Shown: positions 1 to 43,844 of the stretch, one piece after another | Layout: every line of letters begins with the position of its first letter | Position numbering within the stretch: position 1 is the first letter of the stretch | From: Leptospirales bacterium | GTDB taxonomy: Bacteria; Spirochaetota; Leptospiria; Turneriellales; JAOUFE01 | Direction of reading: 5' to 3' | Assembly (NCBI GenBank): GCA_040326155.1 | Contig: JBEQLE010000031.1 | Coordinates: 1-43,844 of the forward strand | Length of the DNA: 43,844 bases | The notes under the pieces: model-generated | Seen by the model: only the letters and a program-made list of their open reading frames with translations | What the model was told of the DNA's origin: nothing | Databases searched by the model: none | Position numbers and translations under genes: made by a program

Positions 1-1164
1 TCTGAAGGCGTGATCGAAGTAATTCTTCAGGCTTTAAAAAATTATGGAAGTCAGAGTTGTGCTTATTTAATCTCCGATATTAAAAATTTTATTCCAACCG
101 ATGAAGATATTGCAAAAATTCTTAAAATTTTGAATGGTCTGAATCCGCAGAAAGATGAGAATTCTCGTAATCTATATTATCACTTAAAAAACAGCCTTTT
201 TAATTTTCCATTCGAAATTTTACAGAAGAACTATGATGCCATTGCTTTTAATAAGGAAATTCTTACAGGTTATAACATCTTAAAAAATAGAAAAGAAGTA
301 ACTTCTCGAAGTCCGGATGTCTTGTGGAATGATTTAGAAAATTTATGCCTGGAGTATAAAGGTAAAAATGAGTTGGAAAAGGAAGATTCTCAATATATAA
401 TATTATATACAGAGGGGCTGACAAACTACAAAAATGAAATTAAACATAAGATCATAATGTCTCTAAGTCAAAAAACAGAGAACTATCATTTTGAAGAATG
501 TCTAGTCGAACTTGCCGGTGAGCTGAAAATTAAGGAAGTTATTCCTTATCTTTTCAGAATTTACTTCGATACAGATTTTATGCATCTGGTGAACTCAAAA
601 TGTATCAATTCTCTTGGTAAAATTGGAACCATTGAAGTCGTGAACGAAGTTGAAAAATATTTCAAACTGAATAATAATATAGATGATGATCACAAAGACC
701 GATTTGCGGATATTTTGAAATATATTCCCTTTGAATATGCAGAAAATTTAGCAATAGAGTTGCTGAAAAAAGAAAAAGACACAAGTGTGCGAACCACTCT
801 TGCAGGGGCTTTATGTGATATCTTTTCTTTAAAAGGAACGGATTTAGTTGCAGCAATGATAAAGAATCAAGAATATGACTCATCCATAATGGAGCTTTAT
901 GAATATTTGTTCCCGGTGTATATTTACCATGAACAAAAAATTACAGAAGAGTTATTGAACATTGAAAAAGAAGATAAAATATTTATACAAAAGAAAAAAG
1001 AGGGCGACCCATTGTATATGATGGGTCAAGAATTCAGAAATAATATACTTGGACCTGACCTTTCCACTGATTCTAAAAAAGAATCACTACAAAAAAAGAG
1101 TAATGTGGTTTCCTTAAATGTTGCCAAAAGCAAAAGGAAATCGAGCAGAAGGAATAAAAGATAA
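1..1164 (+). CDS. HEAT/ARM-repeat hypothetical protein (DUF1186-like), probably 5'-truncated by the window edge
   Basis: Frame is open from base 1 (tct gaa ggc gtg...). Helical repeats such as INSLGKIGTIEVV and VRTTLAGALCDI; basic C-terminal tail. Confidence 0.55.
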   Translation, partial: SEGVIEVILQALKNYGSQSCAYLISDIKNFIPTDEDIAKILKILNGLNPQKDENSRNLYYHLKNSLFNFPFEILQKNYDAIAFNKEILTGYNILKNRKEVTSRSPDVLWNDLENLCLEYKGKNELEKEDSQYIILYTEGLTNYKNEIKHKIIMSLSQKTENYHFEECLVELAGELKIKEVIPYLFRIYFDTDFMHLVNSKCINSLGKIGTIEVVNEVEKYFKLNNNIDDDHKDRFADILKYIPFEYAENLAIELLKKEKDTSVRTTLAGALCDIFSLKGTDLVAAMIKNQEYDSSIMELYEYLFPVYIYHEQKITEELLNIEKEDKIFIQKKKEGDPLYMMGQEFRNNILGPDLSTDSKKESLQKKSNVVSLNVAKSKRKSSRRNKR

Positions 1165-1287
1165 CTGCTTTATTCTTTTGTTTTGGTTATAGTTTTTAAC
1201 CGTTGGGCGATAAATTTATATTTTTTATATAAGTTTACAAATTGAAAGGTAAAATATTGGGTGGTAAAAATTATACCAGGGGGAAAT

Positions 1288-1791
1288 ATGTCAGAAGAAA
1301 ACAGTGTAGAAGATATGGAAGGGGTGGTTGAAGAATTGCCCGTTGTTAACGAAGAAGAAAAAAAAGAGATGATGGCGAAATTGGAGATGGAACAAAATCT
1401 ACCATTAGCTATTGTTGGCGGGGCGGTTGCGGCGATTATCGGGGCGGCAATTTGGGCGACAGTTACAGTCGTTACCGAATACCAGATCGGGTGGATGGCC
1501 ATCGGCGTTGGATTTCTGGTAGGCTACGCAGTAAGGTTTCTTGGAAAAGGGATAAGCCCGATTTTCGGTATTGTAGGGGCCACATTCGCATTGCTTGGAT
1601 GCGTTCTCGGGAACATCTTCTCCATGGTATATTTTGGTTCCGTTCAAGAAGGTGTGCCCTTTTTTGAACTTCTTTCGAGTGTTCCAATTTCCGCTTTGTT
1701 TTCAATGATGGTTGAAACATTCGCTCTTATGGATCTTTTGTTTTATGGACTTGCTATCTATGAAGGGTTTAAACTATCTTTCAGGGTATAA
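1288..1791 (+). CDS. Hypothetical integral membrane protein
   Basis: ATG at 1288 follows a GGGGGA SD-like run. Acidic N-terminus, then 4-5 Gly/Ala-rich TM segments. Confidence 0.75.
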   Translation: MSEENSVEDMEGVVEELPVVNEEEKKEMMAKLEMEQNLPLAIVGGAVAAIIGAAIWATVTVVTEYQIGWMAIGVGFLVGYAVRFLGKGISPIFGIVGATFALLGCVLGNIFSMVYFGSVQEGVPFFELLSSVPISALFSMMVETFALMDLLFYGLAIYEGFKLSFRV

Positions 1792-1814
1792 TTGACTCAA
1801 AACAGGGTTGTTTA

Positions 1815-2576
1815 TTATTCAGTCGCCGGAGATTTTTTAAACAGTGAAGATGTGAATTTCCACCAGATAAATATACTTATGGCGGCGAAGGCCAGGGCGA
1901 TGGGCAGTGTAAAAAGCTCTGTTCCGAAGAGGCGAGTAGAGAGTAGGTACGCATCTGTTTGCAAATACGCTCCGGTCATTCGGTAACTGAAAAGATAAAC
2001 GTAGATGTCGTCCATACTTTGGAACGATAAAAAAGTTCCCAGAAAGACCGCAATATGACAGTCCCACTTTGTTTTCCACACCAGAAAAATAAGCCCGGCG
2101 GCGACTGCGAGTGAAAGTATAAAACCTATAGATAACCAGGTTTTTGCAAACAAGAGTGACATGGCGGCGACCAATAGGCCCAAAACCAAAACTCCGATGG
2201 AAGAGGCTTTCATGTTTGTTGAAAACCGAATTAAGAAACCTGCAACAAAAGCCGCGCCGATATATCCTGCCGATGTAATTAACCATCCGATACCGCCTGA
2301 ACTCATTATGTGACCGGAATAATCTGCATTAATGACATACTCGTGAACTTGACCGCCTGTTAAAATAGCCATAATCGCGTGCATGCTTTCATGAATCGAG
2401 GTTGCAAAATATTTTAACGGACTGAGAAAAATGGAGCGACCGAATAAGAAAACAAACAAAATGGAAAAGACGATGAACCCTAAAAGTTCAAGTTTGCCTA
2501 CATTGCCTGTTTCGCTTGTCAGCTCAGAATTTTCAGAGTCGTTGCGAAAACTTTTTTTAATACTTTCGAAGTTCAT
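1815..2576 (-). CDS. M50B family membrane metallopeptidase
   Basis: IHESMHAIMAILTGG (HExxH), SAGY motif, TDA near the C-terminus, multiple TM helices. Confidence 0.85.
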   Translation of the reverse strand: MNFESIKKSFRNDSENSELTSETGNVGKLELLGFIVFSILFVFLFGRSIFLSPLKYFATSIHESMHAIMAILTGGQVHEYVINADYSGHIMSSGGIGWLITSAGYIGAAFVAGFLIRFSTNMKASSIGVLVLGLLVAAMSLLFAKTWLSIGFILSLAVAAGLIFLVWKTKWDCHIAVFLGTFLSFQSMDDIYVYLFSYRMTGAYLQTDAYLLSTRLFGTELFTLPIALAFAAISIFIWWKFTSSLFKKSPATE

Positions 2577-2706
2577 GGATTATATTCATATATTCCATCA
2601 TGCGGGCAAGTAAAATGTGAGGGTGGGAGTCATGCTAAAATTCTTACTGTACGGGTTGGGTAACATCAGGTTTGATTCCCTTGTTGTTATATTCATGGAA
2701 TGAATT

Positions 2707-4602
2707 ATGGGAACAAAACCTATGCCGGAAAAATCTCATCTTAAACTTGTATCTATTCATATAAAGAAATCGCCACAGGCTATGGGACTGGCGGCTTTGC
2801 TGTTGAAAAGTTATCTGGAATTAGAACAGACAAAAGGTGATACGGTTTTAAAGAAACTCAATACTACCTGTCTCGATTTTTATTCGAATGAACCGGTAGA
2901 GATAATTCTGGAGTCTCTTGAAAAAACAAAACTTGACCTGGTTGGGTTTTCAACTTATATCTGGAATCGTCAAAAAGTAGTCTGGCTGGCTACGCAACTT
3001 AAAAATAAATATCCTGATATTATTGTGTTTGCCGGTGGGGCCGAAGCGTCGGCGAATCCTGTTTCGCTGCTGAATGACGGGCCTTTTGATTTTGTTATAA
3101 AAGGAGAAGCCGAACTTACTTTGAGCGAAGTGATGAAAGAGCTGTTGGCAGACAAGTCTGCTGATCGTATCGGTTTAGAAAATATTCCAGGTGTGTATAC
3201 TCAGAAAAATATTCAAGACATTCAAAGTATTCAAGACGCGCCTTTGGTTATGAATCTTGACAAACTTCCCTCGCCATTTTTACAAGGCAGTGTCGATCTG
3301 AAAAATCGCAAAGGTGTTTTATGGGAGCTTTGTAGAGGTTGTAAATTTCATTGTACATATTGTTACGAGGGGTTGGGCGTAAAAACTGTTCGAAATTTTT
3401 CTCTGGAAAGAATTAAAGCCGAACTGGAACTTTTTGAGGCGAATAAAATAGACCAGATATTTGTTCTAGACCCCATTTTCAACCGGGACCCGAAACGGAC
3501 AAAAGAGATACTCGAACTTATTACCAAAATCGCACCTCAAATTCACTTTATATTTGAAATTCGAACAGAGTATCTGCAAGAAGATGTCGTCGCATTGTTC
3601 CGTAACATTCATTGCAGCCTTCAAATTGGCCTCGAAAGCACAAACCCGGAAGCTCTGAAAGCCGTAAGGCGCAATTTCGATTCGGAAAAATATGCGTTAA
3701 AAATAGAACTGCTGAATGTCTATAATGTTAGTTTTGGTCTGGACCTTATTTATGGACTACCGAAAGACAGTTTGTCGGGTTTCAAAAAAAGTCTGGATTA
3801 TGCTGTGCGGCTTCAGCCCAATCATCTCGATATATTTGTTTTATCTGTTTTGCCGGGAACCGAACTCTATGAAGATCAACAAAAATTCGAACTCAATGTA
3901 AAAGCGGACGCCCCTTACTCTTTAATTTCGTCCCCGACCTTTTCTGAAAAAGAGATGAAAGAGGCGGCCTTGCTTTCTGAGGTCGTCGATTTATTTTATA
4001 ATAGAGGAACAGCCGTACCCTGGTTTTTTATGGTTTTAGAAACACTCCAGGTGGAACCCTCTACTTTTTTTGACCGGTTTTTAAACACTACATACAAAAA
4101 ACAGAAAAAAGATATCTCGGTTTCTGAAATTCTACAACATCAGATTGAGTTTATTCAAGAGCAATTTCAGTTGTCGGGTTACGAGCTGTGGTTTTCTGTG
4201 TTGAGAGATATTATTCAATATCATCATGCTTTGAACCAGTCGTTGATGGCCGGACCTATTAGCGAAACCACTAATAACAAGAGTAAAATTCTTACGCTGG
4301 CCCCGGCAACGAAAATAGTTCACTTAGAATATAACCTCGAAAATTTAATGAGCGTGGGTGAATATACATTTGAAGAATTTCTTGAAATATACAAACCGGA
4401 AAAAACATCTTTGCTTGTTTATAATTCTGGTGGTGAAGTTATTTGTGAAACCATAGACTTTACCTGGGCGCTGTTTTTAGAGAAATTTGAACAACAAAAT
4501 AGTATTGCGAACGTGGTGAAAAATGAACCATTTAAAGAAATTGCTTCGAAAGAGATCAGCGAATTTGTAGAATTTTGTCTACAGCAGAATATTTTAGTTT
4601 GA
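2707..4602 (+). CDS. B12-binding domain radical SAM protein
   Basis: N-terminal B12-binding domain (VGFSTYIWN, AGGAEAS, IKGEAE), RGCKFHCTYC CxxxCxxC motif, DLIYGLP. Confidence 0.9.
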   Translation: MGTKPMPEKSHLKLVSIHIKKSPQAMGLAALLLKSYLELEQTKGDTVLKKLNTTCLDFYSNEPVEIILESLEKTKLDLVGFSTYIWNRQKVVWLATQLKNKYPDIIVFAGGAEASANPVSLLNDGPFDFVIKGEAELTLSEVMKELLADKSADRIGLENIPGVYTQKNIQDIQSIQDAPLVMNLDKLPSPFLQGSVDLKNRKGVLWELCRGCKFHCTYCYEGLGVKTVRNFSLERIKAELELFEANKIDQIFVLDPIFNRDPKRTKEILELITKIAPQIHFIFEIRTEYLQEDVVALFRNIHCSLQIGLESTNPEALKAVRRNFDSEKYALKIELLNVYNVSFGLDLIYGLPKDSLSGFKKSLDYAVRLQPNHLDIFVLSVLPGTELYEDQQKFELNVKADAPYSLISSPTFSEKEMKEAALLSEVVDLFYNRGTAVPWFFMVLETLQVEPSTFFDRFLNTTYKKQKKDISVSEILQHQIEFIQEQFQLSGYELWFSVLRDIIQYHHALNQSLMAGPISETTNNKSKILTLAPATKIVHLEYNLENLMSVGEYTFEEFLEIYKPEKTSLLVYNSGGEVICETIDFTWALFLEKFEQQNSIANVVKNEPFKEIASKEISEFVEFCLQQNILV

Positions 4603-4761
4603 ATGAATATTTCTTTGGGCTGTAACTATTGTTTTACAGGCGTAGTACAGATACTGCTGGTTAGGCGTATATATATGGTAAGCCTGCGTGGATAGTTTTC
4701 TCTTAATTTTTAAAACCGAGTTATTGGCAATTATCCAATGTCTCCCGGATTCGGGTATTTA

Positions 4762-5325
4762 TTACCAGTAATCGCTGGGTTTGTAGTGGGTGAATTCGAA
4801 GAGCTGGTGTCTTTTGCGGGTGGTGTGGAATCTCACACCATGGTAGATCTTGATACCCAGGCATCGCCAGGCCGTACTGTTGAACCTGCCACGGTAATCC
4901 CTGGAATGTCCAAAAGACGGAAACTTGCTCACTAACTCATCCAAATATAGCGCAAGTGCCAAGCGAACCAGATGAGTCATAGTACAGCCCATTTTTGCAG
5001 CACTAATTCGAATAAATAATTCGTCTTGTCCGTATAGACACAACCTGTGCCTGTGCTTTTTCTGACTATCTACTCGTTCGCCTCGCACCAATTCATTTAG
5101 CCTGGCGATTTTCCTCGAACGCGCTCCCACAATTTCAACACCCCTATGCAACGGCCCACTTCGTTTAATCATTCTAAAAATAGCATACCGAACCACCCAT
5201 GAGCAACTACGGTTTTTACCGATGGCCACCCATTTTATCTTTTTCCAGGTTAAATATGGCAGACGAATTTCTAAAACATTATCAATCGGGATCTTCAGTT
5301 TTCTATACGTACTTTTGTTCTTCAT
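4762..5325 (-). CDS. DUF1564-like putative tandem ribbon-helix-helix DNA-binding protein, copy 1 (187 aa)
   Basis: Start at 5325 (MKNKSTYRKLK) gives the same 564-nt length as the paralogue at 17867-18430. Two strand-helix-helix units: LEIRLP...SWVVRYAI and HRLCLY...MTHLVRLAL. Confidence 0.7.
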   Translation of the reverse strand: MKNKSTYRKLKIPIDNVLEIRLPYLTWKKIKWVAIGKNRSCSWVVRYAIFRMIKRSGPLHRGVEIVGARSRKIARLNELVRGERVDSQKKHRHRLCLYGQDELFIRISAAKMGCTMTHLVRLALALYLDELVSKFPSFGHSRDYRGRFNSTAWRCLGIKIYHGVRFHTTRKRHQLFEFTHYKPSDYW

Positions 5326-5748
5326 ATAGGTGTAATAGGCAATAGTTGGCTTTTTTTTCATCTTAATGCACAAAAAAATCCTGCGGTTACTTTTATTTCG
5401 ACAAAAAATCCTTCGGTTTTTAGCTTTCTTTGTAGATCTGAAGTCTGTGGTTTCACCACAGTTTCTTGCACGCATTATAGACTGCTGAGCTGCAAAAAAA
5501 TATCGTATTGGGTAGCGGAGAATTTTTTTCGGTATCGAAAAAAATCGGAGCGAGGGAAAAGGTTAAAAACCGCCCTGGCTAAGTACCCACTTTTCCCCTG
5601 AAAATTTAATGGAGAAGATACGACGGGTCTATACGTAACGAAAAGAGATCTAAAATTTATATGCTTGACATATTAAAGTTAATTTTTTTATATTGATTTT
5701 GTTTATTGTTAACACATTAGCATATCCATATAGCATCAGGAGTAGAAA

Positions 5749-6306
5749 GTGAAAGAGAATAAAAAAGAAAAAACATCCGTAAAAAAGAAAATCATTAAAG
5801 AAGTAAAGGTCTCTCTTGATTATATGTTACGGACTACCATGCAACATCATATTCAATTGAGTACGATGGCCGATCAGAAAGCAAATATTATGATTGGAGC
5901 TAACGCATTTATATTTTCTATTTTAATCAGTGACCTTGCTCTGGCCGGCCCATATTGGGGTTTTTTCAGTCTCTGCGGAACCTCCATAGCTTCTTTAACT
6001 TTTGCCATACTTGCTGTCATGCCTACTTACATGAACAGTAAAAAACAAGAACGAATGCAGATGGACAAAAATTTACTGTTTTTTGGACATTTTACTCAAT
6101 TATCCTATGAAGATTATCTGGAAGAGTTGGACAAAGTTGTTTACGATGATAGAATGGTTTTTGAGAGTATGGTAAATGACCTTTATCAACTTGGAAAAGT
6201 ATTGAAAAATCGAAAATATAAATATCTGTCTTTAAGCTATAGTTTATTCTTATATGGAATTACACTGAGTATGATTCTCGTCTTTGTTCAATTGTCGATT
6301 CATTAA
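5749..6306 (+). CDS. Pycsar-effector-family (DUF5706) transmembrane protein
   Basis: Family motifs LSTMADQKANIMI, NLLFFGHF and DLYQLGKVL..KYKYL..SY; 3 TM segments. Confidence 0.8.
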   Translation: MKENKKEKTSVKKKIIKEVKVSLDYMLRTTMQHHIQLSTMADQKANIMIGANAFIFSILISDLALAGPYWGFFSLCGTSIASLTFAILAVMPTYMNSKKQERMQMDKNLLFFGHFTQLSYEDYLEELDKVVYDDRMVFESMVNDLYQLGKVLKNRKYKYLSLSYSLFLYGITLSMILVFVQLSIH

Positions 6307-6345
6307 TCTATATGTTACTCTATATAAAGAAGATAAATAACCAGA

Positions 6346-7602
6346 TTATTTCCTTTTTTTAGAAGACCCTTCTGGTTTAATGCTCATAAGTTCTTCGTCA
6401 TAGTGAAATGTTTCGCGCAACAAACGATTTATTTCGTCTGGATTTTTGATCTGGTATTCATCAAGCAGGGTTTTTCTAAATTTTGGCAATTTATAGTTTC
6501 GTAGAAACTCCGACGCCGTAGAACAGAACTCTTTTACTTTGAGCGCTTTTTCCTGCCCGATAATAGTATAAAGGCGCGCTGAATCTACCCAGATATCGAC
6601 CATGGGAGCAATTGCATATTGGTATTTTTTCAGTTCCGCAATTCTAGGGTAGGCCGCCAGGGTGGTAATGTTCTCAATTCCTTCTTCATGTAATCTCAAT
6701 ATCTGACTTCGGGAGATTGTTGGTAATTCGACAAGCGATCCTTTTTCCTGGCTTCCTCCCTGCATGGCCTTCATCCCATACTCTTTTAGAATACTCAAAG
6801 CCGTTAGCGGAAAATAACCTACCAGGAACATTGCCATATTCCCTTGTTCCATCTCTACGGATGATAACACCAGCGAGATGCCATAAACAAAAAGTAGTTT
6901 ACCGACAAGAAAACGATAAACACGGGTTCCATACACATCGTCGTAATAAAGTTTACTGATAAAGTAAGATACCAGATTCAAATACCAGCCGACAAACCCG
7001 GCTACAACAAGGGGAATATTGGGGCTTAGAATAAAACCGGGCAGGGTAGTGTTGGTAAAAATATCCTGGGTGTTTATATATTCAGCGAGCGTACTACCGC
7101 CTCGTCCCTCCGGATTTACCGTGTAGAGCCATCCGGTTGTCATTGCAAAGGCTAAGGCAAATTTCATCCACCAACTGCCCCTTATACTGGCAATACGGTC
7201 CTTAAGTGTAATGTCTTTTCTATTATACCGAAATGCTACTTTTATTCCGAGCAGGGCAAAAGGTAAGAGGGTCATAATGCAGATAAAGATCGAATAACGA
7301 AGCCATATACTATGAATTTTTCCGCCTATAACGTCAATTTTTTCTTGAAGATTTCCACTTTGTTTACTTCGCAGGAAATACTCTTTCAACATTTTTTCTT
7401 TGGGGGGAATTTCCGTTTCTGCATCAATTATAATAAATTCATCCTGGTCACGTATTGCTTCACCGTGTTTTTGAATTTCCTGCGCAATATTCACCGTTCT
7501 TTTGTGATATGCAGGGACTGTAATGGCCAGCGCTACAATTGCCGGAGAACAATACCCCAGGAGTATTAAACTTTTCTTTGTGAAGTTCCATATATATTTC
7601 AT
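6346..7602 (-). CDS. Hypothetical multi-pass membrane protein with a C-terminal helix-hairpin-helix-like domain
   Basis: About 6 TM segments (AGFVGWY, FLVGYFP), then SLVELPTISRSQILRLHEEGIENITTLA, an HhH-like pattern. Confidence 0.65.
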   Translation of the reverse strand: MKYIWNFTKKSLILLGYCSPAIVALAITVPAYHKRTVNIAQEIQKHGEAIRDQDEFIIIDAETEIPPKEKMLKEYFLRSKQSGNLQEKIDVIGGKIHSIWLRYSIFICIMTLLPFALLGIKVAFRYNRKDITLKDRIASIRGSWWMKFALAFAMTTGWLYTVNPEGRGGSTLAEYINTQDIFTNTTLPGFILSPNIPLVVAGFVGWYLNLVSYFISKLYYDDVYGTRVYRFLVGKLLFVYGISLVLSSVEMEQGNMAMFLVGYFPLTALSILKEYGMKAMQGGSQEKGSLVELPTISRSQILRLHEEGIENITTLAAYPRIAELKKYQYAIAPMVDIWVDSARLYTIIGQEKALKVKEFCSTASEFLRNYKLPKFRKTLLDEYQIKNPDEINRLLRETFHYDEELMSIKPEGSSKKRK

Positions 7603-7749
7603 AATTTCTACCTGCGAGAGTCCATCATTAAAGAAATGTCTCTTATATAACCTTCAATACACATCATTGTCACTGTCTGTCAATATAAATAATAAAATAA
7701 AATAGATTAATTAATTTTGATGAATTTCAGTATGGTATAATTTTTAAAA

Positions 7750-8023
7750 GGGGTAAGTCTACCCCCTCGCCCAAGCCAAGGTCTCGGGCTACCCCCGACG
7801 TTTTCCAGCTTTACATGGCTTCATGTTTGAAGTTTATCTTTTTATTCAATATTATTATTTAATTTTCCGGCGGTCAGCCGGGGATGTGTCACTTTTCTTT
7901 TCCGCAAAAGAAAAGTAACCAAAAGAAAACGCCCAATCCCGCCACCCTCCTGGCGGGGGGATTGGGTAGATTGAGCCTCCCGGTATTGGTTCTGTTGGTG
8001 TTTTTTCGGGGGCTTCGCGGTTT
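7750..8023 (+). repeat. Dispersed structured element, copy A
   Basis: Shares GGGG..CCCC hairpin, AT-rich spacer, CCGGC-N5-GCCGG hairpin, GTGTCACTTTTCTTTT..AAAAGAAAAGTAACCAAAAGAAAA, CGCCACCCTCC and GAGCCTCCCGGTATTGGTTCTG with copies B and C. Confidence 0.9.
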
Positions 8024-8156
8024 ATTGTGATGTGGATGGGTTTACTGTTAGCTTGCCGATGGCAGAAAGTTTTATGTAGAATTACATTGGTATGAAGCCC
8101 ATGGAATAGGAAAAAAAATGGAAAAAATTAAAAGGTTTTTGTAAATTGTGTGTACT

Positions 8157-8363
8157 ATGAATTATAGAGTATGCGTAAATAATGAAGGTTATGAACCCGA
8201 CCTGCAAAAAGGGAAAAAGTACCTACTCAACCCCAATGCAGAAAATTTACCCGAGGGTTTTATCTCCGTCATCGACGACTCAGGTGAAGATTATATCTAC
8301 GCAGCAGAAAATTTTATTCCCGTCCCAGGCGGCGAAACGAAAGAAGACAGACTAAGAAATTGA
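8157..8363 (+). CDS. Small conserved hypothetical protein (68 aa)
   Basis: VCVNNEGYEPDL..GKKY...VIDDSGEDYIY..ENF resembles a widespread small-protein family often seen near toxin-antitoxin loci (recognised from memory). Confidence 0.7.
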   Translation: MNYRVCVNNEGYEPDLQKGKKYLLNPNAENLPEGFISVIDDSGEDYIYAAENFIPVPGGETKEDRLRN

Positions 8364-8420
8364 ACCACTCCATGAAGCGTTTGGCTTCGAGAACTTCCAT
8401 TATACATTATACAATATACA

Positions 8421-8480
8421 TTTTAAAAGGGGTAAGCCTACCCCCTCACTGCAAACCAAGCACAGCAAACCCTGACCCAA
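8421..8480 (+). repeat. Partial 5' end of the dispersed element (copy D)
   Basis: TTTTAAAAGGGGTAAGCCTACCCCCTC versus TTTTAAAAGGGGTAAGTCTACCCCCTC at 7742; the following CTGCAAAC is shared with copy C. Confidence 0.75.
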
Positions 8481-8557
8481 AACCCGGAAACGACAACCGC
8501 CTCATACCAATCGTAGCCATACTGTTCGGCGCGATCAGCAAAATGAAATAACACGTA

Positions 8558-8760
8558 TTACAATAATGCCTCCGACATATCAGCCTCTTCTTTCAGTTTT
8601 TTCAACCAATTGTAAAGAGTCGGGGTAGCTATTCCAGTGTCTTTTGAAATCTCACTCACTGATCCGCCATCCGGCTTCAACATACGCCTGACGGTTCTTT
8701 TTTTAAATCCTTTATCATACTTCATTTGTCACCTCGTTTTGGGTGACAACTTTTCTGACA
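8558..8760 (-). mobile_element. IS3-family remnant: left inverted repeat plus truncated orfA (55 aa HTH, 8725-8558)
   Basis: Minus strand begins TGTCAGAAAAGTTGTCAC, then GAGG SD, then MKYDKGFKKRTVRRMLKPDGGSVSEISKDTGIATPTLYNWLKK (HTH_Tnp_1 pattern). No DDE orfB follows. Not in the ORF track (under 60 aa). Confidence 0.75.
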
Positions 8761-8790
8761 ATAGGGGTGGCCACCCCGCACCGAATTGAA

Positions 8791-9066
8791 AAAACCGTGA
8801 AACCCCAAAAAAACATCAGCAGAACCAATACCGGGAGGCTCGATGAATTCTGAAAGCCCCGCCATGGAGGGTGGCGCTTTCGGACGTTTTTCTTTTGGTT
8901 ACTTTTCTTTTTGCGGAAAAAGAAAAGTGACACTTCCCCGGCGGTCAGCCGGGCATAGAATATAAATATTGTATAACGAAAGTTTGAAAACGAAGTTTGC
9001 AATATCAGTAAAAAATGCGTAGGGTAAGCCGCAACCGTGTGCGGCGGAGGGGCGCGCTAAGCCCCC
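8791..9066 (-). repeat. Dispersed structured element, copy B (inverted relative to A)
   Basis: Reverse complement aligns with copy A across ~280 bp; begins 1 nt after the stop codon of the hybrid kinase. Confidence 0.9.
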
Positions 9067-9067
9067 A

Positions 9068-11788
9068 TTATTCCTTTTTTTCAACAACAGGCAGCCATTT
9101 TATTAAAGCCTCAAGTAGTTGTTTTTCACTGACTGGTTTGCGTAAATAACCATCGGTGATGCGCCTGATTTTGTCTGCCCTTGCTTTCATGGCCGAGGCG
9201 GTTACCGCCACAATGGGAATCGATTTTAATTGATCATCTTTTTTGATGATGCGGATAGCATCGTAGCCATTCATAATCGGCATTTCAATGTCCATTAGAA
9301 TCAGGTCGGGCGGGTTTTTGCGACACAAATCGATGGCTTTTTTCCCGTTATCTGCTTCTATTAGTTTCAGGCCTCTCTCATATAGGTATTCTTTTAATAG
9401 TTCTCTGTTATTTTTAACGTCATCGACTATTAAGATGTTGGCGGGTTTAAATATGGTTGTTTTAATGTTCTTTATTATCTTTTTTTCCGGGTCAAAACTA
9501 TTTATTATTTTCACATCTTTAATAGTTACAGTAAAATTGCTGCCCCGGTTTACTTTACTGCTTAACTTTATATTTCCGTTCATTAGTTGAGCCAGACGTT
9601 TACTGATGGCAAGCCCCAGCCCCGTGCCTCCGTATTTGGCGTGGCTTTGCCCTATTCGTTGTTCAAAAGGTTTGAAGATGGAATTCTTTAGGTTTTGCGG
9701 TATGCCAATACCGGTATCTTCTACACTAAAAACAAGGTTCAGATATTCGGAACTGTTTTTTTTAAAAGATGCTTTTGCTGAAATTGTGACACTGCCTTTG
9801 TCAGTAAATTTAATTGCGTTGCTGACGAGGTTGAGTAAAACTTGACGAAGGCGGATTTCGTCGAGCAATAACAACTGGGGCAGTTTCGGGTCGATTACAA
9901 TCTGTAATTTAAGTTTTTTTTCATTGGCTGATTGTGCAAATGTCTCTTTTATCTCTTTAATAATAACAGAAGGTTGCGTTGCGGTGTAATGAAGTTCTAT
10001 TTTTCCAGCTTCAACTTTCGATAAATCTAAAATATCATTAATTAAAGCAAGAAGTGTTTTACCACTTGATGCTATGGTGTTTAGATATCGCAAATGTTTT
10101 GCATCATTCGTTTTGCCTGAGAGAATATCGGTAAAACCTAGAATTGTATTCATGGGTGTTCGTATTTCATGGCTCATGTTTGTTAGAAATTCAGTTTTTG
10201 ATTGGTTGGCCTTATCTGCTGAGCGCCGTGCGAGTGCCAACTCTTTTACCTGGTGCTCCAGCTGGGTTTGTAATTCTATTTTAGAGCTAATATCATAAAA
10301 CGCGAACAATACGGAAAACTTACCATCGATAGAAATTATACGCAAGGATAAAAGCGACCAGAAAGCGGAGCCATCTTTCCGTTTTCCCCGCATCTCTAAA
10401 TTAGAAATGTATTTATTTTTTTTCAGCAATTCCAGTAACTTTTTTTGATCTTTCGAGTCAAAATAGAGAATATCTGTTTTTTTGTTTATTATATTCTCCT
10501 TTTGGTATCCAAACTGAGTGGCAAACTCTGAATTGCACAGCTGTATTGTTCGTGTTTTAAGGTCGCTTACTGCCATAGGAATAGGTGCGGTCTGGAAAAT
10601 TTTATTGAAATTTTCTTCGCTGTTATTGAGTTCCTGTTTTGTGCTGTTTATGGTTTCAATATATCGATCTCGGTGTTCAATTAACTCTTTCAGAGAGTTA
10701 TAATTGTGCTCTAACACTTCTCTGGAATGTTTTCGATGTTCGTTTGTTTTAACAATGTACCATATCATTGCAGCCAGTAAAATTCCAATGACTAAAATTA
10801 AAATGTAATGGTGACTGAGCAAAAAACCCAGGTTAGCTTCTATGGCGCTGAGTTTTACAATCGATATATATTTCCAGTTTTTAAAATTGTTTTCTAAAGT
10901 TTTTAACGTATCTGTCGTTTCGACATTTGGAGAAATTGTTACAAAGGAAAAAAGACCATTATCAGTTATAAATTGTCCCTCGTTAGCGCTGTTTATTTTT
11001 TCCCATTCTTTCGCATAACGTTTTTCAAAGTTATATTTTTTTCTATCTTTAATTATTGATCCCCACTCTTCTTGCGGGGAAAATCCTTTTAAATAATACC
11101 CTTCATCATTAATAAGTATATTGTTTCCTATATACGCATTTGATATAATACTGGAGAGAAGCTGTTTCCCATTATAATTGAAAACAAGAATACCCAGAAC
11201 ATTACCTTTTTTACCGGTAACAGGGGTGGCAAAACGCAAAACAGGCTTAAATGGAATTTCGATTTTTTCATTCTCCATATTTAAGTCGAGTTCAGAGACA
11301 AAAATTTTACCAGGTTTCATTTTCAGGGCTTTTTGTACATAATAACGATTTGCTTTTTCTTGCAGCTTATTAAGCCGAACAGAGTAGGGTTTATCTTCGT
11401 TATAATTAACTCTAATAACTTCTTTTCCGGTTTTGTCAATGTATCTAATTTGATCAAAATGAGTTTTTATGGCAGAAAATGTGATTAGATCATTAATTAA
11501 ACTTTTGTACGCCAGTTGATTGTAATCAAGGTCAGCTTTCAGTTCGTGGTGTTTGGAAAGAAAAAGCAGATCAGATTTAATTACATTGAGTGTTGTGTCG
11601 ATTCTGTTTTTTTCGGAATGCTTGAACTGGGAGATCTTGTTTTTTACAAATTTATATTCTTTTGTTTTTAATTGATTATAGGTCGTTGTAATTATAATTA
11701 CTACCAGAATTAATATGGGAAAGTATATTTTTGAAAAATTTATAAAAGTGTTTTGAGTTTGCTCATTAGAATGTAAGTATTTTTCCAT
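9068..11788 (-). CDS. Hybrid sensor histidine kinase (Cache-PAS-HisKA-HATPase-REC)
   Basis: FDQIRYID Cache motif, PAS domain, FLTNMSHEIRTPMN H-box, NLVSNAIKFT, GGTGLGL, C-terminal ILMDIEMP receiver. Confidence 0.95.
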   Translation of the reverse strand: MEKYLHSNEQTQNTFINFSKIYFPILILVVIIITTTYNQLKTKEYKFVKNKISQFKHSEKNRIDTTLNVIKSDLLFLSKHHELKADLDYNQLAYKSLINDLITFSAIKTHFDQIRYIDKTGKEVIRVNYNEDKPYSVRLNKLQEKANRYYVQKALKMKPGKIFVSELDLNMENEKIEIPFKPVLRFATPVTGKKGNVLGILVFNYNGKQLLSSIISNAYIGNNILINDEGYYLKGFSPQEEWGSIIKDRKKYNFEKRYAKEWEKINSANEGQFITDNGLFSFVTISPNVETTDTLKTLENNFKNWKYISIVKLSAIEANLGFLLSHHYILILVIGILLAAMIWYIVKTNEHRKHSREVLEHNYNSLKELIEHRDRYIETINSTKQELNNSEENFNKIFQTAPIPMAVSDLKTRTIQLCNSEFATQFGYQKENIINKKTDILYFDSKDQKKLLELLKKNKYISNLEMRGKRKDGSAFWSLLSLRIISIDGKFSVLFAFYDISSKIELQTQLEHQVKELALARRSADKANQSKTEFLTNMSHEIRTPMNTILGFTDILSGKTNDAKHLRYLNTIASSGKTLLALINDILDLSKVEAGKIELHYTATQPSVIIKEIKETFAQSANEKKLKLQIVIDPKLPQLLLLDEIRLRQVLLNLVSNAIKFTDKGSVTISAKASFKKNSSEYLNLVFSVEDTGIGIPQNLKNSIFKPFEQRIGQSHAKYGGTGLGLAISKRLAQLMNGNIKLSSKVNRGSNFTVTIKDVKIINSFDPEKKIIKNIKTTIFKPANILIVDDVKNNRELLKEYLYERGLKLIEADNGKKAIDLCRKNPPDLILMDIEMPIMNGYDAIRIIKKDDQLKSIPIVAVTASAMKARADKIRRITDGYLRKPVSEKQLLEALIKWLPVVEKKE

Positions 11789-11817
11789 GCTTCGTTAAAG
11801 AAAATATCGTATGCAAT

Positions 11818-12717
11818 TCATAATTTTATTATGGCGCTGACTTCGTTGCCTTTGCCTTTGTATTTTATACTATCGAAACTGATTGCCGCAGCCATGGATA
11901 TTCCCCTTCCATGATTTTCAAATGCGTGGTGCGCCTGGAAGTCTTTTAGGTTTTCCCAGTCAAATCCATTTCCCTCGTCTGTTATTATAAATTCGATATT
12001 TTTTTTTGATTGTTTAATTTCGATGGAAGCATTTTTTTCTTGAAATTCAGGTAAACTCATTTTCCGGTTTATTTCATCGAGCAATTGCTGATTAGTCTCC
12101 AGGCTGGTCTTTTCCTCATATGTTATAGCGAGATTGCCGTGTTCTACTGCGTTGATCATGAGTTCGTACAGACCGATGGCAGCTAAACCGGGGTTGGGAG
12201 TGACTCTAGCGACCAGTACCGATAAAGTATTTACGTCATCTAATGTTTTAAAGTAGTATTTGCCATGCTCCAGATTGGTAAATATTTCTTCTGTTTTTTC
12301 GGCTTTGCCTCTTAATTCTCGGTGAATAAGGCAATCTTTCAATGCTGCTTTCGTAATTCCTTTCAGTAAATTACGATTAATCGGTTTGATCATATAGTAA
12401 TGCGCTCCGGCTTCATAACCTTCGAGGACTTCATGGTCGGCGTCTTTGCCTGTTTGCATAATTACCGGTATCTCTTTGAGTAGTTCTACTCTTTTAATTT
12501 TTTTAACCACTTCAATGCCGTCTAGCTCAGGCATTACTCTATCTAGAATAACGCAATAAAATTTTTTCGGATGTTTCTGTAGTAAAGCGATTGCGTCTTT
12601 ACCGTTGTTCAGGGATGTAATTTGGTAAGGTTCTTCGCTTAGAAATTCTTCAATGATTTCAATACTATTCGGGTCATCATCTACCACCAGTATATCGTAT
12701 GTTTGTTCTGTTGACAT
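11818..12717 (-). CDS. Response regulator: REC plus RsbW-like HATPase (anti-sigma/Ser kinase) domain
   Basis: Start MSTEQ at 12717. ILVVDDD and ILDRVMP receiver; ELMINAVEHGN, ITDEGNGFDW, HGRGI. Confidence 0.88.
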   Translation of the reverse strand: MSTEQTYDILVVDDDPNSIEIIEEFLSEEPYQITSLNNGKDAIALLQKHPKKFYCVILDRVMPELDGIEVVKKIKRVELLKEIPVIMQTGKDADHEVLEGYEAGAHYYMIKPINRNLLKGITKAALKDCLIHRELRGKAEKTEEIFTNLEHGKYYFKTLDDVNTLSVLVARVTPNPGLAAIGLYELMINAVEHGNLAITYEEKTSLETNQQLLDEINRKMSLPEFQEKNASIEIKQSKKNIEFIITDEGNGFDWENLKDFQAHHAFENHGRGISMAAAISFDSIKYKGKGNEVSAIIKL

Positions 12718-12945
12718 TTTATTCTCTTTTATATCACTTAATGAGGAGTGAACCTGTTTGTAAACACAGTTTTTTATATGGGGTGAATAAATCAAGAATA
12801 TTTTATGTCTGAAATAGTTGGCAAACAAACCGGGCTGCGACCATTCTATTTGTATTAAAATTACTTGCGAATATATCTGCCTATATTAAAATGAAAAGCA
12901 GGGGGTTGTTGGGGTCATTAAGTACAAAAAAAATGAGGAGCTCTT

Positions 12946-13464
12946 ATGGAAGCAGGCAAAAAACAAACAAAAAAGATAAAAAAAAAGAAGACAGAAAATG
13001 ATATAAAAAATATCGATGAAAAAAAATATTTATCGGACAGACTGGAACATCAATTAGACTGGTATAGTAAGAAAGCGAGTTATTACAAGGGTTTTTACCA
13101 TCGGGTTCGGTTCGTTGAAATTTTGTGTGCAAGCACTATTCCTTTTGTTGCAGCGTTGCAATTTACTCATTCACATTGGGTGGCAGGCGGGCTTGGTGTG
13201 GTTATTGCGATTGCCGCTGGTGCAAATTCTTTATACAAGTCACAAGAAAACTGGGTTTTGTATCGCACCACTGCTGAAAATCTGATACGTGAGAAATTTA
13301 TGTATTTAACAAAAACGGGACCTTATTCCAAATTGGATCGTTTTCATGCTTTAGTTCATCGAATTGAGGCGTTGATATCAACAGAAAATTCAAGCTGGGG
13401 AAGTCACAATATACAGAAGGATGAAACCTCTGAAGAAATGGGAGATGGAGAGGCTCTGTCGTAG
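12946..13464 (+). CDS. DUF4231 / SLATT-type two-TM protein
   Basis: RLEHQLDWYSKKA, two TM helices, ENWVLYRTTAENLIREK..Y...TGPY; GAGGAG SD. Confidence 0.85.
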   Translation: MEAGKKQTKKIKKKKTENDIKNIDEKKYLSDRLEHQLDWYSKKASYYKGFYHRVRFVEILCASTIPFVAALQFTHSHWVAGGLGVVIAIAAGANSLYKSQENWVLYRTTAENLIREKFMYLTKTGPYSKLDRFHALVHRIEALISTENSSWGSHNIQKDETSEEMGDGEALS

Positions 13465-13572
13465 GCTGAAATGTTTTACCGCGTTGCCGTTTCGGTCGCA
13501 TTCCGCACTATGAACTTGGGGAGTGGTGTCCCTTAACATCACGAAAAAACCGGGGAGTTTATCGGCCTGATT

Positions 13573-14586
13573 TTATAATTTCAAGAAGGCATTTTCAAGA
13601 CGAGACCACGAGACATCGTCAGGGGGCAGACCGATACGAATGGATTTGGGTTTATCAAAATAGCGAACGAGAATTGAATTTTGGGCAAGAGTTTCGTAAA
13701 TATTTCGGGCATTGGAATTTATGGACCATTGAAAAAGGATGGCGTCGCCAGTCGGGGTAAGATCGAATTTCGTTAAAAGCTGTTTTAAACGAAGACCATC
13801 TTTTTGTAAACGCAGCCTGGTTTTTTTATGCCATGCATAATCGTGTAAAGCCAATTGTGCAATATAGCGGGCAGGGCCGTTCACATTCCAGGGGCCCAGC
13901 TCATCTGAAATCTGATGTAGAAGATCGGGAGAGGCGCTGGCAAAACCAACCCTGACTCCCGCCAGACCAAAAAATTTTCCCAGCGAGCGAAGGACAATTA
14001 AACTATCCGGAATACTTACGGAATTATTTACGTAATGAAATATACTTTGTTCGGGAGTTGAGTCCATGAAGGCTTCGTCAACCACCAGCCAGGCCCCTCT
14101 TTTCGCTAGCACGTTACGCCAGGCTAATAACTTTTCTGGCGAAGTCATTTCTCCGGTTGGATTATTTGGATTAATAATAACGACGACGTCTACACTTGTA
14201 TCGTGAACCAGTTTTTCCAACTCTTTCGAAGAAGCGAAAATAACCGTATGACCATTTTTCTGCCACGCGTGCGAGTGTTCCGCGTAGCCTGGCGATAAAA
14301 CCGCAACTTTACCCGGCTTTCGTAGACGCGGCATGGCTTGTATAATGGCTTGAGAACCGGCAGCCGGTAAAATGTTTGCACAGTTGTAATATTCTAAAGC
14401 GGATGTTTCTAAACCGTCATCAGGTTCGGGCAGGCGTCTCCATATTTCGGGGGGAATAGATGAGGGGGCAGTCCAACCCATTGGGTTTATTCCTGTCGAT
14501 AAATCGAGCCAGTGTTCGGGGTCTATATTATAACGGCGCGCCGCTTCTTGAATGCCTCCCCCATGTTCAAGCAAGAGAGACCTCAC
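13573..14586 (-). CDS. cobD: Threonine-phosphate decarboxylase (true start possibly TTG at 14574)
   Basis: EHGG...WLDLSTGINP, NPNNPTG, VDEAF, LRSLGKFFGLAGVRVG (PLP lysine). Confidence 0.93.
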   Translation of the reverse strand: MRSLLLEHGGGIQEAARRYNIDPEHWLDLSTGINPMGWTAPSSIPPEIWRRLPEPDDGLETSALEYYNCANILPAAGSQAIIQAMPRLRKPGKVAVLSPGYAEHSHAWQKNGHTVIFASSKELEKLVHDTSVDVVVIINPNNPTGEMTSPEKLLAWRNVLAKRGAWLVVDEAFMDSTPEQSIFHYVNNSVSIPDSLIVLRSLGKFFGLAGVRVGFASASPDLLHQISDELGPWNVNGPARYIAQLALHDYAWHKKTRLRLQKDGLRLKQLLTKFDLTPTGDAILFQWSINSNARNIYETLAQNSILVRYFDKPKSIRIGLPPDDVSWSRLENAFLKL

Positions 14587-15535
14587 GTAAAAACAGCATG
14601 CAGGGGATAATAAAAATAAACCAAACGAGAAGAGCTCGGCGAAGTAACGATATAGAACGGTCGATATCGGACGCGACTGGTTCTGGACCGTTGCCTAAAG
14701 TTTGACGCTTTTCAATGCGTGAGCTGTAAATTGCCGAACCTCCTAGAGATAACTTTAGACTACCGGCGCCCGAAGCCATTACCGGTCCCGCGTTGGGACT
14801 TTTCCAGGTCCCCCCTTGTTGTTTCCAGGCTCGTAAAGCGTTTCGAAAAGAACCCGCAATCGCGTATGAAAAAGCTGTTAAACGGGCGGGGATAAAATTC
14901 ATGACATCGTCAGTTCGCGCGGCAGCCCAACCAAATTTCAGGTAGCGTTCGTTGCGATAACCCCACATGGCATCGAGTGTGTTTACGAGACGAAAACATA
15001 AAACCCCCGGCGCCCCGGCGACTAGAAACCAGAACAAAGCTCCGAAAATGGCGTCGTTACCATTTTCTAAAACAGATTCAATTGTCGCTTTCGAAATGCC
15101 GGTTTCATCGAGATTTTTTGTGTCGCGGCTAACGATCATTCCCGTTCGACGTCTCGCCTCAGGAAGTTTTTTTTGAATTAAAGCTTCGTGAATGGACCGC
15201 GCATGTTTTTGTAGGCTATTACCACCTAAGGCAAAATAGAGTATAATTACGGATGTGGCAAAAGGAAATAGATAATACAGATAGACGCTGACACCAACAA
15301 ATGGAGTTATTAAAATGAACAGAGCGATAACGCCCATCACACGAGCACCGTAGAAATGTTTTTCAATACTATTGGCAAGTTTACCGAAACCTGCCAACGG
15401 GTGAAACCGTGCTGGCTCTCCTAAAAGACAATCGAGCAAAAATGCAAACAAAACAGCCAGATATAACACTAACCCCTGAAAGAAGGGAACTCCTGTGAAT
15501 TCTTGTACGTTGCCCAACCAGTTTTCCATATTCAA
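14567..15535 (-). CDS. cbiB: Adenosylcobinamide-phosphate synthase
   Basis: GEP..FHP, IVSRDT, ESVLEN.ND, NTLDAMWGY, SPNAGP. Confidence 0.95.
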   Translation of the reverse strand: MNMENWLGNVQEFTGVPFFQGLVLYLAVLFAFLLDCLLGEPARFHPLAGFGKLANSIEKHFYGARVMGVIALFILITPFVGVSVYLYYLFPFATSVIILYFALGGNSLQKHARSIHEALIQKKLPEARRRTGMIVSRDTKNLDETGISKATIESVLENGNDAIFGALFWFLVAGAPGVLCFRLVNTLDAMWGYRNERYLKFGWAAARTDDVMNFIPARLTAFSYAIAGSFRNALRAWKQQGGTWKSPNAGPVMASGAGSLKLSLGGSAIYSSRIEKRQTLGNGPEPVASDIDRSISLLRRALLVWFIFIIPCMLFLREVSLA

Positions 15536-16191
15536 AGTTCACGGTTTTTTTTATTCCACTCATCGTAATGTACAAGTGAGTCAAGTTCAAGTCTGGGCAG
15601 CCATCCCGCTTTTTCCAATTGTGGTTTTTCATGAAAAAAGGAGACATACCCCACGCATAAATAGGCAATCGGTACTATATGTTCCGGAATACCCAGAATT
15701 TCCTGTAAAACTTCGTTATGTATAATACTTACCCAGCCGGCACCCAGATTTTCAGCTCGTGCGGCGAGCCATAAATTTTCTACCGCGCAAACCGCGCTGT
15801 AAAGATCCATTTCTGGCAGAGCCGTTCGACCCAGCACAACTGGACCGTTTCGAGTTCTATCGCAGGTAACACAAATTCCTAAAGGAGCTTCCATTATACC
15901 CTCTAACTTTAGAGATTTATATTTCTCTTTTTTTTCGCCTGTAAACATGGCAGCGGCTTCTTCGTGGGCTATTTTAAAACCCTGTTTAATTTTTATTTTA
16001 ACTTCGGGGTCTTGCACAACAATGAAATCCCAGGGTTGCATAAAACCCACACTTGGGGCATGGTGAGCTGCGTTTAAAATTCGTTTTAAAACATCATCTG
16101 GAATCGGGTCTTTTGTAAATTCGCTTCGTACATCGCGTCTGTTGAAAATAGCTTTATAAACAGCTTCACGTTCCAAATCTGAAAATATCAT
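15532..16191 (-). CDS. bluB: 5,6-dimethylbenzimidazole synthase
   Basis: RRDVRSEF, AHHAPSVGFMQPWDF, LKLEGI, MDLYSAVCAVENLWLAARAE. Confidence 0.95.
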   Translation of the reverse strand: MIFSDLEREAVYKAIFNRRDVRSEFTKDPIPDDVLKRILNAAHHAPSVGFMQPWDFIVVQDPEVKIKIKQGFKIAHEEAAAMFTGEKKEKYKSLKLEGIMEAPLGICVTCDRTRNGPVVLGRTALPEMDLYSAVCAVENLWLAARAENLGAGWVSIIHNEVLQEILGIPEHIVPIAYLCVGYVSFFHEKPQLEKAGWLPRLELDSLVHYDEWNKKNREL

Positions 16192-17480
16192 ACTTGCACT
16201 GGTTTTTCGGCGTCCGATTCCTTTTCAGGCTCAGGTTCAACTAATGGAATCGATATTTCCATGCTGATTTTGTATTGTGTATTTTTCTCATCTAAATGTG
16301 ACTTGTCTGCCACCCTGGCGACAGTAATCGTACTTTTGTTTTTTCGAACTATTTTTTCGACCTGCGTAAGGCCCAACCCGAAATCGATGGTGTCGTATTC
16401 TTCATATACAAAATTCGACAATCTGTAAAATGGTTCAAAAATTAATCTTTCGTAGTCTTTTGTTTCTAAAGTCGGACTCAGTAAAGAAGGATCAGGTTGG
16501 TTCATTACAGATATATGAAATCTAGAACTTGACGCGCTGGTGAACATATAAATTTCGCTATTCGGGGGAGAAAATTTCAGGGCGTTCATCAGTAGTTCTC
16601 GTATTGCAATTTTCATATTCGGGATGTCGATTTTAAGAACACTTTTTACCATAGAGTAATCAGCATCATTGAATAAAACCCTATGCGATTTAATCTTTAT
16701 GTATTTACCCAACTCACTTACGATTGTTTGCAGCTCTTTATAAAAATCGTCTACACTCACTTCTTCTAAATCAAGCTCTTTTTCAAGCAGGGAATAAATA
16801 TCTGAAATGGTCTGCAATGATTTCTGGGCAATGGCGGCATTTTTAAAAAGCAGGTCCATGTACTTTGCCCCAACCGTAAATGTATCGCCTTCCACTTTCC
16901 CGGTTTGCTGTATCATCGAAACCAGAGTGATGAGCGAGCCGAGTCCGGCGCCCTGGTTAAAACTGCTTTTGAGGCTGGTAAACAGGGTTTTGTCAAATTT
17001 ATCGTAACTACGCGCCACAACCCTCTCTTTTAAAATATTCCAGTCCAGGTTATGGTCGAGTCGGTCCTGGCGTTCGGACTCCATTTGATGCTGGGCTTTT
17101 CTTAACTTTGATATTTCAATTGCTTTATGTACTTTAAATAAAAACTCTTCGCTTTGAATCGGTTTAAAGAAATAATCAGTAACTCCGTGTTTCATCATCT
17201 CGACAATAGTCGTTTTATCGGTCTCTACCGTTTCAACCATCATTACCGGAGGACTCTCCATTTTATTGAGTTGTTCGAACAGAGCTATGCCGCCCATAAC
17301 AGGCATATTCAGATCGGAAATTACAACATCGTAAGGGTGTTCTTTATATTTTGCCAGTGCTAGCTCTCCGTCCTCGGCAATTTCCACATCGAATCCGTCT
17401 TGAGTCAACAGGGCGCTCAGATAGGTCGCATTAACAGGGTCATCTTCAGCAATCAGTATAGTAGGGTTTTTTGATTTCAC
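16188..17480 (-). CDS. REC plus atypical HATPase signalling protein
   Basis: ILIAEDD and ISDLNMP receiver; SFNQGAG segment; ELLMNALKFS, IFEPFYR, DFGLGL. Confidence 0.85.
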   Translation of the reverse strand: MKSKNPTILIAEDDPVNATYLSALLTQDGFDVEIAEDGELALAKYKEHPYDVVISDLNMPVMGGIALFEQLNKMESPPVMMVETVETDKTTIVEMMKHGVTDYFFKPIQSEEFLFKVHKAIEISKLRKAQHQMESERQDRLDHNLDWNILKERVVARSYDKFDKTLFTSLKSSFNQGAGLGSLITLVSMIQQTGKVEGDTFTVGAKYMDLLFKNAAIAQKSLQTISDIYSLLEKELDLEEVSVDDFYKELQTIVSELGKYIKIKSHRVLFNDADYSMVKSVLKIDIPNMKIAIRELLMNALKFSPPNSEIYMFTSASSSRFHISVMNQPDPSLLSPTLETKDYERLIFEPFYRLSNFVYEEYDTIDFGLGLTQVEKIVRKNKSTITVARVADKSHLDEKNTQYKISMEISIPLVEPEPEKESDAEKPVQV

Positions 17481-17866
17481 AAATACGTTATCAAAACTCG
17501 GCTACAGATTTACAAGAATAATATTGGTATAATATTAAATAAGAATTCGCCGGGAACGGCGGGCTTCGGTCCCCCCGCGTTGATGATAGCAGGAAATTTT
17601 CCCCGCGAAGGTTGCCGAATAAGTATTGGGTATTCGCTGTTTTGTTCGTTCGTTCCAAGGTTAAACTCTGGGCCCTCCCTCCGGTCGGTCTCGGCGATTC
17701 AAAACCGGGTCGAAATTTATTGGGGTTCCTGCGCCAGGGGGTGAATGTGGTCTTTATTTTTAGAGTACAAAAAAGCCAAAGGATTTATTTACGCAAATAA
17801 AGGTGGTAAAAACCACAAAAACTGTGTAATCTGAAAAAATTTCCAATTTTTGCCTATTACACTTAT

Positions 17867-18430
17867 ATGAAGAATATAACTACGTATCGAAAATTAAAAA
17901 TACCAATTGATAATGTTTTAGAAATTCGGCTGCCTCCTTTGTCTTGGAATAAAATAAAATGGGTGGCAATCTGTACATTCAGATCCCATTCTTGGGTTGT
18001 CCGATACGCTGTTTTTCGGATGATTAAACGAAGCGGGCAGTTTAATCCAGATGACGAAAATGCTGGGTTGCGCTCTGCTAAAATTGCAAAGCTAAATGAC
18101 CTTGTGCGAGGCGAAAGGGCCAATAGTCAGAAGAAGCATAGACATCGACTTTGTCTGTACGGTAAGGATGAGCTATTTATTCGAATTGCCGCTGCCAAAA
18201 TGGGATGCACGATGAGTCATCTGGTTCGTTTGGCGCTGGCGATGTATCTGGATGATTTGGTTAAAAAGTTTCCCTCGATTGGCCGCTCTCGGGGCCGTAA
18301 TGGCAGGTTCAGTGGTCCGGCGTGGAAATGCCTGGGGATCAAGATTTACCGTGGTGTGAGATTCCACACCACGGGCATAAGACACCAACAGTTCGAGTTC
18401 ATCTACTACAAACCCGGCGATTACTGGTAA
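17867..18430 (+). CDS. DUF1564-like putative tandem RHH protein, copy 2 (187 aa)
   Basis: Near-colinear paralogue of 4762-5325 (YRKLKIPIDNVLEIRLP, SQKKHRHRLCLYG, YKP.DYW). Confidence 0.75.
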   Translation: MKNITTYRKLKIPIDNVLEIRLPPLSWNKIKWVAICTFRSHSWVVRYAVFRMIKRSGQFNPDDENAGLRSAKIAKLNDLVRGERANSQKKHRHRLCLYGKDELFIRIAAAKMGCTMSHLVRLALAMYLDDLVKKFPSIGRSRGRNGRFSGPAWKCLGIKIYRGVRFHTTGIRHQQFEFIYYKPGDYW

Positions 18431-18931
18431 TACCCGGGCCGTTCTGGAAAATTCCGGGCTATTTACCCACACCACAACGCCCAGACATATATACCTGCAC
18501 CCCCTCAAAATTCTTACACAACAATTGTATTCAATATGTCTGAAAACCTATACTCGTCAAAAGATATGAATTGGCAGGATATTTTATTGCTGGCTTTGTT
18601 GGCGCTGGGTTTATACATTATAACAGAAATTCAAAAAAAACATAATACATTTAGGCCACAAGAAAATCCTGCGGTTTTTTTATGCTGCTACATTCGATTC
18701 TCGTTTAAAGTTTATTTCGAAAAAAAACGTCGTTTTTTTCGATTGCTTCGTGGTATTTTTTTAGTCCACAAAAAAAATCTGTTGTTGCTCTTGTTTTAAG
18801 TGGAATACCACTTCCCTATGTAAGAAATCGGTATCAATGCCGCCGATGTCTTCATAAATACGATTGGCCCGAGCGTAGCTAGCTATTGGTGGTTTTTTCC
18901 CCACCAGGAATTCCCCAAATTTGCTTATGGT

Positions 18932-20812
18932 CTATTTTTTGTTTTCAACTTGAAAATAAGCGACTAAATCGAGCATGGTCTGGGCTAGTGCATTCAGTTC
19001 TTCGGAACTTGCAGCCATCTCTTCTGCGGCTGAAGCGTGTTGCGCGGTGACAGTATCGAGCTGATTCATCGAGACATTAATCTGGGAGACCCCTCTCGAT
19101 TGTTCATCCGACGCAGTAGAAATTCGATTGATCATTTCGGCAATCTGAACAATGTCGGGTACCATCTTGGCGATTAACTTCCCAGCTTTGTCCGAAATAT
19201 CAACGCTGTCTTGAGCCACCCGACTAATTTCCTGGGCGGCTACCTGGCTACGTTCTGCGAGTTTACGGACCTCGGAAGCAACAACCGCAAAACCTTTGCC
19301 CTGTTCACCCGCCCGTGCGGCTTCAATTGCGGCATTTAAGGCGAGAAGGTTTGTATTGTAAGCGATCTCTTCAATCATTACGATTTTTTCGGTTATGGTT
19401 TTCATGGCTTCGACAGTTTTTTGTACTGCGTCGCCCCCCTCTTTTGCCGAGCGAGAGGTGGTTGTCGAGACTTCATTTGTAGACTTGGCGCTGGCGGCGT
19501 TTCCTTCAATACTGGCAGAAATTTCTTCGAGAGAAGCCGTAGTTTCTTCCAGGTTCGCAGCTTCTTCACTGGCCCCCTGGCTGACCGTCTGAGCCGTCGT
19601 GTTTATTTGCGTGGCATTATTTAAAACGTCATTTGCCGTATGAATAACTTCTTGCATTATGCTTGAGAGTTTTGACACCATTGTAAATACGGCGAGATAA
19701 ATTCCCGTCTTCTCTTTTGAACTAACGTCAAATTTTACAGTCAGGTCTCCGGCGGCTACTTTTTCCACAAGCCCGGCGATTTCAGCCGGCTCTCCACCCA
19801 GTTTTTTTAACACATCGCGTATTAATGATAAACCAAATAAAATTGATATCAAGAAAAGACCGCCGATTAGTACAATTAAAATAATTAGTTGTGTCCAGGC
19901 GGTCGTGGTTTTAGACTTTCCGGTGTCCGAAAGTTGCTTCGAAAGATAATCTTCAACAGTTTTGAACAGGTTAATTTTTTTAGTCATCGTCTCAAACCAG
20001 TATCCGGCTTCCACCCCGAAATTGCCCTGGTTCAGTTTCGAGAGCGCGACTTGCTCCATACGAGCGACATCCCGGACCGCATCGGCGTCCATTGTCTTTT
20101 TATAAAAATTGCGTTGCTTTGTGTTAGTGTGTGAAAGGAAAATTCCAAAATATATGTTTTGTTCAGCTTTCAGTGTTATAAATTTTTCAACCATGCCGGG
20201 GCCAAAAGAGTTACGTGCAAATGTATTGTTTAAAACCGCCCTTTCAATACCCGATCTCTCTTTGCCGAGCAGAAAATTGATATACGCTGAGGCAACGCCG
20301 GTTATATCAGCATCTGAACTTAATTTTGTAACCTGGCCGGCAAGGTCCAGGAAGTTAGCGTTCATTTCCGTGTAGTACGAGATGGCTTCAGAAACAGGTA
20401 CTTCCAGGTTGGATATTTTTTTTCGCCAACTGTTTATATCTGCTAAATTTTCCAGTCCGTCTTTCAAAAGCTCTTCGAACTTTTTTCCGTAGGCTGTTTT
20501 ATCGAAACCCGCCAGAACTTCCTCAAGAACCCGAATTTTTTCGTTAGTTAACTTTCTTTGTTTTTCGAGTTTAGTCTCAAACGATGTACCATTGCTGCCA
20601 AGGTAGCCGGCAGTCAACCCTCGCTCTTTCTGCGTTTCATGTACAAGATTTCCGAGATTGACTGAAAGGTCCATTAAAGTATTAATTTTTACCACATCTC
20701 TTACAACTTTTATATTTTCAGTTGCTTTCAATGTAGCTAAAACGGCTAACCCCATTAAAGGTATTATTAATAGTAAAGTCAATTTATTGCTAAATTTTAT
20801 ATTTGCTAACAT
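18932..20812 (-). CDS. Methyl-accepting chemotaxis protein with NIT (nitrate/nitrite) sensor domain
   Basis: [16 protein letters not shown] and KERSGIERA (NIT); [36 protein letters not shown]. Confidence 0.93.
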
Positions 20813-20915
20813 ACGTGTATATTATTATCGGCATGGCCCTGCCGTTTAAATGGATTTTTCGTATAAAGAAAATTTGAAATGATAAAAATTCGTTGAAATT
20901 CCATAGATTAAGCCC

Positions 20916-21434
20916 TTATTGAAATCCATTTTCTTCAAATTCAACGAAAGGATTAGAATCTTTACAATCAATTTCAGAAAAATACCCGGGTTCCCAAAGG
21001 TAGCACTTGTCGTTTATTTCGGACACGAAAGAATGTCTAAAACCATGCCCCGGGCCATCGATATCGAGGTGATAAGAGGCAATAAGTTTAAAACCAAAAA
21101 CTTCTTTGAGCTTTGCACGGGAATAAGATTCAGGATTACGAATAAAAAATAACCAGTAACACGATGCCTCAAACCATTGGTTTGATGGTCCCAAACTGCA
21201 TTCACGAAAAAACAGTTCTCGAACGTATTCTACTTGTTTTTGCTGTTTCTTACTTTTCTGAATTTTATTCCATAGTTTTTTATAAATTGCATTTGCTTGC
21301 TTATAGCAGGAATTTTTATAGGAATTGGTTTGGCATTGTTTTTGGCTATTATTTTGAATTGCATTGGTAGAATTGCAGCTCGTGAAAAGAAGCAAATAAA
21401 ATATAATGAATAGTTTTGACGTGGTTACTGTCAC
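20916..21434 (-). CDS. Hypothetical Cys-rich lipoprotein
   Basis: Lipobox YLLLFTS-C; GTGA overlap with the cbiA stop codon. Confidence 0.6.
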   Translation of the reverse strand: MTVTTSKLFIIFYLLLFTSCNSTNAIQNNSQKQCQTNSYKNSCYKQANAIYKKLWNKIQKSKKQQKQVEYVRELFFRECSLGPSNQWFEASCYWLFFIRNPESYSRAKLKEVFGFKLIASYHLDIDGPGHGFRHSFVSEINDKCYLWEPGYFSEIDCKDSNPFVEFEENGFQ

Positions 21435-22867
21435 TTTTTAGATTCCTTAAACTTTATACAAAGCTCTTTCCAGTTTTGCAGGATTTTCGGATGAGAGGGA
21501 AAGTAAAAATGCATATAACCGCCCATAAGGTTTTTATACAAAGTACCTGCATCGGAGGTTCCGATTCTACCGCTCAGGCGGTACGCCTCAGGCAGTTTAT
21601 TTTCAGGCGATACTTCATAGCACGAATAATGAAATTCATGACCGCGCGCCATTTCATTCTCGGGAAGAAAATTGTTTTGGTTTAAACCCAGGGCTTCGCG
21701 GTAGCCAAGCGCCGCTCGTTTTTTTTGCATTAAGATCTTTCCCGGCAAGACGCCGACCATCGGAAATTTTTCGCCTGCGGCATTTATAATTTCTTGTGTT
21801 AAATACATGAATCCACCACACTCGACTATTGTGGGAACCCCTTGCTCTATAAGTTTACGCACAGCCTTTGCAACTTCTTTCTGACGAGAAAGTTGCCCGG
21901 CAAACTCTTCGGGAAACCCTCCGCCTAAATACAGCCCGGCCACACCTTCGGGTGGTTTTTCCCCTTTTAGCGGTGAAAAAAATTGCGGTTCTAATCCGGC
22001 CAGTTTCATCAACTCCAGATTTTCAGGATAGTAAAACTGGAACGCTTCATCTCTGGCTACGCCAATTGTAACTCGACGCTTAGAAAAAGATGAATTCACG
22101 GATTTGAATTTTACCAGGTTTTCAAAAACGCCGACTTCATGTTCTATCGGTTGGCTGGCCTGGGCAATTTTAACTATTTTATCGAGGTCTATTGTTTCTT
22201 CTGCTTTTTTTGCCAGCAGTGAAAAAAGTTCATCATGGTCTCCTCTTTCGATCGCCGGTAAAAGACCGAGGTGGCGCTCAGGTATAGAAAGCGTTTCGTC
22301 TCTAAGTAGATATCCCAGCACGGGAATTTTACACTCTTTTTCTACAGCGTCGCGTATTATTTTAAAATGGCCAACGCTGCCAACTTTATTGGCAATGACT
22401 CCCGCAATTTGAACGCCGGGCGCAAATTCCATAAAACCTTTTACAATTGCCGCAGCGCTCCTGGCCCGGCTTTGGCAGTTTAGCGCTAAAATAATGGGAG
22501 ACGAAAGTATCTGAGCAATTTCTGCGGCGCTTCCTTCGTTACTCAGAGAATCACGTCCGTCGAAAAGTCCCATCGCCCCTTCGATAATGCTGATGTCCGA
22601 ACCGGATGAGCCCCGTGTGAAAATATCTTTTAAAAGTTTTGCAACTATAAACCAACTGTCGAGATTTCGCGAAACCCGGCCTGTAACAGCGCTGTGGTAA
22701 CCGGGGTCAATATAGTCTGGACCGCATTTAAAACCCTGAACGGTTTTACCGCGTCGTTTTAACGCCGCCATTAAACCCAGGGTAAGAGTGGTTTTTCCGT
22801 CGCCACTGCCTGTTGAAGCAATTAATATTCTCGGACTGTTTTTCGATATAATGTTTGCATTATCCAT
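21431..22867 (-). CDS. cbiA: Cobyrinate a,c-diamide synthase
   Basis: SGDGKTT, FKCGPDYIDP, PERHLGL, AFQFYY, ECGGFMYL, GHEFHYS. Confidence 0.96.
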   Translation of the reverse strand: MDNANIISKNSPRILIASTGSGDGKTTLTLGLMAALKRRGKTVQGFKCGPDYIDPGYHSAVTGRVSRNLDSWFIVAKLLKDIFTRGSSGSDISIIEGAMGLFDGRDSLSNEGSAAEIAQILSSPIILALNCQSRARSAAAIVKGFMEFAPGVQIAGVIANKVGSVGHFKIIRDAVEKECKIPVLGYLLRDETLSIPERHLGLLPAIERGDHDELFSLLAKKAEETIDLDKIVKIAQASQPIEHEVGVFENLVKFKSVNSSFSKRRVTIGVARDEAFQFYYPENLELMKLAGLEPQFFSPLKGEKPPEGVAGLYLGGGFPEEFAGQLSRQKEVAKAVRKLIEQGVPTIVECGGFMYLTQEIINAAGEKFPMVGVLPGKILMQKKRAALGYREALGLNQNNFLPENEMARGHEFHYSCYEVSPENKLPEAYRLSGRIGTSDAGTLYKNLMGGYMHFYFPSHPKILQNWKELCIKFKESKK

Positions 22868-22904
22868 ATAGTTTAGCTCATAGAAACGGTTTATGAATTC
22901 GTTT

Positions 22905-24050
22905 TCATTCTTTGTGAAGAAAACCAGCGCGAGCCAGAATCCCCACTGAAATGGTTACATTTCCCGATTTCTTTTTTACCAACTCAAGGTTGGAATTTTC
23001 ACTGTAAAGTTTTGCGGCGGGTTCGCTGACGCCATAAGCTCCAGTGTATTTGAAGACGGTTTCAGAAGGTGATTCTATTTCAATTTTATTTAACTCTTCA
23101 GCCGAATATACATGAAAAGGCCATTCATATCTTTCGCAAAGCGAGAGCAGTCCTTTTTCGTCTTTTTTTAAATCGATAGAGCAAACAACCGCAACGCTGG
23201 TTAGGGAAAATTTCATTTCAAGTAGTGTTTCGGAAACAACCGATTCAAGCTCTTCCATCGATGTATTTCGATTGCAACCGATTCCCAGTACAATAGATTT
23301 CGGACGTATAACGACTGTAGTTTCCAAAGTTCCCAATTCTTTTTCTGATAACAGACGATGCGTAATAATAATAGAAGCTTTGAAACTTCCAGGCTCAGCG
23401 ATCTCGGCTAAAGAGTTAAATTGATGTATATTTGAGGGCAGGGGGCTTTCGTGTTCCCACCAGTTTGTTTCGCCCGACTCTTGTATTAAAGCCACCGGTT
23501 CTTCATTCACAATAGCTGCGCTTGTCGCTAGTAGAGGCGCATCTGTCTCGCTCACCCATCCAAAACGACGTCCTAAAATGTCCACCGGTAAAGTCTTGCC
23601 GACATCCGAAGCCGTGGTAATGACCGCTTCGCCTCCGATTATTTTCGCCAGATTTCGCGAGAGCTCGTTTGCTCCTCCAATATGTCCTGACAAAGCGCTA
23701 ATGACATATTTTCCCGCTTCGTCGATGACAACCACCGCCGGGTCAGTTTTTTTATCTTTTAAAAGTGGGGCGACTAAACGAATAATGGCGCCAAGCGATA
23801 CGATGGCAATTATACCTTCATATTTATGAAACGCTTTTTCGAGCAATACGCGAACATTGCCTTTATATAAATATATATTTTTTTCTTTTTCATCCCCATA
23901 TGTAAATTTGTCGGGGTAGAACAGATCGCTTTCGGTAAATTGCTCTTTTATTTTTCGAGCCAGGGTTACGCCGTGTTTTGTAATGGCGACCAGCAAAAAT
24001 GGTTTTGTCGCATTTAACTCCGGTGTTGTTTCCAGTGTTAAATCTATCAT
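22905..24050 (-). CDS. cbiG: Cobalt-precorrin-5A hydrolase
   Basis: DKKTDPAVVV, LSGHIGGAN, VITTASD, LGIGCNR, GVSEPAA. Confidence 0.95.
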   Translation of the reverse strand: MIDLTLETTPELNATKPFLLVAITKHGVTLARKIKEQFTESDLFYPDKFTYGDEKEKNIYLYKGNVRVLLEKAFHKYEGIIAIVSLGAIIRLVAPLLKDKKTDPAVVVIDEAGKYVISALSGHIGGANELSRNLAKIIGGEAVITTASDVGKTLPVDILGRRFGWVSETDAPLLATSAAIVNEEPVALIQESGETNWWEHESPLPSNIHQFNSLAEIAEPGSFKASIIITHRLLSEKELGTLETTVVIRPKSIVLGIGCNRNTSMEELESVVSETLLEMKFSLTSVAVVCSIDLKKDEKGLLSLCERYEWPFHVYSAEELNKIEIESPSETVFKYTGAYGVSEPAAKLYSENSNLELVKKKSGNVTISVGILARAGFLHKE

Positions 24051-24820
24051 TTAACTCCTTTACGAAAACCATGTGTAAACCCTTTGTCATACAGTTTAGA
24101 AACGCGTTTATGATTTATTCTCGATGGATCAAGGGCGTTGCCTGCCAGTATCATTGCCGTCGATTTTATATTGTTTTCGCGCATAGCCTCGGGAAGGTTT
24201 CCCACCGTTGTTCGAACGATCAGTTGATCGGGGTGGGACGCTTTTTGAACAATGGCTATCGGGGTGTCTTTATCCCATCCGGCGTCAAGAAGTTCTTGCG
24301 ATACTTTTTCGGCTAAAGTTGCGCTTAAGAAAATAGCCAGCGTTGCATGGTGGCTCGCCAACGAACTTAGTTTTTCTCGTTCGGGAACGGGGGTTCTACC
24401 ATCGGCCCTTGTCAGTATAACCGTCTGCGTTAATTCGGGAATTGTTAATTCAGCCCCTAAAGCCGCCGCCGCTGCAAACACAGAACTTACACCGGGAACA
24501 ACTTCGCACTGTATTCCCTCTTTTTGTAACAATTCTATTTGTTCGTAAATGGCACCATACACAGACGGGTCTCCCGTATGAAGCCGAACCACTTTTTTTC
24601 CTTCTTGGGAACCTTTTGCCATAAGTTCAACCAACTCTTCTAATACCATTCCAGAGCTTTTTACAATGGTGGCATCTTTATTCGCTTTTTTCGTCAACTC
24701 CTCACTGACCAACGAGTCGGTATAAATAATAATATCAGCCTGCTCTAAAAGTTTTAAACCTTTCACGGTTATTAAATCGGGGTCCCCGGGACCCGCTCCT
24801 ACAAAATAAATCTTATTCAT
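24047..24820 (-). CDS. cbiF: Cobalt-precorrin-4 C11-methyltransferase (CbiF/CobM)
   Basis: FVGAGPGDPDLITVKG, RLHTGDPSVYGA, ELTIPELTQTVILTR, SKLYD..FTHGFR. Confidence 0.96.
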   Translation of the reverse strand: MNKIYFVGAGPGDPDLITVKGLKLLEQADIIIYTDSLVSEELTKKANKDATIVKSSGMVLEELVELMAKGSQEGKKVVRLHTGDPSVYGAIYEQIELLQKEGIQCEVVPGVSSVFAAAAALGAELTIPELTQTVILTRADGRTPVPEREKLSSLASHHATLAIFLSATLAEKVSQELLDAGWDKDTPIAIVQKASHPDQLIVRTTVGNLPEAMRENNIKSTAMILAGNALDPSRINHKRVSKLYDKGFTHGFRKGVK

Positions 24821-25553
24821 AATTTTCTTCTTCTTTTGTTTTTACAATCATCAAAGAGAGATAATTTATCTCTTTGCCTTTTAGTTCTTTAACATCTCTA
24901 TAAATTTGTTCATCCGGCGCCGTGGCGCGACTGACAACATGAGCACTCTTTACCAGCTCTAACTCTTCTAAAAGAGTGATCATCGGTTGCAATACTTTTG
25001 CCACTTTCAAAAAAACAACAGTGTCATTTTCCTGCAACTGTTTTTTCATTTGTTCCATATTATCGGTAGCCGGAATTACAGCAAATTTTTCATCCCCATC
25101 AGACATTGGCAACACAAGCGAAGCGGCTGCTCCATACACAGAAGAGACTCCCGGTATTACCACAGTTTCCAGCGCGGGATATTTTTGCCGCAAGACTCGC
25201 ATTAAGTGAATAAACGTGCTGTAAAACAAGGCGTCACCTTCGCTGACAAAAGCGACATCGTCGCCTGCTAGAAGAAACTGTGCCACTTCTTCCACAGCTT
25301 TTTCCCAGTGAGTTTTTAACAACGTTTTATCTTTGGTCATGGGAAAAGAGAGAGGCAGTAAAGTTTTTTTATCTGAGTCAATTAACGATTTAATTATAGT
25401 ATAAGCATAACCGTCGCTGCCTTTTTTTCCCTGGGGGTAGGCAATTACCGGTGTTTCTTGCAAAACCCTGTAGGCTTTAATCGTCAATAGTTCCGGGTCG
25501 CCCGGTCCCGCTCCAATGCCATAAAGACGGCCCGGTTTAATTGTTTTATTCAT
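24813..25553 (-). CDS. cbiL: Precorrin-2/cobalt-factor II C20-methyltransferase (CbiL/CobI)
   Basis: GIGAGPGDPELLTIKA, FPMTKD, EGDALFYSTF, YLSL. Confidence 0.95.
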   Translation of the reverse strand: MNKTIKPGRLYGIGAGPGDPELLTIKAYRVLQETPVIAYPQGKKGSDGYAYTIIKSLIDSDKKTLLPLSFPMTKDKTLLKTHWEKAVEEVAQFLLAGDDVAFVSEGDALFYSTFIHLMRVLRQKYPALETVVIPGVSSVYGAAASLVLPMSDGDEKFAVIPATDNMEQMKKQLQENDTVVFLKVAKVLQPMITLLEELELVKSAHVVSRATAPDEQIYRDVKELKGKEINYLSLMIVKTKEEENYE

Positions 25554-25607
25554 ATACTTCCTTTTGCGTTTGCATTAAATTTAATGTTCATAATACTTCA
25601 TCCATTA

Positions 25608-26882
25608 CTATCTTTGTTTTAAAGCGCTTATAATATACACAGGGTTTAAAGCTTCGAAACGCGTCATATCCAAAATGGGTTTACTACGAGAGATTTGAGC
25701 TAAAGTAATATCTACCTTAAAACCTGTATTTATTAAAATATCATTTGCTGCCTGTAATGTTTCTAACGTTGCCGCATTCACAACAATAACTCCGCCCTCT
25801 TTTAGCCGGCTTATGGCAATTTTTAAAACAGACGGCAGTTCGCCACCAGAACCTCCGATAAAAACAGCGTCGGGGTCGGCAAAATTTTCGAGTCCATCCG
25901 GGGCTTTGCCATGAACCAGTGTAATGTCTGTGCGAAATTTAACCATGTTTTTTTTGAAATTTTCAATTTCATGATCGTTTTTTTCAATAGAAAATACTTC
26001 CCCCTGCCATGCTATTCGCGCCGCTTCTATCGAGAGAGAACCGGTGCAGGCACCAATGTCCCACACTACACTTTTCGAATGAAGCTTTAAAGCTGAAAGT
26101 GTTAGTACTCTTATCTCTTTTTTTGTTATTAACCCGCGTCCGTTTTCTCGAGCTTCGAACTCTTCTTCGTCAATTCCCAGTCCACCATATGTATAAGATG
26201 TAGAAGAAGATTTTTGCGTTGAGCTGTCCGATGCGGCTTTCAACAGCAGTATATTTAAATTAGAAAAGTTTTCGGGTGGGGTATTCGCAAGTTCCTGAAT
26301 GGTAAACCAGTTTGTTTTTTCCTTTGTAGTTCCCAGATCTTCACCGACAAAAATTTTGTATTCTTGCATTTTAAACGACAACAAGTATTTGGCGATGGCG
26401 ACCGGGGTGTTTATTAAATCGGTAAGTATAGCCACTTCAGAACGCCCGTTAATTTTTTGTGCCAGCCCTGCAATCGGTTTTCCGTGCAGAGATATAGGGT
26501 AAGAATTTTGCCAGCTTAGTTGAGCGCGCGCCGCTGCAAGTTGAAGCGAAGTTAGAGAAGGAAATATTTCAACATCTGTTTTTTTGGCAAGGTAAGATCC
26601 CACACCATAAAAAAGAGGATCACCCGAAGCCAGAACTGTAACGCTTTTTCCTTCTTTGCTGAATTGTATAAGCTGGTCGGCCATTTTGGACAAATGAGTT
26701 TTAATAACTATTTTTTCGCCGGAAAACTCTGGAAACAGCCCGAGTAATCTTTCACCTCCGGCTAAAACATCTGCCTCACTAATTAATTTGTGATAGGCAG
26801 GTGGTAGAATCAAGTTTTCACCCGAACCGGAAATGCCGATAATTTTTAAAGTGTTTGTATTTTTTGTTATTGTGTTTTTCAT
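25608..26882 (-). CDS. cbiET: Bifunctional precorrin-6Y C5,15-methyltransferase (CbiET/CobL)
   Basis: LASGDPLFYGVG, SLHG, ITKKEIR, WDIGACTGSLSIE, VFIGGSGG. Confidence 0.95.
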   Translation of the reverse strand: MKNTITKNTNTLKIIGISGSGENLILPPAYHKLISEADVLAGGERLLGLFPEFSGEKIVIKTHLSKMADQLIQFSKEGKSVTVLASGDPLFYGVGSYLAKKTDVEIFPSLTSLQLAAARAQLSWQNSYPISLHGKPIAGLAQKINGRSEVAILTDLINTPVAIAKYLLSFKMQEYKIFVGEDLGTTKEKTNWFTIQELANTPPENFSNLNILLLKAASDSSTQKSSSTSYTYGGLGIDEEEFEARENGRGLITKKEIRVLTLSALKLHSKSVVWDIGACTGSLSIEAARIAWQGEVFSIEKNDHEIENFKKNMVKFRTDITLVHGKAPDGLENFADPDAVFIGGSGGELPSVLKIAISRLKEGGVIVVNAATLETLQAANDILINTGFKVDITLAQISRSKPILDMTRFEALNPVYIISALKQR

Positions 26883-26907
26883 ATTGTTTTACACTTATAA
26901 TATTAAT

Positions 26908-28014
26908 TTAAGCCGGAAGTTTTTGCTTGAATTGCGAAAGCAGTTCTCCTTCTGAATTTATTAAACAGGTTTCCATTTCTATTTTTTTGTCTGCGGCATT
27001 ATAGACAACTTCGTTTGCACGAGAAACCAGGTTGTCAAAAAATTGAGTATTGCCTATTTCACTCATCCATTGAGAGACAAGCGCGGCTGTTGTCGCTGTT
27101 TTTATTTTTTCGCACAGTTCCGGTTTTGCTTTTGCCTCCCTGGCAATATCAGACAAAAATTGAAAATTCACCGCAGACTTTTTGGAGTGTACCATTAACA
27201 CTCCTCCGGCTACTTTCGAAAGTTTTCCGATCATAGAGACAAACGTTACTTTTTTTATACCGAAGCGTCGACACTGTCGAACGGCAAAACCGATAAATTC
27301 TCCGGCTTCAATAAAAGCAAGCAGGGGCAGAGCCGGGTATAATTTTTTACCAAAGATTTCACTGCGGGCGCCGGTTGATAAAATGACATGGCTTACGCCG
27401 TTTTTTGCGGCGGCTCTTGCGGCGACAACCAAACTGTGTCTATAGGCCGAAGTCGAAAAAGGGATGACAATTCCCCGGGTTCCTAAAATCGAGATGCCAC
27501 CGATAATACCCAGCCTGGGGTTCATTGTCTGTTCGGCGATTTTTTCACCGCCTGCGACGGAAATTGTTATGCGAACTCCGCGTTGTATGCCATGTACGCG
27601 CAAAGCTTCTTCCACTTCTTTGTGTATCATTTTTCGCGGAACGGGGTTAATTGCCGCTTCTCCCACGGCAACCGGTAAACCTGGTAGTGTCACTTTGCCC
27701 ACACCCTCTCCGCCTTCGATGGTAATGCCGCCAGAGGTTTCTGTCCATTGAACAATCGATGTAATTTTCGCTCCATGGGTAACATCGGGGTCGTCTCCTC
27801 CGTCTTTTATTACCGAGGCTGTAACTTTATTTGTATCATTATTCGATTCAACAATTTGAAACGTCACGCTCTCACCAACCGGCAAAAGAATGGTCGACGT
27901 ATCGACTTTTTTTCCCGTAAGAAGAGATTCCATTGCAGCGCGGGTGGCCGCAGCCGCACAGGCACCTGTTGTGTATCCCGTTCTTAATTTTGTTTTGGGT
28001 TTCTCTTCTTTCAC
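26908..28014 (-). CDS. cbiD: Cobalt-precorrin-5B C1-methyltransferase
   Basis: LRTGYTTGACAAAA, KDGGDDPDVTHG, NPRLGIIGGISILGTRG. Confidence 0.97.
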   Translation of the reverse strand: MKEEKPKTKLRTGYTTGACAAAATRAAMESLLTGKKVDTSTILLPVGESVTFQIVESNNDTNKVTASVIKDGGDDPDVTHGAKITSIVQWTETSGGITIEGGEGVGKVTLPGLPVAVGEAAINPVPRKMIHKEVEEALRVHGIQRGVRITISVAGGEKIAEQTMNPRLGIIGGISILGTRGIVIPFSTSAYRHSLVVAARAAAKNGVSHVILSTGARSEIFGKKLYPALPLLAFIEAGEFIGFAVRQCRRFGIKKVTFVSMIGKLSKVAGGVLMVHSKKSAVNFQFLSDIAREAKAKPELCEKIKTATTAALVSQWMSEIGNTQFFDNLVSRANEVVYNAADKKIEMETCLINSEGELLSQFKQKLPA

Positions 28015-28664
28015 GTCACTTTTAGATTCTGGGCAAGCAGGGTCAAAGCGTTGAGCGCCGCAACGGCAGCGGGGGTTCCGCCTTTTCTACCACGGTTTGT
28101 AATAAAAGGAATTTCCAAGGAGGCAAGTATCTCTTTCGATTCGGCGGCAGAAACAAAGCCGACCGGCACTCCAATAATAAGACCGGGGCGGGCATTCTCT
28201 TCGCGAACCAGGCGCATTAATTCCAAAAGAGCAGTAGGGGCATTGCCGATGACAAACACGGCTCCGTCATTTTCTTTCACGGCTTTTTGCATAGAGATTA
28301 TAGCCCTGGTTGTATTTTGTTTTTTGGCTTCGGCCATTACATCTTCGTCCGAAATGTAGACGCGAACCTCGCCACCATATTTATGAATACGGGGTTTGCT
28401 GATGCCCGCTTGCACCATGGCAACATCGGCTACAACGTTTTTTCCACTGCGTATGGCTTTAATACCAGACTCAATGGCGCCAGGGTAAAACAGCATGCTT
28501 TTTCCTAAATCGAAATCTGCTGTAGCGTGAATGACGCGCCGGGCAATGGGGTATTCCAACTCACTAAATTCATGAGCTCCGATCTCGTCGTCGATCATTT
28601 TAAAACTTTCTGTTTCAATCTCTTGCGGCTGAAGGGTGATGGGTACAAATTCGTCTGGTTTCAT
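28011..28664 (-). CDS. cbiC: Precorrin-8X methylmutase (CbiC/CobH)
   Basis: RVIHATAD, IGNAPTAL, GVPVGFV..AESK, GRKGG. Confidence 0.96.
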   Translation of the reverse strand: MKPDEFVPITLQPQEIETESFKMIDDEIGAHEFSELEYPIARRVIHATADFDLGKSMLFYPGAIESGIKAIRSGKNVVADVAMVQAGISKPRIHKYGGEVRVYISDEDVMAEAKKQNTTRAIISMQKAVKENDGAVFVIGNAPTALLELMRLVREENARPGLIIGVPVGFVSAAESKEILASLEIPFITNRGRKGGTPAAVAALNALTLLAQNLKVT

Positions 28665-28726
28665 AATTACCTCTTGTTTCCTGTTTGTTTCTTCTTTTAT
28701 TTATTTGCTATCTATTTTTTATCTAT

Positions 28727-29542
28727 TCAGTTTTCAGGGAATATCTTTTGAATTGCAGATACAATTTTAGTCTTTTCATTGAAACTGTTTTCATATAAAA
28801 TTTGCGGGCGTTCAATTAAAATAGTTTCAATATTCATCTGCAAAGCAGTGTTAATTTTTTCTGCGGTGGAACCTTGTTTGCCGCTCTCTTTCGTTACCAT
28901 TATTGTAACCTTGTATTTTTCAAATAACGCACGGTTTAGCTCTTCCGAAAAAGGGCCTTGCAAAGCTACAATGTTTTTTTGAGCCAGGCCCAGGCGTTCG
29001 CACTCATTTATGCTCTCACTGCGAGGCAGAACCCGAGCAATGGTTTCCATTGTTTTTTCACTTTTGAATCTGTTGACAAAAAGATCCAGATTTTTAGCTC
29101 CCGTGGTCAGCATCACAATTTGTTTTGTCGATGTAGAGTGTTGACTCTTTTTTTGTAATATTAAAACCTTTTCGGCGGCTTCTTCATACGTTTGCACAAA
29201 GTGAAGTTTTTCATGAGTTCTGAATTTTTCCAACTCTTGTAGCGGGGGTCTTTCAAAACGCATATAGAGAACGCTGTTTTGTTTGCTCGCCTTCATGGCG
29301 CAATGCGAAGCCAGCTCGGCAAAAGGGTGGGTGGCGTCGACGACGATGGAGATATTTTCCTGTTGTATAAGAGCGCTCATTGAAGTTTCATCCAGGCGAC
29401 CACATCTTACGTTAAGATCCAGACTTCGGTATTCGGCTGCGCCGTTTTCATGCACAATGTTCGTTAAAACCGGCAACTTTGCTTCGTGTAAAAGTTGAGC
29501 TAGCTCTCTGGCATCGGAGGTTCCACCTAAAAGTAAAATCAT
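28727..29542 (-). CDS. cbiJ: Precorrin-6A reductase (CbiJ/CobK)
   Basis: LLGGTSDAR, VDATHPFA, GPFSEELN, VTKESG. Confidence 0.95.
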   Translation of the reverse strand: MILLLGGTSDARELAQLLHEAKLPVLTNIVHENGAAEYRSLDLNVRCGRLDETSMSALIQQENISIVVDATHPFAELASHCAMKASKQNSVLYMRFERPPLQELEKFRTHEKLHFVQTYEEAAEKVLILQKKSQHSTSTKQIVMLTTGAKNLDLFVNRFKSEKTMETIARVLPRSESINECERLGLAQKNIVALQGPFSEELNRALFEKYKVTIMVTKESGKQGSTAEKINTALQMNIETILIERPQILYENSFNEKTKIVSAIQKIFPEN

Positions 29543-29554
29543 AGTAAATACTCT

Positions 29555-30415
29555 TTATGCATGATCATGACTATGTGGTTGTGTATTTCCATAATGATGA
29601 ATAACATCGCCGGTGTCGGCTTCTATTCGGTATTTACACAGGTCGCAATTCATGCTTACACTCTCTTGTGTAACTTCCGAAATTCGGTGTAAAATAATAT
29701 CACCAAGCAGGGGATGAAAACCCATATAATTAGACATCGAAACCTCAACATCTTTTTGGTTGAGTCCATACTCATGTACCATCTTTTTCATTCGTTCTAT
29801 TAGAATTCCGGTAAATAAAAAATAAGGTAAAACTACTGTTTTTTTGGCGCCCAGGCGGCGGCATCTTTCGAGGCCGTCTTCCAGCGTTGGTTCGGTAATT
29901 CCCATAAAGGCAATTTCTACCGATAAAAATCGGTGTTGTTCCCAGAACAAACGGGCAATTCGAGAGAGCGTTGAGTTGGCATCGGGGTCGCTACTTCCTC
30001 GTCCAACAATTAAAATTGCGGTCTCATTTTTTACGGTTTCGTCTTCTAATTCTGGTTCTACTTCACGCAAGCGATCTTCCAGAATATGAATTAGACGAGC
30101 GTCCACATCAATGGGTTTTGCATACGAAAAACCAACCTGAGGGTGTCTTTTTTTGGCGGCGTCAATAAAAGCTGGAATATGAATTTTCGAATGTCCCGCT
30201 GGAAACAAAATAATAGGAATGACATACACATGGGTGGCGCCTTTTGAAATACAATTTTCAACACCGGCGGTAACATCGGGGTCGCAAAATTCCAGAAAAC
30301 AAGCTTCCGTATGAGGGTATTGTTTCGGGTCCACAGTTTTTTGTACAAACTCCAGAATCTCTTTGTTGCCTGCCATGTCACGGCTGCCGTGTCCTACAAA
30401 TAGAATAAATTTCAT
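29555..30415 (-). CDS. cbiX: Sirohydrochlorin cobaltochelatase, long form with MxCxxC and His-rich tail
   Basis: VGHGSR, AGHSKIHIP, VGRGSSDPDAN, MNCDLCKYR, HSHDHA. Confidence 0.93.
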   Translation of the reverse strand: MKFILFVGHGSRDMAGNKEILEFVQKTVDPKQYPHTEACFLEFCDPDVTAGVENCISKGATHVYVIPIILFPAGHSKIHIPAFIDAAKKRHPQVGFSYAKPIDVDARLIHILEDRLREVEPELEDETVKNETAILIVGRGSSDPDANSTLSRIARLFWEQHRFLSVEIAFMGITEPTLEDGLERCRRLGAKKTVVLPYFLFTGILIERMKKMVHEYGLNQKDVEVSMSNYMGFHPLLGDIILHRISEVTQESVSMNCDLCKYRIEADTGDVIHHYGNTQPHSHDHA

Positions 30416-30460
30416 ATTATAATCCTCTTATCCTCTTCTTGTACTTTTTCATACGCCATT

Positions 30461-32023
30461 TCATTCGGTTGTGCTGTTCGTTTGTTGCGAAGTTCGCTTT
30501 CTGAACTGGTAGAATTTCTCTCCAGCATCTCCGTTTGTTACATAGTCCATTACAATCGATTCTACTTCTAAAACCATCTCCGGTCCGCTCATCTCTTTTC
30601 GGATAGGCGTTGGCATCGTCAGGTTTCGTCCCTGGGCTTTAGCTCCGGCGTAGACTTCAAATTTTCCGCGAAAAAACAAAATTCCGATGTCTTCACGCAC
30701 GGCTCCATAGCAGGACATTCCACAACCGTTAAAACCAATTTTCATCTGGCGCGGTACTTGTATATTTGATAACTTGCGAAATAGCTCTTCGAGCCAGGGC
30801 AGGGGTTCTTGTTTTTGCAGGTCACAAAAATCACAGGCTTTAAAAAGTATAAGAGTGTTGGGGTCGTTCACAACCAAAGAAACTTCGTTTAAACTTTGTC
30901 TTAGTTCGCCCGGTTCTTTTCTAGAGCGCAACAACAACGAATGATCGGTGGTATACTCCATCTCACCATCTTCGCCAAGCAGGTCGGAAATTCGTCGAAC
31001 CTGTATTGCCGTGAATTTTTTTTGGACTAAACCCGGGCTCACGAAATACTCTTTGAGTGAATGTTTTTGGGGGGCGACGTCTGGCTTTGAACCTGGCGAT
31101 GTAGCAGAGCTAAATTGTTGTCCATGAATTTTTAACAAGGCCGCTTCCGCGCTTTCTCGTATCGAGTTTTTTTCAGGGTTAGAAACCAGGGAGTTCAACG
31201 CCCACGGTTCATTACTCGGGTGCATCCGCTCATTTTTTTGCAGCTGTTGTTCATCAGAATTCAACTGGTATTTTTTTTGATACCCTCGCGGTGTCACCAT
31301 CTTGTCGCCGTAAACCCTCGTTGTGGAATTACCGATAACAATGGTCGTCAACATACCAATCTCCTGCTCCAGAAGTTTGTCCAGGGTCGTAACCACTACA
31401 TTTTGTTTTTCACGATAAGCGCTTTTGACAACGCCAACCGGGGTATCGGCAGAACGGTAGGTTTGCAATATATTAACCGCTTCGACAATTTGCTGTTTGC
31501 GGCGGCCACTTTTGGGATTATAAATGGCTATCACAAAGTCGGCTTTCGCCGCAGCTTCAATGCGACGTTCTATAACATCCCAACCGGTAAGGTGATCGCT
31601 CAGACTAATGCTGCATACATCGTGTACTAAAGGAGCCCCTAATAAAGAAGCTGCGGAGAGCATGGCAGTAACTCCGGGAATCACCACGACCTCGGGTTTT
31701 TCACCGGGGTTCCAACCTGTTTCTATAAGTACTTCGTAAACAAGACCGGCCATTCCATATAGACCCGCATCACCGCTGGAAATAATGGCGACGGAATTTC
31801 CGGACCTGGCCCGGTTTACAGCTTCGCGTGCTCGCAAAACTTCTTCTGTCATTGCCGCGCTAATTACTTCTTGTGTGGTAATCAGTGGCTTGACTAATTT
31901 AACGTAGGTATCGTAACCCACAATAACTTCAGACGATAGTATGGCTTCTTTTGCCCTTTCGGTCATGTTTCCCAGGTCTCCGGGACCAATTCCGACAATT
32001 GTAATTGTTGATGTTTTTTTCAT
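30461..32023 (-). CDS. cbiH: Cobalt-precorrin-3 C17-methyltransferase fused to a nitrite/sulfite-reductase-like Fe-S domain (CbiH60 type)
   Basis: Start MKKTS at 32023. GIGPG, SSGDAGLYGMAG, ISLSDHLT, YNPKS, TPRGY; C-terminal ACDFCD and NGCGMSCYG. Confidence 0.93.
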   Translation of the reverse strand: MKKTSTITIVGIGPGDLGNMTERAKEAILSSEVIVGYDTYVKLVKPLITTQEVISAAMTEEVLRAREAVNRARSGNSVAIISSGDAGLYGMAGLVYEVLIETGWNPGEKPEVVVIPGVTAMLSAASLLGAPLVHDVCSISLSDHLTGWDVIERRIEAAAKADFVIAIYNPKSGRRKQQIVEAVNILQTYRSADTPVGVVKSAYREKQNVVVTTLDKLLEQEIGMLTTIVIGNSTTRVYGDKMVTPRGYQKKYQLNSDEQQLQKNERMHPSNEPWALNSLVSNPEKNSIRESAEAALLKIHGQQFSSATSPGSKPDVAPQKHSLKEYFVSPGLVQKKFTAIQVRRISDLLGEDGEMEYTTDHSLLLRSRKEPGELRQSLNEVSLVVNDPNTLILFKACDFCDLQKQEPLPWLEELFRKLSNIQVPRQMKIGFNGCGMSCYGAVREDIGILFFRGKFEVYAGAKAQGRNLTMPTPIRKEMSGPEMVLEVESIVMDYVTNGDAGEKFYQFRKRTSQQTNSTTE

Positions 32024-32027
32024 AATA

Positions 32028-32759
32028 TTATGTTGATAAATCAAAACCACCGTTTTGAAAACTTTGCCAGATTAAATAGGAACCAAGCAGTACACTATAT
32101 GCTCCGGTTATAATGCCTAACCCGAGATAAACCTTTTTTCTTTTAGACGCCTTTTGGAACAACCAGGAAACACTGAAAATAATAAGCAGGGTTGCTACAA
32201 ATAGACCAACGGTAAACATAAGAATTTGAAACAGAATCAGGTAAATATCTTTTAAACCCATGGAAGATGCAAAAAGGGTAAGCTGTGTCGGAGTTTCTGC
32301 TCCAATGCCATGAAGAACACCGATAAAAAAAGCTCCAATATTGTTCAAAGAAGCAGTGTGTATTTTCGCTCCTTCTTTGGATGGAAATTTCTTTCGAAAA
32401 AATTCTATAACAAGACTAATTCGGCTTTTGTAAACATAAGAACTTCTGTCCTGGTAAACAGATATTAAAATAAGTCCCCCCAAAAGTAAAAGGGTAAACC
32501 CGACTAAAAATTCCAATATGGTTGCAGCAGAATCGCTTAGTTGCATTCCAAGCAAAGCAGCGGCAAAACCAAAACACAAAACAATAGAGGCGTGACCGAC
32601 CGCATATAAAAGTCCATGGAGTAGTTGGCGTTTTCTTTCGAGCTCTATTCCAATAATATCAGAAAGAGCCGCAATATGGTCAGCGTCCATCCCATGTCGA
32701 AATCCCATGAGTACAAAGAACAGTGGGTAAAAAACATAACCGGAATCCAGTCCGCTCAT
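32028..32759 (-). CDS. NiCoT/HoxN-like nickel/cobalt transporter
   Basis: GFRHGMDADHIAA (HxxxxDH signature), GHA, LHGIGAET; first gene of the B12-regulated operon. Confidence 0.85.
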   Translation of the reverse strand: MSGLDSGYVFYPLFFVLMGFRHGMDADHIAALSDIIGIELERKRQLLHGLLYAVGHASIVLCFGFAAALLGMQLSDSAATILEFLVGFTLLLLGGLILISVYQDRSSYVYKSRISLVIEFFRKKFPSKEGAKIHTASLNNIGAFFIGVLHGIGAETPTQLTLFASSMGLKDIYLILFQILMFTVGLFVATLLIIFSVSWLFQKASKRKKVYLGLGIITGAYSVLLGSYLIWQSFQNGGFDLST

Positions 32760-32824
32760 ATTTGGGTCCTTGCAAGTGGCGTATAACTTTTATGGTTGTG
32801 AATAAAAAACGAATTGTTGAACAT
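32756..32824 (-). CDS. Putative 22-aa leader ORF (MFNNSFFIHNHKSYTPLARTQI) coupled to the transporter gene
   Basis: ATG lies just downstream of the GAGGGAG in the riboswitch P13 loop; its TGA overlaps the transporter ATG (ATGA). Confidence 0.45.
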   Translation of the reverse strand: MFNNSFFIHNHKSYTPLARTQI

Positions 32825-32825
32825 A

Positions 32826-32982
32826 GACTTCTCCCTCGAAAAACGTTGAACTAGTATTCCGGCTCAGGGCTAAAGCCTACTCACCAGCCTTCCCATCTTT
32901 CGACAGTGGCATTTCAGGTTTTCGTTCCCATTACGGCTGCGGGGCAGCGGAGGATTTTCACCTCACTTCCGATAGTTCAGCT
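32826..32982 (-). promoter_or_regulatory. Cobalamin riboswitch
   Basis: Minus strand GGAAGTGAGGTGAAAATCCTCCGCTGCCCCGCAGCCGTAA...GCCACTG...GGGAAGG...GAGCCGGAATACT; P1 TGAACTA/TAGTTCA; downstream TTCGAGGGAGAAG kissing-loop partner. Confidence 0.92.
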
Positions 32983-33241
32983 CACTAAAGTTTAACACTT
33001 ACAGCTCACTTTAAGGTAAGAATATAGAGATTAAACTCACCGTCAATTCGTATTCTTATGGAATTTTTCTTCGCATGGTCGGTAATTCCCCACCGGGAAA
33101 TCCACACTTTTGGGCACTAATACGACCGGTGTTGCTTCTGAGTATAATAGCGTAAAGTGGATACTCGCAATATCACCATCTGTATGAAACTGCTGTTTCG
33201 TATAATTATAGAATTATTACGTGTTACCAATCAACTCTGAT

Positions 33242-33562
33242 TTAATTAGCTACTTTTTCCAATGCATCAACTACAAGGTCATTTATACTTTTGTGTTCCT
33301 TTGCAGCTTTTACAGCAATCTTTCGATGTAAATCAGATTGGATTCTTATATTAAATTTTCCAGAATATGGTTTTTCAGGATTCCTATTTTTTATTTTACA
33401 AAAGTCAAGATAATCATCGATTGAATTAATAAACTCATTTTTTAAATCATCTACCGTTTTCCCTTGAAAAGTTATTACATCTTTTAGGTCGACCACTTTG
33501 CCAAAAAATATTTCGGCCTCTTCATCAAATTCTATGCTTGCAGTGTAACCTTTATAAATCAT
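33242..33562 (-). CDS. hicB: HicB family antitoxin
   Basis: YKGYTASIEFD...ITFQG...F..SIDDYL..C....PEKPYSGKFNIRI..DLH (HicB plus RHH). Confidence 0.92.
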   Translation of the reverse strand: MIYKGYTASIEFDEEAEIFFGKVVDLKDVITFQGKTVDDLKNEFINSIDDYLDFCKIKNRNPEKPYSGKFNIRIQSDLHRKIAVKAAKEHKSINDLVVDALEKVAN

Positions 33563-33812
33563 ATGAATTCTCCTATATCGATATTTGAGTTTACTATAAA
33601 TTCTCTTACCGATTTTAATGCACCTTTATCTGTAACTTTTTCAGGATGCGGCCGATGAAAAATCGCAATCCTATCATTTAAATAAATACGTACTCTAGAA
33701 CCTGCGCCCTCTGAGATTTCTCCTCCAAGTGCAGATAACATTTTTTCAATATCTTTCCATACAACATCTGACCGTAAAGAGTCTTCAAAACTTTTACATG
33801 TTTATTATTCAA
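33559..33812 (-). pseudogene. hicA: HicA family toxin, frameshifted near codon 9
   Basis: TTG start gives MNNKHVKVL. The HicA continuation FEDSLRSDVVWKDIEKMLSALGG..EGAGSRVR..FHRPHP is in another frame, which has an upstream TAA. Confidence 0.8.
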
Positions 33813-33836
33813 AGTAGTACTACATTACGGTACTTA
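33813..33836. promoter_or_regulatory. Putative HicB operator
   Basis: Palindrome GTAGTACTAC and inverted pair AGTAC-N9-GTACT immediately upstream of the hicA start. Confidence 0.5.
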
Positions 33837-33919
33837 ATTCCGACTGTCAATTAATATTCTAATTCAGGTACTGATATTTTATCGAGCTGTTTTTCAATTC
33901 ACTTATACTTATTAGAAAA

Positions 33920-34195
33920 TATGCTCAGCACTTCGGGTGACGTCCATGTCACCCTCATAGTACGATGGTTTCCATCGCCTAACAGACTCCATGTTATAGT
34001 TGCAAATACTGGCACTGCTTTTAGGACTTAGCATGACAGGACCGACTTTGTCCGCCCGGTATGGAGTCGTGACGTGAAAATATCTAGTAGTACAATTACA
34101 CGGTGAATACCGTCGATAGTAGCGTGTGTGGATTATGCACATAAATGAACTTACGGCCTGACTTCAAGGCAGCTTTCACGAGTTTGAAGGCTCTG
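33920..34195 (+). ncRNA. Candidate ~270-nt multi-branched structured ncRNA of unknown family
   Basis: More than 10 nested helices including long-range stems and a 5'/3' closing stem; wobbles read G-U on the + strand; TATACT -10-like box at 33904. Confidence 0.55.
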
Positions 34196-34390
34196 TTTAT
34201 ATTCTTACCTGTCTATTTCGTACCCTGATAATAGCTATCTAAAATATACCAACGCTGGCAATAATCTATATTGCATTTTGACCATCTTTCCGTACCCGGT
34301 TTTAGACCATCAGCTTTTTCCCGGTTCAATTGAAATATTATTGACTGGCATGATAGGTTATAAAGAAAAACCAAAGGTTGAATTATACAT

Positions 34391-37003
34391 ATGAAGCAAT
34401 TAACAACAAGCCAGATACGACAGGTCTTTTTAGACTTTTTTTCAAAACACCAGCACCAAAAACTTGAGGGGGCGTCGATTATTCCTGATAACGACCCTAC
34501 TCTTCTTTATATTAATAGCGGTATGGCGCCATTAAAAAGTTATTTTTTAGGTGAAGCGTCGCCACCAGAAAAAAAAATGTGCAACGTACAACCCTGTATT
34601 CGAACAAATGATATTGAAGACGTAGGCGATCGGCATCATTTAACTTTTTTCGAGATGATGGGCAGTTGGTCTATCGGCGATTATTACAAAGAAGGGGCCA
34701 TCAAGCTTGCTTACGATCTTTTAGTGAATCATTTTGAATATGACCCTCAAAAACTGTATGCTACGGTTTATAAAGGCAACGCTGAAGCGGGCATTCCTGC
34801 TGATACTGAGTCTATAGAATTCTGGAAAAGTGTCGGTTTGCCGGAAGATCATATTGTCTCGTTAGGAGACGATAATTTCTGGGGACCTGCCGGGCAAACG
34901 GGACCGTGTGGACCATGCACAGAGGTATTTTTTGATACCGGCGATGAGTACGGCCCTGCCTATACTCCAGGTGGTCATTTTGATGATGTAAACCGTTACA
35001 TCGAAATATGGAACGCCGGGGTTTTTATGGAACTCAATAAAATGGCCGATGGCAGTTTCGAGAATTTACCTTTAAAAAGCGTAGATACAGGCGCTGGCGT
35101 CGAACGAATGTACATGGCTTTGAATAATTGCGACTCTTTGTATGATGTCGATGTGGTTAAACCCATATACGATCTGGCGAAGATAAAATTTGGCGCTGAG
35201 CATATAACGCAAAAAGATCTTCGAATGGTGACCGACCATATTCGAAGCAGTACATTCATTTTATCTGAGGGTGTAAAACCTGACAAAGATGGAAGAGGGT
35301 ATATTGTAAGAAGGTTAATACGAAAATGTATTACTGTTGCCGTACGCGCGAAAACGCCACCTATAGAACTTATAGAATTATCAAATGAAGTTATTGAACA
35401 GCTTAAAGATTTTTACCCGCAACTGGAACTTCAGAAAAAACAGATTCTACAATTATTGGAAGATGAAATTGTAGACTTTGAACCTGCGATAAAAAATGGG
35501 CTGGAGCTACTCAATGATGAACTGGCCAATGTCACGGACAAAAAATTAGATGCCAATAAAGTATTTATATTAGTTACAACCCATGGAGTACCTTTTGAAA
35601 TCGTTAAAGATTACGCGATGGCCAGATCTGTATCTATCGATGAAAAAGAGTATGAAAAACTATACCGTGAACATCAAAAAGTTTCACGCCAGGGAACAGA
35701 AACAAACGCACTGGTCGACCTGGGGTTAGATTCTGCGCACCTGGAAGAGCTGACAAATGGCGTTGCTCCTACAGAATTTACCGGATATGATGAGTTAAAC
35801 ATAGAAGCCAGGGTTCTGGCCATTTTGCAAAACGGGAAAAAAGTTGAAAAAACAGATTCCACAAATCAATGTTTAGTGGTTACAGATAAAACAACTTTCT
35901 ATGCCGAGGGCGGAGGGCAGGCTGCCGATAAAGGCCGAATTGAGAATGATAACTTTAAAGGAACGGTTGTGGATGTTAAAAATCATAACCATGTTTATAT
36001 TCATTATCTGAATATTGACGAAGGTTTTATTTCTCAATCCGATGTTGTTAAGCTATCTGTAGATAAAAACAATCGTGAAAGCACGGCAAAAAACCATTCT
36101 GCGACCCACCTTTTGCATAGCGCTTTACGGAGCGTTCTTGGTGAACATGTTTCCCAGAAAGGGTCTTTGGTAAATTCAGAAAAGTTAAGATTCGATTTTC
36201 AGCATAATAAACCATTAAGTAAAGATGAAATTCAAAGTGTAGAAAACCTGGTGAACCAATGGATTTGGCAGGCAACCGGCTGCAACATAACAGAAGAGAG
36301 TTACCAAAAAGCAATCGCTTCGGGAGTTACAGCACTTTTTGGCGAGAAATACCAGGAAGATGTTCGTGTCGTTCGCTTTGCAGATTTTTCTGCGGAGCTA
36401 TGCGCAGGAACCCATGTGGTAAACTCGGGGCAAATCGGTTTGGTAAAAATATTAACAGAAACCAGTACGGCAAGAGGAATAAGACGAATGGAGGCCATTA
36501 CCGGTTCCGTTGCTTATGAATACCTGTCAAAATCAGATCAAATTATTTCTGCTGTGCAAGAGATTATTCGCGGCGATAAAGAACAACTGGTTGAAAATAT
36601 ATTCGCATTGAAAAAATCAGCAAAAGAAAATAAGGCAAAAGATTCCCTGACGCAAACCGCGTGGGATGTGGATGAAATTCTAGAAGGCACTTCCGGACTA
36701 AAAGCAATTTTCGGGCAAATTGGCCTTGATAAAAAAGAACTTATTGATCTGGGTGAGAAAGAGCTGAAGAGTCGAGCGCTCGATGTAGCGTTTATGGTTT
36801 CTCCCGCTGAAGATAAACTGGTTGTTGTTGTCATTGTCTCAGATAAAAACACAGACAAGATGAAAGCAAATATAATATTAAAAAATTGGATAGAGCGCTT
36901 TGACGGTAGAGGCGGCGGTAAAGCCAACGTGGCGCAAGGCGGAATCAACGGAAAAATTGACCTTGCTCTGCTTAAAAATTCAGCGCTGGAAGCCCTTGGG
37001 TAA
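34391..37003 (+). CDS. alaS: Alanine--tRNA ligase (divergent motif 2)
   Basis: DPTLLYINSGM, HLTFFEMMG, GPCGPCTE, VDTGAGVER, DHIRS, editing HSATHLLH and ELCAGTHV, C-terminal GGG...AQGG. Confidence 0.95.
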   Translation: MKQLTTSQIRQVFLDFFSKHQHQKLEGASIIPDNDPTLLYINSGMAPLKSYFLGEASPPEKKMCNVQPCIRTNDIEDVGDRHHLTFFEMMGSWSIGDYYKEGAIKLAYDLLVNHFEYDPQKLYATVYKGNAEAGIPADTESIEFWKSVGLPEDHIVSLGDDNFWGPAGQTGPCGPCTEVFFDTGDEYGPAYTPGGHFDDVNRYIEIWNAGVFMELNKMADGSFENLPLKSVDTGAGVERMYMALNNCDSLYDVDVVKPIYDLAKIKFGAEHITQKDLRMVTDHIRSSTFILSEGVKPDKDGRGYIVRRLIRKCITVAVRAKTPPIELIELSNEVIEQLKDFYPQLELQKKQILQLLEDEIVDFEPAIKNGLELLNDELANVTDKKLDANKVFILVTTHGVPFEIVKDYAMARSVSIDEKEYEKLYREHQKVSRQGTETNALVDLGLDSAHLEELTNGVAPTEFTGYDELNIEARVLAILQNGKKVEKTDSTNQCLVVTDKTTFYAEGGGQAADKGRIENDNFKGTVVDVKNHNHVYIHYLNIDEGFISQSDVVKLSVDKNNRESTAKNHSATHLLHSALRSVLGEHVSQKGSLVNSEKLRFDFQHNKPLSKDEIQSVENLVNQWIWQATGCNITEESYQKAIASGVTALFGEKYQEDVRVVRFADFSAELCAGTHVVNSGQIGLVKILTETSTARGIRRMEAITGSVAYEYLSKSDQIISAVQEIIRGDKEQLVENIFALKKSAKENKAKDSLTQTAWDVDEILEGTSGLKAIFGQIGLDKKELIDLGEKELKSRALDVAFMVSPAEDKLVVVVIVSDKNTDKMKANIILKNWIERFDGRGGGKANVAQGGINGKIDLALLKNSALEALG

Positions 37004-37086
37004 CCGAATATTTACGTTCAATTATAATGTAACGGCTTTGACGGCAGAGCCGAGTATAAAAATAGACTTATTGAAAAGGAAATGAC

Positions 37087-38247
37087 ATGAGCAAATTAAC
37101 AATGGGAGTCATTGGGACTTCAAAAAAAGAAGATGAACGACGTTTCCCGATTCATCCGGAGCATTTATCTCGTATTCCTGAAGAAATTCGTCGGCGACTA
37201 ATATTTGAAGAGGGCTATGGAGAGCAATTCAATGTACCAGACTCGGAAATTGCCGCGCAGACGGGGGGTGTTGCCACACGCCATGAATTATTGGCCGAGC
37301 TCGGAACCGTTATTATTTGCAAGCCGGTATTATCCGATTTACAAGAACTTCGCGAAGGGGGAACGCTTTGGGGCTATGTACATTGTGTTCAGCAACGAGA
37401 TATAACCCAGGCTGCCATTGATCGGAAGCTGACGCTTATTGCCTTTGAGGATATGTTTGTCTGGGGTCCAAACGGTTTTATTGGCCGCCACACATTCTAT
37501 AAGAACAACGAAATGGCCGGCTATTGCGCAGTACTGCATGCTTTTCAACTGAAAGGTATTGACGGGCATTATGGCAACCAACGCAAAACAATTATTTTCA
37601 GTTTCGGCGCAGTCAGCCGTGGGGCTATATACGCCCTCAAGGCGCATGGGTTTAGAGATATTACAATCTGTATTCAACGTCCCGACCACGAGGTGCGTGA
37701 AGAGGTACTCGATTGCCACTATGTAAAAATTCGAGAAGGCAAAGAGGGAGAGCCGCGTATGGTGGTGGTGGAACACGATGGAAGTGTAAGTCCTCTGACC
37801 GATCTTATCATTGAAGCAGATATCATCGTAAACGGAACTTTTCAAGAAACTGAAAATCCTACTCATTTTGTAACCGAAGAGGAAAGTTCTTGCCTCAAGC
37901 CAAACAGCTTGATTATTGATGTCAGTTGTGACGAGAGTATGGGATTCTTTTTTGCCAAACCAACCACATTCAAAAATCCAATGTTTAAATATGAAACCGT
38001 AGATTACTACGCCGTAGATCATACTCCCAGCTATCTCTGGGAAAGCGCAACACGCTCCATCTCTGCCGCTCTCATTGTCTATATATCGACTGTTTTGGCT
38101 GGACGTGATAGCTGGCAAGAAAGCGATACTATAGAACGCGCCATAAATATCGATGAAGGGGTAATTCAAAATAAATCTATTTTATCGTTTCAAAACCGAG
38201 AGCTGCTCTACCCACACGATCAAATTACCCCAAAGGTTGATGCCTGA
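37087..38247 (+). CDS. N(5)-(carboxyethyl)ornithine synthase-like (AlaDH/PNT family) NAD(P)H oxidoreductase
   Basis: SKKEDERRFPIHP, FEEGYG, WGYVHCVQ, FYKNNEMAGY, IDVSCD, YAVDHTPS. Confidence 0.82.
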   Translation: MSKLTMGVIGTSKKEDERRFPIHPEHLSRIPEEIRRRLIFEEGYGEQFNVPDSEIAAQTGGVATRHELLAELGTVIICKPVLSDLQELREGGTLWGYVHCVQQRDITQAAIDRKLTLIAFEDMFVWGPNGFIGRHTFYKNNEMAGYCAVLHAFQLKGIDGHYGNQRKTIIFSFGAVSRGAIYALKAHGFRDITICIQRPDHEVREEVLDCHYVKIREGKEGEPRMVVVEHDGSVSPLTDLIIEADIIVNGTFQETENPTHFVTEEESSCLKPNSLIIDVSCDESMGFFFAKPTTFKNPMFKYETVDYYAVDHTPSYLWESATRSISAALIVYISTVLAGRDSWQESDTIERAINIDEGVIQNKSILSFQNRELLYPHDQITPKVDA

Positions 38248-38259
38248 ATAAACTTTTTT

Positions 38260-39735
38260 TTAAAACACAGAAATATTCAAATGTTTTTGCAGTGTTTTCA
38301 AATCGAGATGTTTTTCCATGGCGTCGGCAATCTGGTCAATGCCTTGTTCGCGAAGAGTGTGGTAGTCTGTCTCTTCGTCGATGTTGTCTAAACCCGCCCA
38401 TTTTAAAAGAGAGTTTAGAGCCGCAGGGGTTTCAAAAACTCCATGCAGGTAGGTTCCCAGAATTTGATTGTCCGACGAGATGGCTCCATCGTCTCGCTCT
38501 CCCAGGTTAAATGCGGGATTTTGTAGCGCAGGGCCTTTGGTGATACCCGAGTGAATTTCATAACCGGAAACCGCCGCACCGTCCAGACAAAAACTTCCCG
38601 CTGTTTTAAGCAGTCGCTTTTCATTTTCTAAAACGGTTTGCACCTGCAAGAAGCTAAAGCCGGGCGTTGTTCCGGGTTCACCTTCGACTCCGGTCGGGTC
38701 GGCAATGTATATACCCAGCATTTGAAAACCACCGCAGATTCCGATTAATTTCCCCCCGTAGCGCAGATGGGTGGTAATTTTTTCTTCCCAGCCATTTGCC
38801 CGCAACCATTCAAGATCGGCTCTTACGCTTTTCGTGCCTGGTAGAATAATTAAGTCGCATTCCGGAATGGATTCTTTCGGGCCAATAAACTGGATGTCTG
38901 CCTGCGGGTGAAGGCGCAATGGATCGAAATCGGTATGGTTACTTATGCGCGGCAATACCGGAACTACGATTCGAAGCGTCTCTTTTTCGGGGTTTATATG
39001 TTGTTCATTCTTCAGAGAATCTTCAGCCTCTAAATGGAGTCCTTTTATATACGGAAGAACGCCGAGAACCGGTTTTTTGGTTCGCTCTTCGAGCCAGTCA
39101 ATGCCTGGTTGTAAAATCGAGAGGTCTCCTCGAAAACGGTTTATTATAAGAGCGATGGTTCTTTCGCGCTCGGTTTCGCGGAGCAGATCGAGTGTGCCTG
39201 TAAGGTGGGCCAAAACGCCGCCTCTGTCAATGTCAGCGACAAGCAAAACCGGGCAGTCAACTGCTTCGGCAAAACCCATGTTGGCTATATCACCTTCGCG
39301 CAGGTTTATTTCTGCCGGGCTGCCGGCTCCTTCTACAACGATTATGTCATACTGTTCGGCCAAACGTTTGTAAGATTCCAGCACTGCTTTCATTGCGGTG
39401 GGTTTAAAGGCGTAGTAATCACGAGCCGGCATGTTTTTGACGGACTTACCGTGAACAATTACCTGAGAGCCAATGTCACTGTTGGGTTTTAAGAGTACCG
39501 GGTTCATATCTGTGTGCGGTTTCAACCCACAAGCCTGCGCCTGCAAAGCCTGAGCCCGACCAATTTCACCACCGTCGACAGTAACAGCGCTGTTGAGCGC
39601 CATGTTTTGAGGCTTAAAGGGAGCAACTTTAATATTGTGCCGATGAAGCAATCGACATAAACCCGTAACCAGAGCGCTTTTACCGGCGTCCGAAGTACAC
39701 CCTTGTATCATTATTGTATTTTGGACCATATGCAT
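38260..39735 (-). CDS. cobQ: Cobyric acid synthase (CobQ/CbiP)
   Basis: [58 protein letters not shown]. Confidence 0.97.
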
Positions 39736-39810
39736 TAGATGTAAAAGTTTTATGAAACAGGTCTACAATCAAAATAATTTTTTATCGTTCCAACTTCAAC
39801 AAAAAAGACA

Positions 39811-39879
39811 AGTCTGTAGTGCGGTCGCATTCCGAACTACAGACTCATTTTGTAAAGGCGTGATTTATCGCGCCCCTAC
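39811..39879. repeat. Two adjacent GTAG-type REP-like palindromes
   Basis: AGTCTGTAGTGCGG-TCGCAT-TCCGAACTACAGACT (39811-39845) and minus-strand GTAGGGGCGCGATAAATCACGCCTTTAC (39852-39879). Related core CGGTCGCATTCCGCACTA at 13493-13510. Confidence 0.55.
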
Positions 39880-40064
39880 CTTTACGCCTCTAAAAAACAA
39901 GTTTCGTAGTCGGCCATATTCTTTTTACGGAATTTATTAGGTGCGTTCTATTCCAATGACGAGAGTGATTTGGTGTTGACAAAGTGTCTTTAGTGTAAAG
40001 CGTGAATGAAATTAGTAAACAAAAGAAAATTAAGAAGAAAGTCTTAATAATCAGGAGAAAATAA

Positions 40065-40472
40065 ATGATGAAAAAAAATAAGAACCTTGTATTAATGTTG
40101 AGCTTTATTGCATCCATGCTTTTTATTGTCAATTGTGGCAGCGGCATCGAAGCTGAATTAAAAGAAGCCTCTGCTGAAATCAATGCGCAATGTCCTATGA
40201 CGATTGATGCATTCACACGTTTGGATAATACAGAAGTGCTTCCAGGAAAAATTTTCCAGTACAATTACACTTTAACTACGGAAGATAAAGCAGTTTTAGG
40301 CGCTGACCCGGTCAAGTTTGCGAGTACAATAAAGGCGCAAGTTATTCCTACTTTAAAAAATAATCCTGCACTGGATATATTTCGTGATAATGATGTTACA
40401 TTGGTTTATATTTATAATAAACCAGATGGCACTGAATTTTTCAGATTTGAAGTCTTACCAGAAAATTATTAA
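40065..40472 (+). CDS. Hypothetical lipoprotein
   Basis: AGGAG SD, basic N-terminus, lipobox LFIVN-C; EINAQCPMTID..TRLD...YNYTL pattern. Confidence 0.75.
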   Translation: MMKKNKNLVLMLSFIASMLFIVNCGSGIEAELKEASAEINAQCPMTIDAFTRLDNTEVLPGKIFQYNYTLTTEDKAVLGADPVKFASTIKAQVIPTLKNNPALDIFRDNDVTLVYIYNKPDGTEFFRFEVLPENY

Positions 40473-40528
40473 TTATAAGAGTTCTGGAAAGCTTCTCTAA
40501 AGTATTCCGTTTTTAATAAAAAACAAAG

Positions 40529-40570
40529 ACCTGGGGTCGCGCCAAACGGTTATGTGACTCCAGGTTCTCT
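40529..40570 (+). terminator. Hairpin, possible intrinsic terminator
   Basis: ACCTGGGGTCGC / GTGACTCCAGGT 12-bp stem downstream of the lipoprotein gene; weak U-tract. Confidence 0.4.
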
Positions 40571-40717
40571 CAAAAGACACTCAAAACCAACTATTCAGTA
40601 CCATTGGAATTGAGGTATACTTCTTGACAAACCTCTTGACAAACTTGGTGCTTTTAACTACATTTAACAGGTAAAATAAACCAGCCTGACCAGTTGTGTG
40701 CTGTTGGCAAAAATATT

Positions 40718-43630
40718 ATGAGAATCGCTTATACATCATTATTTCTTTTATTGTTTTCCTTTGTACTGCAATGCGGTGGCAGTGGCGGTGGTAAAGGAAG
40801 CGGCGGCGGCAGCGGTGGTGGCGGCGGAGACGATCCGGTCGCTTCTTATTGCGGAGACAATATTCTTGATACGGGCGAAATTTGCGACGATGGCAATTCA
40901 ACAGGCAATGACGGTTGCGGAGTTACCTGTTTAACTGAAAATCTGTTACAAGCCGACGGAGTGCGAGTTTCGGGAACATTAATTGCAGAAGGAAAAGTCT
41001 TGTTTGTACTGCCCGTGCAAGTCGGCGAACCTTACGGAATATACTGGCATGACAATTTTTACGGAGACGGCTCACAAACAGCGTATGCATTAAAAGTCAG
41101 CGCCTATAGCGATAATCACAATACGAATTTTTTTTCTCAGGCTTATAGCGGTTACAGTTCGCCCAGAACAATTACACCTGCTTCGGGAACTTTTGTTAAT
41201 ATTATAGTCGAGGGGTATTTTTCGAATGTCGCAGGAACATTTGAAATATGGGTCGTTCGAGGGTTCCAGGATAAAACAGTCGTACACAACGTCACTCATT
41301 CGAATTACATATTGAGCGGCGGATTACATACTTACTTATTCAATAATTTAGTTGTCGGAGCTCCGTATTTTCTCTCCTGGAACGACAGATACGACGGCGA
41401 TGGTTCTATGAACGCCGATATTAAAGTCACCGCAGAAAACGGCGATAGTACTTTCACCTATTTTACCGACGTCGATGCAGGTTACACGCTCACGCAACAG
41501 GTGGTGCCCGATTCAACTGCGGCTATTGACACAACCGTCGATTTGAAATATACCACGTCACCTGTCGGAACCTACTCTATAACACTCTCGCTCTATTGTG
41601 GGAATGGAACTTTAGAACCAGCCTATCTGGAAGCCTGCGACGATGGGGATAACACCAACGGCGATGGTTGCTCGTCTTCTTGCGATACCGAAGGGACGCT
41701 CGATTTGACCTCGAACAACACAACCATCAACGTGGGAATGGCCGAACAGTTTACTGCATTTTTTACGGACTACCTGAGCAATGTCACCGATGAAACAGAC
41801 ACGGTAGTCTACTATGTCTCCGACTCCACCATCGGTTATATGTCCAATCAATCGGGAAGTCTCGGTATGTTTATTCCACTGAAAGCCGGTTCGGTCGATG
41901 TATACGTCACGTATGGCAACGAGCATACCAGCAACACAATCACACTTAGCGTTGAATACCCCGCCACCGCTGGAGATTTATTTATAACGGAAGTCAACTA
42001 TGGAGTGTATACAAGCACCTTCGTGGAGATTATTAACACAGGCGCAAGCCCCGCGAATTTAAGCCAGTACAAGTTACGAAGCATTGCATACAACTGGCCA
42101 ACAACAACGTATTCAGCTTCAACCACTTTTGATCTACCCGATATGACAATTCCGCCCGGGGGTTATGTTCGTGTTGCCAGTGGCATCGGCACGAACACTT
42201 TTCAAGTCTCTTACCTTATAGATATAAACGAGTTTCAACCCTATTTTCCTACATCTGGTTTTGTGGAACTCTTGAAAGCGGGCGTTACACAAGACTTTGT
42301 TCGCTGGGGTACCAGCACGGTAAACCCGACAACGGCCGGCCACTGGGACAGTAGCGCAGCCCCGGCATTAACCACCGACGCATCTTCTTCGCTTGGGCGC
42401 GATGGGGCCAACACAGATACAAACACAACCGGCGACTGGACATGGTCGGAATACGCCACTCCCGGTGGACCAAACGATGTAACCTGCACGACCGATACAG
42501 ACACCGATGGCATACCCGATTGCAGTGAGTTGCCAGGTTCAACATTTGCGGGGTTACCCCTTTATGACTGGGGAGCCAGACAAAACCAGACCGATGTTTT
42601 TTTAGAAATTGATTATATGAAGCCAGACGAGGCGGGTAAAGTGCTTCGACCCATTCGCGAAGCGCTCGACGCCGTGGTTACTGTATTTGCCGCCAGAGGT
42701 GTTGTCGCTCACTTCGATATTGGCGATGTGTATGACCAAAGCCCCGGTTTAGACTCCGCCGACCATGACCTTGGCGGGGGCAATGAAGTTCCCTACTCAA
42801 AGCATCTTACCATAGGTGACCATGGCGACGGAATAACCGTCAACTCCCGCGATTACAAATACCAATATATGGACTTGCGCCGTTTGCCGATTTTTCACTA
42901 TGTGTTAATCGGCGACAGATCGCCTCCCGATTTTTCGTTCGGGGGTTTAGGTGAAATGTACGGCAATGACTTTATTGTTACCTACGGCCACCACACCCAG
43001 CATCTAAATTATACCTCAACGTATGGATGGCATGGCCCGGTTATACTGCATGAGCTTGGCCACAATCTGGGGTTGGGGCATGGCGGCGACACGTCGGTAA
43101 ATTATAAACCGAATTATTTCAGCGTTATGAACTATATGTATGGAGGCCCGGCCGTTGCCACGGGAACCGTAAACGAAGGTTATCGATATTTGCGTAATAA
43201 TTTTTTTGGCGACACCGACTGTTACCCGGCGTATGACGCCGCTTTGTATAACTCTAGCCTCGACTTTTCGGATGGTTTAATGCCGTCTCTCGATGAAAAC
43301 AACCTCAACGAGTCAAACGGGCTTTCCGGAGCCGGTTTCTGGGTAGACTTTAATTGCGATGGAAACGTCAACACAAGCGTCTCGTACAATTTAAACCCTT
43401 CGTATGACAGCACAAAAGATGTTCTCACCGACCACGACGACTGGACCGCCATCGATTACCGTTTTCGAGACCACGGAGCAGCCAGCTCCTACCATTTAAA
43501 CGATTACGCAGACCTGCAAAAAGTAGCCTCAGAAGCCCCGGCAGAGGTTCGCAGAAACTCTTTTATTCGTCGCGGCAAACTCAAAGATCGACATTCCAAA
43601 AAGTTCCCAAATAAAAACTATAAAAAATAA
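40718..43630 (+). CDS. Large multidomain surface lipoprotein with Myxococcus-type Cys-rich repeats, Ig-like and lamin-tail domains and a zinc metalloprotease domain
   Basis: Start MRIAY, lipobox SFVLQ-C, Gly/Ser linker, two CG(D/N)...CDDG...DGC repeats, FITEV..FVEIIN..ATPGGPN (LTD), DTDTDGIPD, HELGHNLGLGH and SVMNY Met-turn. Confidence 0.85.
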   Translation: MRIAYTSLFLLLFSFVLQCGGSGGGKGSGGGSGGGGGDDPVASYCGDNILDTGEICDDGNSTGNDGCGVTCLTENLLQADGVRVSGTLIAEGKVLFVLPVQVGEPYGIYWHDNFYGDGSQTAYALKVSAYSDNHNTNFFSQAYSGYSSPRTITPASGTFVNIIVEGYFSNVAGTFEIWVVRGFQDKTVVHNVTHSNYILSGGLHTYLFNNLVVGAPYFLSWNDRYDGDGSMNADIKVTAENGDSTFTYFTDVDAGYTLTQQVVPDSTAAIDTTVDLKYTTSPVGTYSITLSLYCGNGTLEPAYLEACDDGDNTNGDGCSSSCDTEGTLDLTSNNTTINVGMAEQFTAFFTDYLSNVTDETDTVVYYVSDSTIGYMSNQSGSLGMFIPLKAGSVDVYVTYGNEHTSNTITLSVEYPATAGDLFITEVNYGVYTSTFVEIINTGASPANLSQYKLRSIAYNWPTTTYSASTTFDLPDMTIPPGGYVRVASGIGTNTFQVSYLIDINEFQPYFPTSGFVELLKAGVTQDFVRWGTSTVNPTTAGHWDSSAAPALTTDASSSLGRDGANTDTNTTGDWTWSEYATPGGPNDVTCTTDTDTDGIPDCSELPGSTFAGLPLYDWGARQNQTDVFLEIDYMKPDEAGKVLRPIREALDAVVTVFAARGVVAHFDIGDVYDQSPGLDSADHDLGGGNEVPYSKHLTIGDHGDGITVNSRDYKYQYMDLRRLPIFHYVLIGDRSPPDFSFGGLGEMYGNDFIVTYGHHTQHLNYTSTYGWHGPVILHELGHNLGLGHGGDTSVNYKPNYFSVMNYMYGGPAVATGTVNEGYRYLRNNFFGDTDCYPAYDAALYNSSLDFSDGLMPSLDENNLNESNGLSGAGFWVDFNCDGNVNTSVSYNLNPSYDSTKDVLTDHDDWTAIDYRFRDHGAASSYHLNDYADLQKVASEAPAEVRRNSFIRRGKLKDRHSKKFPNKNYKK

Positions 43631-43635
43631 TCATG

Positions 43636-43844
43636 AGGGGGAAAAGTCCCCCTGACTGCAAACGCTGTGCGTTTTCCGTCACCCCCAATATTTTTTAGTG
43701 AATTTGCAAACTACGTTTGAAGTTTTTCTTTATACAATATTTATATTTTATGGTCGGCTGACCGCCGGAGAGGTGTCACTTTTCTTTTTCCACAAAAAGA
43801 AAAGTAACCAAAAGAAAAACGTCCCATCCCGCCGCCGTCCTGGC
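43636..43844 (+). repeat. Dispersed structured element, copy C (cut by the window end)
   Basis: Starts 5 nt after the protease stop codon. TTGCAAACT.CGTTT, TTATACAATATTTATATT, CGGCTGACCGCCGG and the GTGTCACTTTTC...AAAAGAAAAAC core match copy B. Confidence 0.9.

Follow-up and report, generated by a model that had tools for sequence, protein, structure and literature searches.

The dispersed repeat described here is a spirochaete variant of a known, widespread, multi-copy folded-RNA element. It occurs three times in the window, the whole stretch of 43,844 nucleotides that was analysed, which is an entire contig (C96) of a Leptospirales bacterium. The reading that we favour, and consider probable, is that the copies belong to a multi-copy element family related to TwoAYGGAY RNA (Rfam RF01731; Weinberg et al. 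2010, PMC2864571), that each works as a single strand, probably of RNA, opposite to the strand on which the repeat was initially read, and that its core could form a pseudoknot with U-tract triples.

Two of the copies are entire: copy A (7750-8024, minus strand in the proposed RNA sense, with its 5' end near 8024 and its 3' end near 7750; nhmmer 278 bits) and copy B (8791-9066, plus strand in the proposed RNA sense; 284 bits). Copy C (43636-43844, minus strand; 215 bits) is cut off by the contig end. The initial annotation had located these copies at 7750+, 9066- and 43636+, and they are real: the family extends to 37 pieces across 28 contigs of the genome (nhmmer, E<=1e-3), far beyond chance, with E-values reaching 1e-84. 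Eight of the 37 pieces are near full length and 16 lie no more than 150 nt from a contig end. The additional partial copy that had been placed at 8430 does contain repeat sequence, though only hairpin 1 and 14 nt of A's flank (8415-8447; 91% identity to 7736-7768 over 33 nt). A and B form a divergent, back-to-back pair with RNA 5' ends 767 bp apart, the one divergent doublet seen in the genome. The proposal that structure rather than sequence is conserved was overstated, because the copies share 80-85% of their sequence (A and B, 80% over 190 nt; A and C, 83% over 133 nt; B and C, 85% over 156 nt), and the purine/pyrimidine core is almost without variation among them. The reported compensatory changes exist but are limited: RNAalifold on seven of the eight near-full-length copies predicts 50 pairs, of which 11 are changed on both sides. 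With the amendment that sequence is conserved too, the earlier description holds insofar as the element is non-coding, dispersed and present in many copies, its single-strand fold is under selection, and no cognate transposase lies nearby.

The hairpins, core, shared stem and identical block listed in that description were all found in place. At the end that is 3' in the RNA sense lie hairpin 1 (A, 7750-7765; B, 9049-9065; C, 43638-43653) and hairpin 2 (A, 7769-7789; B, 9028-9045), both read from the sequence, which together with an AT-rich spacer make up a REP-like 3' module (A, 7750-7866, minus strand). This module also stands without the core, in 15 nhmmer matches of which nine are away from contig ends; the element is therefore composite. 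Next comes a terminal GC hairpin of the form CCGGC-N5-GCCGG (A, 7867-7881, minus strand; B, 8937-8953; RNAalifold columns 154-168), placed 3' of the purine/pyrimidine core (A, 7888-7929; B, 8887-8931), which consists of a hairpin and a third tract mirroring its purine arm. The core hairpin of copy A (7888-7919, minus strand) has an outer stem GUUAC/GUGAC, an inner stem UUUUCUUUU/AAAAGAAAA and a GCGG loop in the RNA sense, and that of copy B lies at 8898-8931 on the plus strand, as read from the sequence. Its 14 pairs are present in 7/7 copies, with a U.G pair in the outer stem in all seven (RNAalifold columns 113-146). The third tract of A (7921-7929, minus strand) reads UUUUCUUUU in the RNA sense and would serve as the Hoogsteen strand, occupying the core hairpin's major groove; that of B (8887-8896, plus strand) agrees with a mirror of the purine arm at 10/11 positions versus 9/11 for a direct repeat, its U5-C-U4 matching the purine arm A5-G-A4 in parallel register.

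Upstream of the core in the RNA sense is a basal stem, CCCAAUCC/GGAUUGGG in A (7932-7966, minus strand), enclosing the hairpin CCAGGAGGGUGG with loop GGAGGG, and GAAAGC/GCUUUC in B (8852-8881, plus strand), enclosing a hairpin with loop UGGAGGG. In the sense first read this appeared as a stem CCCAATCC/GGATTGGG in A and GAAAGC/GCTTTC in B around CGCCACCCTCC..TGGCG. Compensatory changes occur at four of its pairs (RNAalifold columns 64-99). A 22-nt block, CAGAACCAAUACCGGGAGGCUC in the RNA sense, is identical in A (7973-7994, minus strand) and B (8820-8841); no covariation was seen in it by RNAalifold of the genome copies. A reading of the block as a sigma-54 or ECF promoter was set aside for want of a consistent -10 element (by eye), and a guide-like reading of the variable segment of about 15 nt between the block and CTGGCTGCGCG found no support, there being no nuclease or recombinase nearby.

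The core belongs to a family that reaches well outside this genome. At least 124 stretches, spread over many phyla, contain its exact pattern, with 80 loci among the matches listed, and a covariance model (R1) built from 33 sequences of other phyla, none from this genome or its class, recognizes all three window copies over the full 56 model positions: A at 7885-7938 (minus strand, 52.7 bits, E 4.9e-12), B at 8879-8934 (plus strand, 56.4 bits, E 5.6e-13) and C at 43772-43827 (minus strand, 57.8 bits, E 2.4e-13). Genome-wide, R1 gives 17 strong matches. In the 33-row alignment 96.3% of cells pair versus 79.5 +/- 1.1% after shuffling (0/500 shuffles reach the observed value) and 49-59% when the alignment is slid out of register, and all five pseudoknot pairs and four outer-stem pairs are changed on both sides. 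The pseudoknot likewise covaries in other phyla: a helix of at least 4 bp is present in 47 of 74 distinct instances versus 14.4% of non-cognate pairings, and none of 2000 permutations reaches the observed mean over these 74. In the window copies the pseudoknot stem measures merely 2-3 bp, and a helix of at least 4 bp occurs in 0/12 instances of this genome.

The way in which rows were gathered for the 33-row alignment makes its nine tract pairs invariant, so the support for a triple helix comes from class-level variants alone. Within the window's class the tracts vary from 7 to 17 nt in length and the third tract follows the purine arm as its mirror image, so that the three tracts covary. Among asymmetric distinct instances of the class, the mirror relation beats a direct repeat in 36/61, loses in 5/61 and ties in 20/61. 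Two lineages (L016 and L056-L058) have hairpin arms that disagree with each other, and there the third tract goes with whichever arm is purine in the RNA sense proposed here. Inside the genome, an A4 or A5 run in the purine arm mostly goes with a U4 or U5 run in the third tract, the two exceptions being the copy at 17736-17973 of contig C140 and the copy at 39877 of contig C98. An alternative-hairpin switch, in which the third tract would compete for the pyrimidine arm, is excluded because it needs a direct repeat and the asymmetric tracts are mirrored. These observations suggest that a triple helix could form in the core, with nine triples possible in the window copies and up to about 17 in relatives.

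Judged from its sequence and predicted folding, the functional strand is most likely the one opposite to that followed in the initial annotation: R1 scores 52.7-57.8 bits on the former and 23-27 bits, for the hairpin alone, on the latter. The core is asymmetric between strands. In the 33-row alignment one pair is U-A in 17 rows and U.G in 11, the latter being A.C on the other strand. Free energy is lower for the proposed sense in 44/72 and higher in 27/72, with a small mean difference of 1.7 kcal/mol, and wobble counts over all stems are 18 versus 7, the events not being independent. Since G.T wobbles and T.A-T triples form in single-stranded DNA too, the strand asymmetry does not prove that the acting molecule is RNA.

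Rfam's own model does not recognize the repeat. RF01731 has no match in the window between 7600 and 9200 at E<=10, its highest score on the entire genome, 19.2 bits (E 5.6; cut-off 43 bits), falls somewhere unrelated to the repeat, and a scan of 14 loci from relatives in the class gives nothing at E<=1. A search of the window with all of Rfam (gathering cut-offs and E<=10) gave merely a cobalamin riboswitch elsewhere, and one of 20 loci of class relatives gave nothing relevant. The connection is made in other phyla, where RF01731 matches lie beside the core on the same strand, with the core module 3' of them, in L107 (61.5 bits, cut-off 43), L109 (42.8 bits) and L165 (40.5 bits); L107 is the one of 20 scanned loci above the cut-off. 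AYGGAY loops occur 5' of the core on this strand in 14/74 loci of other phyla and 17/62 of the class, with 0-4 in three controls. In this genome AYGGAY is found in a loop in 0/9 copies; its place is taken by a single AGGAGG or AUGGAG loop, the single basal-stem hairpin having the loop CCAGGAGGG in A and CAUGGAGGG in B, and the AUGGAG of B is one letter off AYGGAY. The accessible part of the preprint 10.64898/2026.09.22.753630 describes Pseudomonadota TwoAYGGAY elements as multi-copy, with divergent doublets and a 3' pseudoknot, a median of 11-23 copies per genome, REP arrays at the 3' side and a "mobile-element-like" expansion. From its position, that 3' pseudoknot appears to be the R1 core module, and the genome studied here shows the same combination of many copies (17 cores, 37 pieces), a divergent doublet (the A/B pair) and downstream repeats. 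A match to a family described before had initially been named as something that would refute the first interpretation; in substance there is such a match, since the core appears to be the 3' pseudoknot module of the TwoAYGGAY type, even though RF01731 scores nothing here. A supposed link of the "drum" motif to TwoAYGGAY was not borne out by the available part of PMC5737381.

These results lead us to propose a model in which the RNA would begin with the 22-nt block, continue into the basal stem with one GGA-loop hairpin, whose AGGAGG or AUGGAG loop resembles a CsrA site, and then enter the invariant core. There a U-rich tract and a short linker would precede the hairpin UUUUCUUUU:AAAAGAAAA within its GUUAC/GUGAC clamp. 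In relatives the hairpin loop pairs with the nucleotides immediately 5' of the U-rich tract. This gives an H-type pseudoknot in which the tract would be loop 1 and would occupy the major groove of the U-A stem, forming some nine U.A-U and C+.G-C triples. The terminal GC hairpin and the REP-like 3' module (spacer, hairpins 2 and 1) would follow. The element is presumably transcribed, the triple helix may protect or rigidify the 3' part of the RNA, the GGA loop may bind the CsrA that the genome encodes (contig C100, 3730-3888; 88 bits), and copies would have spread by a trans-acting, mobile-element-like process.

The ORFs flanking the window copies encode a sensor kinase, an LTD-domain protein and unknowns, with no adjacent recombinase, and between A and B lie an orphan ORF of 71 aa without a Pfam match (8148-8363, plus strand) and a 55-aa relic of an IS3-type transposase N-terminus (HTH_Tnp_1, 8558-8725, minus strand; 31.7 bits, cut-off 24.1), after which no catalytic domain follows. 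Core copies number 17 in this genome and 0-9 in others of the class, 11 of 151 genomes being positive; in two large genera of the class the pattern matches fall within coding sequence and reflect chance. A cis-regulatory role was dropped because the orientation of neighbouring genes relative to the element is mixed. The earlier statement that terminal inverted repeats, target duplications and a cognate transposase are wanting agrees with what we found: no such repeats or duplications at the aligned ends of 12 copies (by eye), no Y1_Tnp/RAYT match (PF01797) in the 94.7%-complete assembly, in a search whose control was positive in 6/14 known genomes, and three IS110 genes, all on contigs without the element (C161, C100 and C104).

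The most serious competitor, which we regard as unlikely, is a mobile element of the REP/REPIN or MITE kind acting at the level of DNA, with single-stranded hairpins and an H-DNA-type triplex handled by a trans-acting HUH or other recombinase at replication and no functional RNA. Homopurine mirror repeats such as the core tracts are the classical H-DNA motif, and single-stranded DNA tolerates G.T wobbles. The sharp differences in copy number within the class, the contigs broken at 16 of 37 pieces and the mixed orientation to genes fit such an element, as does the failure to find a conserved promoter or intrinsic terminator for the proposed sense; the association with REP arrays and the expansion reported in the accessible part of the preprint cited above point the same way. 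Set against this are the lack of a Y1_Tnp/RAYT match in the 94.7%-complete assembly and of visible termini or duplications at the aligned ends, and, on the side of the folded RNA, the facts that the loops of the neighbouring hairpins are those of a curated RNA family, whose model these hairpins match in some phyla, and that the pseudoknot with major-groove geometry is that of known RNA folds.

A small RNA or cis element running in the direction first annotated is a good deal less probable still. Hairpins 1 and 2 and a T-run would then end the upstream gene, an internal promoter would follow, and the loops would present CCUCC, an anti-Shine-Dalgarno-like sequence. As had been noted, B and C begin close to stop codons of co-oriented genes (2 and 6 nt past them, respectively), yet in this sense the element's 5' end adjoins the start of a gene about as frequently as the end of one. 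Both sigma-70-like matches that lie within A and B (7827-7855, plus strand; 8988-8959, minus strand) run in this direction, their -35/-10 elements directly upstream of the CGGC hairpin, with six such sites in the region versus 2.6 +/- 1.6 in shuffles; terminator-like sites are also commoner this way (20 versus 6 of 67 instances), and some stems gain G.U pairs, for example at the loop-closing pair of the CGCCG...TGGCG hairpin. This direction, however, puts an A.C mismatch where the other strand has U.G (7/7 genome copies, 11/33 in other phyla), costs about 30 bits in the R1 score, and is opposite to the Rfam orientation of the neighbouring TwoAYGGAY hairpins; the third tract would become a minor-groove-crossing loop 3, leaving its base-for-base mirror relation unexplained. 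As for chance or an assembly artefact, by which low-complexity A/T-rich hairpins would resemble one another without common descent, the tracts are indeed low in complexity, and isolated matches to the pattern within genes of other genera did prove to be chance. The within-genome nhmmer E-values, the reversed-pattern controls (0-1 per genome versus 5-13 matches in positive genomes) and the covariation in the flanking stems of the 33-row alignment refute this reading, to which we give next to no credence.

TwoAYGGAY elements rank among the most abundant structured non-coding elements of bacteria that still lack an explanation, and the variant extends the family to a spirochaete-type lineage overlooked by the Rfam model; for the window alone, what changes is mainly that an "unknown repeat" is now assigned to a known family. 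In the variant the AYGGAY loops are dispensable while the core stays almost letter for letter. We give about even chances to the broader view that the true invariant of TwoAYGGAY-type elements is not the namesake loops but a 3' H-type pseudoknot with a long U.A-U/C+.G-C triple helix. A triple helix is absent from the main text of the preprint, in its accessible portions, and the literature searched yielded no description of one in these elements. If the view is right, the core would represent a bacterial equivalent of the helices of telomerase and MALAT1/ENE, kept across many phyla. Tracts varying in step among relatives are the type of evidence able to establish a long triple helix in RNA or single-stranded DNA, and proof could come from the tract-length variants of the class, which would provide the necessary three-way covariation; a real helix would offer a testable handle on the role of the element, be it stability, a scaffold or a signal for copying.

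Compared with TwoAYGGAY RNA itself, the repeat shares multiple intergenic copies independent of gene orientation, a basal stem with GGA-loop hairpins, the 3' pseudoknot module with the same core sequence including the GUUAC/GUGAC clamp, a terminal 3' hairpin, downstream REP-like repeats and a divergent doublet. It differs in having one loop hairpin instead of two, AGGAGG or AUGGAG instead of AYGGAY, a pseudoknot stem cut to 2-3 bp and an A-B distance of 767 bp versus a median of 249 bp in the available part of the preprint. TwoAYGGAY has been proposed as a CsrA sponge of the CsrB/RsmY/RsmZ type (Gardner and Eldai 2015, PMC4333381, as far as accessible). The GGA in hairpin loops, the presence of CsrA and the many copies, which could add up, fit that comparison, although each copy offers one to two GGA sites rather than many and CsrA binding here is putative. 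Hairpins 1 and 2, as short, GC-rich, dispersed palindromes that also occur solo, recall REP/REPIN elements with RAYT transposases, reportedly described by Bertels and Rainey in 2011; their conserved loops AAGUC and ACGGU are not known as REP signatures, and the RAYT gene was not found in this assembly (PF01797). Unlike MITEs, the repeat lacks inverted termini and flanking duplications, as far as an inspection by eye of 12 copies aligned at their ends shows, and unlike the bridge RNAs of IS110 it has no IS110 gene adjacent to the window copies, such genes lying on contigs without the element. Among the flanking ORFs that could be assigned, a sensor kinase and an LTD-domain protein, there is likewise no nuclease or reverse transcriptase of the sort that accompanies IscB/TnpB guide RNAs or retron ncRNAs.

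The pseudoknots of telomerase RNA and of the SAM-II and preQ1-II riboswitches contain major-groove U.A-U triple helices (PMC13541005, in its accessible part). Like them, the core would be an H-type pseudoknot whose U-rich loop 1 is oriented parallel to the stem 2 purine strand and forms U.A-U triples; the number of consecutive triples that could form ranges from 9 in the window to about 17 in relatives, with C+.G-C triples interrupting the series, and the comparison is one of possible working mode only, not of homology. In the ENE and MALAT1 3'-end triple helices, two U-rich strands hold an A-rich one between them, the run of triples being interrupted by C+.G-C. The core would resemble them in this clamp and its interruption, and in the stabilising role proposed; the A-rich strand, a 3' tail in ENE and MALAT1, is internal in the core and is followed by a hairpin and further modules.

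The window constitutes the complete contig C96 of a 4.26-Mb assembly in 171 contigs and carries three copies of the element: copy A (7750–8024), copy B (9066–8791, on the opposite strand to A) and copy C (43636 onward, truncated by the contig end), together with a solo hairpin 1 with its flank, 33 nt in length, at 8415–8447. Every module listed in the initial annotation was recovered at its position, and its observations largely stand; its headline, that structure and not sequence is conserved, does not, as the copies are also alike in sequence, at 80–85% identity (B/C 85% over 156 nt, A/B 80% over 190 nt and A/C 83% over 133 nt), while its interpretation, an element selected at the single-strand level and mobilised in trans, was upheld in part. 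A profile built from the three copies and run against the whole genome yielded 37 element pieces on 28 contigs, 8 of them nearly complete; 16 pieces lie no more than 150 nt from a contig end, and the repeat therefore interrupts the assembly. Fifteen matches, 9 of them away from contig ends, consist of the annotated 5' part alone (hairpins 1 and 2 and the AT-rich spacer). The element is a composite, since this part also occurs without the rest.

The only part shared beyond the genus (BLAST, 40 related genomes) is the core. In the sense followed by the initial annotation (hereafter the annotated strand), a pyrimidine and a purine tract form a hairpin closed by GTCAC/GTAAC, and a second purine tract, the third tract, lies 4–5 bases on. 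Of 34 genomes from the order, 13 each gave several core matches with a loose three-tract pattern (reversed-pattern controls, 0–1); the core appeared also in further families of the class, Leptospiria. Lone matches in two large genera fell in coding sequence and were set aside as chance. In class relatives the tracts range from 7 to 17 nt, the G positions differ too, and the outer stem covaries freely (GTTAC/GTAAC, CCCAC/GTGGG, CTTAC/GTAAG, GCAACCCA/CGGGTTGC and others). The second purine tract mirrors the first: among 61 asymmetric distinct instances, a mirror image fits better in 36 and a direct repeat in 5, with 20 ties. In the window's genome, with two exceptions, an A5-G-A4 hairpin arm goes with a third tract of A4-G-A5, and an A4-G-A4 arm with one of A4-G-A4. 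The three tracts covary with one another in this class. This relation favors a base-triple code, which demands a mirror, over a switch between alternative hairpins, which would require a direct repeat.

Some copies depart from this arrangement. In four copies of the same genome (contigs C109, ~5185–5227; C123, 51–93; and the ends of C116 and C92), the third tract stops after CAAAAG and is followed by a ~100-nt block beginning GCCTGGTTT(T/C)CGTTCG, which in the C123 copy terminates near a second CCAAAAA; R1, a covariance model described below, covers just positions 14–56 in these four. The third tract may be the insertion site of a second small element in these copies; alternatively, they may form a sub-family. 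Beside another copy (C98, ~21300–21400), the conserved 22-nt block (8820–8841 in copy B), a variable stretch of ~15 nt and a CGCG-rich end are duplicated in tandem, with the variable stretch flanked on both sides by conserved blocks. In genome G091 (contig C2, 300–326 kb), seven core motifs in one orientation are spaced ~3–6 kb apart within 26 kb, in contrast to the dispersed arrangement in the window's genome, and several precede ORF starts by a few tens of bases on the strand proposed for the RNA, which is opposite to the annotated one.

An exact scan for a 26-letter core pattern in one genome per species returned at least 124 stretches; the figures that follow come from the 80 loci listed, whose hosts include Paraburkholderia, Xanthomonas, Stenotrophomonas, Aeromonas, Stutzerimonas, Polaromonas, Clostridia, Selenomonadales and candidate-phyla radiation bacteria. 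At these loci in other phyla, the hairpin loop can pair with the bases immediately past the third tract. The resulting pseudoknot helix reaches at least 4 bp in 47 of the 74 distinct instances listed, compared with 14.4% of non-cognate pairings, and the observed mean pairing was matched by none of 2000 permutations. In an alignment of 33 equal-length rows on the strand opposite to the annotated one, the share of pairing cells was 96.3%, versus 79.5% in shuffled alignments (0 of 500 reached the observed value) and 49–59% in slid ones; two-sided changes occur at all five pseudoknot pairs and at four outer-stem pairs, while the nine tract pairs are invariant in these rows because of how the rows were collected. 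The pseudoknot in other phyla covaries, the core is homologous across phyla, and a fold of the single strand is under selection. In the window copies the pseudoknot stem has only 2–3 bp. R1, built from these 33 sequences with none from the window's class, detects the core in 11 genomes of the class out of 151 sampled, and the window's genome has the highest copy number (17).

Which strand folds can be judged from several asymmetries. On the strand opposite to the annotated one, R1 matches copies A, B and C over all 56 positions (52.7, 56.4 and 57.8 bits), while on the annotated strand it matches the hairpin alone at 23–27 bits. An outer-stem pair that reads C.A in the annotated sense becomes U.G in the other (7 of 7 genome copies and 11 of 33 foreign rows), and A.C mismatches that class relatives conserve where the stem meets the tract likewise become G.U. 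In the two lineages whose hairpin arms disagree, the third tract tracks whichever arm is the purine one on the proposed strand. In an H-type pseudoknot, loop 1 runs through the major groove of stem 2, where U.A-U and C+.G-C Hoogsteen triples form in parallel with the purine strand; telomerase RNA is an example. On the proposed strand the U-rich third tract would be such a loop 1. On the annotated strand its place would be that of loop 3, which lies in the minor groove, and a letter-for-letter mirror would have no meaning there. Against the proposed strand, terminator-like sites occur at 20 of 67 instances in the annotated direction versus 6 of 67 in the opposite one, and the sigma-70-like matches within A and B all point in the annotated direction. 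Folding energies differ little between strands (lower on the proposed strand in 44 of 72, higher in 27), and the events behind a broader wobble count (18 versus 7) are not independent. Since G.T wobbles and T.A-T triples form in single-stranded DNA as well, the asymmetry identifies a single-strand fold, not necessarily an RNA. Transcription of the proposed strand is probable, and the triple helix is as likely as not, or slightly more likely, to form.

On the proposed strand, copy B (plus) reads as a conserved block without covariation, CAGAACCAAUACCGGGAGGCUC (8820–8841); a basal stem GAAAGC/GCUUUC enclosing a hairpin with loop UGGAGGG (8852–8881); the U-rich tract (8887–8896); the core hairpin (8898–8931); a terminal GC hairpin (8937–8953); the AT-rich spacer; hairpin 2 (9028–9045); and hairpin 1 (9049–9065), which adjoins a convergent sensor-kinase gene at its stop codon. 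RNAalifold with seven genome copies predicts exactly these helices, with 50 pairs, 11 of them showing compensatory changes, chiefly in the basal stem and hairpin 2. Read in this sense, copies A and B form a back-to-back pair 767 bp apart. The interval contains, within 8148–8725, an orphan ORF of 71 aa, the solo hairpin 1 and a 55-aa remnant of the N-terminal part (HTH) of an IS3-type transposase.

Elsewhere in the window, a 185-aa ORF (5749–6303, plus) matches the Pycsar effector domain PycTM (85 bits, cut-off 27.2) and may belong to an anti-phage system based on cyclic nucleotides. The regions 4760–5365 and 17827–18432 are linked by three adjoining inverted-repeat arms (132–304 nt, 73–85% complementary) that overlap ORFs 4762–5475 (minus) and 17867–18430 (plus); these resemble a pair of diverged paralogous genes in inverted orientation, 12.5 kb from each other. 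Rfam places a cobalamin riboswitch at 32832–33010 (minus, 70.7 bits).

An Rfam search of the window, as the initial annotation had proposed, left the element itself unmatched. When 20 of the 80 listed loci were scanned with Rfam, TwoAYGGAY (RF01731) directly adjoined the core at L107 (61.5 bits, cut-off 43), L109 (42.8) and L165 (40.5), in each case on the strand opposite to the annotated one. Hairpin loops of the AYGGAY type lie on the same side and strand at 14 of 74 other-phyla loci and 17 of 62 loci of the window's class (controls, 0–4). At Paraburkholderia loci L114 and L118, RF02421 (Burkholderia sRNA Bp1_Cand684_SIPHT) matches on the proposed strand, immediately 3' of the core (44.8–52.2 bits, cut-off 44), and this catalogued sRNA candidate may be the tail of a core-bearing element. 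RF01731 has no match in the window's genome or in 14 loci of class relatives.

As to function, the genome encodes CsrA, and binding of CsrA to the GGA loop is a tentative possibility; that a triple helix would stabilise or rigidify the 3' part of the RNA is similarly speculative. The copies likely spread through a trans-acting mechanism; no RAYT was found in the assembly, and its IS110 genes are located on contigs other than C96. A literature search returned no description of a triple helix for a TwoAYGGAY-type family, nor is one mentioned in the main text of a September 2026 preprint (10.64898/2026.09.22.753630) or in the accessible part of a 2026 RNA triple-helix review (PMC13541005).

Earlier reports describe TwoAYGGAY as a probable RNA, not cis-regulatory, from gut metagenomes, gamma-Proteobacteria and Clostridiales in 2010 (PMC2864571), with loops later proposed to be CsrA sites (PMC4333381). 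For Pseudomonadota, to which it describes the extended form as mostly restricted, the preprint's main text reports median copy numbers of 11–23, an excess of doublets in divergent orientation, short repeats on the 5' side, REP arrays at a constant position on the 3' side and 'mobile-element-like' expansion (10.64898/2026.09.22.753630). The window element shares with that extended form a 3' module, a terminal hairpin, a REP-like 3' part, a divergent doublet and a comparable copy number (17). Unlike Rfam's TwoAYGGAY, it has one loop hairpin, not two, and AGGAGG/AUGGAG replaces AYGGAY; for these reasons, along with the missing RF01731 match and the 2–3 bp pseudoknot stem, it is kept apart from RF01731. 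The element belongs, as a spirochaete-type variant, to a known but unexplained TwoAYGGAY-related family, to which the window contributes a lineage with naturally varying tracts and replaced namesake AYGGAY loops.
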